Of a stretch of 64,000 nucleotides of DNA, positions 1-64,000 are shown in pieces. How positions within the stretch are numbered: the stretch's first letter is position 1; each line of letters starts with the position of its first letter. Location of the stretch: sequence record NC_031010.1. One strand, given 5' to 3'. The position numbers were made by a program, and so were the translations under genes. The notes below the pieces were generated by a model, which had not been told where the DNA came from, ran no database searches, and was given only the letters and a program-made list of their open reading frames with translations.

Positions 1-9
1 ACGTTAATC

Positions 10-387
10 TTGGTCTATTCCGGCTTCGTCTCGTACCTGTACTTCCAGCAGTATCATTTACTGGTGCAGGTGCGCGAGCACGATCGCTATATGGCGACCG
101 GATACGACGAGAAAAAAGGCCTGGCTGACAAGCAGGCCGATGACATAAGAGACCTGTACAGGCAACTGTTTGTCTGCTTGGGCAAGGAGCCATATGATAG
201 TTCGAAGAGTGCACCTGTAACGATGTCTACCATGCCCCCACCTCCGGTGGTTGCGCCCGAAGTGCCGGTTCACTCAGACCCGGCACCCGTAAAGAAGCGC
301 GAAGCAGCCAAACGCCCCGTTGGGGTGGCTGAGACCAACATGTTTCGTCAATCCATAATCGACCATCTCAATGGGGAAATAAAATGA
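10..387 (+). CDS. Putative inner-membrane spanin (Rz-like), probably 5'-truncated by the window edge
   Basis: Hydrophobic N-terminal stretch, then a helical segment and a Pro-rich linker; overlaps a lipoprotein gene by 4 nt (ATGA), a typical two-component spanin arrangement. Confidence 0.6.
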   Translation: MVYSGFVSYLYFQQYHLLVQVREHDRYMATGYDEKKGLADKQADDIRDLYRQLFVCLGKEPYDSSKSAPVTMSTMPPPPVVAPEVPVHSDPAPVKKREAAKRPVGVAETNMFRQSIIDHLNGEIK

Positions 388-854
388 AACCTTTCTGTCT
401 GGGGGCACTCCTGCTGCTGTTGGCAGGCTGTGTCCCTCACGACAAAGGTACCCCGCCGCAACCGCAGCGGGCTTGGCCGACGAGGCAGCTAGACAGCCCA
501 CCAGTGGCCGCGAAATATCCTTTGGGTAACGACGATCAGAAAGCGTTTGAGACATATGTTATCGACGTGAACATCTATGCGTATTATGTCTACACGTACG
601 CACGTAACCTTAACGAATATGTCGCCGCGCGTGGTTGGCATCCACCTCGGGTCGCACCTTTGTGTGAAGAGTTTGAAACACCGGACCTCCATCCGATTCC
701 AGACCGCATTACGCTTGACCGTAACTCACGAACCCCGGAGCAGATTAGTCAGGACATCGCTAATCAGTTTCGTCAGATTCTTGAGAACTACCGGGCAGAC
801 CGTAAGGCGTTTCGGCATAACTTCTCACAGCACGAGCAGACTTGTTTAAACTAA
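384..854 (+). CDS. Putative outer-membrane spanin lipoprotein (Rz1-like)
   Basis: Signal peptide with lipobox LAGC (MKPFCLGALLLLLAGC), then a Pro-rich linker; adjacent to the i-spanin candidate. Confidence 0.7.
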   Translation: MKPFCLGALLLLLAGCVPHDKGTPPQPQRAWPTRQLDSPPVAAKYPLGNDDQKAFETYVIDVNIYAYYVYTYARNLNEYVAARGWHPPRVAPLCEEFETPDLHPIPDRITLDRNSRTPEQISQDIANQFRQILENYRADRKAFRHNFSQHEQTCLN

Positions 855-857
855 GCG

Positions 858-900
858 TATCCTCCACCTCCTTCGGGCGGTGGAGGGTATCTTTTATTTT
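858..900 (+). terminator. Intrinsic terminator
   Basis: CCTCCACC...TTCG...GGTGGAGG hairpin followed by a T-rich tract. Confidence 0.75.
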
Positions 901-922
901 ACATCATCAACATTTCTAATGT
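897..922 (+). promoter_or_regulatory. Putative phage promoter, class B (TTTTAC-N16-RTGY)
   Basis: TTTTAC 897-902, 16-nt spacer, ATGT 919-922; the same spacing recurs at five other intergenic sites. Confidence 0.55.
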
Positions 923-929
923 ATATCCA

Positions 930-1643
930 ATGGAGCGCAAAATAATGCAAAACGTAGTTATCCCCTCAATTGTAGTAGGCACAGACGTTGAAACCAAGTC
1001 GTTACGACCGGATGCGTATATCCTGAGTATTGGCTTGGCGGCGTTCGATATCGCAACCCTGCGCCTAATTGGGGCGTCGTATCAGGCCATCGATCCTAAC
1101 GACGCAGACGCCGATCGTGTCTTCCATACTGACCCTGCGACTATCGGTTGGTGGGAAGGTAAAGATAATCCGGACTATGCTCCGTCTGAAGCCGCTCGTA
1201 AAGAAGCGTTCTCAGGCACCACGAACATCAAAGATGCACTTTGGACGGCTAAGAAGTTCCTCGACGATTTGGGGAATAAGCCGATCGTATTGGCTATGCG
1301 TGGCCCAGACTTTGATTCACCAATTTTGATGAACGCCTTCGCCCAGTGCGATGTGCCGCCGGGTAAGTTCCGTAAGTTTTCTATGCTGGACTCTGACCGT
1401 ACCACAGAACGTCTGGCACATGCGTTTGGTCTGCAACCGGATATGGAAGCAGAAGCCCACAACTGGACACGCGGCAAAGACTTCGTCCTGCACCACTCAG
1501 GTTTCGATGCTGCTAAAGAAGGGTATCTGACGGCACGTTTCTATCACCTTGCGCTGGTTGCGCGTACGCATGGTTTCCCGCGCATGCTGGAAGCTCACGA
1601 GCAAATGCGTACCGGTGAGTACATCCCGACGATGTTCCTGTAA
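930..1643 (+). CDS. DEDD-family 3'-5' exonuclease (Rv2179c/DUF5051-like)
   Basis: ExoI motif TDVET, followed by ILSIGLAAFD, GPDFDSPIL and a C-terminal HHSGFDA (H..D). Confidence 0.75.
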   Translation: MERKIMQNVVIPSIVVGTDVETKSLRPDAYILSIGLAAFDIATLRLIGASYQAIDPNDADADRVFHTDPATIGWWEGKDNPDYAPSEAARKEAFSGTTNIKDALWTAKKFLDDLGNKPIVLAMRGPDFDSPILMNAFAQCDVPPGKFRKFSMLDSDRTTERLAHAFGLQPDMEAEAHNWTRGKDFVLHHSGFDAAKEGYLTARFYHLALVARTHGFPRMLEAHEQMRTGEYIPTMFL

Positions 1644-1653
1644 GAGAGGATTA

Positions 1654-3174
1654 ATGAAAGAGTACGACGTCGCCGTGCTATACACGGACGGGAGTCACAC
1701 CACTGCCCCCTTAGGTTCGGGGGCGGGTATTCATGGCTACCTGTACAATAAAGCTGATTTTAAATCAGAACGTGGCTATTTCGCCGACGGGGTACCGGAG
1801 GCGATTACGCCAGAAGAGTACCAAATCATTCCGCAGGCGGAGAAATTGCCTGCTATGCCTGAGGGCTTAGTCGAATGGGTTAACTGTACGATTCCTGTAC
1901 CCAAAGAACAATTCTCGGATGTCGGTGAACTGGTGGCCTTTATCTCGGCCTTTGATGGCGCACCGTTTAAGGCAAAGAAATACGTTATTCACGTGGATGC
2001 GACCTACGTCCTGAACTCCTTCAATAAGTGGCTGGAAGGTTGGGCCAGTCGGGGTTGGTTACGGGCTGACGGGACACCGGTTGCGAACCTCAAACTGATG
2101 CAGCGTATCTGGGAGCTCAAACAGGGCTTCAAGAAAGACGGCATCTCCGTTAAGGTCGTGAAGATTAAAGGACACTCTGACCGCTACGGCAACGACCAAG
2201 CGGATAAGATGGCCCGTCTCGGCTCGACTATGACGGCAACGTTTGAGAATGTGGAGTATCGCCCATTCTGGACAACCGAAGAGATGCCTGCGAAGGAGGA
2301 GAAAGAGCAGGCGGTCGACGTCGGTATCAATCTCTCTTTACTGCCGGCTATCAACACGCAGAAGTTCCACTACGTGCAGGTGAATGAACCTCACCCGATG
2401 TGCACCGTGAATGGCGAGCAGTGGTATTATCTGTCCTCGGGCAACCATGCCAAAGACAAAGACGACATCGTGCTGCTTGGGAAGATGATTCCCGATGCGA
2501 TGTTCTCGGTGACGTTTGCCAAGAAACCGTGGGAGAATCTTTACTTCCTCGCCAATGCCCATGCCAACACCGCGTGGCAGGACACCCCGGCACTGAAGCG
2601 GTTTGACCCGATTGCGATTATCACCGGTGATTTCCTGAAGCGTAAGAAGTTTCAGGAGGCGTGCAAAGAAGGAATACCGATTGAACGCATGACCTTCTCA
2701 GAAGACCGCAACGTGTGGTTCTTTGAGGACTTGGCCATCAGTCGTATTCTGCGTCCTGCGCTGCTGTCGTACCGGGCGATTGGTTTTCGTGACGAGCTGG
2801 CCCAGATGCTGAAGTCGGTTATGCAAAAGGAAGCGCACATCGTTTTAAACGACATCACCGATCTTCTCTTTGATGAGAAAGGGAAACCGTCCAAAGAGGT
2901 CTACCGTAACGTTGATAAGTCGTTTGAGATTCAGGCGAAGATTCCCTTCAACGACACGCAAACCATTCCCATCATCCTGACGCGAGGTATTGACCTACCG
3001 CAACGTACTGACATTAACCGCATCAAAGAACCCACTGGTCGCTTCTACGTGGCTTGCTGGCGTCCTGAGGAGCGTTACGTGCGTTATGCAGTGATTTATC
3101 TCGGGGAAGAGTATAACGGGTTATGGATAGCCTACTACGCTGCAAACCGCATCCTGCCGACTGACATTAAGTGA
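1654..3174 (+). CDS. rnhA: Ribonuclease HI with a long C-terminal extension (phiKZ gp155-like)
   Basis: YTDGS, HVDATYV, VANLKL and KIKGHS..GNDQADKMA motifs; start at ATG 1654 after the AGAGGA RBS. Confidence 0.85.
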   Translation: MKEYDVAVLYTDGSHTTAPLGSGAGIHGYLYNKADFKSERGYFADGVPEAITPEEYQIIPQAEKLPAMPEGLVEWVNCTIPVPKEQFSDVGELVAFISAFDGAPFKAKKYVIHVDATYVLNSFNKWLEGWASRGWLRADGTPVANLKLMQRIWELKQGFKKDGISVKVVKIKGHSDRYGNDQADKMARLGSTMTATFENVEYRPFWTTEEMPAKEEKEQAVDVGINLSLLPAINTQKFHYVQVNEPHPMCTVNGEQWYYLSSGNHAKDKDDIVLLGKMIPDAMFSVTFAKKPWENLYFLANAHANTAWQDTPALKRFDPIAIITGDFLKRKKFQEACKEGIPIERMTFSEDRNVWFFEDLAISRILRPALLSYRAIGFRDELAQMLKSVMQKEAHIVLNDITDLLFDEKGKPSKEVYRNVDKSFEIQAKIPFNDTQTIPIILTRGIDLPQRTDINRIKEPTGRFYVACWRPEERYVRYAVIYLGEEYNGLWIAYYAANRILPTDIK

Positions 3175-3181
3175 GGTCTTT

Positions 3182-3919
3182 ATGCTGCGTGTTTTTAGTC
3201 ACGTATTGACGCTACACAGCGACAAGTTAGTTGAAGCCTTGGCCGAGTATTACGCGCTGGCGTTTTACCGCTACGGCAAAGCCATGAAGCTTACCCCAAC
3301 GGAGCAGAAGGCGATTGAGGAAACCACCACTGCGGCGGCGCGGTGGATGGTAGCCAACGTCCTGCTGGAAGGGATAGCGCTGGCAAACGCCCGGACGCAG
3401 CTCTCGCCGTCATTGAAAAGCTTCGATGTTTATGGTGACGCGATGGCTGATTACTTCACCGACCCCGCGTTAGAGAACCACCTGTCGCCGAGTGTGACCG
3501 TGGGTGAGTTCTTTGCCCGCATCGTTTCTACCCGACCCCTCTCGGCGTTGCTGGAAGGGGCGATGAAATGGTTCGTCGATCAGTTCATGGACGAGGTGTA
3601 TAACCTGCTGGGGAAAGACTCCTTCTCGATTGATAAGTACACGGGTATCTACATGACCCGCGACATGCTTATCAAGCAGATGGAAAACCACAAGGTTATC
3701 CTGCCGTTCATTGAGCCGTTGGAGTGGACGTTCATTGCCATCGTCAAATGTGAAGATGCGCATGAAGCAGTGCTGGGTCTCGACCACGCGTTTGTCGTGC
3801 AGGGCGATGCGTTTATCCTGCCGGAAACTTTCCCCACCATGATTGCCCCCGTGCCGGGTGAGGATGTCGAAGTCTACGAGCTTCTGCCCCGTATCGTTGA
3901 GGAGCTGAAAAAGCTTTAA
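3182..3919 (+). CDS. Hypothetical protein
   Basis: 245-aa ORF with GAGG RBS, co-oriented and tightly packed with neighbours. Confidence 0.7.
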   Translation: MLRVFSHVLTLHSDKLVEALAEYYALAFYRYGKAMKLTPTEQKAIEETTTAAARWMVANVLLEGIALANARTQLSPSLKSFDVYGDAMADYFTDPALENHLSPSVTVGEFFARIVSTRPLSALLEGAMKWFVDQFMDEVYNLLGKDSFSIDKYTGIYMTRDMLIKQMENHKVILPFIEPLEWTFIAIVKCEDAHEAVLGLDHAFVVQGDAFILPETFPTMIAPVPGEDVEVYELLPRIVEELKKL

Positions 3920-3945
3920 GATAGATATTATCTCCGTGGTAAATC
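3920..3945 (+). promoter_or_regulatory. Putative early promoter, class A (GATAGATATTAT-N4-GTG)
   Basis: The 12-mer plus GTG recurs at five intergenic sites upstream of + strand genes. Confidence 0.6.
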
Positions 3946-3959
3946 GTTAGGAGTCATTT

Positions 3960-4679
3960 ATGTTACGTGTGGTTATGCCCGAACTCTTTCAGTTTACAAC
4001 GCCTACCGCGACGAAGCTGTTTGAGAAGATATGGGATCGCTACTGCCCGGAGAAGCTTGCTACTCGACCTGAACTGTGGGTACGCCGAGATGAGTTCTAT
4101 CTGGGCGCTTTCCCACTGTTCGTTAAAACGTTTGCAGTGGCCATTACCGGGATGTTGGATGCGGTCAACCTTGGTCGTGATTTTGACATTCACGAGTTGG
4201 AATTTAGCTACGAGGATATTTATAACGATTATCAGCATGAGGAATTCGACGGTGAGATGGAAGGGGAAGTGTTACTCTTCATGAACTTCGTCGAAGGTGT
4301 GATGGGTGAGAAGGACAAGTTCTTAAACGAGCTGGCGGATAAACTGACAGGGGCGTATCAGAACCTGTTGGCACTGCGCAAGCAACACGACATCGTTGGC
4401 TTTTGGCTGGATGTCTATTCGATGGACATGCGCATCTGGGAAGACAACCCGTCGGTGTTCGCTATTCAGAACGGGGACTTTGAACCGCAGTGGCATGACC
4501 GTTACACCACCGGTCCGGGCAGTATGTTCTACGAGCTTTCAAAAGACGACGGTATGGAGTTCTACCTGTGGATGGATTGCATCGTGGCCGAGTCGCCACG
4601 CATCACGATTCCCGAAGGCGAGCCGGTAACGTTGTGTCATTTAACCCATGAGGCCATTGCCTTTATGGAACCCGTCTAA
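3960..4679 (+). CDS. Hypothetical acidic protein (probable early gene)
   Basis: 239-aa ORF with AGGAG RBS, directly downstream of a class A motif. Confidence 0.7.
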   Translation: MLRVVMPELFQFTTPTATKLFEKIWDRYCPEKLATRPELWVRRDEFYLGAFPLFVKTFAVAITGMLDAVNLGRDFDIHELEFSYEDIYNDYQHEEFDGEMEGEVLLFMNFVEGVMGEKDKFLNELADKLTGAYQNLLALRKQHDIVGFWLDVYSMDMRIWEDNPSVFAIQNGDFEPQWHDRYTTGPGSMFYELSKDDGMEFYLWMDCIVAESPRITIPEGEPVTLCHLTHEAIAFMEPV

Positions 4680-4701
4680 AATAAATCGTAAGGAGTAATA
4701 C

Positions 4702-5082
4702 ATGAAACTGAATGACCTGATTGCAACGATGATCAAAACCAGTCGGAAGAACACCACTGCTGAAGGGGGGTTGATTCTCCTCACGGTTGACCAGAATGCC
4801 GAGCCGCTAGTACGCCTTCAGTTACCGGATGCGCTGGTCGCGGAACCCAACGATCGTGGTCTGCTGCGTACCCTGCGTGAGGACAGTGTGCGTGACCGCA
4901 CCGATTGGCCGCGTGTTGTGGTGTGGTGCCATAACCCGCACATCTCCCTTGGTAATGAAGCTGACATTGTGCTTCACGTCTGGAAAGATGGCGACGATGT
5001 CAAAGTCCGCTGCGAGAAGTTCCGCAGCCTGATGGAGCGTCCAAGCGATGTGTGGACACTCGGGGAAGAAGCTACGGCGTAA
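4702..5082 (+). CDS. Hypothetical protein
   Basis: 126-aa ORF with AAGGAG RBS. Confidence 0.7.
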   Translation: MKLNDLIATMIKTSRKNTTAEGGLILLTVDQNAEPLVRLQLPDALVAEPNDRGLLRTLREDSVRDRTDWPRVVVWCHNPHISLGNEADIVLHVWKDGDDVKVRCEKFRSLMERPSDVWTLGEEATA

Positions 5083-5100
5083 CCCGACTGAGGAGTGGTG

Positions 5101-5541
5101 ATGTTAACCGTTCAAAGCGAAACACTGATGAACGTGGATAGGCTCGTCCTCCGTAAGTACGATAAAATAATCGCCACCGAGCCCCTTAACTGGACCCGTG
5201 TGGCGGTTAAATATTTTTTAATGCGTACGGTACTGGGCGATCGGGATATTGCAGGTGAGGAGTTGGTGGCAGCAGTCCGAGAAACCAAAGCCTGCTGGGT
5301 GGAAGCCGGCCTACCTGATATCAGTTGGTTTCGGGTAAACCAGTTCTTGCTTTATCTCGAGCAGTTCTCGCAGCATCCCATCCACGCACTTAACCACGAG
5401 CTGCAACGTATGCTCGAACAGAATTACGTTGAGATACAATACAGTGCCCACAATCTGGTCTTCAATCAGTATCAGGTTGTTCGCGCAACTGACTTGTTGA
5501 TGTCCCATGCATTATTGGAGCCTTTCAATGCAGCAAGTTAA
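5101..5541 (+). CDS. Hypothetical protein
   Basis: ORF with GAGGAG RBS. Confidence 0.7.
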   Translation: MLTVQSETLMNVDRLVLRKYDKIIATEPLNWTRVAVKYFLMRTVLGDRDIAGEELVAAVRETKACWVEAGLPDISWFRVNQFLLYLEQFSQHPIHALNHELQRMLEQNYVEIQYSAHNLVFNQYQVVRATDLLMSHALLEPFNAAS

Positions 5542-5542
5542 G

Positions 5543-6160
5543 ATGCACATCCTCATGTCGTTGGAATCTTATCTCAAAGGTCTGTCGTTTCATGAGGAGG
5601 CCGTGAAAACTGCCTACCTTATTGTTGCAAGAGAAATCGCAAAGCAGGATTACATCGAAGATTGGGCACCCCTTTCCGGAATGTGGCAGGCGATGCGCTT
5701 TATTGTTCACGAGGGTGGCCTTGAACTCGCCTTGGCCGAAGAGTACGTCGAGCCGCGGATGGTGAAAAAAGTACGTCAACTTCTCTTAGCTTTGATGGGG
5801 GACTTTGATAACTTTCCGCGGCACTCCATGGATGTGAACCGCAGTTACCTCGGTAGCGTCAGTGAAGTGAAAGCCGCACTCGACATGCCGCTTGTGTTTG
5901 CGCGGGATGAAGACCTGCTGAATCACAACCTGTGGTTTGCCGGTTCCATGGAGAGTCCATGCTACGTGGAAGAGCGGGAGATTATCAGCTCAGAACAAGA
6001 GTGGGGTAATCTGGTTGTCAAATACCCACACGGCCCCTACATGTGGCGAGCCGACTGGGATGCGTTTGTCCCACGGGCAGACTCAATGCGTCACAAGCAC
6101 GTTATGATTCTTGACGTTGAAGCAGAGCGTGAGCGTTTTGAAGCGCTCTTTAAGGAGTAA
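5543..6160 (+). CDS. Hypothetical protein
   Basis: ATG 5543 immediately follows the previous stop codon; 205 aa. Confidence 0.65.
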   Translation: MHILMSLESYLKGLSFHEEAVKTAYLIVAREIAKQDYIEDWAPLSGMWQAMRFIVHEGGLELALAEEYVEPRMVKKVRQLLLALMGDFDNFPRHSMDVNRSYLGSVSEVKAALDMPLVFARDEDLLNHNLWFAGSMESPCYVEEREIISSEQEWGNLVVKYPHGPYMWRADWDAFVPRADSMRHKHVMILDVEAERERFEALFKE

Positions 6161-6162
6161 CC

Positions 6163-6765
6163 ATGCAAGTCATTCTGAACATGGCTCTCGGTGAGCAGGC
6201 TAACCAAATCAGTGAGCTGATGGTTGACCTGCGTAAAGACCTGCACTTTGAGCTGCACGACATTATCAGTAAGTACGAACGCGGTCTGCGGGAGGACACC
6301 GACAAAGTCCACCACGTCGTTGATGCCCCGAAGATTGTTGACGAGCTGACCGCGCTGATTGTTGACCAAGCCAAGGACGTGTTGCAAAAGACGTTCACCA
6401 TTGGTATCAACGGTTGGGACACGGTGGATGAGTTGGCCCTGCGGGTAGAAGAAGCGTTCACGAAGGGGGTAACGGACTTAGAAAGTTACGTTCACCTGAA
6501 TGCCCACGAAACCTTTGTGGCCTGTGGCAATTCCGATGAATGCACACTGACGTTCCAGATGGAATCGCTCCACGATCTCTTTGGGGCAACCGACACCATG
6601 AAAGTGGAAGGCATCGTCATGAAAGCCAAGGAGAAGGTTGGCATCCTCGCCCGTCAGGAAATGGAATGTCTGCTGAGCAGACTCCAACTGTACAAACTGA
6701 CACCAGAGCAAGTGGATGGTGTTCATGAGATGGGCCGGGGTGAGATGACGGTGAGTCGTTTCTAA
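6163..6765 (+). CDS. Hypothetical protein, possible member of a tandem paralog array
   Basis: AAGGAG RBS; N-terminus MQVILNM resembles those of the neighbours. Confidence 0.7.
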   Translation: MQVILNMALGEQANQISELMVDLRKDLHFELHDIISKYERGLREDTDKVHHVVDAPKIVDELTALIVDQAKDVLQKTFTIGINGWDTVDELALRVEEAFTKGVTDLESYVHLNAHETFVACGNSDECTLTFQMESLHDLFGATDTMKVEGIVMKAKEKVGILARQEMECLLSRLQLYKLTPEQVDGVHEMGRGEMTVSRF

Positions 6766-6776
6766 GGGGAAGTAAC

Positions 6777-7271
6777 ATGCGATTAGTCATTGATCTCGTT
6801 GATACCGAAAGTCAAAGTGTGGTAAAGGAGCTTTCGGAGGCGTGGGAGAAAACCGTTGTCCAAGCCATCGAAGATGAGTTAGAAAACCGTGGCATCGAAC
6901 TGCCCGAGGGGGCTTCCTTTGTGGCTGAAGCTACGATGATGCTGGCTCCCTATCACCGTGCGTTAACGATGCTGGTCAACAAAGTCGTCGTGATTGACGT
7001 GGGGTTTAGCCTGACCGTCGCGGTGTGTCCAACCGACATCACTGAACGCGTAAACGAACTGTTAGAAGAATGCAATGTGGACGGCGAGTTCCCATCGCCG
7101 TTTCGCATGACGATCGGCGAAGCTGATTTCAATACCCGTGAGTTCTTTGAAATCGGACGCTGTCGAAAACTGACCCGGTATCTCGAGCAGCTTTTGCATG
7201 AGTTCATCATGCGTTGTTACCGGACCACTGCCGCACGTAGTGAGCAACTGATCATCTACTTTAACCGTTAA
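6777..7271 (+). CDS. Hypothetical protein, possible member of a tandem paralog array
   Basis: GGGGA RBS; N-terminus MRLVIDL. Confidence 0.7.
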   Translation: MRLVIDLVDTESQSVVKELSEAWEKTVVQAIEDELENRGIELPEGASFVAEATMMLAPYHRALTMLVNKVVVIDVGFSLTVAVCPTDITERVNELLEECNVDGEFPSPFRMTIGEADFNTREFFEIGRCRKLTRYLEQLLHEFIMRCYRTTAARSEQLIIYFNR

Positions 7272-7280
7272 GGATTAATC

Positions 7281-7922
7281 ATGAAATTGTATCTGAATCT
7301 GACTACCGATGAAAACCGTAAAATGTGGCCAGCGCTGATGATGTCGATGTACGACGATGTCGAACACATCATTGCCCATCACTACGCCTCACATCCGGAC
7401 AAAGGCCCGGTTATCCGTCAGGCAGCTGTTGCGGTGCTGATGCCGATCATGGAAGGGATGTCGAAGCTGCAGGACACGCTGCTGGAGTTCCACTTCGACA
7501 AAACCGATCAACTGAACGGCGTGATTGACGAAACCGTTGATATCTTTGCCGTCGATGGCAATGCAGCGAACGTTCGCGACAAATGGGCCAAGGACATGCG
7601 GGCACGTCCGACCGTACAGTTCGAAGACTCGGTCGGTGACCAGCACGTTATCAATCTCAAGGAAGAAGAGATTGAAAACTTCATCGAGCTGGCTGACACC
7701 CGCGTGAAAGAACTCACCGGTCAGTTATGGGGAGCCGTGGCTGAAGAGATCAAATCAGTCACCCTGCGTTTCACGTTCGATGTCAACGGCATGGCCTTTG
7801 CACCGGCAGAGAGCGGCAAGGAAAGCATTCATTTACACGACAGCAACGTCGACCTTGAACTTTCTCCGCCAACTGCGGATGCCGTCGAAGAGCTGAAAGA
7901 GAAGCTCAATAAGGACGAATGA
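7281..7922 (+). CDS. Hypothetical protein, possible member of a tandem paralog array
   Basis: AAGGA RBS; N-terminus MKLYLNL. Confidence 0.7.
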   Translation: MKLYLNLTTDENRKMWPALMMSMYDDVEHIIAHHYASHPDKGPVIRQAAVAVLMPIMEGMSKLQDTLLEFHFDKTDQLNGVIDETVDIFAVDGNAANVRDKWAKDMRARPTVQFEDSVGDQHVINLKEEEIENFIELADTRVKELTGQLWGAVAEEIKSVTLRFTFDVNGMAFAPAESGKESIHLHDSNVDLELSPPTADAVEELKEKLNKDE

Positions 7923-8395
7923 TGCGCATCTATATCTCGTTTGATACCGATGATGTCCTAAAGACCATTGGTGAATTGCGTCGAGATATCGTGGTGTTCG
8001 GCCGTCAGTTTCTGATTGACGCCATGCAAGAGGAGCCGGCCTCACTTAAAGAGTACGATGACTTCGACTTCATCAATAGGCTGTCTGTGGCGTTGGCTTC
8101 AGGCTGGACAGAGTTTCTGGAAGCGGTGCAGCACAAGCTGTGGCTGCTCGATGAAAAGACGCTTGATGGCGGGGACAGCTTAGACTGGTGCGTGAAAGAG
8201 TTCACGCCCATCTTTGAAGGAACCCCACCTACCATGCGTCGGAACGTCTTAGCGCTGAACTGTCCGGTTTACGACATCATGGTCATGGAGTTGCTTACTG
8301 AACGTGTTGAGGCGGGTTATCGTGACATGCTTAATACGCTCACTGCTGAGTTGGAGCAAGTCTTCGAAAAGGCTTGGACTCTCTTTAAGAAGTAA
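7919..8395 (+). CDS. Hypothetical protein, possible member of a tandem paralog array
   Basis: ATGA overlap with the upstream gene; N-terminus MRIYISF. Confidence 0.7.
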   Translation: MMRIYISFDTDDVLKTIGELRRDIVVFGRQFLIDAMQEEPASLKEYDDFDFINRLSVALASGWTEFLEAVQHKLWLLDEKTLDGGDSLDWCVKEFTPIFEGTPPTMRRNVLALNCPVYDIMVMELLTERVEAGYRDMLNTLTAELEQVFEKAWTLFKK

Positions 8396-8403
8396 GGAAC
8401 GCC

Positions 8404-8898
8404 ATGCGTATCTACGTGGACATGAACACCACCAACATCTACGATGCCTTCTCCATCGGTTTCGAAGGTATGCTTGAAAGGACGCTGGAGTATCACCGCC
8501 GTTTGGTGAAAACACACGACAGTGAGCGGGTCAGGGAAAACGCTGACTATTTCAACTCAAAGGTGTACGAGAACCAACTCAGTAGTATCTTACTGAGTGC
8601 GTTCGGACATTTTCACACCGCCATCAATACGCAATTGGTGTGCTTTAATACCGAGCTTCCACGGACTTCGCAAGAAGACCCGGTGACGCGGTTGATGAAT
8701 GTCTGCGCTGGTGATGTAGCGTCTGTGGCGGTTAAGCTCCCCAAGAGTACCTCGCTTGAGTGTGCACTGTTCGACGAAGACGTCATGGATGACTTGTACG
8801 TGGAATTGGAAACGTTCCGCGAAGAGCTCATCCGTATCGTTAATGCCGAAGTCAACGACGCACTCAAAGCCGCTATCCTCATTGTGAAAAATAAATAA
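8404..8898 (+). CDS. Hypothetical protein, possible member of a tandem paralog array
   Basis: AAGGA RBS; N-terminus MRIYVDM. Confidence 0.7.
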   Translation: MRIYVDMNTTNIYDAFSIGFEGMLERTLEYHRRLVKTHDSERVRENADYFNSKVYENQLSSILLSAFGHFHTAINTQLVCFNTELPRTSQEDPVTRLMNVCAGDVASVAVKLPKSTSLECALFDEDVMDDLYVELETFREELIRIVNAEVNDALKAAILIVKNK

Positions 8899-8950
8899 AA
8901 GTCACCCTACTCCGAGTGGAGTAGGGTACTTCTTCTTATCTTTTATTTTT
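8893..8950. terminator. Bidirectional terminator (conserved family, copy 1)
   Basis: A-tract, ACCCTACTCC-GAGT-GGAGTAGGGT hairpin, T-tract; lies between convergent genes. Confidence 0.8.
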
Positions 8951-9698
8951 TGCCTTCACGCAACAGTTTCAGACGATCGGCAGTGGCGTTCAACGCTTCC
9001 AGCAGTTCGTTGGTTTGTTTCATGAAGAGGCCGAACAGCTCAACCCAGTTAGAGGCCATGTCGAGTGCCAGTGTGAGTTGCTCAACCACCTGCGGATGCA
9101 CCTCTTGGTCAGCCAGTGCGTCTGCAGAAGCCCCGATAGAGTCAACCAGACGGGTAACGTCTTTGCGAAGCTTCTTGCTGATGTCCGCACGCAGTGCACG
9201 GGCACGGTTGAAGGTGGCATCAATCTCACTGGCGCTGTGATACGTCTTTTCAATCGGACGCTGGTCAACGACCGCGTTGCTGTAAGACTGGGCCAGCTTT
9301 GCCACCAAGTCCTGTGGCTCGATGTTCTTCAGCGGGTATTTGAAGTCCTTGAAGCGAAAGCCCACAGGCAGGGTCAGCATCCCTTTCTGGTGCGTCATGC
9401 CGGCCAGCAACTTATCAATCGGTTGCAGCACACCCGGCAGGATATCTTGCAGCACATCCCACACAGACTCCAGACGCTGAAGGTGGTCCATCACGTAGGT
9501 GTTGAAACCCGGTGGCACCGGTACCAGCATACCTTGGAAGTTCAGGAACTTCTCTTTCTGCATCCAGTTCGCCATGTTCGACATGTCGTCGTACGTGGTC
9601 AGGGCCAGCTCTTGGTCGCTGTTGGTAAAACCTTTGGGTAAAATAACCGACGCTTTGGAAGCAAATGCTTGGAGCGCGGCGATGGGATTCAGTGTCAT
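8943..9698 (-). CDS. Putative virion (head) structural protein
   Basis: 251-aa helical protein on the late (-) strand; position upstream of uvsX recalls SPN3US-like phages. Confidence 0.5.
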   Translation of the reverse strand: MTLNPIAALQAFASKASVILPKGFTNSDQELALTTYDDMSNMANWMQKEKFLNFQGMLVPVPPGFNTYVMDHLQRLESVWDVLQDILPGVLQPIDKLLAGMTHQKGMLTLPVGFRFKDFKYPLKNIEPQDLVAKLAQSYSNAVVDQRPIEKTYHSASEIDATFNRARALRADISKKLRKDVTRLVDSIGASADALADQEVHPQVVEQLTLALDMASNWVELFGLFMKQTNELLEALNATADRLKLLREGKK

Positions 9699-9741
9699 TA
9701 TACTTCCTCGGAGACGGGTGATTGGGCTACATACTAAGTCT

Positions 9742-9767
9742 TTTTACGTGTCGCCGTGTCTTTATGT
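9742..9767 (+). promoter_or_regulatory. Putative promoter, class B
   Basis: TTTTAC 9742-9747, N16, ATGT 9764-9767, upstream of uvsX. Confidence 0.55.
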
Positions 9768-9799
9768 AGAACACAAACCTAATAAACACGGAGCTTTCG

Positions 9800-11290
9800 A
9801 TGGCAGGTCCAGCTAACCAAGTAGTGGGTGAGGTAATCCGCCCTCGCTTTAACGTCTATACCATCATGGACCACGCTTTAGGTGGTTACGAACGCGGTTC
9901 GGATGGTCTGTATTACCTCAATGGTGGCTTTGCACACATCATGGGCTTCTCAGGTCGTGGTAACAGCTTTAAGAGTACGTTGCTCGACTTCTGTATCTTC
10001 CAAATAATGCTGCGCTACCGTGCAGCGTGGGGCTCTAAATACGACACCGAAGTTTCGGCGGCATTAGACCGTCTGGAAACCGGCTACCGTTCCGCCCAGC
10101 GTGCATCCGGTATCGAAGATGGCACCAGTGTGCTGTCCATGATTGACGAAGGTCGTTATAACTTCGTGGCGTCTGATATGTTGCCGGGTGAGCAGTATTA
10201 CTCCGAATACATCCGTAAAGAAATCGAGAAGCGCTTCGCCGATTACGTCAAGAAGAAAGACGTGCGTGAGTCGCCGTTCCCAGACCCGGTTCGTCGTCAG
10301 AACAAAATGATGCTCGACCCGTGGTTCTATACCATCGATTCCCTGTCTGAATTCCACACGTCTGATATCGAAGGCAAACACGCCAAGACCGACGTGGGTG
10401 ATTCCGATCAGAACATCCTGAACGCCCACGACTCCCTGCAGAAATCGAACATGATGGGACGTTGGCCATCTGGTCTGGCACGCGGTCACATGTACATGGG
10501 CTTCGTTGTGCATCTGGCCGATGACATGGGCGGAGCCATGAAGAACGGCGGTAAGCCGTCTGCGGATAAACTGCTGGACGATATCTCCGGCGAGTTGAAA
10601 TTCTCGAACGTTCCACGTCGTGCGATTTCCTTCTTAACGAACAGCCTGATTGTTGCCACCAAAACCGGTGAGCTGAAAGCAGACAGTTCGTACGATGCGA
10701 AAACCGCGACCAACGAACCGATGTACCCAACGGCCCGTAGCCGTACCATGAACTCGTCAGCCAATGACTTGAAACTGGTTCGCTACACGCAGTTCCGTGC
10801 CAAGGGTGGTCCAACCGGTGTTAAGTTTGAGCTTATCTTCTCGCAGTCGCTGGGCTTCTTCTATCACTTATCCCTGTGGCATTACATCTCTAAAACGCTG
10901 AGCACCGACTACGGTTACACCCGTACAGGCGCTAACTATGAGCTCCACATCTTACCGGGTGTTAAGTTCATGCGTACCACGATTCGCGACATGATTGATG
11001 AGAACCCGCGTCTGCGTCGTGCGTTAGAGATTACTGCGGCCATGGCTTACATGCGTAACAACTTCCACACGCTGGAACTGAAGTACGCTGATGTGACGCC
11101 TGACCTGTTGTACAAAGCCATTGCTGATAAAGGATGGGACTGGGACGAAATCATGGACAAGACAGTGGAATTCTGGATGTTCAAAGACCAAGAAGAGAAG
11201 GGCGGGAAACGCACGCTGACAGCTATGTCCTTACTGGCCATGGCAGTTGATGATGATTGTGTTCCTAAATTCCTGACTCGCAAAAAGTAA
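9800..11290 (+). CDS. uvsX: UvsX/RecA-like recombinase (phiKZ gp152-like)
   Basis: Walker A GRGNSFKST, Walker B-like YTIDSLS, RecA-fold C-terminal KGGPTG strand; size and position near the vRNAP beta-C gene. Confidence 0.75.
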   Translation: MAGPANQVVGEVIRPRFNVYTIMDHALGGYERGSDGLYYLNGGFAHIMGFSGRGNSFKSTLLDFCIFQIMLRYRAAWGSKYDTEVSAALDRLETGYRSAQRASGIEDGTSVLSMIDEGRYNFVASDMLPGEQYYSEYIRKEIEKRFADYVKKKDVRESPFPDPVRRQNKMMLDPWFYTIDSLSEFHTSDIEGKHAKTDVGDSDQNILNAHDSLQKSNMMGRWPSGLARGHMYMGFVVHLADDMGGAMKNGGKPSADKLLDDISGELKFSNVPRRAISFLTNSLIVATKTGELKADSSYDAKTATNEPMYPTARSRTMNSSANDLKLVRYTQFRAKGGPTGVKFELIFSQSLGFFYHLSLWHYISKTLSTDYGYTRTGANYELHILPGVKFMRTTIRDMIDENPRLRRALEITAAMAYMRNNFHTLELKYADVTPDLLYKAIADKGWDWDEIMDKTVEFWMFKDQEEKGGKRTLTAMSLLAMAVDDDCVPKFLTRKK

Positions 11291-11333
11291 CCCTACGCGG
11301 GGTGGCGTGTGCCACCCCGTATTGGAGGAAACG

Positions 11334-11630
11334 ATGCAGTATCAACGAGTCATTATTCAGCGCCTTGAACAGGGCTTGCGTGGCATTGATCCGAATGCTG
11401 CCGATGCTCTGGTTGCGCACTTTGCCGCACCTGCGGAATCACTCGGGACATTTTGTCCTCAGGTGGTTTCCTTTTACCAGAACTTACTGCGCGAACGTGG
11501 TATCCCGGATGTCTGGGGTTATCCGTCTGTGCCTGAAAACAACGAAGCCATCGCGTATTGGATTGAGGACTTAGAGAATACCGCTCTGCCTCACTTGCGT
11601 GTTGCCCGTCAGTTTCAAACTGCGTCATGA
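11334..11630 (+). CDS. Hypothetical protein
   Basis: GGAGG RBS, ATG 11334; ATGA overlap with the next gene. Confidence 0.65.
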   Translation: MQYQRVIIQRLEQGLRGIDPNAADALVAHFAAPAESLGTFCPQVVSFYQNLLRERGIPDVWGYPSVPENNEAIAYWIEDLENTALPHLRVARQFQTAS

Positions 11631-12298
11631 AGCTCAACCCAGTACGTCGCAAGGCGGCGGAGAAATTCATACTGGAATTGCTGAACCTGATTGACACCTC
11701 CGGCATCAATGCCAATGCCATGGCGAAAGCCTTTACGCGCATGACCGATGAAGAGTTTGCCACCATTCCGACCAAGGGTATCCCGATTTACAACCCGGCC
11801 GGTAGCAAAGTTCAAATCGACCACATGCGAAACGTAGAGATTGCCAAAGCGTTGGGCTTGGACATGAACCAGCGTATGTGGTTCACCGACTCCAAAACCG
11901 GGCTTAAGCACCGTACCCGACACCCCCACCTTTATTTCCCTGTGCCTGCTCGTCGTCAGACGCAGATGCAGGAGAAGAAGATGGCGGTGGCGAAGAACGA
12001 CAAAGTGCGTGACAAGCTTTCCGGACAGGTGGTTGGCCCATCCAAAGCCTCTGGGGTCTCTTTCCCCGAAGCGTACGTGATGTTTGCCGATGGTCTTGAT
12101 GAGACCCTGCAAGAGTTCCTGCACGCCCGTGGTGGTAACGATGCACTTCAACGTGCGTTCTACCAATCTATTCGCCAAACCGGCCAAGGTCGTATCCACA
12201 TTGAAGGGGCTGAGCGGACGAGTGCGAAAAGCACCCGAACGTGGAGTGCCTACTACAAACAGATGCACATTGGCAACAACCTCGGACGACCCCAATGA
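11627..12298 (+). CDS. Virion RNA polymerase beta subunit, C-terminal fragment (phiKZ gp149 / SPN3US gp218-like)
   Basis: Aligns by eye to the RpoB C-terminus: FTDSKTG ~ LYDGRTG, EKKMAV ~ DDKMHA, LSGQVVG ~ VTQQPLG, LQEFLHARGG ~ LQEMLTVKSD. Confidence 0.75.
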   Translation: MKLNPVRRKAAEKFILELLNLIDTSGINANAMAKAFTRMTDEEFATIPTKGIPIYNPAGSKVQIDHMRNVEIAKALGLDMNQRMWFTDSKTGLKHRTRHPHLYFPVPARRQTQMQEKKMAVAKNDKVRDKLSGQVVGPSKASGVSFPEAYVMFADGLDETLQEFLHARGGNDALQRAFYQSIRQTGQGRIHIEGAERTSAKSTRTWSAYYKQMHIGNNLGRPQ

Positions 12299-13023
12299 AA
12301 TTAACTCGCCGCATCTTAGCGGACATTGATGTGTTCTTTGATACACGACTGGGACATGTCAAGGCCACTCAGCCTGAAAAGCTCGCGCTCTTGGATGAGC
12401 AAGCTTACGTGAAGCGTTTTACGGAAGCATGGGCGGCGGTTATTGGTATTGAAGACTGGGCTACCTCGTACCGGTCACGAACTAAAGCGGCTTTGATGAA
12501 TGCAGAGCCGACGCCTTTGTTACATGTAATGAAGGATTACATCGAGCGGGAGCTGTTGACGATTGCACTCTCCTCGCCGATAGAGAAACCTGAACTCACG
12601 ATTAACCTTTGGCCGTACACGGACTTAACCGAGAGCGAACGTCAAGCGTTCTTGGACATGTTCCGTAAGTTCTACAGCAGCGTCAAAGTCACACTCGTGT
12701 GCGAAAGCTATACGCGCCTAACACCAGGGCGTTTACGTGCGGCATGGGATGCGTGGTATACGTACGATTGGTTCTTGTGGATTCGACAGAACGTTAGTGA
12801 ATTCCAGACCTCGCGTATTCCGGATTTCGTGATTAACCGTCCGAGCCTCTTAACCGATGAGCTCACCGAAGAGACGGTAGCCACAATAAAAAAAGACCGA
12901 GCCAACCCCTTTGTGGAGTCGACCCGGTTTATGGCGGAATACGTCACGTTAGACGTATTTGATACAGCGCTGTTTAGTCGTCGTCCTCATCAATTGGACG
13001 CTGAGAAAACGCCGTCCGCATGA
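12295..13023 (+). CDS. Conserved jumbo-phage hypothetical protein (HAD-like DxD N-terminus)
   Basis: ILADIDVFFDTRLG N-terminal motif; ATGA overlap with the upstream gene. Confidence 0.55.
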   Translation: MKLTRRILADIDVFFDTRLGHVKATQPEKLALLDEQAYVKRFTEAWAAVIGIEDWATSYRSRTKAALMNAEPTPLLHVMKDYIERELLTIALSSPIEKPELTINLWPYTDLTESERQAFLDMFRKFYSSVKVTLVCESYTRLTPGRLRAAWDAWYTYDWFLWIRQNVSEFQTSRIPDFVINRPSLLTDELTEETVATIKKDRANPFVESTRFMAEYVTLDVFDTALFSRRPHQLDAEKTPSA

Positions 13024-13462
13024 TTGCCTCGACGTCCACTTGTGAGCCGACCGGTGACAGTTCTCCGTCTTTGTGTGCCACACTTGGCAGCACAGGGATT
13101 ACAGGACGGTAACCGGTATCGCCGCCGGGGGCGTCGTGGCGCTGTATTTTTGCACCTGCTTTACCTGTGACCCACTGGTTCAGGGTGTTCGCCACATCGC
13201 TGCTGATTTCGTTGGCCTTCTGTGCTGTGGCAATACGGCGCATGGTCAGGATTTGTTTGTCCATCCCGTCCGCCAATTTTGCCAGCGAGTTGACCGCCTT
13301 GGGATCAGTACCCAAGTCTTTGATGTTCATTACCTGATTCAACGCAAACATACGCGCCAGTTGTGTAAAGCGGAGCGCATCGTCCTCGTTAGTAATGTCA
13401 CCATTAAAGCCGACAATCACCTCGGCAGGGGTTTCTTCTCCGCTCATCGCGTACCTCTTCAA
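12974..13462 (-). CDS. Hypothetical protein
   Basis: 162-aa ORF with GAGG RBS; overlaps the convergent gene by 50 nt. Confidence 0.6.
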   Translation of the reverse strand: MKRYAMSGEETPAEVIVGFNGDITNEDDALRFTQLARMFALNQVMNIKDLGTDPKAVNSLAKLADGMDKQILTMRRIATAQKANEISSDVANTLNQWVTGKAGAKIQRHDAPGGDTGYRPVIPVLPSVAHKDGELSPVGSQVDVEAIMRTAFSQRPIDEDDD

Positions 13463-13472
13463 TCAGGTTTCA

Positions 13473-13500
13473 GATAGATGTTATCAAAGTGAGATATATC
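13473..13500 (+). promoter_or_regulatory. Putative early promoter, class A
   Basis: GATAGATGTTAT-caaa-GTG (one mismatch to consensus). Confidence 0.5.
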
Positions 13501-13534
13501 ACACTGAGGTAATTATGTTTTAGGAAAATTGACC

Positions 13535-14059
13535 ATGTTAAACTGGCTTTCGCGTGTTATTAAATCAAAGGCTTTTAAACGCCGCAGAAGCATGTTAGAG
13601 GCCGAGTACCATAAGAATACCCCTAACAGGCTGAACCGGGTACTGATAGGCTTAGAATTGCTTACAGCCCCGCTTGAGTATAATGGCAATGCGTACCTGC
13701 CGCTGTCGCTGCAAGGTACCCTTGACATGCGTACTCAAACCATGGACATCCTCACGGCCCGCCTTGAGTTCTTGTACATGGAGTATAACCGTGTGTTGGC
13801 GTCACCGGGGTCATACCCGGAATGGTCTACCCTGCCGTCGAGCTTGTCAAAGAAACTTGACACCGATGAACAGAAATGGCTCGATGATTATTTTCAGACA
13901 GCACGTGAAGACGTGGTGCGTGAGAAACTCATTCGGCCGTGGGTAATCCTCACCTCGTTCAAAGAGAATGAAAGTGAGAGCCCAGAACGGGATGTGTTTT
14001 TGAACCAAACATCACACATCCTGCGCGAGTTAGAAACCATAGTGGAACACTATCTCTAA
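13535..14059 (+). CDS. Hypothetical protein
   Basis: AGGA RBS; about 174 aa. Confidence 0.65.
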   Translation: MLNWLSRVIKSKAFKRRRSMLEAEYHKNTPNRLNRVLIGLELLTAPLEYNGNAYLPLSLQGTLDMRTQTMDILTARLEFLYMEYNRVLASPGSYPEWSTLPSSLSKKLDTDEQKWLDDYFQTAREDVVREKLIRPWVILTSFKENESESPERDVFLNQTSHILRELETIVEHYL

Positions 14060-14093
14060 CTTAATCCATCCGCTCCTTGGAACAAGGTGTAAA

Positions 14094-14921
14094 ATGGGAA
14101 AGATATCAGACTTTATCCTTAACGGGCCACCGGAAGATACCCCTGCGGGTGTTGAGCTTCGGTCGGCTTACTGGAAGCTTGTTAACCTTATGCCGATATC
14201 CCATTCGGACTGGAAGATACTCGCACAGCAATACGTCGAGAGTCCCCAGTACGTTGGGAAGTCAACCGCTGAACCCCGCGAACGTTTAGGTCGACTGGCG
14301 AATGCCTTGTCGGGCGGTAACGTCAAAGGGCTGAGTGTTGACTTTACGTGGAAACGTTTCATCGAAGGCCTGGTGCTGGTTAATGTGGAAACACTGACCA
14401 TGTCCATCAAAACCTACCGGGGACGTTTCGAAGACGCACGACTGGCCAAAGGTTACTGTCATCCGCAACGTGACTTATTACGCACTCTTAACGGTGAAGA
14501 TGATGAGGACTTGCGAGGCAGCGCTTCTGATGCGTTGAACCTTTACTTTCAGAACACGCAACAGACCGCTGAGCAGGTCATGGAGCATATTCTGTTAAAG
14601 GTCTTGTGGTCGTTGTTCGCCGCGTACGGCATCACGGAGTCGCAGTGGCGACAGCTCGTGGCCAAGTACGTGAACAACCCACAGAACTGTCCACAGATTA
14701 CCAGCCGACGAAGTGACCGTCGGCATAACCTGCAACAGTCTATTCGCCACACCAAGAAGCTCAGCTGGAAACGTTTCTTAGAAGCGCTGAAAGCTATCGA
14801 TGTGCGGAAGTTCGAATGCACATTCTTAACCCACGTACCGGGACAACCGGATGTGGAAGTTTACTTCGAGGTTGACATCACCACACTGTCTTTCAGGAGT
14901 AATAAGAATGAACCCGAGTGA
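14094..14921 (+). CDS. Hypothetical protein with an internal two-domain duplication
   Basis: Repeated W..L...YV..PQ ... (T/S)WKRF.E.L....V units. Confidence 0.65.
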   Translation: MGKISDFILNGPPEDTPAGVELRSAYWKLVNLMPISHSDWKILAQQYVESPQYVGKSTAEPRERLGRLANALSGGNVKGLSVDFTWKRFIEGLVLVNVETLTMSIKTYRGRFEDARLAKGYCHPQRDLLRTLNGEDDEDLRGSASDALNLYFQNTQQTAEQVMEHILLKVLWSLFAAYGITESQWRQLVAKYVNNPQNCPQITSRRSDRRHNLQQSIRHTKKLSWKRFLEALKAIDVRKFECTFLTHVPGQPDVEVYFEVDITTLSFRSNKNEPE

Positions 14922-16248
14922 TTCGAGTTTAACGGGGCGGATCTCCAAAGTGCAATCCGCCGCCACCGATCGTGTCAATCAGGTGGGCAACGCTGTGGAC
15001 CGTGCACAGCAGGGTGCTCAGCAAGCGGTCTCCCGCGTAACTAATGCCGTTGACAGTGCCGAACGTGGCATTAAGAATGCGGCCGACACAGCGACTGGAC
15101 TTTATGACAAAGCAGGCGAAACGTTTAATAAACTCAGCGATGGGGCATCGACACTGGGGTCGAAAATCGGCAATCTCTTTGGCGGTGGGGACATCGCTAG
15201 CACTGGCGGGACTAAGACCGCCGGGTCTGGACCCAGTGGTGCATCTCCGGGAAATAAAATCCCCGGATTCGCATCTGACCCGAAGAAAGTCCTCCCCAGT
15301 ATTGACCCGTTAAAGCGTGAAGTCGAAAAGCCGTTTGAGGCGGCGAATAGCCAGGCGAAGAGTGCTCTGGATTACCTTAAACCCAGCAAAATCTCCAGCT
15401 TGCTTGGTGAAGGCTTTAGCACCCTTACCACCTTGCGTGATAAAGGATTGGCGGCAGTCGGCACCGACTACGCGTCAGTGAAATCCCGCATTGAACAAAC
15501 CATGAACATGGCCGGTCAAATCTCACGTCTCCCCGGAGAAGTGCAGCAAGAGATTAACGGCTACGTGAGTGATTTCAATCAGGCGAAGTATCAGGTGCAG
15601 TCCGTTGTCGATGGTGCCAAGCAGACGTTCAACTCCTACAAGGACTTGGATGACTATCTGGCGATTGACAACTTCATCAACAGCTTCAAAAGCTCGAGCT
15701 CAGATTCCGGCTACGGCGGTTCGTATTCCGTACGGGACGTGGGCACGACCACGGCATTGGTGTATGGCTTGTCCAGTAAACTGGCGACCTACAACTTGCC
15801 GCAGAAGATCACCCCAATGGTTGAGTCCATTGCAGACCCTGCGATTCAGGCACAGATGTACCGTGAACTAACGGTGCAGTCCTCAGCCTTGGGCAGTCTG
15901 ACCTCGGTGGAATTCTACGTCTCGAAACTCACCGAGAGTGACAAGGCGTTGATTTCTGCAGAAGTGATTGTGAATCTGTTGATGAATCTACAGACAGAAA
16001 CCAACCCACCGTTTAAGAGTTACGGTACCCGGTTACTGTCCCTATTCACCGCATTGGATAGCCGCTGGGATAAATCTGATGTGGTTGGCCAAACGGATTC
16101 GATTGAGCTCTACCCGTACACCTTCTGTAACGTGAATGCTATTCAGTCGTTGTTGACCACTGAGAAGCGTCCGTTTGTGTGTGCAGCCGGTGACCTCAGT
16201 TACCAACGTGCCGACACATTAGTTAACCGCTTCTTTCCTGTCTTTTAG
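14908..16248 (+). CDS. Putative virion structural protein
   Basis: Low-complexity A/Q/G/S-rich amphipathic N-terminal half plus a globular C-terminus; ATG 14908 after AGGAG. Confidence 0.5.
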   Translation: MNPSDSSLTGRISKVQSAATDRVNQVGNAVDRAQQGAQQAVSRVTNAVDSAERGIKNAADTATGLYDKAGETFNKLSDGASTLGSKIGNLFGGGDIASTGGTKTAGSGPSGASPGNKIPGFASDPKKVLPSIDPLKREVEKPFEAANSQAKSALDYLKPSKISSLLGEGFSTLTTLRDKGLAAVGTDYASVKSRIEQTMNMAGQISRLPGEVQQEINGYVSDFNQAKYQVQSVVDGAKQTFNSYKDLDDYLAIDNFINSFKSSSSDSGYGGSYSVRDVGTTTALVYGLSSKLATYNLPQKITPMVESIADPAIQAQMYRELTVQSSALGSLTSVEFYVSKLTESDKALISAEVIVNLLMNLQTETNPPFKSYGTRLLSLFTALDSRWDKSDVVGQTDSIELYPYTFCNVNAIQSLLTTEKRPFVCAAGDLSYQRADTLVNRFFPVF

Positions 16249-16257
16249 GATACGTAG

Positions 16258-17298
16258 ATGACCAAACCTGTAGACTTCGACGACCCTCAGGCAAAAGCTG
16301 TGCTGCGTGACCTCATCCTTGAGATAAGCGCGATACAGAACCTGACCGGGGACGATAGTGTACCGCGGTTGCTGAAACGGCTATACCACGATCAGCTCTG
16401 CGGTGTAAATCCAGCGGTTTTCGATACCAGCCTGCATGTGGCGGAACGCATCGGGGCGTACCTGATTGGTGCGAACGACGCCCGCTTTGGGGTGGCGATG
16501 GCAAACCGCTACGGCTTTATGTTAGGGCCGGAAGCTGCACACCGTTATGACGTAATGAAATTCCCGGGCGATATTCGTCTGGACTTAATCGGTGAAGTGC
16601 GGGATGACTTTATTCGTTACCTGCGCAACATCGGGGGCGTCCCTAAGAACACCGCCATCACCGTGCCGATGGACGGGGTGAATCACCTCAACATCTATTC
16701 GCGCAGTCGGGTGGTGTTGGGTCGCAAAATCAGTAACTTCTGGCAAGACGAACAACCCTTCCGCACGCAGCACGGGGAGTTCGCCACCCTCGAAGGGTAT
16801 TACCACGTACTGCGGTTGATTGACTACGCCTACACTCAGCACGACCTTGCGTACAGCGTTGAGAGTGACATGTATCTCTTGGACGTCTTGATTCGCCGTT
16901 ACCCGGGCATCCATCGACTCATCCACATGGACGGGTTGGAAGCCATTGCGTACGGCCGCAAGATAAAGTCGGAAGTGTATGGCGGCACTGCGTATAAACC
17001 GGGGGCGTTCTCACCCCACATCGAACGTTGCTTTGTTTGGGCCATGGCGGGTAAGTTCCATCAGGTCAAAATGGGCGACGGGACACCGTGTGGTGTGCGG
17101 GTTGCTGAATTGGTTCACGCCCACGTACCGCTGCTGCACTATTATGTGAAACACGACGGCCCTAAAACGCCGGCGTTTGCAGAATGGTTGCCAAACATCT
17201 GCCAATGGTTAGGGGAAAATATCGACCCGTTCGATAACGACTTTGACGTGGCGGCTTTACAGCAGAAGGTACTGAGCGAATATGAGCCGATTGGGTAA
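16258..17298 (+). CDS. NADAR-like domain protein (T4 gp30.3-like) with an N-terminal extension
   Basis: IYSRS..LG.KISNF....F....GEFATLEG and L..MDGLEA...GR match the T4 gp30.3 pattern (IRSNF..ALSNF....F..DG..F..LEG; LSGLAAQQAGR). Confidence 0.55.
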   Translation: MTKPVDFDDPQAKAVLRDLILEISAIQNLTGDDSVPRLLKRLYHDQLCGVNPAVFDTSLHVAERIGAYLIGANDARFGVAMANRYGFMLGPEAAHRYDVMKFPGDIRLDLIGEVRDDFIRYLRNIGGVPKNTAITVPMDGVNHLNIYSRSRVVLGRKISNFWQDEQPFRTQHGEFATLEGYYHVLRLIDYAYTQHDLAYSVESDMYLLDVLIRRYPGIHRLIHMDGLEAIAYGRKIKSEVYGGTAYKPGAFSPHIERCFVWAMAGKFHQVKMGDGTPCGVRVAELVHAHVPLLHYYVKHDGPKTPAFAEWLPNICQWLGENIDPFDNDFDVAALQQKVLSEYEPIG

Positions 17299-17944
17299 TA
17301 TCCTTGCCGGGATGGAGCGTGACAAAGAGGAGGGAATTCTCAAGGTCGCGCGTGAATCCGTCTCGGTTGAAAAGGAGCGGGAGTATTGCATGTGGGTGCG
17401 TCCAACCGAAGAAGGTTGGGCGTGGTTACAAGCACAGGCAGGTGAGTATCACCTTGACGTGATGATGCCTATGTTGGGGGGTCGTCGTCGGGTTCGTGTC
17501 CATGCGGACAAAGCGGAACTGACGGTGAAGACTTTCCAAGGGCAGGAGCGCGAAGAGGAGAACTCTGACATCGGGATGAAAAGCGCACTGTCGTTTTACG
17601 GGGACGATTATCTAACGCACCTCGTGAAGCGCGTGACAATTGACCCAACCGATGAGGTCAAAGCGAGCGGTGGCAAGCATTGGGACATTGATGTCTTCTA
17701 TGTGAGCCAAGGCCATCCTGAAATCCCGGACGTGGAGGCACTGAAGGCGCTGTTTGACACAGTGGCCCAAGGCACCTCGTTCGGTGACTGGGTGAAAGTT
17801 GAACTCGAGGTTGAGCGGTTTGAAATGGAAAGCATCGCGGACGTTATCCCGTTTGCGGTTGCTGAAGCAGTACCGTCCAAGCCGTCTTCGCCAGATTTGC
17901 AGGAGTTCCTGCGGTATTATTGGGATGCAGTAACTCGCTTATAA
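17282..17944 (+). CDS. CYTH / triphosphate tunnel metalloenzyme domain protein
   Basis: EKEREY (ExExK-like), RVRV...ELTVKT, WDIDVF and KVELEVE motifs. Confidence 0.65.
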   Translation: MSRLGNILAGMERDKEEGILKVARESVSVEKEREYCMWVRPTEEGWAWLQAQAGEYHLDVMMPMLGGRRRVRVHADKAELTVKTFQGQEREEENSDIGMKSALSFYGDDYLTHLVKRVTIDPTDEVKASGGKHWDIDVFYVSQGHPEIPDVEALKALFDTVAQGTSFGDWVKVELEVERFEMESIADVIPFAVAEAVPSKPSSPDLQEFLRYYWDAVTRL

Positions 17945-17950
17945 CGAGTA

Positions 17951-17990
17951 GCCCTTACTGACTTCGGTCGGTAGGGGCCGCTTTAATTGT
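17951..17990 (+). terminator. Intrinsic terminator
   Basis: GCCCTTACTGAC-TTCG-GTCGGTAGGGGC hairpin followed by a T-rich tail. Confidence 0.7.
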
Positions 17991-18011
17991 TTTGCTGTAA
18001 AGGGGCTACGA

Positions 18012-18665
18012 ATGGCTAGAGATTTACGAACCTATAGTAGCTATCGACAGATGCTGAATAGGTGCTTAAACACAAACAACCACAACTATTATTTGTACGG
18101 CGGGCGTGGGATTAAGATCTGCGACCGTTGGTTAGAATCCTATTCCAACTTTTTGGAGGACATGGGGATTAGACCTGAAGGAATGACTCTAGATAGAAAG
18201 GACAATGATGGCGATTACTGCTTAGATAACTGCAAGTGGTCTACCCATGTCGAACAGTGTTATAATCGGGCCTCTTCGCACTGGCTGATTTTCCACTATG
18301 ACAATCACCATCAATATACCGATGCGGAACTGATAAACTATTCAGCTTTGCCGGAACTGAACGGTTTGATAGAAGAACTACAGGCCACATACCCCCTTTC
18401 TCGAATCAAAGGTGGCGTTAAGTTCATCAGCAATTTGAGTGGGGTTGCCACCTTTGTTTTACTTAAAGAGTTATCAGACAAAGACCTGCCTATTGGTACT
18501 AAAGTCAATCAGTTGACGTTGGTGAAGCCGATTGAAGTAGGGGTAAAAAACCTTATTGTTTATGAATGGCGATGTGATTGCGGTAACACCGTTACTGGCA
18601 AGTGTCATCATGTGGTCAATGGCGATCGGAAGTCCTGCGGGTGCCATCGTCAAACCCGGCTTTAA
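18012..18665 (+). CDS. HNH homing endonuclease-like protein
   Basis: Y..ML.RC.N.....Y..YGGRGIKIC.RW...F..DMG.RP.G.TLDR.DNDG.Y...NCKW motif; C-terminal WRCDCGN...KSCGC module. Confidence 0.8.
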   Translation: MARDLRTYSSYRQMLNRCLNTNNHNYYLYGGRGIKICDRWLESYSNFLEDMGIRPEGMTLDRKDNDGDYCLDNCKWSTHVEQCYNRASSHWLIFHYDNHHQYTDAELINYSALPELNGLIEELQATYPLSRIKGGVKFISNLSGVATFVLLKELSDKDLPIGTKVNQLTLVKPIEVGVKNLIVYEWRCDCGNTVTGKCHHVVNGDRKSCGCHRQTRL

Positions 18666-18669
18666 GATA

Positions 18670-18702
18670 GTCCCCTACTTCGGTAGGGGATTCTTTATTT
18701 TA
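18670..18702 (+). terminator. Intrinsic terminator
   Basis: TCCCCTAC-TTCG-GTAGGGGA plus T-tract; 20 nt identical to 46291-46310. Confidence 0.8.
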
Positions 18703-18723
18703 TTCACACCAAGGAAAACCCCC

Positions 18724-19029
18724 ATGAAAGTTGAAGTGCATGCAACCAAGAACGGTATTGAAGTCGTGTGTCCGACGTCCCGCAAGAACGTCTTTGTGGC
18801 CATCGACAGCGGCTGGACAAGCTGGTACAAAGAACTCCAGTCAGAGCTGAATTGTGCTAAGACGCACCACGCGGTTTTTATGCTCCCCGAACGCACCCAG
18901 CTGCGGGTTATGGTCTATATTGCCAAAGACCGGATACCGCGGGTTTCGACTACCCTCCTCGCCAACGCAGTCGGTATGTTTCTGGCCGAGCACGGCGACG
19001 AGAATACCCGACTTACCATTATCGAGTAA
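18724..19029 (+). CDS. Hypothetical protein
   Basis: AAGGA RBS, ATG 18724; 101 aa. Confidence 0.65.
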   Translation: MKVEVHATKNGIEVVCPTSRKNVFVAIDSGWTSWYKELQSELNCAKTHHAVFMLPERTQLRVMVYIAKDRIPRVSTTLLANAVGMFLAEHGDENTRLTIIE

Positions 19030-19033
19030 AAGA

Positions 19034-19070
19034 CAGGCCGCCGTAGGGTGGCCTTCTTTTTTTTATTTTT
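19034..19070 (+). terminator. Intrinsic terminator
   Basis: AGGCCGCC-GTA-GGGTGGCCT hairpin plus a long T-tract. Confidence 0.7.
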
Positions 19071-19092
19071 ACAAGTGAGGCCTCTGTTATGT
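19067..19092 (+). promoter_or_regulatory. Putative promoter, class B
   Basis: TTTTAC 19067-19072, N16, ATGT 19089-19092. Confidence 0.55.
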
Positions 19093-19125
19093 CGAAATCC
19101 CCCATTTTAAGTAACGGACGTTATA

Positions 19126-19527
19126 ATGAACAAGATCGAATTCAAAGACGGCGAAGGTGCCTTTATTAACGGCGTATTGATTCCGAACTCCCACAACGGG
19201 CATTGGAAAGACGCAGCATTTGCTCTGGCCACCGGTTTCAACATGACCATCACCAACGAGCTGTCTCTGAACAATTCGCTGGATGCCATCACCAAGGGCG
19301 GTTGTTTTCGTATCAACGCAGAAGCGGCGGGTGCGCTGTTACAGAACGCGGACTTCACCAGCGGCATGTACGCCTACCGTCAGTTGGGTATTCTGCGTAC
19401 CCTGTCTGGTAAGCACATCGGGCAAGGGCATCCGCCATCCACTTTCAAGCCGAACTCCATTGTGCTGGTCAGCTACTTCAGTGACCGCGAAGAGATGTTG
19501 GGCTTCAATGTTATCTGGGGTATCTGA
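19126..19527 (+). CDS. Hypothetical protein
   Basis: 133-aa ORF heading the thyA operon; phage-like codon usage. Confidence 0.65.
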   Translation: MNKIEFKDGEGAFINGVLIPNSHNGHWKDAAFALATGFNMTITNELSLNNSLDAITKGGCFRINAEAAGALLQNADFTSGMYAYRQLGILRTLSGKHIGQGHPPSTFKPNSIVLVSYFSDREEMLGFNVIWGI

Positions 19528-20102
19528 TGACTGACTTTAATCCCGTAGCCGTTGTTCGCCAAGTCGAACAGTGGAACGACCGTGCCTTGGTTTACCAGTT
19601 CGGTAACATCCGTCAACAAATCACCAAATACTACCGCATGCTGGGCATGGTTGCGGAAGGTGTGCAGAAGATGGACAGTCTGTTGGTCTCAGCGGGCGTA
19701 GGACAGGCTGTAACGACGTTAATCGGTGTCCTCGGGTTCTACTCCCGTAAAACGGACATCCCCGTAGAAGCCGTTACAGAGGTCGTGCTGCACTCTGCCC
19801 TGAATAACATTCCGCCTGGCATGAAATACGGCAACGACTATAACACGATTCTGTTTGAGCACAACAAGGCTATCACCCAGCTGTTCGATGCTCTGCTGGC
19901 CAACGAGCAGGAGAAGCAGCGTCAGGACATCGTGTTCTACTCCAAGCTTGCAGAGGCACTGGCGTTGTTGCTGTCGATTGCCACGGCCAAAGATATCGTC
20001 GTCACCCGCAGTATTCTGAATGCGGTGAATAAACTCGAAGCGACTGAGGGCGTGATGAACGAACTCGGTCAGTTTGTCAAAACAGTGACAGGAAACAAAT
20101 AA
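19527..20102 (+). CDS. MazG-like protein lacking the catalytic acidic residues (paralog of the MazG domain in 21996-23378)
   Basis: Ungapped alignment to the neighbouring MazG domain, with EExGE replaced by RMLGM and DGVGD by AGVGQ. Confidence 0.6.
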
Positions 20103-21220
20103 TGCGCCAGTATCTCCAACTGATGGAATCCGTCCTCTCATTCGGTCATGAAAAGAAAGACCGTACCGGCACCGGCACGCGCTCCTTGTTCGGGGCCCAG
20201 ATGCGGTTTGACCTGACCGAAGGCTTCCCACTGGTGACCACGAAAAAGGTTCACCTCCGTTCTATCATTCACGAGCTGCTGTGGTTCCTGAAAGGGGACA
20301 CCAACATCAGTTACCTGAACGATAACGGGGTCACTATCTGGGACGAATGGGCGCGGGATGAAACTCGTTCGGTTCCGTGCGTGTACACGGTGGAAGAACG
20401 TGCAGCCATTCTGCGCCAGCGCAGTAGCATCGATGGGAAAACCACCGATTGGTACAACGAATGGGAAGCGGCGTTGTTGGAAGGCGATGACGAAGAAGAG
20501 AAGATGGTGGTGCTCGATTCGCAGAATGTTCCGCGTGAAGGTTTCCGTGACGTCACCACCTCTGGCGAACTCGGCCCAGTATACGGAAAACAGTGGCGGG
20601 ATTGGGTTGGTGCAGATGGTCGGCATCATGACCAAATCACCAAAGTCATCGACCAGCTGCGTAACGATCCGGATAACCGCCGCATTATTGTCAGCGCATG
20701 GAATGTCGGTGAGTTGGACCAGATGGCGTTAGCACCGTGTCATTCTTTCTTCCAGTTCTATACGCGCGAGCTGACGCTGTACGAGCGTGCTCTTGCTGCA
20801 AAAGAGAAAGGCACCGAAGACTACTACCTGAATCTCAATGAGAAACATCAGGAGCAGCTGCATTACGAGTTCGATGAATTGGCTGTTCCTCGTCGCGGTC
20901 TATCGTGTCAGTTGTATCAGCGCAGCGCCGATGTCTTCTTAGGCGTGCCGTTTAACATCGCCTCGTATGCTTTACTGACTGAGATGGTTGCTCAGCAGGT
21001 CAACATGGTGGCCGAGGAGTTCGTCTGGACAGGCGGTGATACACATCTGTATTCCAACCATCTGGAGCAGGCCCGTCTGCAGTTAACTCGTGACCCGCAC
21101 CCATTACCGCGTCTGAAATTCAAACGTAAGCCCGAGTCTATCTTCGACTACCAGTTCGAAGACTTTGAAATCGAAGGCTACGTTTCCCACGACGCCATCA
21201 AAGCACCGGTTGCCATTTAA
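20102..21220 (+). CDS. thyA: Thymidylate synthase
   Basis: [25 protein letters not shown], catalytic [26 protein letters not shown]-terminal PVAI. Confidence 0.97.
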
Positions 21221-21276
21221 AAACGTGATTCCGCAGTTCTATGCTGAAACACACAACTGAAAAGAAGGAAAGCGAG

Positions 21277-21468
21277 ATGTCCCAGAAAGAAAGCTCCATG
21301 CAGTCTACCATCAACCAGCACAACCAGATGGTTGCGGATGACGCCGACGACAGTTTCGACCTGCCGGGTCTGGACGACGCCGAAGCGCGTGTGGCTGAGA
21401 AGCGCGATGCCGAAGAAAATCAGGAAGACATTTCTGATGAAGCGGATTGCGAAGGCTGCAAAATCTAA
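21277..21468 (+). CDS. Small acidic protein with a C-terminal CxxC (ADCEGCKI)
   Basis: AAGGA RBS; very Asp/Glu-rich; followed by a terminator. Confidence 0.6.
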   Translation: MSQKESSMQSTINQHNQMVADDADDSFDLPGLDDAEARVAEKRDAEENQEDISDEADCEGCKI

Positions 21469-21471
21469 GTA

Positions 21472-21508
21472 GTACCTGCCCCGCCACGTGCGGGGTATTC
21501 TTTTATTA
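21472..21508 (+). terminator. Intrinsic terminator
   Basis: TACC..CCCGC-CACGT-GCGGGGTA hairpin plus T-tract. Confidence 0.65.
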
Positions 21509-21523
21509 ACCCAAGGAACTAAG

Positions 21524-21982
21524 ATGTCTACGACTCGAATCAATTACGATTTAGTAGTGCAAGAACTTACCCGGAACATGTACCCATTAGATCACACCGT
21601 TGTACACGCTTGCAACATGTCTCTTGCGCAGCGTCTGCTCGCTTTTCGCACCGTGCGTTTCGGCGCAGGACGCCAGCAAGGTATCACGGAGTGGTTGGCA
21701 GAAGATTTCGTTCGTAATGAAGGGCACTCTCTGGTACTCCAAACGAGTAACGAACTGCGGGCCGATTTACGTTACCGTATCCTCGCGAAATCTAATGAGG
21801 CAAAGGTCGATTCCGGGATGTTCCTTGCGAGGGATATTCCTGACTATGTCAAACACTTGAAGTTTAACCGTGTGTATATCGACGACGCGGGCCATTACTT
21901 CAACCTGTTCAAATTGAGCAAGGTGTACGAACATCTTGCAACCTGTACAACCGACGACGTTATCATCTATCATCTTAATTAA
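21524..21982 (+). CDS. Small degenerate P-loop NTPase-like protein
   Basis: TVRFGAGRQQGIT (terminase-type Walker A-like) and RVYIDDA (Walker B-like). Confidence 0.45.
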   Translation: MSTTRINYDLVVQELTRNMYPLDHTVVHACNMSLAQRLLAFRTVRFGAGRQQGITEWLAEDFVRNEGHSLVLQTSNELRADLRYRILAKSNEAKVDSGMFLARDIPDYVKHLKFNRVYIDDAGHYFNLFKLSKVYEHLATCTTDDVIIYHLN

Positions 21983-21995
21983 GGGCTGACTTCAA

Positions 21996-23378
21996 ATGGG
22001 CGAGCAATTTACTATCCAAGTGCCATACGTTGCACTGTTCAATCCGAACAACTTCCTGATGGAAGTCAACGATGCGCTGAAGGTGCTGAAGGAGGAAGGG
22101 CGTGCGAACATCCTGTTCCGCACTATCCGTTCACTCGACCGCAATGTCGAAACCGGCACATGGTACATCGAAGGTGACTTGGCACCGGAAGAGGGCGACG
22201 TCGAAGAAGATCCGGAGATGCAGTTTAACCGCATGCGTGACCTCGATAACCACGACTGCGAACTGAACCTGCCGCTGCTGCACGTTCTGCTGGCCGCACC
22301 GTTGTACGATGCACAGAAAAACATCGTGACCCATCCGCGTTATATCCGCCTGTTCCAAATTCCTGAGCTGATTCAGAAAATCAAAGGCTGGTCACAAGCG
22401 CGCGGCATTCTGGACAACGGCATCTGGTACACCCAAGCCACCAAGATGTACGAAGAAGACGGTGAGATTGCCCCGGGTGTGGCCAAGTCCAAACGTAACA
22501 TGGTTATCGACGGCGTCGGTGACATGATCGTGGTAATGGTTAACCTGCTGGAGCTGACGAACTTTAATTCCGAGGCCATTACGGCGATGGTTGCTTCTGT
22601 CCGTAAAGAAGCACCGCCTATGGGTAATGCACACTACCTGTATCACAAGCTGCGTATGTCGAACACGCTGTCCGTCGACTACATGTGGGAAGTCGCTGGC
22701 GTGGATTCGCCGAAGCAGTTGACCCGTACGATGTTTGATGAAACACAAATCAAATACGCTATCGGTCATCTGGGCGACTGTTTGATCTTTGCCAATGCGC
22801 TGGCTAATGCGTACGAGTTCACGCTGGAGCAAGCCCTGTCCATGGCGTGGGATGAAATCAAAGACCGCACCGGTTTTCTGAACGCAGACGGTGTGTTTGT
22901 GAAGGAGTCTGATATGTCTGAAAACGATCGTATCCAACGTGCCCTGAAAGACACCGAAAAAGCCGGTAACTTTGACGGTGATAATAGCCCTGCGCGCAAA
23001 CTGGAAGTTGACCTTTCAGGCGAACACGCAACCACGACCGCCCGTGGAATGACCTCAGCCTTCACGGCGGTTGATGAACTGGGAACTGTCGAGCCACCAA
23101 CCAAAGAGATCTCTTACTTCCCGGTTGTGCCGACTACTGAACAACTGAGCGCAGCGACCGATGCTATTCATGCAACACTCGGCGGTGACTCAGTACAGTT
23201 TGTCCGTGTAGGCACCTACTACGGTGGTGACACGTTCTACCCTCGTCCGCACATCCTGTTTGAATTCACACTCGACGGTCGTCCGGGAACGCGCCATCAG
23301 CAGGTTGAAGAAGGCGAGTATTGGGAATTTGCTGACGATGCGGCGTCTTACATCGTGCGTGAGCCTATCAGCGACTAA
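21996..23378 (+). CDS. Multidomain protein with a central MazG-like NTP pyrophosphohydrolase domain
   Basis: W...RG, TKMYEEDGEIA, VIDGVGD and AWDEIKDRTG.L..DGVFVKE motifs. Confidence 0.8.
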   Translation: MGEQFTIQVPYVALFNPNNFLMEVNDALKVLKEEGRANILFRTIRSLDRNVETGTWYIEGDLAPEEGDVEEDPEMQFNRMRDLDNHDCELNLPLLHVLLAAPLYDAQKNIVTHPRYIRLFQIPELIQKIKGWSQARGILDNGIWYTQATKMYEEDGEIAPGVAKSKRNMVIDGVGDMIVVMVNLLELTNFNSEAITAMVASVRKEAPPMGNAHYLYHKLRMSNTLSVDYMWEVAGVDSPKQLTRTMFDETQIKYAIGHLGDCLIFANALANAYEFTLEQALSMAWDEIKDRTGFLNADGVFVKESDMSENDRIQRALKDTEKAGNFDGDNSPARKLEVDLSGEHATTTARGMTSAFTAVDELGTVEPPTKEISYFPVVPTTEQLSAATDAIHATLGGDSVQFVRVGTYYGGDTFYPRPHILFEFTLDGRPGTRHQQVEEGEYWEFADDAASYIVREPISD

Positions 23379-23386
23379 GGACAGTC

Positions 23387-23884
23387 ATGAACCGTATCGA
23401 AGTGATTGATGTCATCCCCGATGACAATGAAATCGAAATCAACGGTAAGGTGATTGGCTCAGTGAACGACCGCCACGCGATGTTGTGGCGGTACTTCTCG
23501 AATGCCGAACACATCTTCATTATCGAGGATGTGAGCCTGACGTTTGATGAAACACCGACCGAGCAGATTACCATTCCGCTTGAAGAATCGATGCTGCGTA
23601 AACTCATTGCGTGTGCGGACTACCGTAACGAAGACAATGACCCGAACAGTTTGTGGGATGAAATTGACCCCTCACTGCCAAAGGAAATTGGTCTGCGGGC
23701 GGTCGAAACCATTAAGCTCGATTCCATGTGGTTGGACTGCAACAGCAAGATTCCGGTGTGTACGCCCATTCTGGTTATCCACGTCGACCGTGACGAAGTA
23801 GACATGCCGGTGCTTTGCATCAGCTACCTGATTCTACGCCACCCTGACGATCGTGAAATAGGAGACAACATTGACCGAACTTAA
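23387..23884 (+). CDS. Hypothetical acidic protein
   Basis: AAGGA RBS; 165 aa. Confidence 0.65.
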   Translation: MNRIEVIDVIPDDNEIEINGKVIGSVNDRHAMLWRYFSNAEHIFIIEDVSLTFDETPTEQITIPLEESMLRKLIACADYRNEDNDPNSLWDEIDPSLPKEIGLRAVETIKLDSMWLDCNSKIPVCTPILVIHVDRDEVDMPVLCISYLILRHPDDREIGDNIDRT

Positions 23885-24281
23885 TCGCATCCATCGGGAT
23901 GAAAACAGTAACGTCTTCATCAACAACAAGCCTGTGCCGTTCAATCTCGGTATTGCGGATTGGGTGTGGGATATGTTTGTGCCGAAGGCGAAGAACGGGT
24001 TTGAGATTGTGTTTGTTGACCAGCCCCATGCGGTCGGTCCGTGGGCACGTATCGGCAATCCTCGCTTCTTTGAAATTGATGAGCAGCAGGCCGGTTTCTT
24101 ACTGCGCGAATGTCAGTTCCGGGGTCACTGCACTGACGGTAAAAATGCGCTGGCGGTGTCACAAGAGCTGGGCATGGAAATCCCCTACCTGAACGTGCCT
24201 GTGAAGGAAGCGGACCACAACGCCATGATTGTCTGGTACAGCAGCGGTGCATGGCAAATCGTGACCTGTGACCAACCCTAA
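23871..24281 (+). CDS. Hypothetical protein
   Basis: AGGAG RBS before a TTG start; ends at a terminator. Confidence 0.6.
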   Translation: MTELNRIHRDENSNVFINNKPVPFNLGIADWVWDMFVPKAKNGFEIVFVDQPHAVGPWARIGNPRFFEIDEQQAGFLLRECQFRGHCTDGKNALAVSQELGMEIPYLNVPVKEADHNAMIVWYSSGAWQIVTCDQP

Positions 24282-24283
24282 AC

Positions 24284-24331
24284 AAATAAAAGTAACCCAC
24301 TCCCGTAAAGGAGTGGGTACTTCTTTTTTTG
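24284..24331. terminator. Bidirectional terminator (conserved family, copy 2)
   Basis: AAATAAAAGTA-ACCCACTCC-cgtaaa-GGAGTGGGT-ACTTCTTTTTTT between convergent genes. Confidence 0.8.
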
Positions 24332-26530
24332 CTATCGTGCCGGAGTTGAGAAGATGTTCGCCAAGACACGCGCCGGCGGCAAGTCAAACACCGAGTTCAC
24401 CACCGAGCCTACCGAGAAGGCAGACTTCCACGACTGTTTCCAGTTCAGGGCGTTCATGATGGTACGGTCAATACCGTTGGTACGTTGGTGCAGCGTTGCA
24501 CCCCCCAACACCGCCATGAATTCCGTGAACTTGTTATCGTCATCCCAAACTGACTGGTCAGTGACAATCGGCATGTACATCACACGCGACATGTCACGGA
24601 TGGTGACGGAGATGTCACACGACAACGGACAGCCGTCCACACGCCAACCCAAACCACCGACACCGAAGTTCATGCTGACCGAGGTCACAATCCCATTACG
24701 GATGGAGTGACGACCACGTGAATACGCCTCCACGTAGAACGGGTGCGTGAACGACTGCTTACCGGTGGCAATCGGACAGGCTGCAGCAATCCAGAACGAC
24801 AACGGGACGATAAGGTCTTGGAATACATCCAAGTCATTACCTGACCAGCAACGCAGGGGAATTGTCAGCGTGACATCATCACCGTCGGTTGAGGAGCTGT
24901 CCCACACTTCAGGAAAGTCAATCACCGAGGAGTTATACAGCGACATAATCCCCGAGAGGTGCAGGAAGTCCAACGCGCCGGTAAAGGCAGACTTCAGACC
25001 CGTGATAAGACCGTCCACCGCATCAAAGCCTGTCTTACCACCCGAGAGGTTCACCTCAAGGCTACGGGCTTTCTGCGTGGCGGAGTTCACGGTACCGGAG
25101 ATTTCAGGTTCTTTGGTGCTGTTGGAGAAGTTACGGCTCACCGTATCTCGCCCATCAATCTTCCACGTCACCCACTGGGAGCCGTTCTTGAATTCTGCCT
25201 CTGCCTGTGTGGCAATCGAATTCGTAAAGCGGCCCACCGTCCCTTCCGCTTCTTTGGCGTAGTCCCCGAAGAGATCACCCCACGTCTGCTTCTGACCACC
25301 GTCCATCCAGTTCTGAATCTGCTCTTGGTTCGGCTGGTCACCTTCCCCGCCCTGAGCTTGACTCGCCATCTGGTTCTGCAACGCCTGACGTTCGGTGTTG
25401 GTTGCGTTGTCGTACGCATCCGCCGTGCCACCACCTTGGTCAGCCTGTGAGTACACGCTTCCCACGCTCTGCAGTACCGCATCTTCCTGATTGTCAACGT
25501 TGGTAAAGCCTGCGTAGTAACCCGGTGATTTGGCAAACGCCGCTTCCATCGCCGCCAGTGAGATTTCCATTCCCGCCATGGCTTTGCTGTTGGGGTCAAT
25601 CGAATTGGTGAACAGGGCTTCTTTATAAAACGCCTGTACACGACTCGCTTGGTCTTCCGGTGACGTCGCCTCTTTGGCAATCTTGTCAAGCGTGTCAGCC
25701 TGATAGTTCGCCAGCACCTGATAACGGTTAATCATCTTGTAGATATCAAACTCGCCGTTAGCTTTCCAGATGTCAGGGAGGGCAGAATACAAATCGGCTT
25801 TCGACTTGTAATACTTGTTCGCCGGATCGTTCACATCCCCTGACCCTTTTCCGCCAAAGAAACCGAGGATATTCGTCGGCACCAGTTTGCGGTAAATCAG
25901 CTGGGTGTTTACGATGTTCTGCACCGCGCGCAAGTACAGGTGCATTGTCGGCTTCACGTAGTAGTAACGCGAGGCCTGTTTGTTCAGGGCTGCTTTCAAC
26001 ACGCGTGGGATAATCAGTAACGCACCAAACGCCACGGTACCCAGTGTGGCCCAGATGGCAGCTGCGGTTACCCATGTCCCCAATGTCCGCACCATACCCG
26101 GATAGTCACCCGTACGGGCGAGGTAGGCGAGGTTGGAGTCGTACATGTTTGCGAAGAAGGCCGCAACCCCTAAGTATTTCGGTTTGCCAAAACGGCAGTG
26201 GATATAGAAACTGTTTTGCTCAATCGCCTCGGAGTAGAACGCACCGTTGCGATACGATCCTTGTTGTTCTTGGCTGTCATGCCACTTACGAAATGAAGCA
26301 CGGGTCTCATCGTAGGGCTGCGCGAAGACACCACCGACAGGCGGATCGGCAAACAGGGTAAAACCCGGTGGGGTGTTAATCGCCTGCCCACCACCCACGG
26401 TGGTATCGGCAAACGACAGTCGAGCGTCGCTGTACACACGCAGGTTTGTGAAACGCGTGTCGCGTTGGGTTATCGCACCGCCGAACAGGGCCGTGACCCA
26501 ACCGGAGTCGGTAATCGTTCTCGCATCCAC
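24332..26530 (-). CDS. Virion tail/baseplate protein (phiKZ gp182 / SPN3US gp238-like)
   Basis: 732 aa, immediately downstream of the tape measure gene on the - strand; synteny from memory. Confidence 0.6.
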   Translation of the reverse strand: MDARTITDSGWVTALFGGAITQRDTRFTNLRVYSDARLSFADTTVGGGQAINTPPGFTLFADPPVGGVFAQPYDETRASFRKWHDSQEQQGSYRNGAFYSEAIEQNSFYIHCRFGKPKYLGVAAFFANMYDSNLAYLARTGDYPGMVRTLGTWVTAAAIWATLGTVAFGALLIIPRVLKAALNKQASRYYYVKPTMHLYLRAVQNIVNTQLIYRKLVPTNILGFFGGKGSGDVNDPANKYYKSKADLYSALPDIWKANGEFDIYKMINRYQVLANYQADTLDKIAKEATSPEDQASRVQAFYKEALFTNSIDPNSKAMAGMEISLAAMEAAFAKSPGYYAGFTNVDNQEDAVLQSVGSVYSQADQGGGTADAYDNATNTERQALQNQMASQAQGGEGDQPNQEQIQNWMDGGQKQTWGDLFGDYAKEAEGTVGRFTNSIATQAEAEFKNGSQWVTWKIDGRDTVSRNFSNSTKEPEISGTVNSATQKARSLEVNLSGGKTGFDAVDGLITGLKSAFTGALDFLHLSGIMSLYNSSVIDFPEVWDSSSTDGDDVTLTIPLRCWSGNDLDVFQDLIVPLSFWIAAACPIATGKQSFTHPFYVEAYSRGRHSIRNGIVTSVSMNFGVGGLGWRVDGCPLSCDISVTIRDMSRVMYMPIVTDQSVWDDDNKFTEFMAVLGGATLHQRTNGIDRTIMNALNWKQSWKSAFSVGSVVNSVFDLPPARVLANIFSTPAR

Positions 26531-26579
26531 AGTGGACCTCTCTTGAAAGAAATGGGGGCAGTTGCCCGCCCCCGTTTAA

Positions 26580-29500
26580 CTACGACGCTTTCCGGTTCAG
26601 GTTAAGCGTTGGTGCCGGTGCTGTGGTTTGTGTCTTACGACTGGCAGCGCCGGGCGCAGTTGCAGCTTGAGCCGCAGGTGGTGCCCCGTTGAGCGTCCCG
26701 CCTTTCTGGAGGTATTCCCAAATCTTCGAGAGGTAGTCGCGACTCTGCCCCTCGATGTCAATGAGTTCATCCATACGGCTCACCGTGACCATATCACCTG
26801 CCGAGACAGGCATGTCGTTAGCGGCTTTACGCGGTTTGGCCTGTGCCGTTGCCTGATTGGCATAGCCCGCCCCGACCTTGGCTGCATCTGCTGGAGACAT
26901 TCCATCTGCCTCCGCGGCCGCTTGGATGTTATCGGCATCTTTAGCAATATCCGACGGCGAGTTCGCCGCTGACACGCCCGCAGGATTCGGTGCTGTCACA
27001 GACGCACTTTGCGTGGCCGCATCGTTCGCCGCCTGTGCACCTTTCTGCGCCAATGCCACATCCTTGCGCTGTGCTGTCTGGATTGCACCATCAGCATCGT
27101 TGGCTGCCGGAGCACCTGCTGCCCGTGCTGGGTCAGTCGGTGTCTGGCCCGACATGGCTTGCTTCGCCAAATCGGAGTTCGAGGTGGCAATGTTCGCAAC
27201 CTGTGAACCCATACGCCCGTTCAACTCTTGCATCACCTGTGCAAAGCTTCGAATACGTCCGCCGGAGGTGAAGACCGACATGTTGTTGCCTATCACGCCG
27301 CTACTGGAATAACGGATAGAGTTGGCCGGTGCATTCGGGTTGGCTTTGTAGGCTTTCATGAACTTGGCCGCATCGCCCGCACCCAAGAAGTGATACAGGT
27401 ACGCCACGCCCGGAGGGACTTGGCCGCCGTAATCGCTTTGGGCTTTGGAGATGTTGTTACGAATGAAGTTAATGCCGAGCAGGGTATTCGCGTACGGGTC
27501 GAGCTGGGTTGCCCCATTCGGAATCCCGAACTTGTTACCGTAGTTCTGCAATTCTCCAGGCGCATTGCCTTTCCCTGACCACGTGGATTTGATGAACTGA
27601 TACAGTCCACCGGCTCCCGAGTCTTTGTTCCATGCTTTATAGTTGAACTTGGATTCGGCGTACGCCATCCCCAATGCAACACCCGGTGGTACTCCGAGGC
27701 GTTGCGCCACATCCACAATCATGGCCTTCACGTTGGCGACGTTATTCAACGACGCGCGTGGATACTTCTCTGCCAACTCTTTGTAGTTGCCATCGCCCAT
27801 CTGTCCCAAGGAGATGTTGGTACTGCCGGTGGTCATCGCGGCATAGTTTCCAATCCCGCCGGCTGCAGCAATTTCACTGCTGCCATTCCAACCGCCACCA
27901 CCCCCGTCGTAACCGCTCCGACCGTTTAAGCCTGCGGCACGCAATGCCTCTGCTGAGCCCGGGGCGTACGAACTCACCCCGTTATCGCTCATGGCGTCAC
28001 CGCCGTAGAGGCCCTTGGTCAGCTCCTTCTGTTTCCACTGCGCACGGCCTTGCTTCTTCTCGTTTTCCCGCATCAGGTTTCGCACTGCCAAGTCCGCTTC
28101 TTTCGAAAGGACGTGCAGGGATTCCAGTTCTGCGTTAACCGAGGAGGCTACCGTGTTTGCATCGCCCCCGAACGGGTTGATGGCAATGTCCCACACAGAC
28201 TGACGAATGTCATTCTTCATGGAGTAGGCACGCGAAGTCATTAAACCGACTTCGTAGAGATACCCACCCGAGAGTTTCAAGTCCAGCGGATTGGCGGTAG
28301 GCTGATAGCGATACACACCCACCACGTACGTCATGAAGACCGGCAGGAAACGGTTGTAGAACCAGTATTTCAACCGGTCGGCTTTCTCGGAAGTGGAACC
28401 CCCCGGTACTAGCGCATCAATCGCTTCTTGCCATCTACCTTTATACGTGTTGTTCTTGACATCGATGCTCGGGTAGACCAGCCGCTCCATCAGTAACAGG
28501 GATTTCACCTGTGCCGGATTCAGGGTGGTTAAACCGTATGCCTTCATTCGGAGTGACTGCAAGGCATCGACGTCTTTTTGCTGGACCACAGAGTTGTAAT
28601 CGACCTGAACCGTAACCTGTTCGTTGCCATCCTCCCAACCTTCTTTCTTGATGGTGTGGTCACGGCGTTCTTGGTCAAGGGTAGCGAGTCGGTTAACTGA
28701 CTCTGCCACACCGGAGACTTTGGTGCCGTCGGCCGTTGGGGGTGCCAAGTGATTGCGCACTGCCGCTGACCCTTCTGCACGGAACTTAATGGATTTCTCC
28801 ACTTCGTTCTGCACATCCATCACATCGTCCGCACCCAGTAAATCCGGTGAGGTAAAGGTAATCGTATCCCATGCCTTCGAGAAGAAGCCTTGGTTCGTTT
28901 TACGGGGGTCTTCGATGGCTTTCAGGTATTGCGAGTCCTTGCTCAATTTGTTTTTGGCAAACAGCGTCTTCATGTCTTCTTTGCTGACTTTGGTCACATC
29001 ACCTAAGTCTTTCAAGGCCACATCGCTCTCAAGCTGACGCAGAGAACTCATCCACCGCAGGTACAGTGGAATAAAGCGCTGGAGCATAAACGCATGGAAG
29101 GAGACCAGTTCGGATTTCTCGTCCTTGTTCACCCCGAAGCCTGCTGCAAGTTTCTCCACATCGCTGGCAGAGAGGCCACGTAATGTTGCCGCCCCGTCGT
29201 TGTTGTAGGAGATGTAGCCTTTCAGCTGGTCTTCCAAGTATCTCGCCTTCGCGCCGTCATCACTGTTCCAGCTTTCGTAATCACGGAAGCCGTACTGAGC
29301 CAGACGCATACGGTCAAGGTATTTCGCCGGAACGTTGGTTGCGATTTTGTACGCCGCGTAGCCTACACCTGCTACCACGGCACCCACTGCAATCGCCGGC
29401 CAACCGATCGCGGTTACCAAGGCCGCTGCACCCGAGATAAGCGGTGCTGCAATGGCCCGGGCCACCCACGGCAGTGCACGGGTGGCTAACGCCCAACCGC

Positions 29501-32500
29501 CGCGTGCGAGGAGCTTACCGGGTTTCAACAGGCCCCATTTGCCGACGAAGCCCAATGCGCTACCCAGTGTGCTGAGCACCCCACCAATCCCACCGATAAC
29601 GCCGGTGAGTTTGTCAAGGATACCCATCACGCCACCACGCTGACCGCCACCCGAACCGCCTGCATGACCTTCACCGCCTTCACGGTGTGACTGCTTACGG
29701 CGGAAGAAGTTGAGGTAGTCTTTCTTCTCGGTTGAATCGCCAAACTTGTTGCGACGGGTGAACTTGTTCATCATGCCACGAACAAACCCTTCCGACCCAC
29801 CGGCTTCCAACGTTGACGAGCGCATCTTGTCAAACCACGTAATCTCTTGCAGCCCAACCATGCGGTTGAGTTTCTCGAGCATGGCCTGACCCACCGACTG
29901 AACCTTCTTCTTGCCGGTGTTGATAACCCGGCCTGCGGCATCGGTCGCTTCTTCTGCGGTGTCATTCAAATCAGAACGCAAGCGGTTCGCGTTCAGCCCT
30001 TTACGACGGTGCAGTCGGTCACGGTAGAACTCGGCACTTTCATCGTCGCGTCCCGCCAAGCGTTGCTCGACCAGATAACGCAGTCCAATGTCATGCTCTG
30101 CCCCGGTGTAACGGTTCGCAAGGTCACGCGCCGTATCCGCACCACGACCGTAGAGGTCAGACGCCGCAGAGCGACCCCGACCAAACCAGCCACTGACGCG
30201 ATTACGCACATTGTTAAAGCGACGACCCCAACGGCGACGGGACATCACCCGACCCCGACGGAATGCACGCGCGATACCGCCTTTGACACGTCCGAAGGTG
30301 TTCCCCCCACCCACACCCGCTTCCATGGTATCCGCCCAACTTTCGTCTTCCGGCTCACCGGATAAACGGTTGTTCAGGAGTTTGTAGATACGCAGTAAGA
30401 TGTGGTTGGTTTTCTTCGACCCCCCGCCTAAGCCTCCAAAGAAGCTGTTACCGGAGAACCATTTGCTGTCTGAAGACGAACCGCGATTGTTCCACCAACG
30501 GGTCAACGGGTTGTTTTGTGCCATCCCCTTGATACGGTCGATCCCCCCGCGGATCATAGACGGGATGCGGCCTGCGGCGTTTAAAGCGAACCTGCCGATC
30601 CCGGTCACCCGACCCACAATTCGACCCAATGGAGACTTCACCGCACGACCAAAGCGGTCAACCAGTTTGAAGTTCGGGTTAGCCAACTCTTCTGCGGTGA
30701 TGACATCGTTGCCTTGCGCATCAACCACGGCACCGGTTACCTCACTGGCCTTATAGATGATGCGACCGCCTTCTTTCAAGCGGTACTCACCTTCACGCAT
30801 CCGGTTAGCAAACAGGCGAGGGTTGGTTTCGCCTTTGACGTAGATATCGGGAGCCTGAGTAAACCAGTCCTTCACTGTGCGAAGTGGATTTTTGATTTTA
30901 CTCGCCAGACGACCGGGCAGTGACAATATACCCCGCCCTGCTTCGCCGGCTTTGTTGCCGATAACATCAAAGAGCTTCTTCCAGTTCGAGCCGTTGTAAA
31001 ACGTGAGCTCGCCCCCTTGGGCCAAATCGGCAGCCGAGAGAATCACGTTCCCCTGTGCATCGATAATGTCCCGACCCATGCGGATGTCACCAAGGGCGTG
31101 TAGCTGGGTCATCTGACTGCCTTGACCGCTGCCCATCTGGTAATAGTCACCCGCGGCTAAACGTTTGCCGTTTAAGACCACTTTGCCTTGGGCGTTGTAG
31201 ATGTCCCGTGCGCCCAGTAACCCTTTACCAAAGGAACGGATACCGGACAGCGCATTGCTGCCCGCACCCAGTACACGCTGGAACATACTTGTCCCGGCTG
31301 CACCACCGCCCGAGAAGCGACCGCGTAGCCACGACGCCAAACGACCCCCGCGCGCACGCGCACCGTTAAAGCCCCGTTTCGCCTGACGCCATCCGCCTGC
31401 TGCGGTGTCACGACCTAAGCGACCCCAACGACGGAACAGACCACCGCCAGAACCTCCGCCTCCGCCTGAGCCACCGGGGCCGGGACTTGGCCCGTGCAAG
31501 TCATCGCCACCCATGTTGAGTGAGTTCAGGATAAACACCCCTTCCTCATTCATGTCACGGACGTGGTCAAGGATTTTGCTCAGCAATTCGCCTTGGTTGT
31601 TTTCACGGATAGCCCGGATAAGGTCATCGTTTGAGGATGCACCACCAGAGCCGAGGGTACTTTTCATGCCCTCAAACAAATCCGGTAAGGTGGTCGGCTT
31701 GTCGCCGTACAAGACGTTCGACAACGCAAGGGCAGATAACCCACCGCGCATGCCACCCCCAAAACCTGCACCCCGACGACGTTCCTCTTCTTTCTTGGAA
31801 CCGTCCCCCATGCCACGACGACGCAGGAGGTCACCCAGTGCCGACCCGTTCTGCAACTTACGCTGAATTTCCTGCTCACGGGTCAATGACCGACCGCTTC
31901 GGGTTTTGCCCATGGCCAAGTCATTGAACAATGTATGCGGGTCATTCAAATCACGGTCAACGTGGAAGACGTCGTTCTTGTCGTCGTAGTGGAAGATACC
32001 GGCATCACGCAGCGCACGTTCTCCGTAGAGGCCCGCAGCAGCATCAATACGTCCTTGACGACGACTGATGGACGACTGAATCGCCGCCATGCGGTTCGCC
32101 AACTCATTAGAGAGCTCGTAGCCGCCACCCACCCCTTGACCGGGATGTGAGTTCATCAGTTGCTGGATTTTATCCGCACCTTCAAACCCCATGAACCGCT
32201 GAAGGGCTTGCGGGTCACGCGACAGGGCCTGCACGTCAATGGCTTTACCGGTTGAGGCACGCTCTTCGATAAAGTCCGCCAGACGTTGGCGCTCACGTTG
32301 GTTCAGGCTCTTGTTGTGGTCTAAGTAGTCCACGGTGGAGCCGATACTGCCCTGCAGACGTTTACGTTCGTCATCGTTGGCAACTGACTTACGCACACGG
32401 TTACCGATAACCTTGCGGTCAACAAAGCCACGGCTCGTGATGTCGTATTCCATGTCGGCGTGTTCGCCGTAGCCCCGACGAATCGATTTGTTGATTTCAC

Positions 32501-33884
32501 TCAGCCACGCAGGAATGATTTCGTTAATCGACAGCCACGTCCGATGGTCGAACTTAGACGCCCGAGACAACATCCCCGGTTCGCGCTCATCCAGCATCCC
32601 TTGCTCACGCTGCAGCGGGTTGATAATCCCAAGCATGTGTAACGCACGGAAGATGCTGCCTGCCGCACCCATGTCTTCCCCGGCAATCGCTGAGTTAGAA
32701 ATGGAGGACAAGTTACCGAACATGAACTTACCACGCTGGGCTTGTTTCATGAAATCGGGGTTCATCTCGAGCTTTTCGCGGGTGTGCTTTTGTAGCTTTT
32801 CAATCTGTGGACCCAGCAGACGTTTAGCCGCCTGAGAGGACAACCACCCTACAGCCTTCTGTGTGCCATTCTGCCGACGTTTGTCTGCAGATAAGGAAGA
32901 ACTATCATCGAGGTCGAAATCGTCCTCTATGGCGCTTCCCATGAGCATTTCGAGCATACCACGCGCATCGCCGAATCCTTCGGAGATTTTCTTCTTGGTA
33001 TTGTTGCGAATCTGGTCAATGAACCCGTCTGCGTATTTCAGGGGGTTCATCCAGTCAGCCGCTTTACGCTTGATGTTCGCCCAGTGAATCTCGGAGAACT
33101 CTTCCTTGGCGTAATCCGGCAGTGCCGTGTTCTTGACAATCGCTTCCAGTGCCGGGGTGTTACGGTCGAACTGGCTCTGGTTGAGTTTGTTTGCATCTTC
33201 CAATGCAAAGAGAATGCGGTACTGCAATTCCAACTGCTTACGGGAGATGTTGAGCATCACCCCTTTTTGCAGCGAAGACTGCAGATGGATGTCTTTGGCA
33301 ATCGCGTTGACCACCCCAAACATCGCATCAGACTTCATCTCACGAATCGAATCGCGGACACGGTCTTCGACGGCCTGCTCACGCGCATCGGCTTGGTCAC
33401 GAACGGCGTCTTTGTAGTCGCCCTCGCCACCCATGACCCCACTCATCTCGCGATCCATCTGCGCTTGACGTGGGTCGTAATTGTTGTACTGCTGGTCATC
33501 GGACTTTGACCAACGTTCCATTTTACGGGTCAGGCTATCAGGCAGGTACCGGCGCATTGTCGGGGTAAGCTGACGCACCTGCTGCTTGATAACCCGGTTG
33601 GTCTTGACGACCTCCTCTTTGGTATGAGCAGCAATGTCCTTTGCCGCTGCCGACACGTCCTGATAGCCTTTATAAGCATCAGCCGCGGGCTTTGGCATAC
33701 CCTTCATGATCACCTGATCACGCTTACCTTTTGGCCACACGGCCGCCAGTGCCGATTTACGCACAGTGTTAAGTGTATTCAACACCGGATTGCGTTTCGT
33801 GTCCTTCTGGCGCGGTGGCTCACCGAAGTCATCCCAATCCATGTTGTCGAGATCAAGATCGTCGAAATCGCCTTTTTTAGCCAT
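26580..33884 (-). CDS. Tape measure / tail-associated lytic transglycosylase (phiKZ gp181 / SPN3US gp239-like)
   Basis: 2434 aa, helical and Gly/Ala-rich; C-terminal SLT domain (AYAESKFN, GLYQFIKSTW, DPYAN, YLYHFLG); divergent from the vRNAP genes. Confidence 0.85.
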   Translation of the reverse strand: MAKKGDFDDLDLDNMDWDDFGEPPRQKDTKRNPVLNTLNTVRKSALAAVWPKGKRDQVIMKGMPKPAADAYKGYQDVSAAAKDIAAHTKEEVVKTNRVIKQQVRQLTPTMRRYLPDSLTRKMERWSKSDDQQYNNYDPRQAQMDREMSGVMGGEGDYKDAVRDQADAREQAVEDRVRDSIREMKSDAMFGVVNAIAKDIHLQSSLQKGVMLNISRKQLELQYRILFALEDANKLNQSQFDRNTPALEAIVKNTALPDYAKEEFSEIHWANIKRKAADWMNPLKYADGFIDQIRNNTKKKISEGFGDARGMLEMLMGSAIEDDFDLDDSSSLSADKRRQNGTQKAVGWLSSQAAKRLLGPQIEKLQKHTREKLEMNPDFMKQAQRGKFMFGNLSSISNSAIAGEDMGAAGSIFRALHMLGIINPLQREQGMLDEREPGMLSRASKFDHRTWLSINEIIPAWLSEINKSIRRGYGEHADMEYDITSRGFVDRKVIGNRVRKSVANDDERKRLQGSIGSTVDYLDHNKSLNQRERQRLADFIEERASTGKAIDVQALSRDPQALQRFMGFEGADKIQQLMNSHPGQGVGGGYELSNELANRMAAIQSSISRRQGRIDAAAGLYGERALRDAGIFHYDDKNDVFHVDRDLNDPHTLFNDLAMGKTRSGRSLTREQEIQRKLQNGSALGDLLRRRGMGDGSKKEEERRRGAGFGGGMRGGLSALALSNVLYGDKPTTLPDLFEGMKSTLGSGGASSNDDLIRAIRENNQGELLSKILDHVRDMNEEGVFILNSLNMGGDDLHGPSPGPGGSGGGGGSGGGLFRRWGRLGRDTAAGGWRQAKRGFNGARARGGRLASWLRGRFSGGGAAGTSMFQRVLGAGSNALSGIRSFGKGLLGARDIYNAQGKVVLNGKRLAAGDYYQMGSGQGSQMTQLHALGDIRMGRDIIDAQGNVILSAADLAQGGELTFYNGSNWKKLFDVIGNKAGEAGRGILSLPGRLASKIKNPLRTVKDWFTQAPDIYVKGETNPRLFANRMREGEYRLKEGGRIIYKASEVTGAVVDAQGNDVITAEELANPNFKLVDRFGRAVKSPLGRIVGRVTGIGRFALNAAGRIPSMIRGGIDRIKGMAQNNPLTRWWNNRGSSSDSKWFSGNSFFGGLGGGSKKTNHILLRIYKLLNNRLSGEPEDESWADTMEAGVGGGNTFGRVKGGIARAFRRGRVMSRRRWGRRFNNVRNRVSGWFGRGRSAASDLYGRGADTARDLANRYTGAEHDIGLRYLVEQRLAGRDDESAEFYRDRLHRRKGLNANRLRSDLNDTAEEATDAAGRVINTGKKKVQSVGQAMLEKLNRMVGLQEITWFDKMRSSTLEAGGSEGFVRGMMNKFTRRNKFGDSTEKKDYLNFFRRKQSHREGGEGHAGGSGGGQRGGVMGILDKLTGVIGGIGGVLSTLGSALGFVGKWGLLKPGKLLARGGWALATRALPWVARAIAAPLISGAAALVTAIGWPAIAVGAVVAGVGYAAYKIATNVPAKYLDRMRLAQYGFRDYESWNSDDGAKARYLEDQLKGYISYNNDGAATLRGLSASDVEKLAAGFGVNKDEKSELVSFHAFMLQRFIPLYLRWMSSLRQLESDVALKDLGDVTKVSKEDMKTLFAKNKLSKDSQYLKAIEDPRKTNQGFFSKAWDTITFTSPDLLGADDVMDVQNEVEKSIKFRAEGSAAVRNHLAPPTADGTKVSGVAESVNRLATLDQERRDHTIKKEGWEDGNEQVTVQVDYNSVVQQKDVDALQSLRMKAYGLTTLNPAQVKSLLLMERLVYPSIDVKNNTYKGRWQEAIDALVPGGSTSEKADRLKYWFYNRFLPVFMTYVVGVYRYQPTANPLDLKLSGGYLYEVGLMTSRAYSMKNDIRQSVWDIAINPFGGDANTVASSVNAELESLHVLSKEADLAVRNLMRENEKKQGRAQWKQKELTKGLYGGDAMSDNGVSSYAPGSAEALRAAGLNGRSGYDGGGGGWNGSSEIAAAGGIGNYAAMTTGSTNISLGQMGDGNYKELAEKYPRASLNNVANVKAMIVDVAQRLGVPPGVALGMAYAESKFNYKAWNKDSGAGGLYQFIKSTWSGKGNAPGELQNYGNKFGIPNGATQLDPYANTLLGINFIRNNISKAQSDYGGQVPPGVAYLYHFLGAGDAAKFMKAYKANPNAPANSIRYSSSGVIGNNMSVFTSGGRIRSFAQVMQELNGRMGSQVANIATSNSDLAKQAMSGQTPTDPARAAGAPAANDADGAIQTAQRKDVALAQKGAQAANDAATQSASVTAPNPAGVSAANSPSDIAKDADNIQAAAEADGMSPADAAKVGAGYANQATAQAKPRKAANDMPVSAGDMVTVSRMDELIDIEGQSRDYLSKIWEYLQKGGTLNGAPPAAQAATAPGAASRKTQTTAPAPTLNLNRKAS

Positions 33885-33916
33885 GATATTTTATTTCCAA
33901 TTCGGGAGCTTGCAAC

Positions 33917-35530
33917 GTGAAAAAGCTAAACTGGGTTGACTTCTATTTGTTGAACGTCAACAGCGGACTCGTGTCTAACCTTAAGCCGGTTACTACCACT
34001 GACACGTATCAGGGGATGACGAAAAACTTCCACCCAGAAGGACTCTACTCCACCGAGATTTTTGGCCTCGTCGGTAGCGAGGAACGTGATGCCACGTTTT
34101 CGTACATCGATATCAAACTTGACATCATCTCTCCTACCGTGTGTTTGGGGCTGTTTAAATTAAAAGCCCTGTACGAGGACATTTGCGCGGGTCGCCGTTT
34201 TGCCGTGTGGAATGAAAAAGAGAAGGACTTTGAGCCTGCTCTTCCGGGTGACAAAAACGCGGACACCGGCTTTAACTTCTTCTTGAAATACTACAAACAG
34301 TTGACCCCTGCCCGTAACGATTCTCTGCGTCGTGATGACACCCTTGACTTCTTCTTCAAATTCCGTGACATGTCATTGTCACGTTATGTACTGGTTCTAC
34401 CTGCCGGGTTACGCGACCTTGTGGTTCGCGAAGATGGACGGGACCAAGAAGAAGATGTAGGGGGATTATTCCGCCGAATGATTTCCCTTTCCCGTGCGAT
34501 TCCAGACCGTAACGCGCGTGTCGAATTAACCGACCCCGTCCGCTGGAAACTGCAAAGCACGTTCAACGATATCTGGATGTACTTCTTTAACATCCTGGAT
34601 GGGAAAGGCGGATTTGCACGCAGGAAGGTCACCCGTCGTCGGTTGATGAACGGCACACGTAACGTGTTGTCATCGTTCCCAACCGGGTCGAAGGTGATGG
34701 GGCGTGAGGATGAGGTCAGGCCAACTGACACCCGTGTAGGTTTGTACCAGACCCTGAAAGCCCTGCTGCCTGTGGCGCAGTTCAATATCCGCGAACGTTA
34801 CTTAGGTAACATCCGGGCAGGTGACGGTAACCTCTACGGGGTGAACACCAAAACATTACGTCGTGAGTTCTTGGAAGTTAAAGGACGCGTCTACGACCTC
34901 TATACCACCGATGACGGTATTGAGACATTGATTAACCGGATGGAAGCGCGTGAACTCCGCCACCAACCGGTGATGATAGATAAAAACCATTACGTGGCCC
35001 TTATCTATCAAGACGCCAATTTCTTCAAAGTGTTCTACGACATCACAGACTTGCCAGCCAACCTCGACAAGAAAAATGTTCGGGGTATCTCGCTGGCAGA
35101 ACTGCTGTACCTGTCGGGTTATGACCTGTGGAATGACTATTTCTCATTCGTCACACGTTACCCCGTAGCAGGCCGTGGTTCGACGTACTCCTCGACCATA
35201 AGATTGGAGACCACCACCTCATCTCTTTACTTAAAAGAGCTCGAAGACGACTGGATTACCGTCAAAGAGAAAGGGGCTGTGAGCTTCCCAGACCGTACAG
35301 TGGAAACCTTCGTGGAATCGATGGCTCCCCACCCAACACGTCTGGCCGGTTTAGGCGGTGACTACGATGGTGACACGGGTTCGTTCAACGCCCCGATGTC
35401 GCAAGAAGCCGTAGACGAAAACCGCAAATGGTTACGTTCGAAGAACTACTGGTTTGCAACAGATGGCAGTTTTAAAGTTAACCCGGTGAACGATGTGATT
35501 GCACGTTCCATGAACGCACTGTTGCGATAA
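33917..35530 (+). CDS. Virion RNA polymerase beta' subunit, N-terminal/catalytic fragment (phiKZ gp180 / SPN3US gp240-like)
   Basis: HPEGLYSTEIFG, VLPAGLRD and the catalytic GGDYDGD (NADFDGD-like) motif. Confidence 0.9.
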   Translation: MKKLNWVDFYLLNVNSGLVSNLKPVTTTDTYQGMTKNFHPEGLYSTEIFGLVGSEERDATFSYIDIKLDIISPTVCLGLFKLKALYEDICAGRRFAVWNEKEKDFEPALPGDKNADTGFNFFLKYYKQLTPARNDSLRRDDTLDFFFKFRDMSLSRYVLVLPAGLRDLVVREDGRDQEEDVGGLFRRMISLSRAIPDRNARVELTDPVRWKLQSTFNDIWMYFFNILDGKGGFARRKVTRRRLMNGTRNVLSSFPTGSKVMGREDEVRPTDTRVGLYQTLKALLPVAQFNIRERYLGNIRAGDGNLYGVNTKTLRREFLEVKGRVYDLYTTDDGIETLINRMEARELRHQPVMIDKNHYVALIYQDANFFKVFYDITDLPANLDKKNVRGISLAELLYLSGYDLWNDYFSFVTRYPVAGRGSTYSSTIRLETTTSSLYLKELEDDWITVKEKGAVSFPDRTVETFVESMAPHPTRLAGLGGDYDGDTGSFNAPMSQEAVDENRKWLRSKNYWFATDGSFKVNPVNDVIARSMNALLR

Positions 35531-35539
35531 GGTTTAGAC

Positions 35540-38500
35540 ATGCTGCAGATTCGCCAATTCAACCAACACTTCTCGATTCGTAAAACGGATGAGTACAGCA
35601 CCCCGCGTATCATCCCGCTTGAGAAGTTGCAGATCCCTCGCGGCTCTGTACTCCACACGGTCGACCTCGACCAAGTGGTATTGGCACCACCCAGCACCCT
35701 GCCGTACTTCAAGGAGCTGACCAAGCCTGCTCAGGTACGCCACCATTACCGTCTGGCAACCGACGGCATTACCGGGAAACCTATCCCGGTGCCGGTGCAA
35801 GGCCAAGAGCGGGCTATTCTGGCGTACCACCGTGAAAACCGTACCTTCCGTCGGATGCAGTCTGATGAGCTTGTGCGTCGTGACGACCTGACCCTGCTTA
35901 TCGAGAACTACACCCCGCTGCTGCCGCACTACCGTTATGCCGACACCCTGCTGAGCTGGTATGACCGTCTGCACAACGTGGTCGTGACCATTGCGGAGCA
36001 GATGAAGTACGACACCAACGAGTACACCCGTCAGAACTATTACATTCTGAATGTGGGCTCTCGTCTGCCAGCGTTTGAGAAGTTCAAGAACACCTACAAC
36101 GATCGTATCAAAACCCGTCTGGAGCATTTTCAGACCTTCGATCTGCAGTGGCTGTTAGAGCTGTTTGCTTGGGCACACGGCGAACAAGAACTGTCGGTGT
36201 TTGCCGGCATGGACTTCTCCCAATTATCACGCATGAACTTCATCATCACCCACAACACCGGTTTCACCGTGATGAACATGGGTGTGGTGGAGCGTATGCG
36301 TAAGGACTCGGGCGGTCGTTTCAATGACGACATGATGGCCCGTAAGTTCCACAAACTGATTGCACAGGTGTTGACCCGCAATCCAGACCCGGTTGCTGAT
36401 ATCGACTTCGTAAGCCCAAGTGGCGACGAGGCGACGCTTATCGAATCGGCAGCACCGCAGGGCAACATCGACGGCTTGGACGATGAAGCGGATCTTGAAG
36501 ACGCGGAAATCACCGAAGACGATGACCACTTCGATGAGAAAGCCGATTTGGTTATTCAGGAGAAAGTCGAGGACGTCAAGCCGACCACCATTACGGTTGA
36601 GAAAGCCATTGACCACGGACAAATCATCAAGAACGAAGTTGCTCGACTGGCTGAGGCGGGCCGCCTGTCAGTGAAAGCCTTCACCTTCTTGAATGAGTCG
36701 TCTGAGCGATTTGTTTCTCTGCCAAACCCGTATGACAAAACGGGCAAAGAGACTTACGGTGATGCTCTGAAGTACACCGAAGCCGATTTGAAAGTGGAAG
36801 CCAAAACACTGGTTAAAAATCCCACAGTCATGACAGAAGCATGGACGCAGAACACCACCGATGCGATGACGAAGAAGTACAACCGCACTATGCTCCCAAA
36901 AGACATCTTGGGTGCTGTTGCGTCGTCTCAGCGTTTGGGTCTCGTGGTTCACAACCACACCGTGGATAAAGAAGTGGCTGTCACGGGTAACGTCGAACAC
37001 CACACACTCCGTCTCCAGCCAGTGGGCGGGGAACCTGTAACGGTCCGTTTCAGTGTTCCTTCCCTGACAGAAGATGGTACGTGGATGGCGAACGGCACCG
37101 AATACACCATGCGTCGTCAGCGTGTTGATATTCCTATCCGTAAGGTTAACTTTGATACCGTGGCCCTCACAACGGCGTACGGCAAAAACTTTGTTTCCCG
37201 CTCTGAGAAGGCAGTAAACGATTACGGTCGCTGGATTACCAACGCTATCATTACGCGTGCGGTTGATCCGAAGAACACCGAAATCACCGATGCGAAGTTG
37301 GCTAACGTGTTCAACCCGGAACTGACACTCCCACGTCAGTACACCATGGTTGCGCGTCGTGTGTCGACCTTTAACGCCATCGGTTACCGCTGGAACTTTG
37401 AACACGCGGTGCGCGATAGCTTCTTTGGTGAAGCAGTCGTGAAAGACCTTGAGAAGAAAGACCTTGTACCTGTGGCCACCGGACGCGGTGGTGTACTGGG
37501 CATGGACGAACACTCTCAGGTTTACCGTGTCAAGGGTGACACTGTTGAGCCACTGGGTTCTTTGGCCGATACCTTGGGTATCGATCAGGTGAAAGCCCCG
37601 CGTGAGGTCAGTGAGTTGTCGATTATGGGCCAGAGCCTGTCGCTCGGGTTTGTGTTCTCTTTCTATCTCGGGTTAACCGGGATGCTAAAACACTTCGGGA
37701 TTCGCTACGAGGTGTTACCGCCGGGCCAGCGGGTCGATAAGACCACGTTTGATTCGGTGATTCGTTTAGCGGATGCGAAGATTGTCGTGATGTGTGACAA
37801 CGACAAACAACGCATGGTCGTCAATGGGCTTGACAAGTACCTGAAACACTTGGTGATGTATACCGAGTCGGAAGTGGAACGTGAAGATATCTACCTGAAC
37901 CTGATTCGCGATGCAGACAGCCTCACCCCGAGGTACGTCAACGAGCTGAAACAAATGCGGTCCGCGTTTGTCGATGACATGCACGCCCGAATCCTGCGTC
38001 AGATGGGTGAGCCAGAGACGTTCATTGGTTTGCTGGAGCGCAGTAATGAACTGCTGCAGACCGACCACTCGAAGCCGGAGATTAACGGTGACGAGATGAT
38101 GTTTGTTGGCAACCAGCGTATTGCCTACCACGTTTATACGGCGTTGGTTCGTGCGATGCGTAACTATCAAAACGCGCCGGGATCGTCTCGTAAGTTCGAG
38201 CTGCCTCAAGACATGGTGTGGGGTGCTATTAACTCCGACCCGTCTGTGCTGCTCGCACCGGGAGCGAACCCGATTCAGAACATTAAAGAGAAGGACGTGA
38301 TTACCATGGGAGGTACGGGAGGCCGTAACCGAAAAACCATGGTGTACCACACGCGTGAATTCCAGCCCAGCGACTTGGGTGTGGTATCAGGCAACACCGT
38401 CGATAACGGTGATGTGGGTATTACTGCGTTCTCCACTGCCAACCCGTGCTACGCCACGGTGGATGGTATCACCGCACCACGTAACGTAAAGGACCTGCAA

Positions 38501-39712
38501 CCGGGACAGCTGCTGTCATTCATTGATGGCCTCGCCCCCGACACCTTGATGGACGATGCGAAGCGTCAGAACTTCGTCGGTATCCAATGGGGTTCCGCTA
38601 TGGCTTGTGTGGGTGCGACCACGCTGCCGTATCGAACCGAAATGGAGAAACTCGTGGCTCACCGTACGTCGGTGAAGCACGCCCGTGTGGCTGAACAAGC
38701 CGGTAAAGTGTTGGAGGTCAGCGAAGACCACATCAAAATTAAGTACGACGACGGCAGTGAAGTGTCGTTTGAATTGGGTCGTTGGTTTGGTGCCCACGAG
38801 GGGAGCAATTACCCTCACACCTTAATCACCGATTTCAAGGTCGGCGATAAGTTCCCAGAAGGCACGGTTGTGACCTTCAACGAACAACACTTCGAGCGTG
38901 ACCTGATGGACAGAACGCAGGTTAACTTGAAGAACGGTATCGTCGGTTGGATGGCACTCATTGAGGGTGAGGAGGTTATCGAGGACTCCAACGCAATTTC
39001 TGCACACGCAGCGCGACTGATGGCGGCAGACGTTACAAAGGCAAAAGAAGTCACCGTACGCTTCGACCAAAACATCATGGAAATCCTCAAGGAGGGTGAC
39101 CATGTAGATGTCGACAGTATCCTATGCACCTTCAATGACCAAATGTCTGACGACTCTGCGTCCTTTAGCGAAGAATCGGCAGCGACACTGTACGGTCTGA
39201 GTGCGTATGCGCCACAAGCGGGTCTGCGTGGGTTTATTGACAAAATCGAAGTCGTCTACCACGGCGATATCGAGGACATGTCCCCGAGCATTACCTCACT
39301 GGTGCAGAAATACGACCGTGTTCGCAAGAAGCGAGCCACTGCACTGAGCAAGGACGACGTCCCTACCTCAGGCAGCGTAAACGGCGACTACCGTGTTGAT
39401 GGTGTCCCACTGGCTTACCAAAATGCGGTGATTAAGTTTTACATCACCCACCGGGTTGACATGGCAGCAGCGGATAAGTTGGTCTTGGCCAACCAGCTAA
39501 AAACCACCGTCTACCAAGTCATGCCCGGTGAGAACCACACCGAGGCGGGCGACCTGATTGATTTCAAATTTGGTCGTACGTCAGTTGATGCGCGTATCGT
39601 TGGGTCGGTCATTAAAATCGGCACGACGAACGGGGCGTCATTAAAAGGTGGTGAGTGGGTCGGTCGCATCTTAGAGGGCGAAGCCCCGCCTAAGTTGCCT
39701 AGCAAAGTGTAA
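35540..39712 (+). CDS. Virion RNA polymerase beta subunit, N-terminal large fragment (phiKZ gp178 / SPN3US gp241-like)
   Basis: GGTGGRNR, DNGDVGI, DDAKRQNFVGIQ (~DDANRALMGANM), IEDSNAIS, DKLVLANQLKT motifs. Confidence 0.9.
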   Translation: MLQIRQFNQHFSIRKTDEYSTPRIIPLEKLQIPRGSVLHTVDLDQVVLAPPSTLPYFKELTKPAQVRHHYRLATDGITGKPIPVPVQGQERAILAYHRENRTFRRMQSDELVRRDDLTLLIENYTPLLPHYRYADTLLSWYDRLHNVVVTIAEQMKYDTNEYTRQNYYILNVGSRLPAFEKFKNTYNDRIKTRLEHFQTFDLQWLLELFAWAHGEQELSVFAGMDFSQLSRMNFIITHNTGFTVMNMGVVERMRKDSGGRFNDDMMARKFHKLIAQVLTRNPDPVADIDFVSPSGDEATLIESAAPQGNIDGLDDEADLEDAEITEDDDHFDEKADLVIQEKVEDVKPTTITVEKAIDHGQIIKNEVARLAEAGRLSVKAFTFLNESSERFVSLPNPYDKTGKETYGDALKYTEADLKVEAKTLVKNPTVMTEAWTQNTTDAMTKKYNRTMLPKDILGAVASSQRLGLVVHNHTVDKEVAVTGNVEHHTLRLQPVGGEPVTVRFSVPSLTEDGTWMANGTEYTMRRQRVDIPIRKVNFDTVALTTAYGKNFVSRSEKAVNDYGRWITNAIITRAVDPKNTEITDAKLANVFNPELTLPRQYTMVARRVSTFNAIGYRWNFEHAVRDSFFGEAVVKDLEKKDLVPVATGRGGVLGMDEHSQVYRVKGDTVEPLGSLADTLGIDQVKAPREVSELSIMGQSLSLGFVFSFYLGLTGMLKHFGIRYEVLPPGQRVDKTTFDSVIRLADAKIVVMCDNDKQRMVVNGLDKYLKHLVMYTESEVEREDIYLNLIRDADSLTPRYVNELKQMRSAFVDDMHARILRQMGEPETFIGLLERSNELLQTDHSKPEINGDEMMFVGNQRIAYHVYTALVRAMRNYQNAPGSSRKFELPQDMVWGAINSDPSVLLAPGANPIQNIKEKDVITMGGTGGRNRKTMVYHTREFQPSDLGVVSGNTVDNGDVGITAFSTANPCYATVDGITAPRNVKDLQPGQLLSFIDGLAPDTLMDDAKRQNFVGIQWGSAMACVGATTLPYRTEMEKLVAHRTSVKHARVAEQAGKVLEVSEDHIKIKYDDGSEVSFELGRWFGAHEGSNYPHTLITDFKVGDKFPEGTVVTFNEQHFERDLMDRTQVNLKNGIVGWMALIEGEEVIEDSNAISAHAARLMAADVTKAKEVTVRFDQNIMEILKEGDHVDVDSILCTFNDQMSDDSASFSEESAATLYGLSAYAPQAGLRGFIDKIEVVYHGDIEDMSPSITSLVQKYDRVRKKRATALSKDDVPTSGSVNGDYRVDGVPLAYQNAVIKFYITHRVDMAAADKLVLANQLKTTVYQVMPGENHTEAGDLIDFKFGRTSVDARIVGSVIKIGTTNGASLKGGEWVGRILEGEAPPKLPSKV

Positions 39713-39763
39713 TTAACTCTCTTGGCGGGTCGCTCCCGCCAAGCCATTAACTCCGGAGTAAAC

Positions 39764-40057
39764 ATGAGCATCCTGGATAGCATTCGTCTACGCAACGGCT
39801 TGCCGGTATCGCGTAACAACCAAAGCCGCGAGACGCAGGGTTTCTCTGCTCAGCAGCGTAAGAACTTTGTCGCCCTCGGCAACACCATTGAACTGGGCAC
39901 CGAGATTCTGTTTGAACTGCTGCACAAGACCGACGGTCTGAGCGGTTACGTTGGTGACCAGCGTTTGTTTAAACGTGACATCGCCGATATGATCGGGGGC
40001 AAGCTGGCCGCCCGTATCCAACAGAAAACCAGCACCGATAATGGAGGTGTAGCGTGA
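39764..40057 (+). CDS. Small putative virion protein (SPN3US gp242-like position)
   Basis: GGAG RBS; located between the vRNAP beta gene and a head protein gene. Confidence 0.55.
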   Translation: MSILDSIRLRNGLPVSRNNQSRETQGFSAQQRKNFVALGNTIELGTEILFELLHKTDGLSGYVGDQRLFKRDIADMIGGKLAARIQQKTSTDNGGVA

Positions 40058-41514
40058 TTAACCAATATTCCCTGAACGCTGCCACCAACGCGATGCTGTT
40101 GGCAAAGCAAGCTAACCTGCACATCACAGCTGATGAAGGTTCGCCCGTTTCACTGCTGAACAAAGCAACCCCAAGCGCCACGATTTACGACTCGACCATC
40201 ACCGATGAAGAGTTTTTCCAGAATCTGGCAAACGCGACCAAAGCGCGCAAGCCGACCATGGGTACCGGTGAAGAAACGATCGTCGTGGATACTGCCGCGG
40301 GCGCTGAAATGCTGCGTGTCGATGACCACGAACCCACCCTGTTCGAACTGAAGAACATGGCGGTACAGCGTGTGAACGGTATGGTCGATTTTGGCCGTAA
40401 CGTTGTGCAGCCGTTTATCGATGACGTGTTGAAGAACATGGACGTGCGTCCGGTTCAGGACACCTCGGAAGACTGGTCACTGGAGCCGGTATCGATGGAA
40501 GCCTCTATCGATGACCCGCTGGTGAATGCGCTTATCAACAGCGTGGCCAAACCCACCGCGTTTGATTTCGTGCGCGAAGCGGCCGGTATTAAAGTGCCGG
40601 AAGGTATCGAGCCACCAGTATCGGGTAGCCGTGCGCTGGACGATTTGGTTGCGCGTATCCTGAACGAAAAAGGCTGGAGCATTGGTGATGCCCTGAGCCG
40701 CATGGCGGAACCGTTTAACGTTTCCCCAGCGAACCCCGATGCCCCGAACTTTGCCAAAGACCAAGTGCTGTTTATGCTGCTCTCGTCTTACTACGTGGAC
40801 AACCCGTGGGAAGGCAGCGGCGTAACAGCCAGCAAATGGGAAAACATCCTCAACGGTATCTTCTACTCCACCGTGAGCTGGACGTACCTGTTCGCCCAGA
40901 ACATTGTTGAGCGTGCCCATTCTGGTCAGGTCGTGTACTCGTTCTCCCGTGCTGACAAAACCGTTTACGTTTGTCAAGAAGCGTTTGACAAGTACCTCGA
41001 AGATGGCGGTACCACCGAAGCGCTGCTGGGTGCTATCTACGCCAACGACGAAGGCGACATGAAAGCGTCACTGCTGGGATCGTCCATCATTGACCGTCTG
41101 GCCCACTACACGCAGGTGTGGGAGCGTCGCTCTTCAGTGAGCCGCATGAAGGAAGACACCGATTGGTTATCTGCAAACCGTCAGGCGTTGAAAGCCGCGT
41201 TTACGGTTGCGCTGAATAATGCCGACCCGGAAACCTTCGCGCGTAACGCAGCGGATGAGCTCTTCACACCTGAGCAGATTCGCATCGGGGTGTTCTCCTC
41301 TATCGACTATCGCTTCAACCGTGACTGCACGGACATTGCGGCATTCGTTATCCCACTGACCGCTGCGGAAGTCTTTGGCGAATACGAAATCAGTAAACTG
41401 CTGATGGCGATTCACGAGGGTATGATCAGAAATGATAACCCAGCCGAAGTCGCGTCCGAGTGGGCAGCGAACTACATCATCGAATGGCTGATGCTGGGTC
41501 TGCTGGTTGAATAA
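40054..41514 (+). CDS. Putative head protein (SPN3US gp243-like position)
   Basis: 486 aa, GGAGG RBS; synteny within the vRNAP/protease cluster. Confidence 0.55.
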   Translation: MINQYSLNAATNAMLLAKQANLHITADEGSPVSLLNKATPSATIYDSTITDEEFFQNLANATKARKPTMGTGEETIVVDTAAGAEMLRVDDHEPTLFELKNMAVQRVNGMVDFGRNVVQPFIDDVLKNMDVRPVQDTSEDWSLEPVSMEASIDDPLVNALINSVAKPTAFDFVREAAGIKVPEGIEPPVSGSRALDDLVARILNEKGWSIGDALSRMAEPFNVSPANPDAPNFAKDQVLFMLLSSYYVDNPWEGSGVTASKWENILNGIFYSTVSWTYLFAQNIVERAHSGQVVYSFSRADKTVYVCQEAFDKYLEDGGTTEALLGAIYANDEGDMKASLLGSSIIDRLAHYTQVWERRSSVSRMKEDTDWLSANRQALKAAFTVALNNADPETFARNAADELFTPEQIRIGVFSSIDYRFNRDCTDIAAFVIPLTAAEVFGEYEISKLLMAIHEGMIRNDNPAEVASEWAANYIIEWLMLGLLVE

Positions 41515-41537
41515 CCTGCCTACACGGGAGGGTTGCC

Positions 41538-42260
41538 ATGAGCGCCATTGAAACAGCAACGCGGAATCCCAGTAAGGTGCACGCGGATTTGATGAAGCAA
41601 GGCGTGGCGACATTAACCAAAGGGGGGTGTTTCATTTACATCCCCGTTGGCTTCGCATCAAAGGAGCTGGCGTTTATCTCCAGCACGGTTGAGATTGTTG
41701 GCATGTTTGCTATCAGTACCGACCGTAAAACCTTTGGCGTGAGTAACGTCACAACGCTGATTGAAATCACCCCTTCCTCTTTTGAGGAAATTACGGTTCA
41801 CGGCGAGCCGTACTACGAATTCCGATTCGACCCGGGGACGGTAGTATTCCCGAACCGACAGCTACAGGTCGTCTCCAACCACGTCTACAACATTGCTTCC
41901 TTTGTGTATGACTTTGGTAACCGTCCGTTCTGGATGAACGCGGTGGACGATGCTGAGCTGCTATCGAATACAAAAAAATGGAATGGCTTCCAAGTATTCG
42001 CAGACCAGATTACCGCTGACTGTTATGCTGCACACACGCAGCGTACGCTCGGTGACCCGCGTCAGTTCTTTCGTTATTCGTTGAAGAAGGACTCGGACTT
42101 GTTCAAACCTGTCCAGTTCATTCCTCTGCGCGACGGCAGCCTAAACAAAACATCTCGTTTGGCGAAACTCGCCGACGTTGAATTACGTCGCGGTATTATG
42201 TCCGCGCTGTCAGTCGACCCGGTACGAGCCGAACCACTCGAAGATCTCTTTATGCGGTAA
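41538..42260 (+). CDS. Virion RNA polymerase beta' C-terminal subunit (SPN3US gp244-like)
   Basis: C-terminal SLNKTSRLAKLADVELRRGIMSAL...AEPLEDL resembles RpoC [25 protein letters not shown]...DELRGLKE; directly upstream of the protease. Confidence 0.65.
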   Translation: MSAIETATRNPSKVHADLMKQGVATLTKGGCFIYIPVGFASKELAFISSTVEIVGMFAISTDRKTFGVSNVTTLIEITPSSFEEITVHGEPYYEFRFDPGTVVFPNRQLQVVSNHVYNIASFVYDFGNRPFWMNAVDDAELLSNTKKWNGFQVFADQITADCYAAHTQRTLGDPRQFFRYSLKKDSDLFKPVQFIPLRDGSLNKTSRLAKLADVELRRGIMSALSVDPVRAEPLEDLFMR

Positions 42261-42272
42261 TCAGGAGCGGTC

Positions 42273-43088
42273 ATGGAAAATTTATCGATGCGTTACAACT
42301 GTGTAGCGCTCGCCGGTGTCAACGCCGGGGCTTCACTGCAAAAAGACAGCGACGGCTACTACCGCGTGCTGCTGGCGGCGCTGAACGTGTTCAACTCCGA
42401 AGGGGTGTTCTACGCGTTCAACGAATCCAAGCACGTGTTCGATCGTTCGAATGTCTTTATGCGCAAAGTACAGGCAGGTAACCTCTACGGTGAAGAGGAT
42501 CACCCACCGTGGGAACAAGGCATGTCGGATTCGGCGTTTATGGAACGCAACGAATGGATTGAAACCAAAAACGTTTCACACCACATTCGTGAAGTCGAAC
42601 TCGTCAACACCACGCAGACCTGTAATGGGATGCCTGTGGTCGAAGTGTGGGGTTGGGTTAAACCTAACCGTGAACGTGGCCCGCTGTTGGCGGAAGCGCT
42701 GGAAAACCCACACCAGAACGTCTGCTTCTCACTGCGTGCCATCGTACGTGAGAAACGTGTCAACGGTGTTGTCACTCGTCGTATTGACAAGCTCATCACC
42801 TTTGACTGGGTTATTGAAGACGGTCTGCAGATCTGTAACAAATACTCCGCGATGCAGCGTGGCTCTAAAGTCGCGCAAGAATCGACCCGTATGTATTTGG
42901 ACCGTGTCATCACCCGTGAAGCGCTGGAAGATATCCTTTACAGTGCACGCGAGAAGACACTGGTCGGAACAGAGTCGACCCGTCAGAATCAACTGCGTTC
43001 CATCGCAGAGGAATACTTAGGCTTTGCTGCGCAAGCTGAGCAACGCTCTAACTTCCGTGTGATGGGCTTAGGGACGAAGCGCTGGTAA
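42273..43088 (+). CDS. Prohead (head maturation) protease (phiKZ gp175 / SPN3US gp245-like)
   Basis: LYGEEDHP (His), VCFSLRA (Ser), TFDWV (Asp); C-terminal AQE autocleavage-type site. Confidence 0.85.
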   Translation: MENLSMRYNCVALAGVNAGASLQKDSDGYYRVLLAALNVFNSEGVFYAFNESKHVFDRSNVFMRKVQAGNLYGEEDHPPWEQGMSDSAFMERNEWIETKNVSHHIREVELVNTTQTCNGMPVVEVWGWVKPNRERGPLLAEALENPHQNVCFSLRAIVREKRVNGVVTRRIDKLITFDWVIEDGLQICNKYSAMQRGSKVAQESTRMYLDRVITREALEDILYSAREKTLVGTESTRQNQLRSIAEEYLGFAAQAEQRSNFRVMGLGTKRW

Positions 43089-43714
43089 TGGACACTTACG
43101 CCGCGTCTCTTGAGAAATGGCTTCAGAACCAGATGCCCCGTGTGGCGAAGAAATCAACCCTTCGCCTGCTGGACACCCCGCCGTTGCACATCAGCACCGC
43201 GCGGATTAAAATGTTCAGCCCACGTATTCCGTTGTCGTTAACGAATGATGAAGACAAAACCGTTCCGCGGGTTTGTTGTTCAGTCGACTTAGCCCGGTGC
43301 CTTGCATCGGCCCGTCACATTCTGAGAACGGATGAACCGCCCCGTCAGATTTTTATCTACGCGTTTACTGAACGAAGTGTTGTTCAGCCGTCGATAGAAC
43401 TCAGTCAGGAACCGGTACGTGCTGGGGAAGTGTGGATTGTGCCGCATCGCATGGGGAACTGGGAATTGTACCCGGATGTGATTGGTGAACTCCGCCTGAT
43501 GGAAATGAACGGGGAAGGTAATCGCTTTGTCTTTGCAGTCCGCTGTGGACAGAGCGTTACATTGCGCAACGGTGAAACGCTGCGCGAGGGTCCGATTTAC
43601 CGTATCGAAGTGACGATTAACCGTCAGGACTGTACGGTAAATGTGGGTGAGTGCTGGGAGATTGATCCTAGCATTTTCGATCGTGCACTTGACTGTTACA
43701 CCGTCAGCAACTAG
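43088..43714 (+). CDS. Hypothetical protein, possibly ADP-ribosyltransferase-like
   Basis: LHIS...FSPRIP...ED..VPRVCCS...GEVW pattern. Confidence 0.4.
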   Translation: MDTYAASLEKWLQNQMPRVAKKSTLRLLDTPPLHISTARIKMFSPRIPLSLTNDEDKTVPRVCCSVDLARCLASARHILRTDEPPRQIFIYAFTERSVVQPSIELSQEPVRAGEVWIVPHRMGNWELYPDVIGELRLMEMNGEGNRFVFAVRCGQSVTLRNGETLREGPIYRIEVTINRQDCTVNVGECWEIDPSIFDRALDCYTVSN

Positions 43715-43758
43715 CTCCAGTGTTCGTGGTCTGCAATCACATCACACGAGGGGGTCGC

Positions 43759-44061
43759 ATGAAGGTTGTAAATGTTAAAGTACCTCCGAGCCTTCAGTCG
43801 CTCTCAGCCGATGAGCTTAAGCAACTGGCGGTCCGTACGATTATTGGTCGTGGCGGGAAGGAAGCACTGATTGAGGTATTGGGTTTAGGCGGGCGGTTGG
43901 ACACCAAACGCAAACTCAACAACGCCGCTTCTGCGGTCGCGCCGATGGACTTGGCTGCGTTCGCACTCGACCTGCAAATGGTTGGGACAGACATTGATTT
44001 CAATAAGACGTATTTCTTGCTAGCCGAACCTCTGCGTGGTCTCTTAACGCTGAAGCAATAA
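43759..44061 (+). CDS. Hypothetical protein
   Basis: GAGGGG RBS, ATG 43759. Confidence 0.6.
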   Translation: MKVVNVKVPPSLQSLSADELKQLAVRTIIGRGGKEALIEVLGLGGRLDTKRKLNNAASAVAPMDLAAFALDLQMVGTDIDFNKTYFLLAEPLRGLLTLKQ

Positions 44062-44165
44062 TGCGAAGGGAGACCGTGCACCTTCAGTAATGGTGGGGGC
44101 TGTTACTTTTTTACTGCATATGGGTTTGATGTAGTAGAGGTTGTCACGGATTAGGATCAATTGAA

Positions 44166-44717
44166 ATGATTAGTTTGGATAGCGATGGCGTGTTTGCCGC
44201 TTGGCGAAAGTATGTGTTCACCAAGCACCTAACGACGATGACCCCGGAGGTGTTTAACAAGCTTCCCGAGTCGCGTCGCCGGTTTCTGATGAGGGAGATG
44301 TATCAAAAGGACCCGGATCTGTTTTACAAGTTGGAACCCATTCCCGGTACTGAGAAAATACTCGAGGCCGCGATGACATGCACAGACGGTTGGCAGATAC
44401 TGACTTCGGCAGCAGATGATCACCCCGAGTACAATCATGTCGTTGAGTGTAAACACGAATGGTTTAAAAAGCATTTTGCTGTACCCGCTGCGCGTATTAC
44501 CGTCGTGGAGAATTCGGCAGCGAAAAAACAATACGCAGGACGCGGAGACATGCTGGTCGACGATTATCGTCGTAACTGTAACGAGTGGTCAGTCAATGGT
44601 GGTTTTGCGGTATGGACGTTAACAGACCGCCCAGACATTGACGGCATCGTCAGTATCATCAGCAACTATCAGGAAGATGCAAGCTTGGGCACAGGCCTGC
44701 TTTTGCAATTGCATTAA
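44166..44717 (+). CDS. HAD-family 5'(3')-deoxyribonucleotidase-like protein
   Basis: ISLDSDGV, ILTS, K..W...HF, LVDDY..N..EW...GG motifs. Confidence 0.8.
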   Translation: MISLDSDGVFAAWRKYVFTKHLTTMTPEVFNKLPESRRRFLMREMYQKDPDLFYKLEPIPGTEKILEAAMTCTDGWQILTSAADDHPEYNHVVECKHEWFKKHFAVPAARITVVENSAAKKQYAGRGDMLVDDYRRNCNEWSVNGGFAVWTLTDRPDIDGIVSIISNYQEDASLGTGLLLQLH

Positions 44718-44730
44718 ACCGGTTTATCAG

Positions 44731-44772
44731 AGGTGGGTCCCTTCGGGGGCTCACCCCTACTCTATTTTTTTA
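44731..44772 (+). terminator. Intrinsic terminator
   Basis: GGTGGGTCCC-TTCG-GGGGCTCACC hairpin plus T-tract. Confidence 0.7.
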
Positions 44773-44774
44773 GA

Positions 44775-44802
44775 GATAGATATTATCCATGTGAGCTATT
44801 AC
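44775..44802 (+). promoter_or_regulatory. Putative early promoter, class A
   Basis: GATAGATATTAT-ccat-GTG-agctattac. Confidence 0.6.
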
Positions 44803-44842
44803 GTATTAAGCTTTACTAATCGACTAATCATAGAGGCCTATC

Positions 44843-45529
44843 ATGGAAAAGATGTCTGGTTTGGAAATCAATGCACTGCGTTTGAAAGTTCGTACTTACT
44901 TCAAAGAGTTCTACAAGAAGACCGATTCTGCTCATCGTATCGACCACATCGATTCGGTGATAACCAACACAATTCGTATCTGTCATCTGATGGACTGGCA
45001 AGAGCACCTGCCACTGGCTATCGTTGCCGCCGGTCTGCATGACATTTACAGCACCACTGAATTTCGCACTGACCATCACATCCGGGCATTCACTTGGGCC
45101 ATGGATAACAAAGCCAAACTCAAGCGTCGCTTTAAGATGACTGACGATGATGTGATGACGGTTGCCTACGCTGCGTTGGAACATCGGGGCTCGTACAAAG
45201 GTGAGCGCTACAACGGTATCGTGTCTGAGATACTGGCCGCGGCTGACCGGGGTATTCCGTCCACCGAGGAAGTCAGCAATTACGCTGGAAGGTCCTATTT
45301 GTACGCGCGCTCACATGGCAAGTCGTCCACCGATGCGAAGTTCCATGCCATTCGTCACATCCAAGACAAATTCGGTCGTAACGGTTATGGTCGTGTACCT
45401 GACTGGTACGGCGTTTTATTTGCAGAGCGTTTAGAGAAACGGTTGGAGCTGATTGAGTCACTCGATATCGATTTCTTCGATGCTGCATTTACCCAAGAGT
45501 TAGAACGTACCTACCAAGCGTCCCTTTGA
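44843..45529 (+). CDS. HD-domain phosphohydrolase
   Basis: AHRIDHI..V, AAGLHDI, LEHR and ILAAAD motifs. Confidence 0.8.
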   Translation: MEKMSGLEINALRLKVRTYFKEFYKKTDSAHRIDHIDSVITNTIRICHLMDWQEHLPLAIVAAGLHDIYSTTEFRTDHHIRAFTWAMDNKAKLKRRFKMTDDDVMTVAYAALEHRGSYKGERYNGIVSEILAAADRGIPSTEEVSNYAGRSYLYARSHGKSSTDAKFHAIRHIQDKFGRNGYGRVPDWYGVLFAERLEKRLELIESLDIDFFDAAFTQELERTYQASL

Positions 45530-45540
45530 AAATAAAAAGG

Positions 45541-45568
45541 GATAGATATTATTTCCGTGAACTACTAC
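45541..45568 (+). promoter_or_regulatory. Putative early promoter, class A
   Basis: GATAGATATTAT-ttcc-GTG-aactactac. Confidence 0.6.
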
Positions 45569-45594
45569 CCATTAACCATTGTAAGGATTAAAGA

Positions 45595-46104
45595 ATGACC
45601 GTTAAACTGCACTCACTGAAAGACCTCGTTGCCGCTCTGTCTCCAGAAGACGAAAGCATTGTTACCATCAACGAAAACAACGGCCTCGATGGCGCGGTCA
45701 AAGACCGTGTGAACGAAGCGTACGCAGCGACCCTGCCGACGCTGTCACTGGAAGTGCCGGAAGACCACAAAGGTAAACTGGTCTATCAGGTTACCCCAAC
45801 CGATATGGATGGCTTCCGTAAGCACGATGCTAACTTCGGTGAAGCGCTGGGCTCAATCATCGCACCGGTTGTAGCGGCACACGTTAAGGCCAACGAAGAC
45901 GTGGCGCAGCTGGACCTGACGGTGAACGTCGGTAATGCCGACTTCTCCACCGTGTTCGCGCGTCCGACCAGTGAGACCCCGTCTGAGAAAGAGTGGGCGT
46001 CCTCCATCGGCTTTGGTTATTCCACGCCGAAGATGAAGTCGCTGGAAGGTAAGGTCCGCAAAGACTTCGGCAAGTCCTTCTTCGAAACTGAAGATGAAGA
46101 GTAA
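45595..46104 (+). CDS. Hypothetical acidic protein
   Basis: AAGGA RBS; strongly biased codon usage suggests high expression. Confidence 0.7.
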   Translation: MTVKLHSLKDLVAALSPEDESIVTINENNGLDGAVKDRVNEAYAATLPTLSLEVPEDHKGKLVYQVTPTDMDGFRKHDANFGEALGSIIAPVVAAHVKANEDVAQLDLTVNVGNADFSTVFARPTSETPSEKEWASSIGFGYSTPKMKSLEGKVRKDFGKSFFETEDEE

Positions 46105-46285
46105 GGGCTTCTGGGTCCCCCGGATGACCATTGAAAGTCATCCGGATGTGATTCCATTCACAGGCATTCGAAAGGATGGCACTGTCGCACCTCCTGAACA
46201 GTTGGGGATGACGATAACCATTCAACGACCGCCGTATGAGATGCCAGAGAAACCTTATCCGGTACCTAAGCAACATCGGCGGTAA
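46094..46285 (+). CDS. Possible small Pro-rich protein
   Basis: Fills the gap before a terminator; no clear RBS. Confidence 0.35.
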   Translation: MKSKGFWVPRMTIESHPDVIPFTGIRKDGTVAPPEQLGMTITIQRPPYEMPEKPYPVPKQHRR

Positions 46286-46290
46286 CACAA

Positions 46291-46325
46291 GTCCCCTACT
46301 TCGGTAGGGGCTTTCTTTTTTTGTT
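46291..46325 (+). terminator. Intrinsic terminator
   Basis: GTCCCCTAC-TTCG-GTAGGGG plus T-tract. Confidence 0.8.
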
Positions 46326-46350
46326 TTTACACGTTACCCAATACATGTGT
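46325..46350 (+). promoter_or_regulatory. Putative promoter, class B
   Basis: TTTTAC 46325-46330, N16, GTGT 46347-46350. Confidence 0.5.
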
Positions 46351-46383
46351 AGCGAACCACACACAGCATCCGAGGAATTTACC

Positions 46384-46668
46384 ATGCCCAATCTGGGAAC
46401 CATTAATCAAATCCATAACATGCCGCCAGAGCCTGTTGCCATTGCCGTACTGGAAGTGTTAGAAAAGCACCCAGAAAAGTTTCCACTCGAAGCCATTGTT
46501 GAAGTCGGGATCAGCTTTGAATTCCGGGAGAACTATATCCCGTTGGAATTCTATGACTTCCACTCACACGTCATTAAAATGAAGATGACGGCGAAAGTGC
46601 CGTACACTCAAATGCGTGTGTCTTACTTCACAGCCAAAGGCGAGTGTAATGAACTTAAAGAATCCTGA
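46384..46668 (+). CDS. Hypothetical protein
   Basis: GAGG RBS, ATG 46384. Confidence 0.6.
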   Translation: MPNLGTINQIHNMPPEPVAIAVLEVLEKHPEKFPLEAIVEVGISFEFRENYIPLEFYDFHSHVIKMKMTAKVPYTQMRVSYFTAKGECNELKES

Positions 46669-47137
46669 TTTCCGTAAAGCGTTTATGGACGACCTTGGTG
46701 CCATCGTTGACACTTACGTGGCCGCGTACAAAGGCAGCGTTGAGTCTGAAGAAACGTTTAACGGTGCAACGAACTTCGCAGCTGAACTGATTCCCCACAC
46801 CACCAACGGGTATCAGCGTTATCTGGATGAGCAACGTCAGTCCGATAACAAGGTCAGCGTGCTGGCCGGTTTCCTGATTAACCTGACGGCGCATCTGAAA
46901 TGCCAGTTTGGCACCGCGGTGTTAGATGAGCTGCAGTCGGAAATCATCAAGGTCAATCTGGTACAGGGACCCAGCGATCAATCGCGCAATGCCTTGTCGC
47001 TGTGGATGCTGGCCTACAACTCCGGTGACGAATACACCCCGCCCAGTGACTACAATGCGCTGGTCACGTATCTGTTCCTGCAACGGGCACGTTGGCTGTT
47101 GGTCAAGGGCAAAGTTGTTGAGATGACAAAAGAATAA
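46649..47137 (+). CDS. Hypothetical protein
   Basis: ATG 46649; ends at a bidirectional terminator. Confidence 0.65.
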   Translation: MNLKNPDFRKAFMDDLGAIVDTYVAAYKGSVESEETFNGATNFAAELIPHTTNGYQRYLDEQRQSDNKVSVLAGFLINLTAHLKCQFGTAVLDELQSEIIKVNLVQGPSDQSRNALSLWMLAYNSGDEYTPPSDYNALVTYLFLQRARWLLVKGKVVEMTKE

Positions 47138-47184
47138 AAGTAACCCCACTCAGATGAGTGGGGTACTTCACTTATTTTTTTTTG
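47133..47184. terminator. Bidirectional terminator (conserved family, copy 3)
   Basis: AATAAAAGTA-ACCCCACTC-agat-GAGTGGGGT-ACTTC plus T-tract, between convergent genes. Confidence 0.8.
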
Positions 47185-47186
47185 CC

Positions 47187-48065
47187 CTAGCCGCGCAGCT
47201 GGTTGGTCATGAACTCGTCAGAAACTGAACGATAACCACCCGGGGTCGCATTGACGTCTGGGTTGATGCCATCAGTTTGCTGAGACGGAGTCAGCCACAG
47301 CTTACGAGAGTACGGACGCAGACCGTACAGCTTCATGCGCTCCAGTTCCACATCCGCCGCCTGCATCGCGCCCCAACCTGTCCATTGCTGGGAGGTGAAG
47401 GAGATAGACAGTTCGTTGGTCTGTGGACCGGTGTTTGGATCACGGTCGCCCGTATCCTGACCGGCCGCTTCTGGAATCATGTTCGTGAGCCAGAAGGCGT
47501 TCTGTGCTTTGCGCTGGTACGCATCCGGTTCGATATACAGCACAGTCATGCTATACATGTCCGGCAGGAAGTCAGGTACGTTCGGGTTGATTGCAGCAAT
47601 CCCCGGGTGCCCTGTATCCTTATCCATGATGCCGTACGTCAGCCACGCCCACAGCATGTTCTGGAACACCTTACCGTGTTTATCCGGTGTGGTGTGCGTC
47701 ACAGCTGAGATAGCTTCGGTAACCATACCCGCTTCATACTGGATACGGTTGTTACGGCCCTGCTGGGTCTGCACGGCTTCGTGGCTCAGGGTCTTGTCCA
47801 GTCCAGAGATGGTGGAGTGCACCTCAATGAAGGACTTGATGGCCTGACGCCAGATAGCCGGGTTCGGCATGTAGTCTACCCATTTCGGGTATTCCATCAC
47901 GCGGGCAATGACGTTACGACGCAGACGGTGGGCGTTCGTAACAAACTTACCAACCTGTCCAACCGGGCCGTTCTGGCCCGAGCTGAATGGGTTGACCATG
48001 TCGTATTTACCGCCATCGACATGCAGGCCTTGGTCAGGAAGGACCAAACGTTCAACAAGTGCCAT
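47187..48065 (-). CDS. Tail tube protein (phiKZ gp30 / SPN3US gp255-like)
   Basis: 292 aa, directly downstream of the sheath gene; YSMTVLYIEPD and LSISFT tube-like strands. Confidence 0.75.
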   Translation of the reverse strand: MALVERLVLPDQGLHVDGGKYDMVNPFSSGQNGPVGQVGKFVTNAHRLRRNVIARVMEYPKWVDYMPNPAIWRQAIKSFIEVHSTISGLDKTLSHEAVQTQQGRNNRIQYEAGMVTEAISAVTHTTPDKHGKVFQNMLWAWLTYGIMDKDTGHPGIAAINPNVPDFLPDMYSMTVLYIEPDAYQRKAQNAFWLTNMIPEAAGQDTGDRDPNTGPQTNELSISFTSQQWTGWGAMQAADVELERMKLYGLRPYSRKLWLTPSQQTDGINPDVNATPGGYRSVSDEFMTNQLRG

Positions 48066-48071
48066 GTTCTA

Positions 48072-50117
48072 TCACCCCCGACGTGTCACTTTGATAGTGG
48101 TATTGAATTGAGTCAGCAATACACCGCCGGCACAGTTCAGGTCCAGTGTGATTGAGTACCCGTTCGCGATGTCTTCTGCTGTGAAGTAGGCTTTCGGCGT
48201 GATATCAGCGATACCATCCAGACGGCCTGCTAAACGAGCAATGATGTTGTTTTCAACATCCTTCGCTACTTCGTCACGGGTCATGCGGTCTTCACCAGTG
48301 GTGTCGGCCCATACACGATCGGAAACGCGGTAGACGTAAGTCATCGCGGCGTTGAACATTGCGTTGTTCAGAACGGAACGGTCTTCGCTGTAGATGGACT
48401 GAATCGCCGGAATGAACAGACGATAGTAGTCGAAGCTACGCGCGGTGATGAGGTTCGCTTCCCAGTCGGAGGCGTACACGTCATTACCCTTCCACGGCTG
48501 TGACAGGTCAGCCAAATCTTCAATCACGGTTTTGGAACCGCGGTTGAAACGGGCTTCTGTCTTACAGATGCCATTACCCGCGCCCATGTACTTGGAGAAG
48601 AAGCTTGCGATACTGTAGAGCATCGGCACGCGCTTTTTCCAGCTGGAGTTACGGATGATGGCAGACTGGCCAGCAATCAGACCACGTGCCGCCGGGGTAC
48701 CGAAGAAATCGGATTCCGGGATGGAGGTGATCATTTCGTTCAGCGCAATCTTCGCCGCTTCTTCGGTCTGGTCGTCGTTGGTACCTTGGTTGTACACGTG
48801 CGTACACAGTGCCAAGAAGGTATTACGAGACCCGGCGAGGAAGTTGCACAGCGACTGCTTGGTTTCCATGCTGAAACCGGAGTCCCAGAAGAAGCCCAGT
48901 GAGTATTTCAACTCATTGTCGTAGCGCACTTTACCGCCGTCCGGGAACAGCTGCATCTCACGGCTGACGAGTTCGTCGTAGACGTCGTCATTCATGGTGC
49001 CGTCTGAACCGCCAGACAGGAAGTGGATATTGCTGCCGCCCAGAATGGCTTTGCCGGTGACGGTTGCAGAGTTAACCTGCAGACCATCGTACAGACCGCC
49101 GTTCAGGTCGTAACCTGCGAAGATGTCCACGAGCCATTTCGACGTAGGCGCTTTCGGACCCACAACCGCGAAGGCCAAGTCCAGAACCGCTTCCATGTTT
49201 TCTTGGTAAACGTGGAACTCTTCGAACGGACCGTAGTCCGGCAGGTTGCCGTAATCCGGCAGCTTGTTACGGTAGCTGTCCGCAACAACGTTAGCGAAGT
49301 CCAGGTCGAGCTTCATCGCTTGATAATATGCATCAGGCATAAAGCTGAACTTGATGCTGCTGAGTCCGCCGATTGTCTTCCAGATGACGGGAGACGTAAC
49401 CCCTTTCAGGGTTTCGAAGAACTGCAGGCTGAACACGCGCGCGCCAACGTCTTCTTGATACTTCGCCGACAACGCCGGTGAAGATTTGGCATGCAACGGA
49501 ACGAGTTTATAGCCGAAGCCATTCGCGTCCGCGCCCGCATATGGGGCTTTAATGTCCCACATCGGATAAAGCTTGGACTTCTGTCCGCCGGTGCCGGTGC
49601 GATCGCCATCGACGACTTTACCATTTTTGAATTCGCCGGTCTGTTCGTTAATCTCGACAACGCGATAAACGATGTCCAGACCCAGTACCTGCGATTCAAC
49701 CTTCGGCTTGCCATCGGCACCGTACTGCACTGCGCCGTTAGCGTCACGGGTGTATTTGGGAACTTCCGTTTCCAAAACATCCGCTACCATACGGTGCGTT
49801 GCGGTGGCGGCATCGTCAGGCACCAAACGCTGCATCATCATCTCGTTCGCGTTGGCGTTGAACATTGCCATAAACGGCGTGTTGAACGTTACGAACGGAC
49901 TGCGCAAATCGAACAGGTTGCGTCCGAAAAGTGACAAAGCATTATCCCCGACAACCGGGAACGCCTCGTTGTCCACATTGCGCTGCGCGAAGGTGAAGAT
50001 CAGCGGCTTATGAATGGGGTCACCGGTTGGTGTCCGCACAAGCGGTAGGACAGAAATATCCTGCCACCCCTGCTTGTTATTCAATGGCGCGCCGTTTCGT
50101 GGAATAAAAATACTCAT
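48072..50117 (-). CDS. Tail sheath protein (phiKZ gp29 / SPN3US gp256-like)
   Basis: About 680 aa; FLSGGSDG and FWDSGFS..K motifs; sheath-tube pair; start MSIFIP after GGAG. Confidence 0.8.
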   Translation of the reverse strand: MSIFIPRNGAPLNNKQGWQDISVLPLVRTPTGDPIHKPLIFTFAQRNVDNEAFPVVGDNALSLFGRNLFDLRSPFVTFNTPFMAMFNANANEMMMQRLVPDDAATATHRMVADVLETEVPKYTRDANGAVQYGADGKPKVESQVLGLDIVYRVVEINEQTGEFKNGKVVDGDRTGTGGQKSKLYPMWDIKAPYAGADANGFGYKLVPLHAKSSPALSAKYQEDVGARVFSLQFFETLKGVTSPVIWKTIGGLSSIKFSFMPDAYYQAMKLDLDFANVVADSYRNKLPDYGNLPDYGPFEEFHVYQENMEAVLDLAFAVVGPKAPTSKWLVDIFAGYDLNGGLYDGLQVNSATVTGKAILGGSNIHFLSGGSDGTMNDDVYDELVSREMQLFPDGGKVRYDNELKYSLGFFWDSGFSMETKQSLCNFLAGSRNTFLALCTHVYNQGTNDDQTEEAAKIALNEMITSIPESDFFGTPAARGLIAGQSAIIRNSSWKKRVPMLYSIASFFSKYMGAGNGICKTEARFNRGSKTVIEDLADLSQPWKGNDVYASDWEANLITARSFDYYRLFIPAIQSIYSEDRSVLNNAMFNAAMTYVYRVSDRVWADTTGEDRMTRDEVAKDVENNIIARLAGRLDGIADITPKAYFTAEDIANGYSITLDLNCAGGVLLTQFNTTIKVTRRG

Positions 50118-50176
50118 GGACGCTTCTCCATACATTCGTCTTTAAAGACCAGATGGTCATACTAAGGTAATCACCC

Positions 50177-51082
50177 ATGGCTCTCGAAAACGCTTACACA
50201 GGCAATATCTTTCGCAGCTTTGACTTAGCCTCAATCAAAGCCCAGATTCTTCTGGCACGCGGACTTAACCAAACGGTTGCCCAGTCTGAGGAAGTCCACT
50301 ACGTGGTCGAGACTGCCGATGTGACACCGTTTCCTCTCCCGATTATTATCGAGAATGACGTGTATGTAGACGCACGTACATTTACCACGCTGGATAAAAC
50401 CGGCGCGCTAAAAATTCGAAACCCGATCGAGCACGCTATGCGACTCGACCAGGCCCGTTGGGAATTGGTGTGGAAACGGAACAACGGTAAGCTGGGTGCG
50501 CTCATGGCGCAACTGCCCTACCACCATGAAGTTTTCAGTAAATGGGTGAGTGATACAATCTCTCATGCATTTTCACTCGCTCCATATCAAAGCGGGCAAG
50601 TTCAAGCTTTGGCAGCGATGTTCTCTGTTGGGCAGTTCTACAACAACTTTTCTGACGACGCGCAGATGTTCCGGTTGCAGCAATTAATGAGCCGCGACCT
50701 CGGTATTCCGTTCAACTTGTTTGAAAGCGTGACCGGCAATACCGACCATCTGTTCCCGCGCGACGCCGCAGAGTTTGTAGAAACCCTCAAGGCCGCTGAC
50801 ATCACGCCGCGTCTGAGTGACTTCTCTGTCCTGACGCTGAACCAAGCATTGGCAACCAGCTTCTTTGGGGTGAGCTACGACAAACAGTTGTGCTGGAGTG
50901 CGATTGAGTATCCGCCGTCTCTGATGGTGATGATCAAGACCTGCTTAGAGCATAACATGTACAACCGCTCCCGGTTGGGCGCTGTCGTGAAGAAAACCAA
51001 CGTGTCGAAGAAAAAGGACAAGTTCCTCTTTACCTACAACACGATTCTGAACCAGTCGTCTAAACCGACCAACATACAGTAA
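50177..51082 (+). CDS. Virion structural protein (phiKZ gp28 / SPN3US gp257-like position)
   Basis: 301 aa, divergent from the sheath gene; synteny from memory. Confidence 0.55.
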   Translation: MALENAYTGNIFRSFDLASIKAQILLARGLNQTVAQSEEVHYVVETADVTPFPLPIIIENDVYVDARTFTTLDKTGALKIRNPIEHAMRLDQARWELVWKRNNGKLGALMAQLPYHHEVFSKWVSDTISHAFSLAPYQSGQVQALAAMFSVGQFYNNFSDDAQMFRLQQLMSRDLGIPFNLFESVTGNTDHLFPRDAAEFVETLKAADITPRLSDFSVLTLNQALATSFFGVSYDKQLCWSAIEYPPSLMVMIKTCLEHNMYNRSRLGAVVKKTNVSKKKDKFLFTYNTILNQSSKPTNIQ

Positions 51083-51092
51083 GAGGCACGTC

Positions 51093-53609
51093 ATGGAGAA
51101 ATGGCTCGTCCACCACGCAGCGCAAAATGCGTGGCAGCGCCCGTATCTCGATGGACAACTGAATGTTCGCCCTGCCCGTTTGACTCCGGTCACGGGCGGG
51201 ATTAACTTTGTGCGTGAAGGCGGGGGTCTTACCCCGATGCCTGACCAAGGTTCATGGTGGCATGTTTTCCACATTGGAAAACTCCATCCGAGCTACGGCA
51301 ATCTGGCAATTGGGGCCGGCATGTGGAAACGTGTCTCGACCTGCATTAACGCCTTTAGCGCATTCATTCTGTTGTACAACGAAGCGGGTGTCACGATTCC
51401 GGCACACAACGCGTATTTCTACCGTCGCCCGAACGGTGCGGTGTTACTGGCCATTCCCCAGTCAGACCGTTACAAGTGGCTGGAGACTGACGGTCTGTAC
51501 GTGCGCTTCTATCCGGGCTATGACGGTGGCTCGAATGCGCCGCTCATTAACCCAACCAGTATTGAGTACCACGTTATCTCCACCCTGCAGAACCGGCAGA
51601 AAGCATTTGACCGTTACACACTGTTGCGCGCCACTGCAAAAGGGTACGTGACGCTGTGGGTCAACGGCAAGTGCATTGACAATCCACAGGTGGCGGACAT
51701 CACCCTGTGGGATGATTTTGAAATCCGGGTAGATGGCCGGGTAAAACGCGTGGTGGATTTCCGTTGTGGCGATCTGCCGACCTTTATCTCTGAGCTTGAC
51801 GGTAAGCGCAAGTATTTATTGCACCTGCCGAAACAACCGGGGACGTGGGCGTTTAACAACGACGTGGAACTCCATGTGCTGTATAAGCGCGAGGTGCGTT
51901 ACTACCACCGTCATCGTCAGCAGGCGGTGCGTAACCTTACGTGGAACGACATGTCAATTCCAGCCGAGCGGGTGTCGCAGTTACTGAACTCCTATTCGGT
52001 TGGGGTGAGTGACATTGATGACATCGTGATTCGTGTGTTGATTCGTGACGACTTCTTGGACTTGGCTCCGCTGTTCAATACCGACCATGTGCATGACCTC
52101 TACAAAATGTCCGATGAACAAATCATTGCGGCATTGGTGGGTGCACAAGCGACGTTGCCAACATGGCAGGCCTCTAAGCTCGAGCAATCGTACGCCAACC
52201 GTTTGGCCGCGGCAAAACCCAACAACGTCACCCGCGACTTCTGCACCAAAGCCTACGGCTACAATGCGGTAACGCGTTATGCCGCGGACACACCTCAGCG
52301 TTTAACGATGGATGCACGGGGTTGGTTCTGTGTGCTCCCGGCACTGCTTGCTGAGGAGTCGGCCGTTTACGAATACGACGGCAACGGTTTGTTGTTGGGT
52401 TATCAACCCCACAAGGGTGGCAGCCTGTACTACGCCAAGAACCCGAACGCCCGTATCGTGGAAGCCATTGCCGGCACAGCCGGTACCTCGGTGACCATCA
52501 CGGACAACGCCCCGGACTTCACCATTGCCGATGGCGATAACGTGGGTCTTTGGATTCGCATCGTGAAAAGCGATGTGCCGACCAATGACTACTACGCCGC
52601 GGTCGAGGGGGACGACTACGTCCGTAACGGAAATCTGATTACGTGGAAGGTTGACCGCACCCGCCGTCACCCGACTGTGATTCATGATAACCAGCATCTG
52701 TTCTTTGAGACTGATGTCAAGTTAACGGAAGGGGAGATTCGGGTTGCGATTACGGCCACGAACCAGAACGGGGATGCGCGTACGTTGTGGATTCCAATGG
52801 AAACCGTAGAAGCGTGGTTGAACGGACACCCGTTGGTGCACTCGATTGATTACGTGACGCACTGGCCAGATGTGGCCGTGGTGTGTAAGTCGTGGTCATC
52901 CGACACCGACACCAACCGGGTTGCGATTCGTGCCCGCGGTGTGACTGGCGAGTTAAAGATTCCGAAATGCGGCTTTGTCGCCAACGGGCTTTTCTCCAAC
53001 AACTCACACTTCGATGTGCGTGATGACAAAGTGATTCGTGTTGTGGCCGGTGGGGGTCTGTTACTGCGCGATGATGTGGTGTTCCGCGAGGATTCGTCTA
53101 TCGGCTCCGATATCGTGGCCGATGGGTTCCCGTTCTCGGTGGATGACCCGACCATTCCGTTACGGGATACGGTCACGGGCAACACCTACGAGTTGCGTGA
53201 TGCAGCCCGGGCATTGGACAGCGCGGTTGAGGATTACCTCTCCGTTAAACTGCCAACGCCACCACCAAACCCTCTGGTGACCATTCCGCACTGGTATCAT
53301 CTGTATTCGCCATTGCTGAACAAACTACTCTGGGACCATAAGTCCGGTGCCCTCACCTTGGTTGAGGATGACCCGAACTATCGTATCTCCACCCAACAGC
53401 TCGATGAGATTATGCAGCGGTATAACTACCTGCTGAAATTCGACCCGGCGTACGTGGGCTACGATGAGGTCTTTGTGAAGGTGCACCCGCACATCCAGTA
53501 TTCTGTCATGGAAGTGGATGAGTTGATGTTTGCGTTTGCTGACCGAGTGAACCAACGTTACCTGCGTGGCAAAGTGCAGCTAAACCAGTATCTCAAAATC
53601 AAGGGCTAA
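51093..53609 (+). CDS. Virion (baseplate/tail) structural protein (phiKZ gp27-like position)
   Basis: 838 aa, beta-rich; lies between the sheath and terminase genes. Confidence 0.55.
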   Translation: MEKWLVHHAAQNAWQRPYLDGQLNVRPARLTPVTGGINFVREGGGLTPMPDQGSWWHVFHIGKLHPSYGNLAIGAGMWKRVSTCINAFSAFILLYNEAGVTIPAHNAYFYRRPNGAVLLAIPQSDRYKWLETDGLYVRFYPGYDGGSNAPLINPTSIEYHVISTLQNRQKAFDRYTLLRATAKGYVTLWVNGKCIDNPQVADITLWDDFEIRVDGRVKRVVDFRCGDLPTFISELDGKRKYLLHLPKQPGTWAFNNDVELHVLYKREVRYYHRHRQQAVRNLTWNDMSIPAERVSQLLNSYSVGVSDIDDIVIRVLIRDDFLDLAPLFNTDHVHDLYKMSDEQIIAALVGAQATLPTWQASKLEQSYANRLAAAKPNNVTRDFCTKAYGYNAVTRYAADTPQRLTMDARGWFCVLPALLAEESAVYEYDGNGLLLGYQPHKGGSLYYAKNPNARIVEAIAGTAGTSVTITDNAPDFTIADGDNVGLWIRIVKSDVPTNDYYAAVEGDDYVRNGNLITWKVDRTRRHPTVIHDNQHLFFETDVKLTEGEIRVAITATNQNGDARTLWIPMETVEAWLNGHPLVHSIDYVTHWPDVAVVCKSWSSDTDTNRVAIRARGVTGELKIPKCGFVANGLFSNNSHFDVRDDKVIRVVAGGGLLLRDDVVFREDSSIGSDIVADGFPFSVDDPTIPLRDTVTGNTYELRDAARALDSAVEDYLSVKLPTPPPNPLVTIPHWYHLYSPLLNKLLWDHKSGALTLVEDDPNYRISTQQLDEIMQRYNYLLKFDPAYVGYDEVFVKVHPHIQYSVMEVDELMFAFADRVNQRYLRGKVQLNQYLKIKG

Positions 53610-53612
53610 GCC

Positions 53613-55256
53613 ATGGCATTAACTTCAGACATCATCGACAGGGACCGCGGCTGGCGTCCGTGGGGTGTTGCTGATCTTTTCAACGAGATCACGGGAACAG
53701 GTTTTGTTCCCAATCCAACGGACTGGATTTATCACCCGGACACCAACATCGTTTACAAGGTCCTCACCGTTAACTACAGTGAGCCTTCGTGGACGACTGA
53801 ACTGTTAAACGGGATTCCGCTCGTTAACGACGGCAAACCGTTGGGTGGTCACTATCCGCTGCGCTCGGACAAGTTCCGTGTCTACGTTGACACCTCCAAA
53901 AACCCGGCGACCATGACGTTTGATAAAAACGTCACGTGGAACGGGGCGGACTTGGAGGGTATTCGTATCTTCCGCGGGACCGACATCACCGACAGTGGCG
54001 AAATCCTCTCCGGGTCGTACAAAGATGGCCGATTGGATAAAACCTATCTGCCACTGCAGGCGATTTCCAATCAGGGTGCTGACACCGTGGTGAAACAAGC
54101 CCTGCCGGGTGCTTGCTTAGCCGCCGTCGAGCACGGGGACATGTTCAGCTTCGTGGTCTACGACGATGTGGGCAACGGGGTCGCAATGGGTTCCGGGTAC
54201 ATCATCAAAACCAATCTGGTGATGGCACTGGAAACGCCAGCGCGAACTATCCTCAACATCAAACTGGTGAGCCCGTTTATCTCGGGTGATGACTCCTCGG
54301 TGTTGACACTGCCGATTAACATGCCGCTGGAATCCATTCCGCTGTGGTGTGAAGTCCAGTACAACGACGGGGTCAAGACGCTGGCCGTGGACGGCTCTCG
54401 TGTGAAACTGAACGGCTTGCGTAACTCCGGTGCGCACGACACGTTCTACATTTCTTCGAATGCCGGCAATGAGCTGCCGCTGACGCTGAGTTACCAGTTG
54501 GCCAAAGGCGAATCGTACGCAGGGGATAATCTGGTCGATGGCAAAACCATCGTGAAGGATTACACTGCCGTCACCGAGGCGGTCGATGGGGCCTACTCCA
54601 TGAAACTGTTTGTGGTGCCCGTGTGGTTGGATTCCACCCGTGGTGTGCGCTTGCAGTATCTGTTGTACAACCTGACCCGTGGCACCGTTTACGATGCAAC
54701 TGCGCAAATCAACTACACCGGCGGTTCGTCGTTTGACCCAACGCTTTACGGGGTTAAGCAACGCCTGAACGTGCAGTGTGATATCAGCAAGGTCAACACC
54801 GCCTACCGTCCGTACACGCACCCGCAGTCCTTTAGCATCACGCTGATGAACCCGGGTACGGAGAAAGACACCAACTTCGTGCTGGAGTACCTGCCTAACG
54901 GGCTGAAGTACGGCGAGAAGATTTGGGCGGAGTTCAAATACTCGAACATCACCTATTCTGAGTTGGATGTGTCTTGTCAGAAGACCTCGAAAGCAGAATG
55001 GTTGGCAGCCTTGTACGATCCTATCTATCCGCTGTTCGACCGTCGTAATGAAGATGGTCCTCCAACGCCAACCCATTTCCAGATTCATGTCGGGGGTAAT
55101 ATTTACACCTACGAGATTGACGACTGGATGGCGAAGAAGGTCATCAATTACAAAGTGGGCTTGGATGCCTCGTTGGTCATTCGTTGGCTGCGTCGTACGC
55201 CAACGGACGAATTGCAGTTAGGTGCAACCCCGATGTTGGCACACCACATCGAATAA
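53613..55256 (+). CDS. Virion (baseplate) structural protein (phiKZ gp26-like position)
   Basis: 547 aa, beta-rich; immediately upstream of the terminase gene. Confidence 0.55.
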   Translation: MALTSDIIDRDRGWRPWGVADLFNEITGTGFVPNPTDWIYHPDTNIVYKVLTVNYSEPSWTTELLNGIPLVNDGKPLGGHYPLRSDKFRVYVDTSKNPATMTFDKNVTWNGADLEGIRIFRGTDITDSGEILSGSYKDGRLDKTYLPLQAISNQGADTVVKQALPGACLAAVEHGDMFSFVVYDDVGNGVAMGSGYIIKTNLVMALETPARTILNIKLVSPFISGDDSSVLTLPINMPLESIPLWCEVQYNDGVKTLAVDGSRVKLNGLRNSGAHDTFYISSNAGNELPLTLSYQLAKGESYAGDNLVDGKTIVKDYTAVTEAVDGAYSMKLFVVPVWLDSTRGVRLQYLLYNLTRGTVYDATAQINYTGGSSFDPTLYGVKQRLNVQCDISKVNTAYRPYTHPQSFSITLMNPGTEKDTNFVLEYLPNGLKYGEKIWAEFKYSNITYSELDVSCQKTSKAEWLAALYDPIYPLFDRRNEDGPPTPTHFQIHVGGNIYTYEIDDWMAKKVINYKVGLDASLVIRWLRRTPTDELQLGATPMLAHHIE

Positions 55257-55306
55257 AAAGAACTGCGTACCCCCGGCCAAAAGGTCGGGGGTACCGGGAG
55301 GACTGT

Positions 55307-57415
55307 ATGATCTTACGTGAATCGGATTGGGGATTACACCCCGGCTCGATCGTCCACGACAACACACGTAACAAGCACTTTCTAAAATTTGCTGATACGC
55401 TGCTGGGGTTGGGGGTACGACACTATTACCTGCACCTTGCCTTGCACAACCCTGCGCTGAAAGACGTCGATCCGTTTGACCCCGATTTGACGATTCAGCA
55501 AAAGGCCGATGTCATTCATGAGTGTGCAGAGAACCCGTGGTACTACTTCCGTGAATGCTTACGCGTTCCGGCGGATGGTTCAACCGGTGTACCGTTTAAA
55601 ATCGACCGCGGTAACTTTGCGCTGTACTGGATATTCTTCAACAACATCGACGTCGCGCTGGAGTTCTTACGCCAGCACGGTAAAACCATCGGTGTGGCTT
55701 CACTGGAATCGTGGCTCCTGCGCTTTCTGGAAAACTCGCGTACCATCCATGTTACCAAAGGACCGGTCCTGCGTGAGGAAACCATTAACACCTTAAAGCG
55801 TCTGCGTGACGGTTTGCCAGATTATCTCTGGCCGATTCACAAAGACGACCCGGACAACAAAGAATCCTTTGCGTGTCTCGCCATGGGTAACAAGCTTATC
55901 ACGGCTATCGGTCAGAACGACCAACAGTCTGCCAACGGTGTGGGTCGTGGACTCACGGCCGGTCGCCTGTTCTCGGATGAGGGCCCCTTCACCAAACACA
56001 TTCACGATATCTTGCCAGCGGCACTGGGTTCCGGTACCGCAGCACGTCGTATCAACGAAGAGAACGGGGTACCTTACGGCAACGTGTTCGCCACGACGCC
56101 GGGTGACTTGGCCACCGACGAAGGCAAGTTCATGTATGAGCTCATGACCTCGGGCATCATGTGGGATGAGCGCTACATCGATATCGCCACCCGTAAAGAG
56201 CTGATTGACCTTATCCGTCTGAACTCCACGGCACGCATCCCGCGTATCATGTTCTACGTGAAGTTTACCCACCGACAGCTCGGTACCAGTGACGAAGAGC
56301 TCGCGAGCATGATTGCCAACGCCACCGGTACACCCGACCAGATTCGTCGTGACTACGGCGGTCAATGGACCACAGGTGGTTTGAACAAACCGTACTCAGA
56401 AGAAGATGCTGCACGCATGACGAAGTCTCGTACCCGTGCGGAGTTCAAAGACATCTCTTCCTCCGGTTACGTCACGGACTGGTATTACAAAGAGTCCGAG
56501 ATTGGCAGCAAGTTGCGCGCACGTCACATCATCGGTTTGGATACCTCTGAAGCGGTGGGTCGAGATGCGATTGCAATGTCGATTGTGAATTCCGAGACTG
56601 CTGAAATGGCCGGTAAATTAACCGTAAACGAAACCAACGTTATCGGCTTCGCCATTCACCTCGCGAATTTCATGATAAAATATGAGAATACTGTTTTGAT
56701 TCTCGAGAGACGTAGCACAGGGTCTTCAGTTGCCGATGCAATAATCTTGCAGCTGCAATCGAAGGTGCGTGATTTACACCGACGTCTGTATGTGCGCATT
56801 ACCCAGGACTATAGCCGTAATGATGAGCTCTTTAAAGAGTACCATCGTGGTCCGGGCAATTTCCCAGAGAAGTTCTGGGACAAGTTCCGTAAGTACATAG
56901 GCTTCTCTACGGATCAGAACAAACGCCTTAAGCTTTATGGTGAAGTCTTTACCATGGCACTGCGTCTGTCTGCGCACCTCATCCGGTCTGGGGAACTGAT
57001 TGACCAGATTCTCAGTTTGGTCGAGCGTAGTGGTCGTATTGACCACCAACGTTCAGGGCACGATGACTTGGTAATCTCTTGGTTGCTGGCAATGTGGCTG
57101 CTTATCTTCGGTAAGAATCTCGCGCATTATGAGATTTCCAATCACCGTTTGATGATCCGTAACAAAACCATGCTCGAAGGAGGTGATACCCAAGATGAAG
57201 AAAAGTTGGTGGAGGAAGAACAAAAACAACAACAGCTGATGGGTGAGATTGAGGCGGTTATCCGTAGCATGCAGGGGGTTGCATGTCCAGTGAAAACCAT
57301 GCAGTTGAAGAATAAGCTTCAGCACCTTGTCAGTCAACTTAACACTGATATGCGAAACGTCGCATCGATGGAAAGTCTTAAGGACTTGATCCAGCGGCAA
57401 AGGATGAATTCATGA
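55307..57415 (+). CDS. terL: Terminase large subunit
   Basis: Walker A LRQHGKT, Walker B LFSDEG, nuclease IIGLDTS..GRD and HDDLVISW; GGAGG RBS before ATG 55307. Confidence 0.92.
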   Translation: MILRESDWGLHPGSIVHDNTRNKHFLKFADTLLGLGVRHYYLHLALHNPALKDVDPFDPDLTIQQKADVIHECAENPWYYFRECLRVPADGSTGVPFKIDRGNFALYWIFFNNIDVALEFLRQHGKTIGVASLESWLLRFLENSRTIHVTKGPVLREETINTLKRLRDGLPDYLWPIHKDDPDNKESFACLAMGNKLITAIGQNDQQSANGVGRGLTAGRLFSDEGPFTKHIHDILPAALGSGTAARRINEENGVPYGNVFATTPGDLATDEGKFMYELMTSGIMWDERYIDIATRKELIDLIRLNSTARIPRIMFYVKFTHRQLGTSDEELASMIANATGTPDQIRRDYGGQWTTGGLNKPYSEEDAARMTKSRTRAEFKDISSSGYVTDWYYKESEIGSKLRARHIIGLDTSEAVGRDAIAMSIVNSETAEMAGKLTVNETNVIGFAIHLANFMIKYENTVLILERRSTGSSVADAIILQLQSKVRDLHRRLYVRITQDYSRNDELFKEYHRGPGNFPEKFWDKFRKYIGFSTDQNKRLKLYGEVFTMALRLSAHLIRSGELIDQILSLVERSGRIDHQRSGHDDLVISWLLAMWLLIFGKNLAHYEISNHRLMIRNKTMLEGGDTQDEEKLVEEEQKQQQLMGEIEAVIRSMQGVACPVKTMQLKNKLQHLVSQLNTDMRNVASMESLKDLIQRQRMNS

Positions 57416-57666
57416 CTGTATTTTACTTTATAAGCGTGTTCATTGTGTGGGGCATTGTCTTTGCTATTGCAACGCACCTTTTACATGCTGTCCGGGACTA
57501 CGGACGACGCGAACATTTAGGCGTGGTAGCTATTGCCCGCTGTAAGGTTATCGTCATCTCGTTTGTACTGGTTGCCGGAATGGCTTCTAATTACGGCATG
57601 TCACAAGTTTATCGAATGCATCAGGCGGCAGTAGTGGCGGCTGAATCGGCGGTGAAGGTTGCCTAA
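57412..57666 (+). CDS. Small membrane protein (two predicted TM helices)
   Basis: Two hydrophobic segments; ATGA overlap with terL. Confidence 0.55.
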   Translation: MTVFYFISVFIVWGIVFAIATHLLHAVRDYGRREHLGVVAIARCKVIVISFVLVAGMASNYGMSQVYRMHQAAVVAAESAVKVA

Positions 57667-57687
57667 TACTGCACCAACAAATAATTA

Positions 57688-57730
57688 ATACCCCCGACGC
57701 AGGTCGGGGGTATTCCTCTTTATTTTTTTT
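57688..57730. terminator. Terminator between convergent genes
   Basis: AATACCCCCGAC-gcag-GTCGGGGGTATT hairpin plus T-tract. Confidence 0.8.
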
Positions 57731-59058
57731 TAGACCGCAATAGCACGCACTAAGAAATACAAGAGAAGGGCCGTACGTACCGCAGAGAGGGCAGCGGCGT
57801 CTCGCAGGTGGGTCTCTTTCTTGGCAAGGGCTTCGATACGCTTACGCAGGGACAGCACGTATTCGTTCGAGGCCTTGGCTGCCTGATAGAGTGCCCGCAT
57901 CCGGTTGAGCAAGGCTGCCACGTCGCGAAAGTTAATGCGGTTAGCCACAATCAAATCAAACGAGTGACTGAGTGTGTCCTCCATAATCGCCTCAACCTCT
58001 TGACGCTTCTTCCCTAGGGGTAAGTCGGCAATGTAGAGTAAAAGCGTTTTAAGGGCGTTAGGCGAAGCCTTAGGCACCATCTCGAGTACCACACGGGCCA
58101 ACTCTTCCTTGTACAGGTTGTTGATGCTGTACGACGCATCGAACAGGTTCTGTTTGGCCGTGTTAAACGCCGTGACCTTGTCGCGAATAATCGACTCGCC
58201 GTCCAACTCCACTCGCGCAGACTGGGTAATCACTCGGCTGTTCTCACGACGGACCCGGTCGAGGACACCGTAGTAGTCTTTGACCGTTTGTTTGGTACGG
58301 GTGTTGAGGTCGGTGATAAAGCGAATCAGCAATCCCGGCTGGTCGAACTTCTTGATGGTTTCCCAGTGTGGGGACTCCTTGGAGCAGAAGTCCTGTGCAC
58401 GTTGCTCAATGTGTGCGCCCCAGTTGCCCAGACGACGGATGTCGAACTTCAGGGACAACTGAGAATAGGTCGCCTCAGCCGCTGGCATGTCCACGGGTTT
58501 CGGGAAGAAGTGGTAGTAGATGCTCGAGTAGAACTTAAACTGCAGCAGCTTGACAATCTCGACCGCAGCTTTGTGGAAGTCCTTGTCACCGAACATCGGG
58601 ATCATGCGATGCACCATGTACGCCACCGTCAGGTTCATGGTGTCGGACGCCACGTTCCACGTCGGGTCAACGGTTTTGGTGTTGGTGATAAGTTCGGTGA
58701 GTAGGTCTTCATCCACCACGAGCACTTGGTCGAACAGGGCATAACGGTCGGTGTCGAAAAAGCGGATGGTGTGCACGCCAAGCAGGTTAGACCCAAACCA
58801 CTCGATATTTCCCTCACGAGAAAAAACACCCGAAACGTAATGCATGATTCGTGTGCAGAGTTGTTTGTTGAACGTGACCTTTTTGAACGCTTCATCAAAC
58901 GCTTTGAGGAGGGCAGGATTCTTCAGCGATTCCGTGGCAATTTTCTGCTGGTCGTCGTAGTCGTCATCATCCCAGTGGCGTTGTCCATACGGGACGTGGC
59001 TACGGTGCCCACCTTCGACATATCCGCCCCGATTAAAATCATATTGTAACTCTGGCAT
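57730..59058 (-). CDS. Putative virion head protein (SPN3US gp262-like position)
   Basis: 442 aa, helical; N-terminal acidic propeptide ending in ATE (prohead-protease-type site). Confidence 0.55.
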   Translation of the reverse strand: MPELQYDFNRGGYVEGGHRSHVPYGQRHWDDDDYDDQQKIATESLKNPALLKAFDEAFKKVTFNKQLCTRIMHYVSGVFSREGNIEWFGSNLLGVHTIRFFDTDRYALFDQVLVVDEDLLTELITNTKTVDPTWNVASDTMNLTVAYMVHRMIPMFGDKDFHKAAVEIVKLLQFKFYSSIYYHFFPKPVDMPAAEATYSQLSLKFDIRRLGNWGAHIEQRAQDFCSKESPHWETIKKFDQPGLLIRFITDLNTRTKQTVKDYYGVLDRVRRENSRVITQSARVELDGESIIRDKVTAFNTAKQNLFDASYSINNLYKEELARVVLEMVPKASPNALKTLLLYIADLPLGKKRQEVEAIMEDTLSHSFDLIVANRINFRDVAALLNRMRALYQAAKASNEYVLSLRKRIEALAKKETHLRDAAALSAVRTALLLYFLVRAIAV

Positions 59059-59081
59059 AGGGGAACCTCTAACTTTTTACG

Positions 59082-59109
59082 GATAGATATTATAAATGTG
59101 ATAGTATAC
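59082..59109 (+). promoter_or_regulatory. Putative early promoter, class A
   Basis: GATAGATATTAT-aaat-GTG-atagtatac. Confidence 0.6.
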
Positions 59110-59144
59110 ACCTATAAATCTTTTTAAATCATAAGGAGTTATCA

Positions 59145-60281
59145 ATGTCTGGTGAACTACTGCGCAAGGTCGACTGGTTCGACCAGATGCGAAAACAAGA
59201 AATAAAACCCGAAGAGCAAGTTAAGCTCTGGATTCAACCTCATGGGTGCCTGTGCGAAATTCGTGAAGTCGCAGGCCTGCCGGTTTTAGTGAACGGCGAG
59301 CACCACGTACTGAACTCAACCTTTGCACGCACGTTGTTTGATGCGGGCATCGTCGGTCATGTGATCATTCACACAACCGAGAGTATTCCACAAAACACCG
59401 CGAAGTGGTTGACGTGGTGGTTGAGTGGAGATCCAGCAATGGACGATGAGAAGGTCCGTACCATTACGGTTTACACCTTCAGCCGTCGACCGAAAATGGC
59501 ATTGCCGTTTAAAGTCGAAGTGGTGGAACCGATTCTGCTACAAGCCAGTAACGTCAAATCCACCGTTGGGATGCAATCCCGTAACCTTCAGGTTTCACTC
59601 TTCGTCGTAGAGCGAGCCAACGGGAAGCGGTACAGTCTCGAGCCGCAGCGTTATGTCACCTGCACAATCCTTGCCTGCACACAGCATGGCTATGTCTTGT
59701 GCTCGGACAATAACAACGTGTTCTTGGCTGATAAAATTTCCCGACATGTCCAGGCGCAATTGCAGAACGCAAAGTTACGTACGGATGATTTAGTCGGGAC
59801 GCGTGTGAAAGTCCAGTTCACGATGTACACTGATGGTCAACGGCTTTGCAACTACAAGAACCCGATTGTGCATCGAAGTAGTGCCCTCGACGACATGGGT
59901 GCTCTCAGCAACCCGGCATACGATGGCCCGTATCTCTTTAAGCCATCCACACAACCCCGCAGCGCAATGCTCACGTCGACGCGCTGTACCCGTGCACGGA
60001 TTACCCTCGAGAACGAGGTAATTTGTGGCCGTGATGCCGAATCTGGCGCTATCCTATTCACATTCCGCAAGGGAGTAGAACCCGGTGTATATGGGGCGGA
60101 AATGGGAATCGGTGGTCAGGTCGAACACTGGCGATTTGAATCTCCCTACTCTGTTGACGCATTAGACCCGAATGGTTTTGTGCGTGTGCTCGAACCGTTG
60201 ATTTACTTTGCAACGGGGTACAGCCTTCAGCGTATTGGACTGCACTTCGCCGACCACACAAAGCAGTCTCTCATTGCATAG
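59145..60281 (+). CDS. Hypothetical protein, possibly a degenerate ATP-dependent DNA ligase fold
   Basis: QPHG at the motif I position; LVGTRVKVQF..YT...KNPIV resembles the ligase OB-fold end. Confidence 0.4.
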   Translation: MSGELLRKVDWFDQMRKQEIKPEEQVKLWIQPHGCLCEIREVAGLPVLVNGEHHVLNSTFARTLFDAGIVGHVIIHTTESIPQNTAKWLTWWLSGDPAMDDEKVRTITVYTFSRRPKMALPFKVEVVEPILLQASNVKSTVGMQSRNLQVSLFVVERANGKRYSLEPQRYVTCTILACTQHGYVLCSDNNNVFLADKISRHVQAQLQNAKLRTDDLVGTRVKVQFTMYTDGQRLCNYKNPIVHRSSALDDMGALSNPAYDGPYLFKPSTQPRSAMLTSTRCTRARITLENEVICGRDAESGAILFTFRKGVEPGVYGAEMGIGGQVEHWRFESPYSVDALDPNGFVRVLEPLIYFATGYSLQRIGLHFADHTKQSLIA

Positions 60282-60292
60282 AGGATTTCACA

Positions 60293-60796
60293 ATGTTAAC
60301 CGCAACACCAACGATGAGGCCCGCAGTAAACATCGTCTGCCAAGACCGCAGACTGGTGGAACTTTGCGACCAGTACATTATCACTGCCATTCTCAACCAC
60401 CACCCGCATGTCTATTTCGACGGTCCTCAGCTGCTGGCTGCAGCAGCGGTACTCCGTCGACTCGAGGGTCGTCTGACCATCGTAGAGTTCTGCGACTTCA
60501 TGGACAACCAGCCGGACATCATGGCTGGATTAGTTGCGCTGACGCAAGACGGCGTGGGTTCGTTTGACAACGGTATCGGAAACTTCCTGGACTTCAGTTC
60601 CGGCTTTGAGGGTGGCATGATGTTCATCACCAAAGAGCGTTTCGATGCCGTCTGGCAGTTCCTGATGATGCGTGGCGTGAACGTTCCCTACCAGCTGAGT
60701 ATGTTCAGCCATTGGGACATGAACATCATGGGCGAAGCAGGGATTTGGGTCAAACCGATTCAGCTGGCACTGGATGGCAACACCATCCACGCCTAA
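60293..60796 (+). CDS. Hypothetical protein
   Basis: GAGG RBS; 167 aa. Confidence 0.65.
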   Translation: MLTATPTMRPAVNIVCQDRRLVELCDQYIITAILNHHPHVYFDGPQLLAAAAVLRRLEGRLTIVEFCDFMDNQPDIMAGLVALTQDGVGSFDNGIGNFLDFSSGFEGGMMFITKERFDAVWQFLMMRGVNVPYQLSMFSHWDMNIMGEAGIWVKPIQLALDGNTIHA

Positions 60797-60837
60797 GATC
60801 GTATCAGGGGTCGGTGTGTCTTTACGAGCACCGACCA

Positions 60838-60880
60838 TCCTTTTCCACCCATAGGGTGGAACTCATTTCTTTTTTTTTGC
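60838..60880 (+). terminator. Intrinsic terminator
   Basis: TTCCACCC-ata-GGGTGGAA plus a long T-tract. Confidence 0.7.
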
Positions 60881-61039
60881 CTCGGCCCCTAGTGGGACTA
60901 AGAATTGGTCACTTTTTAACCAACCGTTTGACCCTTTCAAAAAGCTTGCTGAAAAGCATTCTAAGCGTTTACAATCAAACCCGGTACATTCGGGTGGCTT
61001 AAGGGGAGAACGTTTACCACAGGGGCGTACAGTGCGTTT

Positions 61040-61510
61040 TAACGGGGGTTGGGGACGAAGTTTGCCGGGGGGATTTGGGAATCGCGAAATCGCCGGGGTG
61101 CGAAATCCCGTTTGGCCGACGCCGCCGCGCCGATCAAAAATACACTAGCGCTTGCGCGATTTAGGGGGATTTAAAATGGCTTAGCCTTGAGAGACGAAAT
61201 CTCTTGAGTCTCTCTGCTAAGTGTTTGTTTTCCTTGGAAATTCTATTTATCTAATTCTAAAAAATACTTATAAATCAATTACTTATTACCTCTTTAAAAA
61301 ATACTTTTAAAAACAACAAGTTACGATCCTAAGTGATCCCTTCTATATACGCGTGCGCGCACGCACGCCATTTCCTACAGGGATCTTTTTGTTTTATATA
61401 ATAAATATTATTTAATTATATTTATATAATTATAATAATAGATCATTATACCGCGCCCCCGCGCGTGCGTGATCTTTATTAAGAGATTTTATTTGGCAAG
61501 GGGTGATCGG
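61040..61510. other. Candidate replication origin or packaging-initiation region
   Basis: Non-coding; 49-nt pure A/T run (61392-61440) between GC-rich blocks; six GATC sites in 61325-61508; G-tracts and CGAAATC repeats upstream. Confidence 0.45.
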
Positions 61511-61559
61511 GGGGTGAAAACCCCCTGTCGAGTTTTTTACAGGGTTGCGTAGTATTCTA

Positions 61560-61885
61560 TGCAATTGCGATGTTCAGCCAAAACATCCAGAGAGACTTCC
61601 GCACCCAACCGACTGGTCATCGTGGGGTGCTTGCCGTAGGACTTGACCCCAGCCTCTGTCCGAGTTTGGCGGTGGGTGTCACAGCCCACCGAACTTTTCA
61701 AAACGCCTGAGTTATTACCTATGGCAAAACGCATTCGGTTTCACGAGCAATCGGGGAACGTAACCAGACTAGCCAGCCAGCTAGTAATCTTCGACCGGGC
61801 ACCGACCCAGCGAAGGCCCACACTCGGATTCAGGTTCGAGTGGCAGTACCAGTTGCTTGCCCCCTTACGCGGGGGCTCTTTTTCG
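61560..61885 (+). ncRNA. Putative structured non-coding RNA 1 (about 320 nt)
   Basis: Dense hairpins, a 10-bp long-range helix (61631-40/61718-27), a GCAA tetraloop; promoter-like motif upstream and intrinsic terminator at 61859-61883. Confidence 0.55.
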
Positions 61886-62895
61886 AATGCCTTCTGACGA
61901 GGACATTGGAAAACGGTGCAACACGACTTCGCCTACGGGCAGAGTTCAGGTTCCTGTCTTACCCACCGTCGCCGTTAAGCTGAGCGGCACGCGGTGGCGG
62001 TTTAGGGTTGCGGTCAATCCGCATTCTGAAATCTTGACGGGTACCGTGGCAGTCTTGGGAGTGAGCGAGGTCGGCGCGCAGATTACGACTGCGTTCGGCA
62101 CCTGCCAGCTGGTTGCACAGCTGCGATGGGTGGCTGGCCTGCTCCCCCAAGATGTGGCCAAGAGCATGGTGTGTCTTCTGAGGGGGAGGGCACCAGTCTG
62201 AAGATGGTCTAGGTTGATCCCCGAAAAGACGTAGCCTACGTCCTGACCAATCTTTTTTTTCTTTAGGCAAAACGTAGTGAGGCGCTATGTTTACCAAAGA
62301 GTATCTGGATTCTCTACCAAAGAGAATTCCCATTGAAGAGCGGTTAGCTTCGAAAACCAAGGTTACAGAATCTGGTTGTCATGAGTATGACGGCGTGAAG
62401 GACCGATGTGGGTACGGCCGATTTAAAATTGGCAAGCACTCTCTCGGTGCGCACAAGGTCAGTTATTTGACCCGCGTCGGTGACTACGACCAGAATCTCG
62501 AGTTGATGCACAGTTGCGATAATCCCGCCTGTATCAACGTCGACCATCTCACACCTGCTACTCACCAAGAGAACATGCAGGATTGTGTCGATAAGGGACG
62601 CCATACCTCCCAGCATCTTGACTCGCCGAGACAAGCAGCAATCGAATCAGGGATGGAGTTGTATTACGGCAGTGTCTGTGAGATTCACGGCTATGACCTT
62701 CGCTCCGTTAAGAACGGGGCCTGTGTCTTTTGTCGCGACGATTACAATGCCAAGAAACGAGAGCAGCGTAGAGTGGCTCGTGAGAGTGCCGCCTAGGGGC
62801 GGTAGGCTTGAAAAGGGGTGATCCTTTTATCTTGGCGGCTCGGAAAGACGAGAGGGGTGGGTGTCCACGCTGAGAAGCGTCGGCACCTAGCTGAT
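61886..62895 (+). ncRNA. Putative large structured RNA 2 with an embedded HNH ORF
   Basis: Multiple helices with UACG and GAGA tetraloops on both sides of the ORF; flanks 62233-62244 and 62795-62808 pair. Confidence 0.5.
62287..62796 (+). CDS. HNH endonuclease (HNH_3 type) with a C-terminal Cys/His zinc-binding motif
   Basis: C.E......GYG.F......AHKVSY.......LMHSCDNPACINVDHL..ATHQENMQD; C-terminal C..HG....NGAC..C. Confidence 0.85.
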   Translation: MFTKEYLDSLPKRIPIEERLASKTKVTESGCHEYDGVKDRCGYGRFKIGKHSLGAHKVSYLTRVGDYDQNLELMHSCDNPACINVDHLTPATHQENMQDCVDKGRHTSQHLDSPRQAAIESGMELYYGSVCEIHGYDLRSVKNGACVFCRDDYNAKKREQRRVARESAA

Positions 62896-62897
62896 AT

Positions 62898-62923
62898 TTT
62901 TACGGGTTAGTTCCTCCCTGTGT
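62898..62923 (+). promoter_or_regulatory. Putative promoter, class B
   Basis: TTTTAC 62898-62903, N16, GTGT 62920-62923. Confidence 0.5.
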
Positions 62924-62944
62924 ATAAAACTCAAGGAGCTAACC

Positions 62945-63682
62945 ATGATTAACCCAAACCTGCTTAATGTTCCGTTATCGCTGGCACAAGTGTTTGGACT
63001 GCTCGGCGTCCCGGCACAGCTGAAAAGCAAAGATTCATCAGTCCTCAAACAGCTCGATGAAGCGGTGTCCAAAGTCTATCTGGGCCATCACCATAGCCCA
63101 TCGCTGGCTGAACCTTCTCGCTGGCTGACCATTGCGGCGGGTGGTGCCGGAAAAGACGTGTGTATCGCCCAAGGTAAGGGCGACAAACGCAGCGATGTCG
63201 AAATCTACAATGCGCTGTTTGCTAGCGCGTTGACCAGCGTGATGCTTCGCATAGCGCGCGACAGTCCGATACATGAACCGCGTGCAGCACGTCCGTTGTG
63301 GGACTTTGTGCCAAAGCGTAATCCAGCTGAATGCGATATTGTGGTTGATGGTGAAGTTATGCCCATCGCCCCCTTCGTCGAATGGATTTGTTCGGTCGAC
63401 GACGAATACCACAACCAGTACGCAGCTCTCCTCGAGCGGGATTTTGAATCACTGCAGTTCATGCGCTTCCCGAACAACGCGGCGGTTGCAGTTGTCGGTA
63501 AACTCAATCCCAAAGCCGGCGGGTACTGTGTTCCAGTTTGCGTGACGTATTACGAAGGCGTCAACGGTACGCTCAAGGCGATTTACGAAGTCATCCGCGT
63601 TTACCACAAATCCACGACACGGACGAACACCTTCGACTACCTCACGTCAATTAACCCGAGCGTGGATGAGTCTGCCCGCTAA
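62945..63682 (+). CDS. Hypothetical protein
   Basis: AAGGAG RBS; 245 aa. Confidence 0.7.
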   Translation: MINPNLLNVPLSLAQVFGLLGVPAQLKSKDSSVLKQLDEAVSKVYLGHHHSPSLAEPSRWLTIAAGGAGKDVCIAQGKGDKRSDVEIYNALFASALTSVMLRIARDSPIHEPRAARPLWDFVPKRNPAECDIVVDGEVMPIAPFVEWICSVDDEYHNQYAALLERDFESLQFMRFPNNAAVAVVGKLNPKAGGYCVPVCVTYYEGVNGTLKAIYEVIRVYHKSTTRTNTFDYLTSINPSVDESAR

Positions 63683-63685
63683 TCT

Positions 63686-63711
63686 TTTTACAGACAGTCG
63701 CTGAGATATGC
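63686..63711 (+). promoter_or_regulatory. Putative promoter, class B
   Basis: TTTTAC 63686-63691, N16, ATGC 63708-63711. Confidence 0.5.
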
Positions 63712-63725
63712 GAAAGGAGCACACC

Positions 63726-63926
63726 GTGGCAAAGACTGACATGGTTTTCATCCATGACGAGAAAACCAACCGTCGGTACATCAAACGCGGTGGTGCTCGT
63801 CTGTGCTTAGACACTGAACCTGACCAAGGTGCAGCGCTCTACGCAACGTTTGCAAATGTCACGCCGAAGTCAACCGGCACGATACCGATTATCCTCAAGC
63901 CGAAGAAACGCGGTAAGAGCAAATAA
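63726..63926 (+). CDS. Small basic hypothetical protein
   Basis: AAGGAG RBS before GTG 63726; Lys-rich C-terminus. Confidence 0.6.
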   Translation: MAKTDMVFIHDEKTNRRYIKRGGARLCLDTEPDQGAALYATFANVTPKSTGTIPIILKPKKRGKSK

Positions 63927-64000
63927 AATTTAGCCTGCAAGTTCACTGTAATCCAAAAGCACATTGTCCACTCGGACGTAAAATCGCTTAGGAGAACACC

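Follow-up and report, generated by a model that had tools for sequence, protein, structure and literature searches.

Many of the conserved genes of jumbo phages lack an assigned function. The protein considered here, gp257, is encoded by the Erwinia jumbo phage vB_EamM_Kwan, which infects the fire-blight bacterium, and its closest described relatives are MazG-like proteins and dimeric dUTPases. MazG-type proteins act as dimers or tetramers. E. coli MazG carries two MazG domains in one chain; these are of unequal catalytic importance, and activity needs only one of them. The two tandem domains of this enzyme (3cra, 3crc) are fused and both have acidic motifs, whereas the acid-less gp257 is the product of a separate gene, in a different predicted transcription unit from its intact relative gp261. 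The long phage MazG-like NTP pyrophosphohydrolases (PF03819; phrog_715, phrog_7855), which include gp261, have the same domain length (~170–190 aa) and helix order as gp257. They also share with it the residues W16, G26, Q31, K34, G40, K48, and G59 and a C-terminal G-x(5)-G-x-F hairpin. In contrast to these enzymes, gp257 has no E-E-x-G-E, D-x-x-G-D, or W-x-E-I-K-D-R motif and belongs to a separate clade with its own invariant residues.

The dimeric all-alpha dUTPases are the second group of relatives. dUTPases make dUMP, the substrate of thymidylate synthase, and the gene of gp257 adjoins that of a thymidylate synthase. The enzymes of Campylobacter jejuni (1w2y), Leishmania (2yay), and a staphylococcal phage (5myd) were the best whole-domain structural matches of gp257. 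Unlike them, gp257 has neither the metal-binding acids nor a match to PF08761. Finally, the phage pyrophosphatase Atd1, which is MazG-like, depletes (p)ppGpp and protects against TIR-STING toxicity (preprint 10.1101/2022.06.09.495361), in keeping with the background on phage MazG-like proteins given in an earlier sequence-only reading of this DNA. Atd1 and gp257 are both phage-encoded and belong to the same superfamily. However, Atd1 acts by catalysis with conserved catalytic motifs (10.1101/2022.06.09.495361), which gp257 does not have, and it was found among anti-defence genes, whereas gp257 lies in a conserved nucleotide-metabolism block. No paper describing the gp257 family was found in the literature searched.

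Organization of the Locus

The window, i.e., the whole stretch of DNA that was analyzed, comprises 64,000 nucleotides of record NC_031010.1. The features of the locus are as follows:

19035–19054, + strand: terminator-like hairpin, then a T-run; likely upstream limit of the gp256-gp257-thyA-gp259 unit (consensus scan only)
19126–19527, + strand: gp256, 133 aa, phrog_9744; its stop codon overlaps the gp257 start (TGATG)
19527–20102, + strand: gp257, 191 aa, acid-less protein of predicted MazG/dimeric-dUTPase fold, phrog_10269
20102–21220, + strand: thyA (gp258), 372 aa, intact thymidylate synthase with lineage-specific insertions
21241–21468, + strand: gp259, 75 aa, small acidic protein, the final gene 5' of the next hairpin
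21477–21497, + strand: terminator-like hairpin, then a T-run; putatively divides the thyA unit from the gp260-gp261 unit (consensus scan only)
21996–23378, + strand: gp261, 460 aa, intact MazG-like NTP pyrophosphohydrolase

The two MazG-like reading frames lie where the sequence-only reading had placed them, at 19527–20102 and 21996–23378. The statement that they flank thyA was loose: gp257 abuts it, whereas gp261 begins 776 nt downstream with two genes between. The identity of thyA is clear from PF00303 (9e-114) and from an NCBIfam equivalog match that exceeds its cut-off. Its ATG overlaps the stop codon of gp257 (TAATG). From the two stop/start overlaps (TGATG and TAATG) and the hairpins that bracket gp256-gp259, gp257 is predicted to be translationally coupled to thyA on the same message, although the hairpins at 19035–19054 and 21477–21497 come from a consensus scan only and are by themselves no proof of function. 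The predicted transcription unit of gp257 differs from that of gp261. As for the remaining genes of the unit, gp256 gave no lead in Pfam or the Atlas, and gp259 has a weak match to phrog_10239.

This arrangement is widely kept. The gene following the acid-less gene is thyA in the phages Asesino and SPN3US and at the related loci L008, L019, L020/L021, and L022. The sole exception among the contexts checked is locus L023, where a split C-domain gene intervenes between the two. Likewise, gp256 is kept 5' of the acid-less gene in Asesino, SPN3US, and L023. Nevertheless, since these phages preserve gene order throughout the block, a position next to thyA counts as weak evidence for a functional link.

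Homology and Predicted Fold of gp257

The homology between gp257 and the MazG-like domain of gp261 is real and far beyond chance. A BLASTP comparison of the two proteins gives an E value of 3e-7 with 21% identity across 185 residues, and hhalign of the gp257 family against canonical MazG-like proteins gives a probability of 99.1% (E 1e-18). The alignment had been described as gapless. This holds for its two flanking blocks (gp257 residues 16–60 and 141–185 against gp261 residues 132–176 and 259–303), but the middle part requires 14 gap positions. The family profile of gp257 finds canonical MazG-like proteins at 2.5e-8 to 8e-4, and a search with the canonical profile (A4) retrieves E. coli MazG (3crc) at 5e-8. 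gp257 matches mazG PHROGs at 2e-6 and 2e-5. Its match to phrog_10269 (E 1.6e-34) joins residues 8–186 to positions 10–182 of the 299 in the profile, the rest of which is the C-terminal domain of longer orthologs. With Pfam, gp257 itself gave no match to PF03819 at E <= 1; this model matches none of the 21 members of the gp257 family vs 16 of 19 canonical relatives. Apart from gp257 and gp261, the Kwan genome has no MazG-like locus, and exactly one gene of each type is present in Kwan, SPN3US, and Asesino.

The predicted fold of gp257 is that of the all-alpha NTP pyrophosphohydrolases (the MazG/HisE/dimeric dUTPase superfamily), with the dimeric dUTPases as the best overall match. Two models were considered, an AF2 model of gp257 (pLDDT 74.6) and an AlphaFold model of an ortholog (pLDDT 90.5). 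The VIA list of the former is led by the dimeric dUTPases 5myd (Z 11.1, 147 aa), 1w2y (10.7), and 2yay (9.5), and the same three structures again lead that of the latter (1w2y Z 10.5, 156 aa); across both models the best dimeric dUTPase matches are aligned at Z 10.5–11.1 over 146–159 residues with 6–10% identity, and chance alone can bring helical bundles to structural Z scores of 8–11. For this reason, the fold assignment draws mainly on sequence and profile comparisons and on the matches to BFVD viral models. MazG and PRA-PH follow the dUTPases in both lists, and YpjD is also among the top matches. Using Foldseek against the PDB alone, neither model gave a significant match; for the ortholog model, the top non-significant one was E. 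coli MazG. Against BFVD, the ortholog model finds Kwan gp257 itself (E 9e-9, TM 0.80), the gp261 ortholog of phage Wellington (E 6e-7), and NTP-PPase-like viral proteins at E 1e-4 to 6e-7. The MazG-like fold supposed in the sequence-only reading is thus borne out: both models match all-alpha NTP pyrophosphohydrolases, and profile and Foldseek BFVD homology agree.

Catalytic Residues and the Active-Site Groove

The segments of gp257 that stand where the catalytic motifs belong, and the domains of gp261, are as follows:

19635–19649, + strand: codons 37–41 of gp257 (R-M-L-G-M), in place of the canonical metal-binding motif E-E-x-G-E
19692–19706, + strand: codons 56–60 of gp257 (A-G-V-G-Q), in place of the canonical D-x-x-G-D
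20025–20045, + strand: codons 167–173 of gp257 (V-N-K-L-E-A-T), in place of the canonical second half-site W-x-E-I-K-D-R
gp261, residues 1–120: N-domain
22356–22922: gp261, residues 121–309, catalytic domain
22923–23375: gp261, residues 310–460, clade-specific C-extension

Column comparison with canonical proteins confirmed that the scaffold is retained in gp257 and that the catalytic residues are gone, including all five metal-binding acids of the first two helices (from gp261 to gp257: E153 to R37, E154 to M38, E157 to M41, D172 to A56, and D176 to Q60). Position 37 is Arg in 19 of the 21 family members vs Glu or Ser in canonical proteins, and position 38 is acidic in none. Position 41, which is Met in gp257, is Glu or Asp in 10 of the 21. 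In the D-x-x-G-D motif of canonical proteins, the last Asp is invariant (35/35) and the first nearly so; the gp257 family has A/S/K and N/R/Q/K at these places. Beyond what had been noted earlier, the W-x-E-I-K-D-R site (gp261 residues 285–291), whose Arg and Lys are found in 35/35 and 30/35 canonical proteins, is also gone. The full set of acid motifs is present in none of the ~21 clusters, and the Kwan clade has no acidic residue at any of the five positions. Having lost the Mg-chelating carboxylates as well as the second half-site with its Lys/Arg motif, the gp257 family is very probably not a conventional NTP pyrophosphohydrolase. However, the Glu or Asp at the third acid position in about half of the family makes residual or altered catalysis possible in some members.

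The description of gp261 as an intact MazG is well founded. It has E153, E154, E157, D172, D176, K289, D290, and R291, none of which varies within its family, and it retains every residue that is invariant both there and in 35 canonical relatives. It matches phrog_7855 mazG at 7e-118; its Pfam MazG score of 15.2 bits is under the 22-bit threshold.

The former active-site groove appears to be the best-conserved part of gp257 and to have been rebuilt instead of eroded. The gp257 family has its own invariant residues (Y23, R37, E44, Q47, L52, R161, N165, and E179). R161 and N165 are situated one to two turns upstream of the lost W-x-E-I-K-D-R site on the same helix, and W16, Q31, K34, and K48, on the base/phosphate side, are retained. 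Judging from the i, i+3/4, i+7 spacing and the alignment to the canonical active site, the conserved polar residues probably share one helix face. The rebuilt groove, the tight coupling to thyA, and the likeness to dimeric dUTPases had been missed in the sequence-only reading.

Conservation of the Acid-Less Family

gp257 is under strong purifying selection. The dN/dS is 0.022 (at dS 0.10 and 0.67), the reading frame is intact in every relative seen, and the family shows stronger conservation than the neighbouring genes. The family consists of ~21 diverged protein clusters from SPN3US-like jumbo phages and forms a single clade (support 100/100) with deep internal divergence and a long stem. Its members include SPN3US gp228 and Asesino gp250, and Asesino, as a carrier of a gp257 ortholog, is a published nucleus-forming phage. 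That gp257 might be a decaying duplicate without function is suggested by the loss of its catalytic residues and by the lack of a Pfam match. This explanation is effectively refuted, and its probability is negligible: the dN/dS is far from 1, and the family is one ancient clade with invariant residues of its own, not a sporadic occurrence.

Possible Roles of gp257

On this evidence, gp257 is very probably a conserved non-catalytic protein of the MazG/dUTPase fold. As the whole catalytic metal site has been lost and the gene conserved, it probably binds or regulates instead of cleaving. The groove may bind an anionic ligand without hydrolysis, probably a pyrimidine nucleotide, with the Arg at position 37 taking the place of the metal, and gp257 would then serve the thymidylate branch as an accessory or regulator. 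Taken as a whole, the reading that gp257 binds or regulates without hydrolysis, in concert with the thymidylate branch, is plausible, if tentative, and a role as a ligand-binding accessory of the ThyA module is slightly less probable. The Kwan genome encodes DHFR. It has no match to the dUTPase models PF00692 and PF08761 or to the dCMP deaminase model PF00383; a PF08761 search of the complete Kwan, SPN3US, and Asesino genomes was empty, though its sensitivity is low, since control genomes respond weakly. In such a genome, gp261 would be the sole phage-encoded candidate for an enzyme that supplies dUMP or sanitizes dNTPs. It is rather speculative that, in SPN3US-like jumbo phages (relatives of the nucleus-forming Asesino), gp257 is a metal-free nucleotide receptor derived from a dUTPase or MazG, which would either control thymidylate synthase in response to the level of pyrimidine nucleotides or sequester a nucleotide, be it dUTP or one that acts as a signal.

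Among the other explanations, gp257 could be a dead subunit that pairs with gp261 and tunes or redirects its activity. The two proteins are homologous and have a common long domain layout, both types occur just once per genome in Kwan, SPN3US, and Asesino, and the unequal domains of E. coli MazG are a possible precedent for unequal partners. Such a hetero-oligomer is nevertheless unlikely. The two genes are in separate predicted transcription units, and their evolutionary rates are decoupled, with 97% amino-acid identity for gp257 and 73% for gp261 to the same relative. In Cronobacter phage CR5, thyA and a gp261-type MazG (42% identical) occur without the acid-less paralog, so the pathway as such can run without the function of the latter. 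In addition, many small phages carry the canonical long MazG-like domain by itself, and the conserved residues of gp257 are at old active-site positions, which are not obviously an interface. It is a little harder still to accept that gp257 has remained an enzyme, in which a remodelled groove (Arg37, Glu44, Gln47, Arg161, and Asn165) would carry out another, perhaps metal-independent, reaction on a nucleotide or phosphorylated substrate. The strictly conserved new polar residues would also fit a new catalytic site, and the acidic residue at the third position in 10/21 members points the same way. However, the residues that define catalysis in canonical superfamily members are absent, the Kwan clade is acidic at 0/5 positions, and searches of Pfam, NCBIfam, and PDB sequences turned up no known family that has a site of this kind.

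An anti-defence role, also among the earlier suggestions, would make gp257 a sponge for nucleotide immune signals or a decoy for host systems that sense phage MazG- or dUTPase-type proteins. Atd1 counters TIR-STING toxicity (10.1101/2022.06.09.495361), PDB entry 5myd, which ranks among the best structural matches, has a title on dimeric phage dUTPases in signalling, and a sponge requires exactly a nucleotide-binding fold without hydrolysis. Against this, the action of Atd1 depends on catalysis, and gp257 has no similarity to known sponge families. It lies in a conserved core nucleotide-metabolism block coupled (as predicted) to thyA and not in a variable anti-defence island, and it evolves very slowly (dN/dS 0.02), unlike typical arms-race genes. 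An anti-defence function is thus improbable. The preferred reading, a non-hydrolytic protein working with the thymidylate branch, is directly testable, as relatives with genetic systems are available: SPN3US with its amber mutants (PMC5105663) and Asesino (PMC11724907).

Significance

A conserved jumbo-phage gene can now be placed as a pseudo-enzyme of predicted MazG/dimeric-dUTPase fold that has been kept across the diversification of SPN3US-like phages and is predicted to be coupled to thyA. If gp257 binds nucleotides and leaves them uncleaved, the fold of a house-cleaning enzyme would have been recycled as a sensor or regulator. The proposed role would also give a handle on dUMP/dTTP supply in phages without dUTPase or dCMP deaminase Pfam matches, and a metal-free receptor, if this is what gp257 is, would add a new type of pseudo-enzyme to the regulators of DNA-precursor supply in phages.

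Relationship between gp257 and gp261

The acid-less MazG-like protein gp257 of the Erwinia jumbo phage vB_EamM_Kwan (NC_031010, Wellingtonvirus, 246 kb) and its intact paralog gp261 are encoded in the following region, which matches the Kwan record at 100% identity over positions 19000-23500:

19035-19054, plus strand: terminator-like hairpin and T-run (pattern match), upstream bracket of gp256-gp257-thyA-gp259
19126-19527, plus strand: gp256, phrog_9744, translationally coupled to gp257
19527-20102, plus strand: gp257, annotated in the record as a hypothetical protein
20102-21220, plus strand: gp258, annotated as thymidylate synthase (thyA)
21477-21497, plus strand: terminator-like hairpin and T-run (pattern match), downstream bracket of gp256-gp257-thyA-gp259
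21996-23378, plus strand: gp261, annotated as mazG nucleotide pyrophosphohydrolase

The peptide blocks on which the sequence-only reading based the kinship of the two proteins were both present in the translated products. Residues 9-185 of gp257 align with residues 125-303 of gp261 (BLASTP of the pair, E 3e-7, 21% identity). The alignment had been described as free of gaps, which holds for the two flanks but not for the middle, where BLASTP needed 14 gap positions. Pfam and NCBIfam gave no match for gp257, and gp261 reaches Pfam MazG only below threshold (15.2 bits against a cut-off of 22). Among the PHROGs, gp261 was assigned to phrog_7855 "mazG" (7e-118) and gp257 to phrog_10269, whose function is not annotated (1.6e-34); gp257 also matches two mazG PHROGs, 7855 and 715, more weakly. 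The nearest neighbours of gp257 in a language-model look-up were viral MazG-like clusters. PDB sequence searches using gp257, gp261 or the family profile returned nothing relevant.

Residue Changes in the Acid-Less Family

A search through 1.84 billion representative proteins was run with a profile built from gp257 and its orthologs (the acid-less family). Approximately 20 clusters of true family members were recovered (E 1e-21 to 1e-114), and below a clear gap in E-value came canonical MazG-like proteins, including those of the gp261 type (2.5e-8 to 8e-4). In a profile-profile comparison over 163 columns, the family (A3) matched 19 canonical proteins (A4) with E 1e-18 and a probability of 99.1%. 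From A4, a PDB profile search leads on to E. coli MazG (3crc, 5e-8), Sulfolobus MazG and PRA-PH. Pfam MazG recognizes 16 of the 19 canonical members versus none of the 21 family members.

The joint alignment shows how the two groups differ. The canonical first-half pattern is Q-x-x-K-x-x-E-E-x-G-E ... K ... D-x-x-G-D, whereas that of all family members is Q-Q-x-x-K-x-Y-R-x-L-G ... E-G-V-Q-K ... G-x-G. In the second half, the canonical W-x-E-I-K-D-R-x-G is replaced in the family by a non-conserved stretch, with a new invariant Arg and Asn just before it.

Residue columns compared in 21 family members and 35 canonical proteins
gp261 E153, gp257 R37: Arg in 19 of 21 family members
gp261 E154, gp257 M38: acidic in no family member
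gp261 E157, gp257 M41: Glu or Asp in 10 of 21 family members, in none of the Kwan clade
gp261 D172, gp257 A56: A, S or K in the family
gp261 D176, gp257 Q60: N, R, Q or K in the family, Glu in 2
gp261 K289, gp257 E171: Lys in 30 of 35 canonical proteins
gp261 R291, gp257 T173: Arg in 35 of 35 canonical proteins

The five first-block acids are thus all lost from gp257, as had been noticed from the sequence alone, with R37, M38, M41, A56 and Q60 in their place. The scaffold is retained: W16, G26, Q31, K34, G40, K48, G59, G175, G181 and F183 (gp257 numbering) are common to both groups. Y23, R37, E44, Q47, L52, R161, N165 and E179 are conserved in the family only.

Predicted Fold

The AlphaFold2 model of gp257, built from a shallow alignment (pLDDT 74.6, pTM 0.76), is all-helical with a short C-terminal hairpin. 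In an exhaustive structural search, its top three matches were dimeric dUTPases, namely 5myd (Z 11.1, 147 aligned residues), 1w2y (Z 10.7) and 2yay (Z 9.5). MazG (1vmg, 7yh5, 2yxh) and PRA-PH (1yvw, 6j22) occurred within the top 40 rows, scattered at similar Z among helical proteins of unrelated kinds, chiefly membrane transporters; Z values of this size can arise among helical bundles by themselves. An independent second model, of a 303-aa Asesino-type ortholog (pLDDT 90.5), matched 1w2y (Z 10.5 over 156 residues), 5myd (8.5) and 2yay (7.9), followed by MazG and PRA-PH. Foldseek found no significant match in the PDB for either model. Among viral predicted structures (BFVD), it matched the ortholog model to the Kwan gp257 model (E 9e-9, TM 0.80, rmsd 2.7), to the 460-aa gp261 ortholog of phage Wellington (E 6e-7) and to several "NTP-PPase-like" phage proteins. 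The structure is predicted to be MazG-like, as proposed earlier. Since sequence, profile and structure evidence concur, gp257 can be assigned the fold of the all-alpha NTP pyrophosphohydrolases, in its long single-chain form, most like dimeric dUTPases.

Distribution and Maintenance of the Family

Sporadic presence had been named as a sign of a decaying gene. The family was found by tblastn in 53 phage records, all of large SPN3US-type phages of Erwinia, Salmonella, Escherichia or Proteus. Kwan, SPN3US and Asesino each carry exactly two MazG-like loci, one acid-less and one intact. A dN/dS near 1, the other expected mark of pseudogenisation, was not seen either: gp257 gave 0.022 against two relatives in viral contigs (dS 0.10 and 0.67) and 0.18 against a 60%-identical relative, where dS is saturated. 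Amino-acid identity to the more distant of the two contig relatives (L006) is 97% for gp257, 73% for gp261, 88% for gp256 and 86% for ThyA. Maximum-likelihood analysis of 49 domains groups the acid-less proteins in a single clade (support 100/100) with a long stem and internal branches that equal those of the gp261 clade (99/99) in depth. The tree does not place the sister group of the family, so the gene may or may not stem from a recent in-lineage duplication of gp261. Because the clade is single and deep and dN/dS is low, the acids were lost a single time, in the distant past, and the protein has been kept ever since. Decay of the gene is highly improbable.

Most orthologs are 286-328 aa long and continue, beyond a disordered linker, into a further domain of about 100 aa. 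It consists of two long helices, a hairpin and a helix (residues 196-293 of the 303-aa ortholog model, md70bada4f5ce); the closest fold, Tctex/DYNLT1 at Z 6.4, does not suffice to name it. The domain is absent from the Kwan clade and from at least three further short forms scattered over the tree, and in locus L023 it is a separate gene directly downstream of the acid-less gene (L023:1036-1347, 5e-20). It behaves as a detachable module, fused in most phages, a gene of its own once and absent in several clades. Since this domain is variably fused, split or missing, the MazG-like domain is the constant part of the family. A search of the Kwan genome, run without a positive control, did not find the C-terminal domain. 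The Rosetta-stone idea that it had moved onto the long Kwan gp261 was rejected; BLASTP gave no similarity beyond the MazG domains, and the family HMM A3, C-terminal domain included, gave a single hit on gp261, both of which count against it.

In the Kwan/Wellington clade, gp261 is prolonged at its C-terminus by about 150 aa (residues 310-460, 22923-23378). Other gp261-type proteins lack this stretch, which matches no family, and environmental relatives differ by replacements or indels around 22966-23060.

Genomic Context

At both ends gp257 overlaps a neighbour: its start overlaps the stop of gp256 (TGATG), and its stop the start of thyA (TAATG). The next block after the downstream hairpin, gp260-gp263, includes the intact MazG; these blocks are pattern-match predictions and not proof of units. 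Contigs from two of three metatranscriptome libraries (X15, X16) cover gp257 at 95-99% identity, which does not prove transcription. In Asesino, SPN3US, L008, L019, L020/L021 and L022, thyA directly follows the acid-less gene, and in L023 it is placed after the split C-domain gene. As a functional link, this adjacency is suggestive only, because the whole block keeps its gene order in these phages.

Distant relatives also keep gp256 upstream of the acid-less gene (33% identity in L023); it has no Pfam family better than E = 1, no usable ESM Atlas hit and no literature lead. Within the conserved block upstream lies gp254, an HNH endonuclease (18012-18665, phrog_8790 at 9e-103), which is probably a mobile insertion, since Asesino and SPN3US have no counterpart at that position. 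Kwan ThyA, with its catalytic residues intact, is alone in carrying some 69 inserted residues after W-D-E-W-A (20354-20560, codons ~85-153); Wellington, two related contigs and SPN3US have one of about 40 aa after Q-W-R-x-W instead. Because the insertions differ, ThyA identity between Kwan and Wellington is only 85% in the codon alignment (93% over aligned MAFFT columns), versus 99% for the flanking genes.

Kwan has a DHFR gene elsewhere in its genome, but the models PF00692 (trimeric dUTPase), PF08761 (dimeric dUTPase) and PF00383 (dCMP deaminase) match nothing there, so gp261 would be the only visible phage-encoded candidate for supplying dUMP or sanitising dNTPs. An ortholog is also present in the nucleus-forming phage Asesino (PMC11724907); in phages of this kind, the enzymes of nucleotide metabolism that have been studied are cytoplasmic (PMC10299810).

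Proposed Role of gp257

Conventional pyrophosphohydrolysis by gp257 is very unlikely, judging from its residues, because the canonical Mg-chelating and phosphate-holding positions are gone. The most conserved residues of the family would fall at, or one to two helical turns from, canonical active-site positions, namely 31, 34, 37, 41, 44/45 and 48 on the first long helix, which their i+3/i+4 spacing would place on one face, and 161 and 165 on the last. For this reason, the old active site looks rebuilt, with a charge reversal from Glu to Arg37. Such a reversal is what would be predicted if an anionic ligand were now bound directly rather than via metal ions; in a purely structural dead subunit, the groove would more likely drift.

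It is unlikely that gp257 is a dead partner of gp261. The two genes lie in separate predicted transcription units, and their rates are decoupled, as the identities to L006 indicate. In addition, Cronobacter phage CR5 has thyA and a gp261-type MazG (42% identity) without an acid-less paralog, and the canonical long MazG-like domain occurs in 199 phage records, many of them of small phages. A new enzyme chemistry is slightly less probable than such a partnership. Slightly less probable again is a sponge or decoy against host defence, for which precedent exists only in Atd1, a catalytic MazG-like protein (10.1101/2022.06.09.495361); the slow evolution of gp257 and the core location of its gene speak against it.

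The literature searched held no mention of SPN3US gp228, Asesino gp250 or an inactive MazG or dimeric-dUTPase paralog in phages, and the family is so far only an unnamed PHROG. It is a pseudo-enzyme branch of a known superfamily rather than a new kind of system. In CR5 (L025, 96616-111200), thyA and the gp261-type MazG stand in similar order, with no acid-less paralog anywhere in the genome; this makes CR5 a natural comparison for function. Given the apparently rebuilt site, the dUTPase-like fold and the coupling to thyA, the most likely role of gp257, tentatively proposed, would lie in the thymidylate branch, as an accessory or regulator that binds nucleotides without hydrolysing them.

Follow-up and report, generated by a model that had tools for sequence, protein, structure and literature searches.

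A transcribed and structured non-coding RNA unit, variable at its 5' end and conserved at its 3' end, in Erwinia phage vB_EamM_Kwan and related jumbo phages

Does the segment located at 61561–61885 of a 64-kb phage sequence encode an RNA of its own and, if so, of what kind? A preliminary description of the window (the whole 64-kb stretch of DNA analysed, to which all positions refer unless another sequence is named) had proposed that a promoter-like motif and a terminator bracket a discrete, stand-alone and highly folded phage RNA.

The window is identical in sequence to the terminal 64 kb of the genome of Erwinia phage vB_EamM_Kwan (NC_031010), window positions being the positions of the record minus 182,390. 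Kwan is a 246-kb Wellingtonvirus in which multisubunit RNA polymerase genes are annotated; phage Wellington shares 99.5% identity with it over the region. It is a jumbo phage akin to Salmonella phage SPN3US and phiKZ, and its relationship to SPN3US is indicated by the gp287 product, which is 47–48% identical to its homologues from Seoulvirus and Machinavirus. Genomes of the Kwan type are circularly permuted and packaged by a headful mechanism, base 1 of the record having been set by alignment to SPN3US (PMC5690319); therefore, the "genome end" is not a physical one. No function was obtained for gp286, gp287, gp288, gp292 and gp293 from sequence searches of Pfam, PHROGs and PDB. Near-identical copies of the RNA locus are present in 20 runs (X1–X20) of plant, seed, soil, food-production and fermentation metagenomes or metatranscriptomes, and Wellingtonvirus-like phages therefore seem to be common and active in plant-associated communities. 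The features of the locus are the following:

61341–61480, no strand assigned: origin-like DNA element, with an AT-rich core, GC-rich inverted-repeat flanks and GATC sites
61533–61563, plus strand: promoter P1 (TTTTTTAC, 17 nt, TATGCA)
61561–61858, plus strand: body of RNA1, a multi-helix 5' module specific to Wellingtonvirus-like phages
61859–61883, plus strand: hairpin H0 and U-run, a terminator look-alike and the conserved 5' hairpin of the large RNA
61879–61914, plus strand: helix H1, formed between the U-run with CGA and a UCGA...AAAA-type stretch further 3'
61886–62195, plus strand: RNA2, which makes up the conserved large RNA from its 5' part to its centre, with the UUCAGGUUC loop at 61945–53, ACCGUGGCAG at 62043–52, GGCCAA at 62156–61 and a 3' hairpin at 62168–94
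62196–62828, plus strand: inserted cassette of 633 bp, which interrupts the conserved RNA past the 3' hairpin of RNA2 and ahead of the tail
62202–62267, plus strand: int-alpA-like hairpin/terminator (Rfam, 31.0 bits, E = 0.00047, full length of the model)
62287–62796, plus strand: HNH endonuclease gene, matching HNH_3 and the PHROG HNH families
62817–62894, plus strand: tail, the domain in which the large RNA is conserved best
62895–62944, plus strand: next promoter of the same class as P1 (motif TTTTTACGG) and leader of gp292

The promoter-like motif that had been reported at the start of the segment, a T-rich/TTTACA box followed by TATGCA, is indeed seen at 61533–61563. P1 is identical in all Wellingtonvirus-like sequences save for two variable positions, and its flanks vary. 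It belongs to a class of motifs, TTTTTAC-N14-19-TATG/TATA, found on the plus strand 5' of uvsX, the thyA operon, gp274, gp277, gp287, gp292 and gp293, of gp15 and gp16 near the start of the record, and of the RNA unit itself. Its sites are:

window positions 9741, 19066, 44108, 46324, 59074, 61534, 62897 and 63685, plus strand: class motif
L029 positions 4961 and 5409, plus strand: class motif

The genes located behind this motif are non-structural, and the motif is probably the promoter class of the phage's own RNA polymerase. The P1 site was not called by a sigma-70 scan, and a sigma-70 promoter would not fit the spacing of the motif, which is too variable and too short. In phiKZ, a T(-3)ATG(+1) motif marks the transcript starts of the nvRNAP (PMC7598289), and the TATG of P1 matches it; by analogy with this initiator, the 5' end of the RNA would be G61561.

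Transcription was followed in Logan contigs of four runs, two of them seed metatranscriptomes, aligned to 58001–64000; contig depth is a crude measure of abundance and RNA ends are known from contig starts alone. For the gp287–gp288 operon, contig depth is 53 and 18 in the two seed metatranscriptomes, and no RNA contig of the four runs covers 60800–61570. Beyond this gap, 61571–61852 is covered at a depth of 14 and 61955–62195 at depths of 45 and 12, RNA2 being covered by RNA contigs in four runs. RNA contigs begin at 61571 and 61577, which is consistent with initiation at or just past the TATG of P1. RNA2 is deeper than RNA1 in two runs, a difference that might hint at processing and unequal stability. 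One contig (X19) extends from RNA2 through the tail to 62954, i.e. into the first codons of gp292.

At the other end of the segment, a terminator scan retrieved H0, in which GCCCCC/GGGGGC (61859–61876) forms six G–C pairs followed by UCUUUUU. The GC-rich hairpin and U-run previously described as a bracketing terminator are thus present, but they belong to the RNA that follows, whose 5' end they form. All of the 15 relatives tested have a hairpin that precedes the invariant TTTTTCGA, and its stem covaries. The U-run also belongs to helix H1, for which RNAalifold predicts 17 pairs from 14 sequences of four genera, several of them with GC/AU/UA exchanges, and which is also found in the fold of the Kwan group. 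H0 is located only ~25 nt past the promoter TATG in Machinavirus; in Huxley and SNUABM_6, no promoter was found besides the one ~25 nt 5' of H0. Since H0 lies right behind the Machinavirus promoter and its U-run is within a conserved helix, it is probably not an efficient terminator. Both the conservation of H1, which includes the U-run, and the arrangement seen in Machinavirus speak for substantial read-through at 61859–61883. In X17, separate contigs lie on either side of H0; in X7, a single contig crosses it without a break from 61577 to 62195, in agreement with read-through. Owing to the conservation of the hairpin and U-run and to read-through in relatives, RNA1 can be regarded as the variable 5' module of a larger unit. 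The segment is therefore phage-borne, structured, transcribed and non-coding on its plus strand, as had been proposed, but the proposal that it is discrete and stand-alone is not supported.

The structure attributed to RNA1 fared better. The seven helices that had been named were all found, both in the single-sequence MFE structure and in the RNAalifold consensus of six homologues, which contains 101 pairs, 12 of them with compensatory changes. Such changes affect GCACCC/GGGUGC and CACUCG/CGAGUG and, by eye, also CGGUGGG/CCCACCG, the helices thus being kept in relatives through compensatory changes. As a guard against circularity, pairs taken from the Kwan MFE structure, i.e. from a single sequence, were scored in SNUABM_11: 17 are kept through double changes versus 2–9 in controls whose partners had been slid by 1–3 columns. 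The homologues are those of Wellington, of L005 (99.5% identity), of L006, L007 and L051 (81–87%) and of pEa_SNUABM_11 (76%), the four numbered ones being IMG/VR and metagenome contigs; indels of 22–26 nt are located at a helix tip. In the shuffling check that had been suggested, the fold beats shuffled controls modestly (z = -2.30; none of 100 shuffles equally good) and is not strand-specific, as the minus strand reaches z = -2.13. The repeated loop UUCAGGUUC was recovered at both of the places reported, 61829 and 61945; it has one further copy only in 64 kb (0.77 expected), and the RNA1 copy of Wellington reads UUCCGGUU. A kissing interaction of the UUCAGG loops with CCUGA at 61707–11 was rejected, since the pairing is lost in the L007 lineage.

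The space between promoter and H0 differs widely among lineages. Huxley and SNUABM_6 have ~25 nt there, the uncultivated phage L036 has ~150 nt and the Kwan group ~300–320 nt. L036 carries a shortened RNA1 homologue that retains UUAUUACCUAUGGC and, with compensatory changes, the ACUAGC/GCUAGU hairpin; Machinavirus has no RNA1 counterpart. In Seoulvirus (L010 8700–9540; L019 2740–3580), two promoters and two terminator-like hairpins precede the large RNA, an arrangement that implies two extra short RNAs (~200 and ~90 nt) without sequence similarity to Kwan RNA1. In the same way, the promoter–H0 space of Erskinevirus contains two short RNAs and a second promoter. Identity is 80% for RNA1, 92% for gp287, 94% for RNA2 and 97% for the tail. 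Judged from these distances among lineages, RNA1 is a lineage-specific expansion of the 5' leader, which evolves faster than the flanking genes.

The downstream RNA is of another kind. It is ~380–490 nt long and was found in phages of the genera Wellingtonvirus, Seoulvirus, Erskinevirus and Machinavirus. Folding of RNA2 is strand-specific (z = -4.14 on the plus strand versus -1.05 on the minus strand) and, within the genus, RNAalifold predicts 105 pairs, 8 of them compensatory. The tail consists of a GGUGAUC linker, the near-invariant UCUUGGCGGCUCGGRAAGACGAGAGGGG and a covarying terminal hairpin. According to blastn, 61 records of Salmonella, Erwinia, Escherichia and Proteus phages contain it with ~80–95% identity, and it is 82–97% identical where the DNA of gp287 is 64–92% identical or can no longer be aligned. 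For the whole large RNA, RNAalifold was run on 14 sequences from four genera, and 22 of the 55 consensus pairs are compensatory. Across genera, a long-range helix joins the ACCG of ACCGUGGCAG to the tail CGG(C), and a further pairing, of GGC to the GCC of GGCCAA, shows a CG/UA exchange; a CUCG/CGAG hairpin is invariant and the terminal hairpin shows many exchanges. A second run gave 96 pairs with 89% of the cells paired and double changes in 42 pairs, versus 43–48% of the cells and 13–18 pairs in its slid controls. The most invariant nucleotides are located in junctions and loops. By the pattern of these exchanges, selection clearly acts on the RNA fold.

A covariance model of the tail (R1) matched 19 loci; in its alignment, 97.1% of the cells are paired and 12 of the 21 pairs show changes on both sides, values that none of 500 shuffles reached. 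R1 had no match in the loci examined of Derbicusvirus and of L044, which we take to be Cronobacter phage CR5, and the family may therefore not extend so far. Among 185,579 genomes of bacteria and archaea, none matched a 26-mer of the tail, which was found in six metagenome contigs, two of them ~246–249 kb long. Seven further viral contigs retrieved by a 17-mer scan were all discarded as chance matches.

Two other observations concern the large RNA. In pEa_SNUABM_6 (L027 3333–3571), a natural deletion variant lacks the central domain: the gap lies between ACCGUGGUAG and the tail linker, and H0, H1, the UUCAGGUU region and the tail are retained. The linker (62815–62826; columns ~47–60 of alignment A9) reads GGAGGUGAUC(C) in several lineages, which is a 9–11-nt perfect complement of the textbook 3' end of 16S rRNA, and its GUGGUC variants pair with the latter through G–U pairs. 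It could be a ribosome-binding decoy or a mere coincidence with the GTGATC box.

The order of the locus is shared among genera. Homologues of gp287 and gp288 are followed by a stretch with conserved boxes, by an AT-rich core with GC-rich repeats and, 50–70 bp further on, by the promoter. The variable 5' RNA, the hairpin with the invariant TTTTTCGA, the conserved RNA (380–490 nt from hairpin to tail) and the next genes come thereafter; a tRNA island is located 1–4 kb 3' of the conserved RNA on the same strand. This layout and the tail were first recognised by eye in pEa_SNUABM_29, in a syntenic non-coding gap of 1.7 kb. With nhmmer, the RNA1 and RNA2 profiles built from the Kwan group had no match in the Seoulvirus and Machinavirus loci; homology across genera emerged from reading the syntenic gap and anchoring on the tail. 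The conserved boxes (60843–61000), located 3' of the gp288 terminator, include TTTTTAACC and a GACCCGGTACA-type hairpin at 60979–60996 and are kept across genera; no transcript of them was found in the RNA runs examined.

In Kwan and Wellington, the large RNA gene is itself interrupted by the 633-bp cassette, inserted within the domain closed by the long-range helix. L046 has a similar gap of ~615 nt, and the cassette is absent from L006, L007, SNUABM_11 and even L005, which is 99.5% identical to Kwan. Its 5' edge carries the possible relative of the int-alpA motif, which ends in U8 and whose score is below the gathering score (31.0 vs 35.8 bits). The RNA contigs of X17 and X19 skip 62196–62828; as they carry 20 other letters at the joint, these contigs come from strains devoid of the HNH gene and do not result from splicing. 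The cassette was rejected as a group I or group II intron, since no intron model matches and only 91 + 32 nt lie outside the ORF. The distribution of the cassette among relatives suggests that a homing endonuclease targets a non-coding RNA gene. As the cassette splits the conserved RNA, either this RNA is made in two pieces in Kwan and Wellington or its loss is tolerated.

As a whole, the unit is non-coding, transcribed and structurally constrained; its 5' part is variable and its 3' part conserved. The following model of its operation, to which we give about an even chance of being right, can be drawn. P1 would drive the transcription of a non-coding unit on the plus strand. Transcription would read through 61859–61883 into the conserved RNA of ~400 nt (RNA2 and tail), RNA1 being an accessory domain or leader of the unit. 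As has been proposed for the phage-borne large RNAs GOLLD and ROOL, the conserved RNA would work in trans as a stable scaffold, a decoy or a self-assembling particle that binds a phage or host factor. Selection on the fold, the invariant junctions and loops, a promoter of its own, an architecture like that of GOLLD and ROOL and the vicinity of a tRNA island support a stable RNA acting in trans. Several data count against it. RNA1 changes faster than the neighbouring genes, and its fold z-score is modest and not strand-specific. In some genera, the next gene follows the tail with neither a promoter nor a terminator in between, an arrangement that a leader would show as well. Lastly, natural variants lack parts of the RNA, through the HNH insertion in Kwan, Wellington and L046 and the deletion of the central domain in SNUABM_6, and the large RNA may therefore be dispensable under laboratory growth.

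The DNA element that precedes the promoter raises an alternative. Located 50–70 bp 5' of the RNA promoter in every genus examined, it is 74–90% identical across genera, i.e. more than the flanking genes, and its AT-rich core is 90% identical between phages whose genes are 64–74% identical; its right flank reads GTGATCYTTATTA. Seven GATC sites are found in 61132–61505 although GATC is 2.4-fold depleted in the window, and 4 of the 15 GTGATC boxes of the window lie in 61333–62823, all on the plus strand. This element might be a replication origin that transcription of the adjacent non-coding RNA activates or primes, which would then be the main reason for the existence of the unit. Activation could occur through negative supercoiling behind an RNA polymerase leaving the AT-rich element, in a gidA-like manner, or through an R-loop or primer formed at G-rich tracts, as with ColE1 RNA II or T4 ori transcripts. 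Transcription of gidA has been proposed to activate oriC of Escherichia coli, and the transcripts of T4 oriF and ori(uvsY) form R-loops; a primer of the ColE1 RNA II type passes over the start site of DNA synthesis and stays hybridised there. The constant proximity of the promoter to the right flank, the GATC cluster in a DNA otherwise depleted of this site, the GTGATC boxes confined to one strand and the G-rich runs of the RNA (~62180–62190 and 62850–62862) fit such a role, as does the conservation of the region at the DNA level, which is highest in the AT core and in the tail. However, transcription heads away from the element, over which no RNA contig was found in the four runs, and the wide covariation, G–U pairs included, denotes a selection on the folded RNA that supercoiling alone would not need. 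GC skew, tried as a further indicator, tracks gene orientation and does not switch at the locus, and the element is origin-like by sequence features only. Transcription coupled to an origin is thus an unlikely explanation of the locus.

Could the whole RNA instead be a long 5' UTR, riboswitch-like or serving as a processing platform, that controls the genes located downstream (gp292 in Kwan)? In SNUABM_29, SPAsTU and Machinavirus, the next ORF begins ~25–35 nt past the tail with no recognisable promoter between them, whereas tail and gene are separated by a P1-class promoter, or by a motif resembling a promoter, in the Kwan group, L036, SNUABM_6, Salmonella phage 1252 and Erskinevirus. The X19 contig, which joins RNA2 and tail to gp292, would agree with such a leader, but in Kwan RNA2 is uncoupled from gp292 by the HNH cassette and the terminator that it carries. 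With its invariant junction and its covarying last hairpin, the RNA does look like an aptamer and its expression platform; at 380–490 nt, it far exceeds known riboswitches in size. Likewise, the C-terminal half of gp292 is conserved 3' of the tail in Machinavirus, although the downstream genes vary between genera. A role in cis as a leader therefore appears quite unlikely.

It is extremely improbable that gp289 (61537–61734, minus strand) and gp290 (61959–62150, minus strand), annotated in GenBank over RNA1 and RNA2 as open frames of 65 and 63 codons in Kwan and Wellington, are real small proteins, because stops or frameshifting indels break them in 3–4 of 5 relatives including L005, L006, L007 and SNUABM_11 (a single-base insertion being enough for gp289 in the 99.5%-identical L005), no CDS is annotated there in SNUABM_11, substitutions preserve base pairs and not codons, and the folding asymmetry favours the plus strand. 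More generally, every local ORF is broken in relatives and none is conserved, which bears out the earlier statement that no ORF led by a ribosome-binding site occupies the segment; judged from these frames, 61561–61885 is non-coding. Since its frames are broken in this way, the annotation of gp289 and gp290 is probably spurious, and so probably is that of Wellington gp291 and gp292. In Wellington, gp291 and gp292 overlie the non-coding RNAs and gp290 covers the stretch 5' of the AT-rich element (L002 3015–3350, 3739–3936, 4161–4472); Asesino, phiEaH2, Huxley and SNUABM_43 likewise have small ORFs annotated in the same gap. A small tail ORF located behind the Shine-Dalgarno-like GGAGGUGAUC was rejected as well: insertions of 1 and 2 nt shift its frame in Salmonella phage 1252 and L036, and all of its codon positions are invariant, which counts against coding.

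The RNA could not be assigned to the classes of structured RNAs with which it was compared. The cmscan search proposed in the preliminary description gave no Rfam match for it at gathering score in the window, and no relevant match at E<=10 in 60800–62400 or in the representatives L019 and L005. Its exclusion of tRNA and tmRNA holds, ARAGORN having found 0 genes in the whole window, as does that of RNase P, 6S and SRP RNAs, for which no Rfam match was obtained; the 5S rRNA model was likewise unmatched. A likeness to 5S rRNA through shared words was rejected because local alignment to E. coli 5S rRNA was no better than with dinucleotide shuffles, and word similarities to RNase P and T-box RNAs were dropped, as they receive no support from Rfam.

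Coming back to the preferred reading, a non-coding unit whose conserved 3' RNA would act in trans, a more specific proposal is possible though doubtful. The large RNA would define a new family of large structured RNAs of SPN3US-like, phiKZ-related jumbo phages, functionally tied to an AT-rich element that is conserved even better; it would license or prime replication or form an RNA-only or RNA–protein particle from the start of infection, and its gene would be a homing site for HNH endonucleases. In the literature searched, no description of this RNA locus and nothing on non-coding RNAs of SPN3US-like phages was found; the transcriptomes of phiKZ and 201phi2-1 report small RNAs and leaders only (PMC8244752, PMC11512511). 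The 0.8-kb non-coding unit is supported by covariation, and one of its domains is better conserved as DNA than the neighbouring genes in at least four genera. It adjoins what may be the origin of replication of SPN3US-like phages and, SPN3US being a genetic model, the RNA is open to direct testing. The locus also shows a homing endonuclease that seems to target a non-coding RNA gene, and it leads to the correction of probably spurious CDS annotations in several GenBank records.

Several known systems share traits with this locus. Like the free-standing HNH endonucleases of the seg/mob type from T-even phages, the Kwan cassette carries a small HNH gene, equipped with a terminator and a ribosome-binding site of its own, lies at a highly conserved sequence and differs in presence or absence among near-identical genomes; unlike them, it is inserted inside a conserved non-coding RNA gene and not between or within protein genes. 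The pRNA of phi29 is also a structured phage RNA, transcribed from a promoter of its own within non-coding DNA, but it is ~170 nt long and belongs to phi29-like podoviruses, and the Kwan RNA has no Rfam match. SPN3US-like phages package their DNA by a headful terminase mechanism (PMC5690319). As in the ColE1 RNA II, T4 ori and gidA systems, a promoter next to an AT-rich element produces a folded non-coding transcript of several hundred nt with G-rich tracts; in Kwan, however, this transcript leaves the AT-rich element instead of crossing it, and no hybrid-forming or RNase H site could be identified in the RNA.

The closest likeness in kind is with GOLLD and ROOL, phage-encoded non-coding RNAs of large size with many helices, which often lie near tRNA islands and whose function is not known (PMC12286853). 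A homo-oligomeric cage made of RNA only is a further trait of GOLLD and ROOL. The large RNA is also phage-encoded and multi-helix, with a conserved 3' part and a variable 5' part, and a tRNA island lies 1–4 kb downstream on the same strand. It differs from them in its sequence and helices, the GOLLD and ROOL models having no match at E<=10 in 60800–62400, L019 and L005, in its hosts, which are lytic SPN3US-like jumbo phages of Enterobacterales, and in its constant location beside an AT-rich element. We thus rate the locus as a new family among the large phage-borne structured RNAs of unknown function, and thus as one more candidate among the few large phage RNAs without a known role.

Follow-up and report, generated by a model that had tools for sequence, protein, structure and literature searches.

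We consider it probable that the right end of the genome of the Erwinia jumbo phage vB_EamM_Kwan encodes a large structured non-coding RNA of its own, common to the SPN3US-like phages, and that an HNH homing gene has been inserted into a linker of this RNA in Kwan and in Wellington. The stretch of DNA analysed here (the window, 64,000 nucleotides) is this right end. The RNA is plausibly encoded on the + strand between approximately 61561 and 62894, and its best-supported core consists of two parts, 61859-62195 and 62830-62894, both conserved, strongly structured and non-coding. A reading made previously from the sequence only had proposed an unclassified structured RNA of about 460 nt starting at 61886. 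The unclassified structured RNA is upheld by the folding z-score, by covariation and by the lack of any Rfam 15 family, but the start is not, since structured conservation begins far upstream at about 61561 in the RNAalifold analysis of the clade; the size is real only as a lower bound, and about 700 nt without the insert is plausible.

The RNA is neighboured on one side by an AT-rich, GATC-dense, origin-like island and on the other by the opening genes and tRNAs of an array that runs rightward. The island (61213-61462) lies immediately upstream, is the sole strongly AT-rich one in the window, is flanked by GC-rich blocks and has 6 GATC sites in 180 bp. Mechanical open reading frames are present in the RNA region, where the GenBank annotation consists of gp289 and gp290 on the - strand; the homologues differ by 1- and 2-nt indels, which supports the previous statement that no credible ORF is found 5' of the HNH gene. 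Across the GenBank records the RNA is either unannotated or mis-annotated as small hypothetical proteins. Sequence searches of Pfam, NCBIfam, PHROGs and PDB returned no functions for the neighbouring proteins. The features of the non-coding unit are as follows.

61536-61561, + strand: bipartite promoter-like motif TTTAC(A/G)-N15-TATG, preceding the whole unit, with the putative RNA start near G61561
61562-61858, + strand: upstream conserved structured segment; RNAalifold of four Wellingtonvirus-clade sequences gives 101 pairs, 12 with compensatory changes
61672-61700, + strand: terminator-like hairpin with a U-run, within the upstream structured segment
61821-61842, + strand: hairpin with the second UUCAGGUU in its loop (UUCAGGUU positions read from the sequence)
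61859-61876, + strand: GC-rich hairpin T, in the minimum free energy fold (MFE), flagged as terminator-like and followed by a U-run
61880-61913, + strand: long hairpin P1, whose 5' strand is the U-run after T; in the MFE
61925-61946, + strand: hairpin with a UNCG loop (clade consensus fold and MFE)
61945-61951, + strand: invariant UUCAGGU, within the domain 61925-62045
61953-61958 / 62036-62041, + strand: helix P3, enclosing the hairpins 61963-61997 and 61999-62033 (clade consensus fold and MFE)
62047-62050 / 62157-62160, + strand: P4, UGGC/GCCA; 100% paired, 2 of 4 pairs doubly changed (14-15 sequences)
62052-62059 / 62146-62153, + strand: P5, closing a branched domain with GCGCAG/CUGCGU and CAGCUG/CAGCUG; 93% paired, 6 of 7 pairs doubly changed (14-15 sequences)
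62171-62193, + strand: hairpin GUGUCUUCU-GAGGG-GGAGGGCAC, final native helix 5' of the insertion (clade fold and MFE)
62830-62894, + strand: invariant 3' domain of UCUUGGCGG, P9, AGGGG, P10 and GCUGA (cross-genus conservation and covariance model R1)
62839-62852, + strand: P9, CUCG-GAAAGA-CGAG, part of the 3' domain
62858-62865 / 62882-62889, + strand: P10 with the inner GNRA hairpin 62867-62880; 10 of 13 pairs with compensatory changes, loop always GNRA
62899-62922, + strand: promoter-like motif, copy two (TTTACG-N15-TGTG), separating the RNA from gp292

Region 61859-62195 folds on the + strand with -162.8 kcal/mol and z = -5.19, a value reached by none of 100 shuffles, compared with z = -1.82 on the - strand. 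The helices that had been proposed for the 5' half are all present where they had been placed, and most of them are found also in the single-sequence MFE and in the consensus fold of the Wellingtonvirus clade. The UACG loop of the GCC/GGC hairpin at 61931-61940 is changed to UUCG in pEa_SNUABM_11, an A-U pair of GCGCAG/CUGCGU in Kwan is a G-C pair in pEa_SNUABM_11, and CAGCUG/CAGCUG shows three compensatory changes. UGCGG/CCGCA and UCUUGGG/CCCAAGA are likewise present in the sequence; CCACCG/CGGUGG is in the MFE, while RNAalifold favours the adjacent register of the same hairpin. The 3'-half helices are also confirmed, with CUCG/CGAG and with ACGCU-GAGA-AGCGU enclosed by GGGUGUC/GGCACCU. One element that had been counted as part of the structured RNA, ACCA..UGGU, sits in the Kwan-specific replaced segment and thus outside the conserved RNA. 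In general G-U pairs are plentiful, and the tetraloops are without exception of the GNRA or UNCG type.

The covariation was quantified by anchor-based fixed-register extraction and with a covariance model, R1. For the 3' domain (20 distinct sequences) 88.7% of the cells are paired, versus 40-44% with slid partners, 19 of the 28 pairs show compensatory changes, and none of 500 shuffles did as well. For P1, the base of P3, P4 and P5 the register was fixed from invariant anchors in 14-15 sequences and no structure-fitted alignment was used; here 89.5% is paired and 17 of 30 pairs are doubly changed (0 of 1000 shuffles). In P1 by itself pairing reaches 84% and double changes affect 8 of 17 pairs (fixed register, 14 sequences), the P3 base covaries between clades as CC/GG, CU/AG and UC/GG, and in the branched P4/P5 domain compensations occur also within the Wellingtonvirus clade. 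In the hairpin at 62171-62193 a U-G pair is replaced by C-G in L012 and L002, consistent with pairing. The P7 counts are conservative, because model R1 left the P7 hairpin of the L017 group un-re-registered and took P6 for P7 in L036. A pairing of UCUUGG with CCAAGA (62158-62163) was discarded as incompatible with P4, which covaries strongly. By eye, the possible closing helices UUCAG/CUGAA and UUGGC/GCUGA are either invariant or broken at the only variable position, leaving them unsupported either way, and a loop-loop contact CUAACAC/GUGUAG was rejected since the changes in the P7 loop are uncompensated.

Homologous regions of 1.3-2 kb, devoid of conserved ORFs, occupy the same place in Kwan, pEa_SNUABM_11, SPN3US, phiEaH2, pEa_SNUABM_29 and _9, Asesino, Caitlin, ChrisDB, Proteus phage 7, metagenome contigs and two 222-kb circular records. 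Phages of the four genera Wellingtonvirus, Seoulvirus, Erskinevirus and Machinavirus carry the RNA in one syntenic position, as do these two circular “plasmids”, and it is kept in all of about 25 distinct loci, none of which is without the whole RNA. Model R1 scored 92-133 bits at the loci of SPN3US-like phages and 73.6 bits in the two plasmid records. The 3' domain 62830-62894 shows 78-87% identity to 47 records of other genera, to which the rest of the 1.5-kb query does not align. Judged by this distribution, the RNA is a syntenic, vertically inherited trait of the SPN3US-like nucleus-forming jumbo phages. Divergent members were searched for in 185,579 reference genomes (0 hits) and in a metagenome scan, which returned the known group plus 2 chance hits; a degenerate-pattern search of IMG/VR gave nothing outside the known group.

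The Rfam 15 covariance models, applied as the sequence-only reading had proposed with the ORF included or excised, matched no family in the Kwan region or in five ORF-less alleles. GOLLD, ROOL and the other large RNAs of Rfam gave no covariance-model match and ARAGORN found no tmRNA. A likeness to P12 of RNase P with its double T-loop had been pointed out; the CCCC-GAAAAG and UGAAAA-GGGG brackets in question belong to the replaced segment and have no conserved counterpart in the family, and the RNaseP_bact_a/b models gave no RNase P match at any threshold in the Kwan region or the ORF-less alleles. In the literature we found no published description of the RNA and no transcriptome or expression data for these phages.

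The two parts of the core are separated in Kwan by a segment with the following features.

62196-62829, + strand: Kwan/Wellington-specific segment of 634 nt with the HNH gene, replacing the 21-nt linker CGGGGAGUGAGGUGAUCACUG of insert-free alleles
62202-62260, + strand: U8 preceded by a branched hairpin, at the 5' end of the cassette; may be an intrinsic terminator, with a sub-threshold int-alpA match
62233-62244, + strand: 5' arm of the flank helix, AGCCUAC-GUCCU, pairing with 62795-62808 (from the sequence)
62287-62796, + strand: HNH homing-endonuclease ORF gp291 of 169 aa, apparently intact (Pfam, PHROGs and tblastn)
62795-62829, + strand: 3' flank after the stop codon, AGGGGCGGUAGGCUUGAAAAGGGGUGAUCCUUUUA, resembling the native G-run, P8 and GGUGAUCC of Seoulvirus alleles, to which the R1 model aligns it

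Comparison by blastn of Kwan with the insert-free allele L020 gave 99.75% identity over 7.2 kb on the left, reaching 62195, and the alignment resumes at 62830. The identity breaks exactly at 62195/62196 and 62829/62830, and within 1 kb the flanks are 99.4-100% identical. The junction has the form of a replacement with repeated GGUKRUCC motifs rather than a clean insertion. The segment is carried by only 3 of the approximately 25 distinct loci, namely Kwan, Wellington and one metagenome contig; the HNH gene is absent from every other clade, and in about 22 of the loci, from four genera, the RNA occurs without it. Between Kwan and Wellington the HNH ORF differs by 6 nt, all synonymous, and it is intact in the three genomes. 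By these comparisons the HNH gene entered recently as a mobile element, landing between the last helix of the 5' part and the invariant 3' domain. The previous suggestion that an HNH gene had invaded the RNA is thus borne out by the ORF-less alleles, whose search it had recommended, and the loop in which the ORF was thought to lie turns out to be a peripheral, length-variable linker. This host linker (the G-run and P8) varies from 21 nt to about 45 nt among clades, and in L036 the G-run and the P8 hairpin are missing. It appears to be structurally dispensable, and the insertion marks it as a site at which 634 additional nucleotides are tolerated. Directly 3' of the insertion lies the most invariant block of the RNA family.

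The gp291 protein matches Pfam HNH_3 with E = 2e-5 and 24.6 bits, 0.2 bits under the cut-off of 24.8, and the HNH endonuclease families PHROG 1492, 1872, 6254 and 826 with E-values from 1e-29 (PHROG 1492) to 3e-20. Its relatives were found by tblastn in 1340 phage records as free-standing HNH genes in unrelated contexts. With an HNH domain, an intact ORF and presence/absence polymorphism at a fixed site, gp291 has the properties of a free-standing HNH homing gene, and it is predicted to be an ordinary selfish phage HNH_3 homing endonuclease and not a partner of the RNA. When relatives co-infect, such an enzyme would recognise their insert-free RNA gene and cut it in or close to the invariant UCUUGGCGGCUCGGAAAGACGAGAGGGG block; the cut in insert-free DNA would fall near UCUUGGCGGCUCGG and would not require the RNA, and repair would then copy the cassette into the cut allele. 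Its expression would come from read-through from the promoter of the RNA. A co-conversion gradient beside the insertion, the expected signature of homing, was not seen between Kwan and L020, and the mismatches cluster instead 500-800 nt downstream in gp292.

The complementarity of the ORF flanks (62233-62244 with 62795-62808) is present as it had been described. The duplex amounts to -42.6 kcal/mol, which is reached by 1% of shuffles and by 1.1% of genomic controls of the same geometry (p about 0.01), and it is missing from the full-length MFE. The Wellington flanks are identical to those of Kwan and the third carrier contig does not include the 5' part, so no covariation can be read for this helix. 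In the R1 alignment the 3' flank AGGGGCGGUAGGCUUGAAAAGGGGUGAUCCUUUUA is set beside CUUGGGGGAUAACUCCAAAGUGGGGUGAUCGG of L030 and L026. At the other end of the cassette, the local fold of the 62202-62260 hairpin is unexceptional (z = -0.93). An int-alpA RNA motif (RF02996) at 62202-62267 scored 31.0 bits (E = 6e-4 in a 2-kb search), below the gathering threshold of 35.8, and none reached that threshold in the whole window. The cassette would be tolerated because its site is structurally dispensable, and perhaps also because its ends can pair and extrude the ORF.

The 64-kb window contains the promoter-like motif six times, always on the + strand, and the copies other than that at 61536-61561 precede genes. 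In the Wellingtonvirus, Seoulvirus and Erskinevirus clades the distance from this motif to the 3' motif downstream is 700-780 nt. The late promoter of phiKZ has the form T(-3)ATG(+1) (PMC7598289), to which the motif may be analogous. We think that a phage-type promoter belonging to the RNA, at about 61536-61561, drives its transcription; the transcript, its ends and its stability are putative. Most clades have no terminator after P10 and there is no conserved one; the RNA therefore probably forms the 5' part of a longer rightward transcript or is released from this part by processing. Conserved terminator-like hairpins are located inside the unit at 61672-61700 and 61859-61885, and together with the U8 hairpin of the cassette (62202-62260) they could split the unit into separate RNAs, in which case the 5' and 3' domains of Kwan would never be on one molecule.

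These features of transcription bear upon the possibility that the region is mainly a cis-acting 5' leader, controlling the downstream rightward genes by attenuation, antitermination, stability or translation. A same-strand ORF always begins 15-50 nt downstream of GCUGA, in the Machinavirus-like loci L007, L017 and L029 no promoter-like motif stands between RNA and ORF, and both the missing conserved terminator behind P10 and the internal terminator-like hairpins would suit a leader. However, the family of the first downstream gene changes from clade to clade, and in most clades a promoter-like motif parts this gene from the RNA. Known leaders are also far smaller than this unit, which measures 450 to about 700 nt and has multi-way junctions and numerous invariant unpaired blocks, and Kwan tolerates 634 additional nucleotides containing a U8 hairpin, so that we find a leader rather unlikely. 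It is very unlikely that the conservation reflects a replication origin, a packaging site or a protein-binding array acting as DNA: the AT-rich island with its GATC sites is immediately upstream, but it is separate from the structured part, the compensatory changes retain G-U pairs that are A-C mismatches on the other strand, folding is strongly strand-asymmetric, and GNRA and UNCG loops are signatures of RNA.

Two further explanations involve the HNH protein, and to both we assign a minimal probability. The sequence-only reading had offered as an alternative that RNA and protein together form an RNA-guided or RNA-assisted nuclease like IscB-omegaRNA (HEARO), for which the adjacency in Kwan and Wellington and the complementary ORF flanks are the sole arguments. 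Against this, the RNA is conserved without the HNH gene in nearly all loci, the 169-aa protein has HNH_3 only and belongs with PHROG 1492, its relatives are free-standing genes in unrelated contexts, and HEARO and the other Rfam models are unmatched; the same reading was right that the protein is not IscB, as RuvC and the other IscB domains are lacking and an IscB measures about 400-500 aa. The whole RNA could also be a degenerate or novel self-splicing intron with the endonuclease in a peripheral loop, the typical location in group I introns and one that the pairing flanks would fit. Its previous description as free of exons and of a canonical group I or II core is in agreement with the Rfam models: with E limits of 10 for 61000-63000 and of 5 for five ORF-less alleles, Intron_gpI (RF00028) gave no match to a group I core (P3-P9 with the G-binding site in P7), and no group II model, with its domains V/VI, matched, the only ORF being the 169-aa HNH instead of an intron-encoded reverse transcriptase. 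There are no exons because the flanks are non-coding on both sides, the RNA is present at every homologous locus and only the 634-nt segment is polymorphic, and the 124 nt of this segment outside the ORF are too few for an intron core. The invasion of an intron loop is therefore not supported.

The preferred explanation, a phage RNA of its own with an inserted homing gene, may be compared with known systems. Large, intricately folded RNAs are rare in bacteria and phages, and those known are ribozymes, RNP scaffolds or unexplained assemblies such as ROOL and GOLLD. Like GOLLD and ROOL (PMC5737381), the Kwan RNA is several hundred nucleotides long, has multi-stem junctions, is associated with phages or prophages, lies near tRNA genes and has no known function; unlike them it matches neither Rfam model and is confined to one enterobacterial jumbo-phage lineage at a fixed syntenic position. 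The RNA would probably act as a binding platform through its invariant single-stranded blocks UUCAGGU, ACCGUGGCAG, UCUUGGCGG, AGGGG and GCUGA. More speculatively, it could, at about 450-700 nt, form a new class among the large ornate RNAs, core to the SPN3US-like phages, trans-acting and still working in Kwan and Wellington though split by the homing gene; we give this a low probability. Candidate trans roles are a ribozyme, an assembly/packaging or replication RNA, or a decoy for a host factor.

With IscB-omegaRNA the locus shares an HNH-protein gene beside a large structured RNA, and it differs in the domains of the protein and in the independence of the RNA. Enterobacterial 23S rRNA contains intervening sequences that fragment it, RNase III excising them from a stem formed by their flanks. 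The Kwan cassette may be analogous, being a foreign segment in a structured RNA whose ends pair in a long stem, which would allow a two-piece RNA; the split RNA could work if pairing of the cassette ends made extrusion or excision of the ORF possible. A closer parallel in gene type is found in the free-standing homing genes that T-even phages carry, above all SegB of the T4 tRNA cluster (PMC2330249; review PMC2988022) and the HNH gene mobE (PMC2790892), which like that of Kwan are small stand-alone endonuclease genes, present or absent between near-identical phage genomes, located in or beside conserved sequence and conserved non-coding RNA genes, and in no need of an intron. SegB is a GIY-YIG enzyme encoded between tRNA genes, whereas the Kwan gene encodes an HNH_3 enzyme within a single large structured RNA gene; a co-conversion gradient was not seen here, and cleavage, target and homing are putative in Kwan. 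The homing genes of group I introns (T4 td/I-TevI and SPO1 I-HmuI; PMC3984707) share with Kwan an ORF in a peripheral, tolerant part of a folded RNA and flanks able to pair and extrude it, but the Kwan RNA has no group I core, exons or splicing context, and is not itself the mobile unit.

If the speculative reading of a split but still working RNA is true, this would be the first free-standing homing endonuclease gene within a structured RNA gene that is neither an intron nor an rRNA. Dense covariation spans four or more genera of nucleus-forming jumbo phages, among them SPN3US, a genetic model, and the position beside the origin-like island and the phage tRNA cluster is fixed; together with the missing annotation, this makes the RNA a tractable experimental handle on the RNA biology of chimalliviruses. 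The HNH insertion is in effect a natural experiment, which points to the invariant 3' block as the likely target of the endonuclease, and as a putative target this block would bear on the competition among co-infecting jumbo phages.

The query region matches Erwinia phage vB_EamM_Kwan (KX397369), a Wellingtonvirus related to Salmonella phage SPN3US, at 100% identity; record coordinates equal window coordinates plus 182390, and the window ends where the Kwan record ends. When the 1.5-kb query was searched with blastn, only 62817-62895 aligned to other genera, with 78-87% identity in 47 records (Seoulvirus, Erskinevirus and Machinavirus phages as well as Proteus and Escherichia phages) and always in unannotated DNA. 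All these phages carry a gene-free region of 1.3-2 kb in the same syntenic position, downstream of the gp287/gp288 homologues, and the alignment gives the following shared order of elements:

Element 1: GC-rich hairpin, then CUUUUUCGA
Element 2: long hairpin P1, using the U-run of element 1
Element 3: hairpin with loop CCUAACAC
Element 4: UUCAGGU, invariant
Element 5: helix P3
Element 6: ACCGUGGCAG, invariant, running into P4 and P5, the helices closing a clade-specific branched domain
Element 7: more hairpins
Element 8: G-rich linker, variable, with or without hairpin P8
Element 9: GGUGRUCC
Element 10: invariant block AUCUUGGCGG-CUCG GAAAGA CGAG-AGGGG
Element 11: P10, a long hairpin with GNRA loop
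Element 12: GCUGA

These regions form a family with conserved structure on the plus strand and at the RNA level. The MFE of the 5' part of the Kwan RNA, 61859-62195 (+), is -162.8 kcal/mol (z = -5.19), a value equalled by none of 100 dinucleotide shuffles, while the reverse complement has z = -1.82. The helices listed in the sequence-only reading were all found in the sequence at their given coordinates and recur in this MFE structure, and the 3' piece folds as described there (z = -2.5). Frequent G-U pairs together with the exclusive use of GNRA or UNCG loops place the function on the plus strand, at the RNA level.

For the 3' domain a covariance model (R1) was built and 24 matches, 20 of them distinct, were aligned. 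Standard pairs occupy 88.7% of the cells, compared to 40-44% when the partners are slid by 1-3 columns, both sides have changed in 19 of the 28 pairs, and none of 500 shuffles reached the observed pairing, the doubly changed pairs and cells, or the covariation score. P10 is compensated at 10 of 13 pairs; P9 is invariant and therefore uninformative on covariation. In the 5' half, P1, the P3 base, P4 and P5 were located in 14 distinct sequences by their fixed distances from invariant anchors, a procedure chosen to exclude any structure-fitted alignment. Pairing here extends to 89.5% of the cells, and both sides have changed in 17 of the 30 pairs (0 of 1000 shuffles). P4 occurs as UGGC/GCCA, UGGU/ACCA and CGGU/ACCG, and P5 as UCUUGGG/CCCAAGA, CGCCAGA/UCUGGCG, CCUCAGG/CCUGAGG and, in the plasmid-borne clade, CCUCUGG/CCAGAGG. 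For the Wellingtonvirus clade taken by itself, the RNAalifold structure has 117 predicted pairs with 10 compensated, among them pairs of the previously proposed helices GCGCAG/CUGCGU and CAGCUG/CAGCUG.

A more divergent copy lacking the G-run and P8 is found at the same synteny in two circular records deposited as plasmids, NZ_CP134650.1 (Enterobacter ludwigii, 222,441 bp) and NZ_CP173450.1 (E. coli strain 98232, 221,873 bp). In both, a gp287-like gene is followed by an AT-rich island, then by the structured RNA and a tRNA, and the records resemble genomes of SPN3US-related jumbo phages that were kept or co-assembled with bacterial isolates. Searching IMG/VR, JGI metagenomes and 185,579 reference genomes turned up no members beyond this group. 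The RNA unit contains two copies of the motif UUCAGGUU, at 61829-61836 in the loop of a covarying hairpin (61821-61842) and at 61945-61952 as the family-wide invariant block preceding P3, which suggests a repeated recognition element.

The following genes are annotated in GenBank:

61537-61734, minus strand: gp289, CDS, hypothetical protein, inside the conserved structured RNA
61959-62150, minus strand: gp290, CDS, hypothetical protein, inside the conserved structured RNA
62287-62796, plus strand: gp291, the HNH ORF

Related records mostly have nothing annotated in the gp289/gp290 region, and 61859-62194, which contains gp290, shows 1- and 2-nt indels between close homologues along with compensatory base-pair changes. 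The indels bear out the earlier view that the RNA region holds no credible ORF, and gp289 and gp290 are probably not genes.

Conserved hairpins extend upstream of the previously proposed start at 61886, over 61533-61886 (101 predicted pairs, 12 compensated). The features relevant for transcription are:

61672-61700: terminator-like hairpin with U-run
61859-61885: terminator-like hairpin with U-run, the U-run being the 5' strand of P1
9743, 19068, 46326, 61536, 62899 and 63687, plus strand: bipartite motif TTTTTAC(A/G)-N15-T(A/G)TG-..AA

All six copies of the bipartite motif in the 64-kb window are on the plus strand. The copy at 61536 lies upstream of the whole non-coding unit and that at 62899 directly after it, and the remaining four lie in other parts of the window, with one directly preceding gp293. 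The copies stand ahead of genes or of the RNA unit. Related clades have the same arrangement around the RNA unit, and the motif, which related phages conserve, is a candidate for a phage-specific promoter class. By its likeness to the phiKZ late promoter, T(-3)ATG(+1) (PMC7598289), the RNA may start near 61561. Downstream of P10 there is no conserved terminator, and an ORF on the same strand, of a family differing between clades, starts 15-50 nt after it; the RNA may therefore be the 5' part of, or processed from, a longer transcript. The Machinavirus-like loci have no promoter-like motif between the RNA and the downstream ORF, and no transcriptome data for these phages were found in the literature. 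In Seoulvirus and Erskinevirus the first gene past the RNA belongs to the SPN3US gp1 family (3623-4111 in locus L004), which has a faint likeness to proteasome beta/HslV-type peptidases, far below cut-offs (NCBIfam E = 9e-4 to 6e-3; Pfam Proteasome E = 0.07).

Upstream of the RNA, 61213-61462 is the sole strongly AT-rich island of the window (GC <15% in 60-nt windows). It is bracketed by the GC-rich blocks CGCGTGCGCGCACGCACGCC ... CGCGCCCCCGCGCGTGCGTG (flanks 61350-61369 and 61452-61471), has 6 GATC sites in 180 bp against 1.6 per kb overall, and contains GATCTTTTTGTTTT, which is like an oriC-type 13-mer. This architecture is kept in all related phages, and the island may serve as an origin of replication or as some other DNA-level site.

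The HNH-bearing segment (62196-62829) is a recent, lineage-restricted acquisition in a linker whose length varies between clades; the linker's G-run and P8 hairpin are missing in one clade. ORF-less alleles, which the sequence-only reading had proposed to look for, do occur in relatives. In pEa_SNUABM_11 the whole 2.1-kb intergenic region aligns to Kwan with ~75-78% identity but without ~600 nt containing the HNH gene, and two IMG/VR or metagenome lineages lacking it are 98-99% (L020) and 91% (L012/L018) identical to Kwan. Identity with L020 is 99.75% over 7.2 kb leftward, ends at 62195 and restarts at 62830, so that 634 nt of Kwan stand in place of 21 nt. Only Kwan, Wellington and one metagenome contig carry the segment, and the Kwan and Wellington copies differ at six nucleotides, each a synonymous change in the ORF. 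Beginning at the stop codon (UAGGGGCGGUAGGCUUGAAAAGGGGUGAUCC), the 3' end of the segment is like the G-run/P8/GGUGAUCC region native to Seoulvirus alleles, and its 5' end (AGUCUGAAGAUGGUCUAG GUUGAUCC) is like the same linker in L012. Because the ends resemble native linker, we read the junction as a replacement with three GGUKRUCC copies; the insertion is not clean, and no target-site duplication is obvious. Kwan and L020 show no mismatch gradient beside the junctions. Against this contig, otherwise 99-100% identical, 63317-63617 inside gp292 has 66 mismatches in 300 nt (elsewhere 0-4 per 100 nt), a mosaic patch that suggests recombination within gp292; Wellington has a similar patch with 33 mismatches at ~62917-63016.

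The 169-aa gp291 matches Pfam HNH_3 just under the cut-off (E = 2e-5) and several PHROG families of HNH endonucleases, the best at E = 1e-29. Relatives were located by tblastn in unrelated contexts of 1340 phage records, the nearest outside the Kwan lineage being in Klebsiella phages (46% identity). Sequence search gave no similarity to solved structures and, in agreement with the earlier statement that the protein is not IscB, gp291 has no RuvC or other IscB feature. The segment starts with the following feature:

62202-62260: branched hairpin with U8

The hairpin, whose stability is not unusual, could terminate transcription. The match of 62202-62267 to Rfam int-alpA (31.0 bits, under the gathering score of 35.8) may reflect a mere hairpin and U-tract. 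No promoter-like motif lies between the hairpin and the ORF, so the HNH gene is probably expressed by read-through.

A helix between the ORF flanks (62233-44/62795-808) had also been proposed. It is real in the sequence and extends to a bipartite duplex of -42.6 kcal/mol, a value that 1.0% of the shuffles and 1.1% of the genomic controls with the same geometry also attain, but the MFE of the full 1041-nt RNA keeps the native 5' and 3' helices without it. The flanks of Wellington, being identical to those of Kwan, and the third carrier contig, whose 5' part is missing, are uninformative on covariation here; the flank helix is a plausible candidate. The accompanying likeness to RNase P P12 T-loops found no support, as these sequences lie within the Kwan-specific replaced segment and other family members do not conserve the brackets; RNase P models gave no score on the RNA region.

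Rfam 15, which includes group I and II introns, HEARO, GOLLD, ROOL, RNase P, tmRNA and 6S, gave no match in the whole window at gathering thresholds and nothing relevant at permissive E-values, either in the ORF-containing region or in five ORF-less alleles, and the RNA is still unclassified, as first proposed. ARAGORN found no tRNA or tmRNA within it. There were no loci without the whole RNA, and since every locus keeps it, it is neither an intron nor itself a mobile element. No published description was found; one large computational viral RNA motif catalogue (PMC10690425) stood outside this comparison.

The HNH gene is ordinary. Its segment lies directly 5' of the most invariant 30-nt block of the family, and gp291 would be a homing endonuclease with this block in insert-free relatives as its target, co-transcribed with the RNA, which would tolerate the insertion because the site is peripheral. 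A free-standing HEG located within a large structured RNA gene that is not an intron has close analogues in SegB, amid the tRNA genes of T4, and in the HEGs of intron loops, but to our knowledge no exact precedent. As for the RNA itself, the main rival explanation is a purely cis-regulatory leader. Our leading view is a promoter-driven RNA, which would be transcribed from its own promoter at the head of a rightward transcript and would act as a platform for binding, by way of the unpaired blocks that are invariant.
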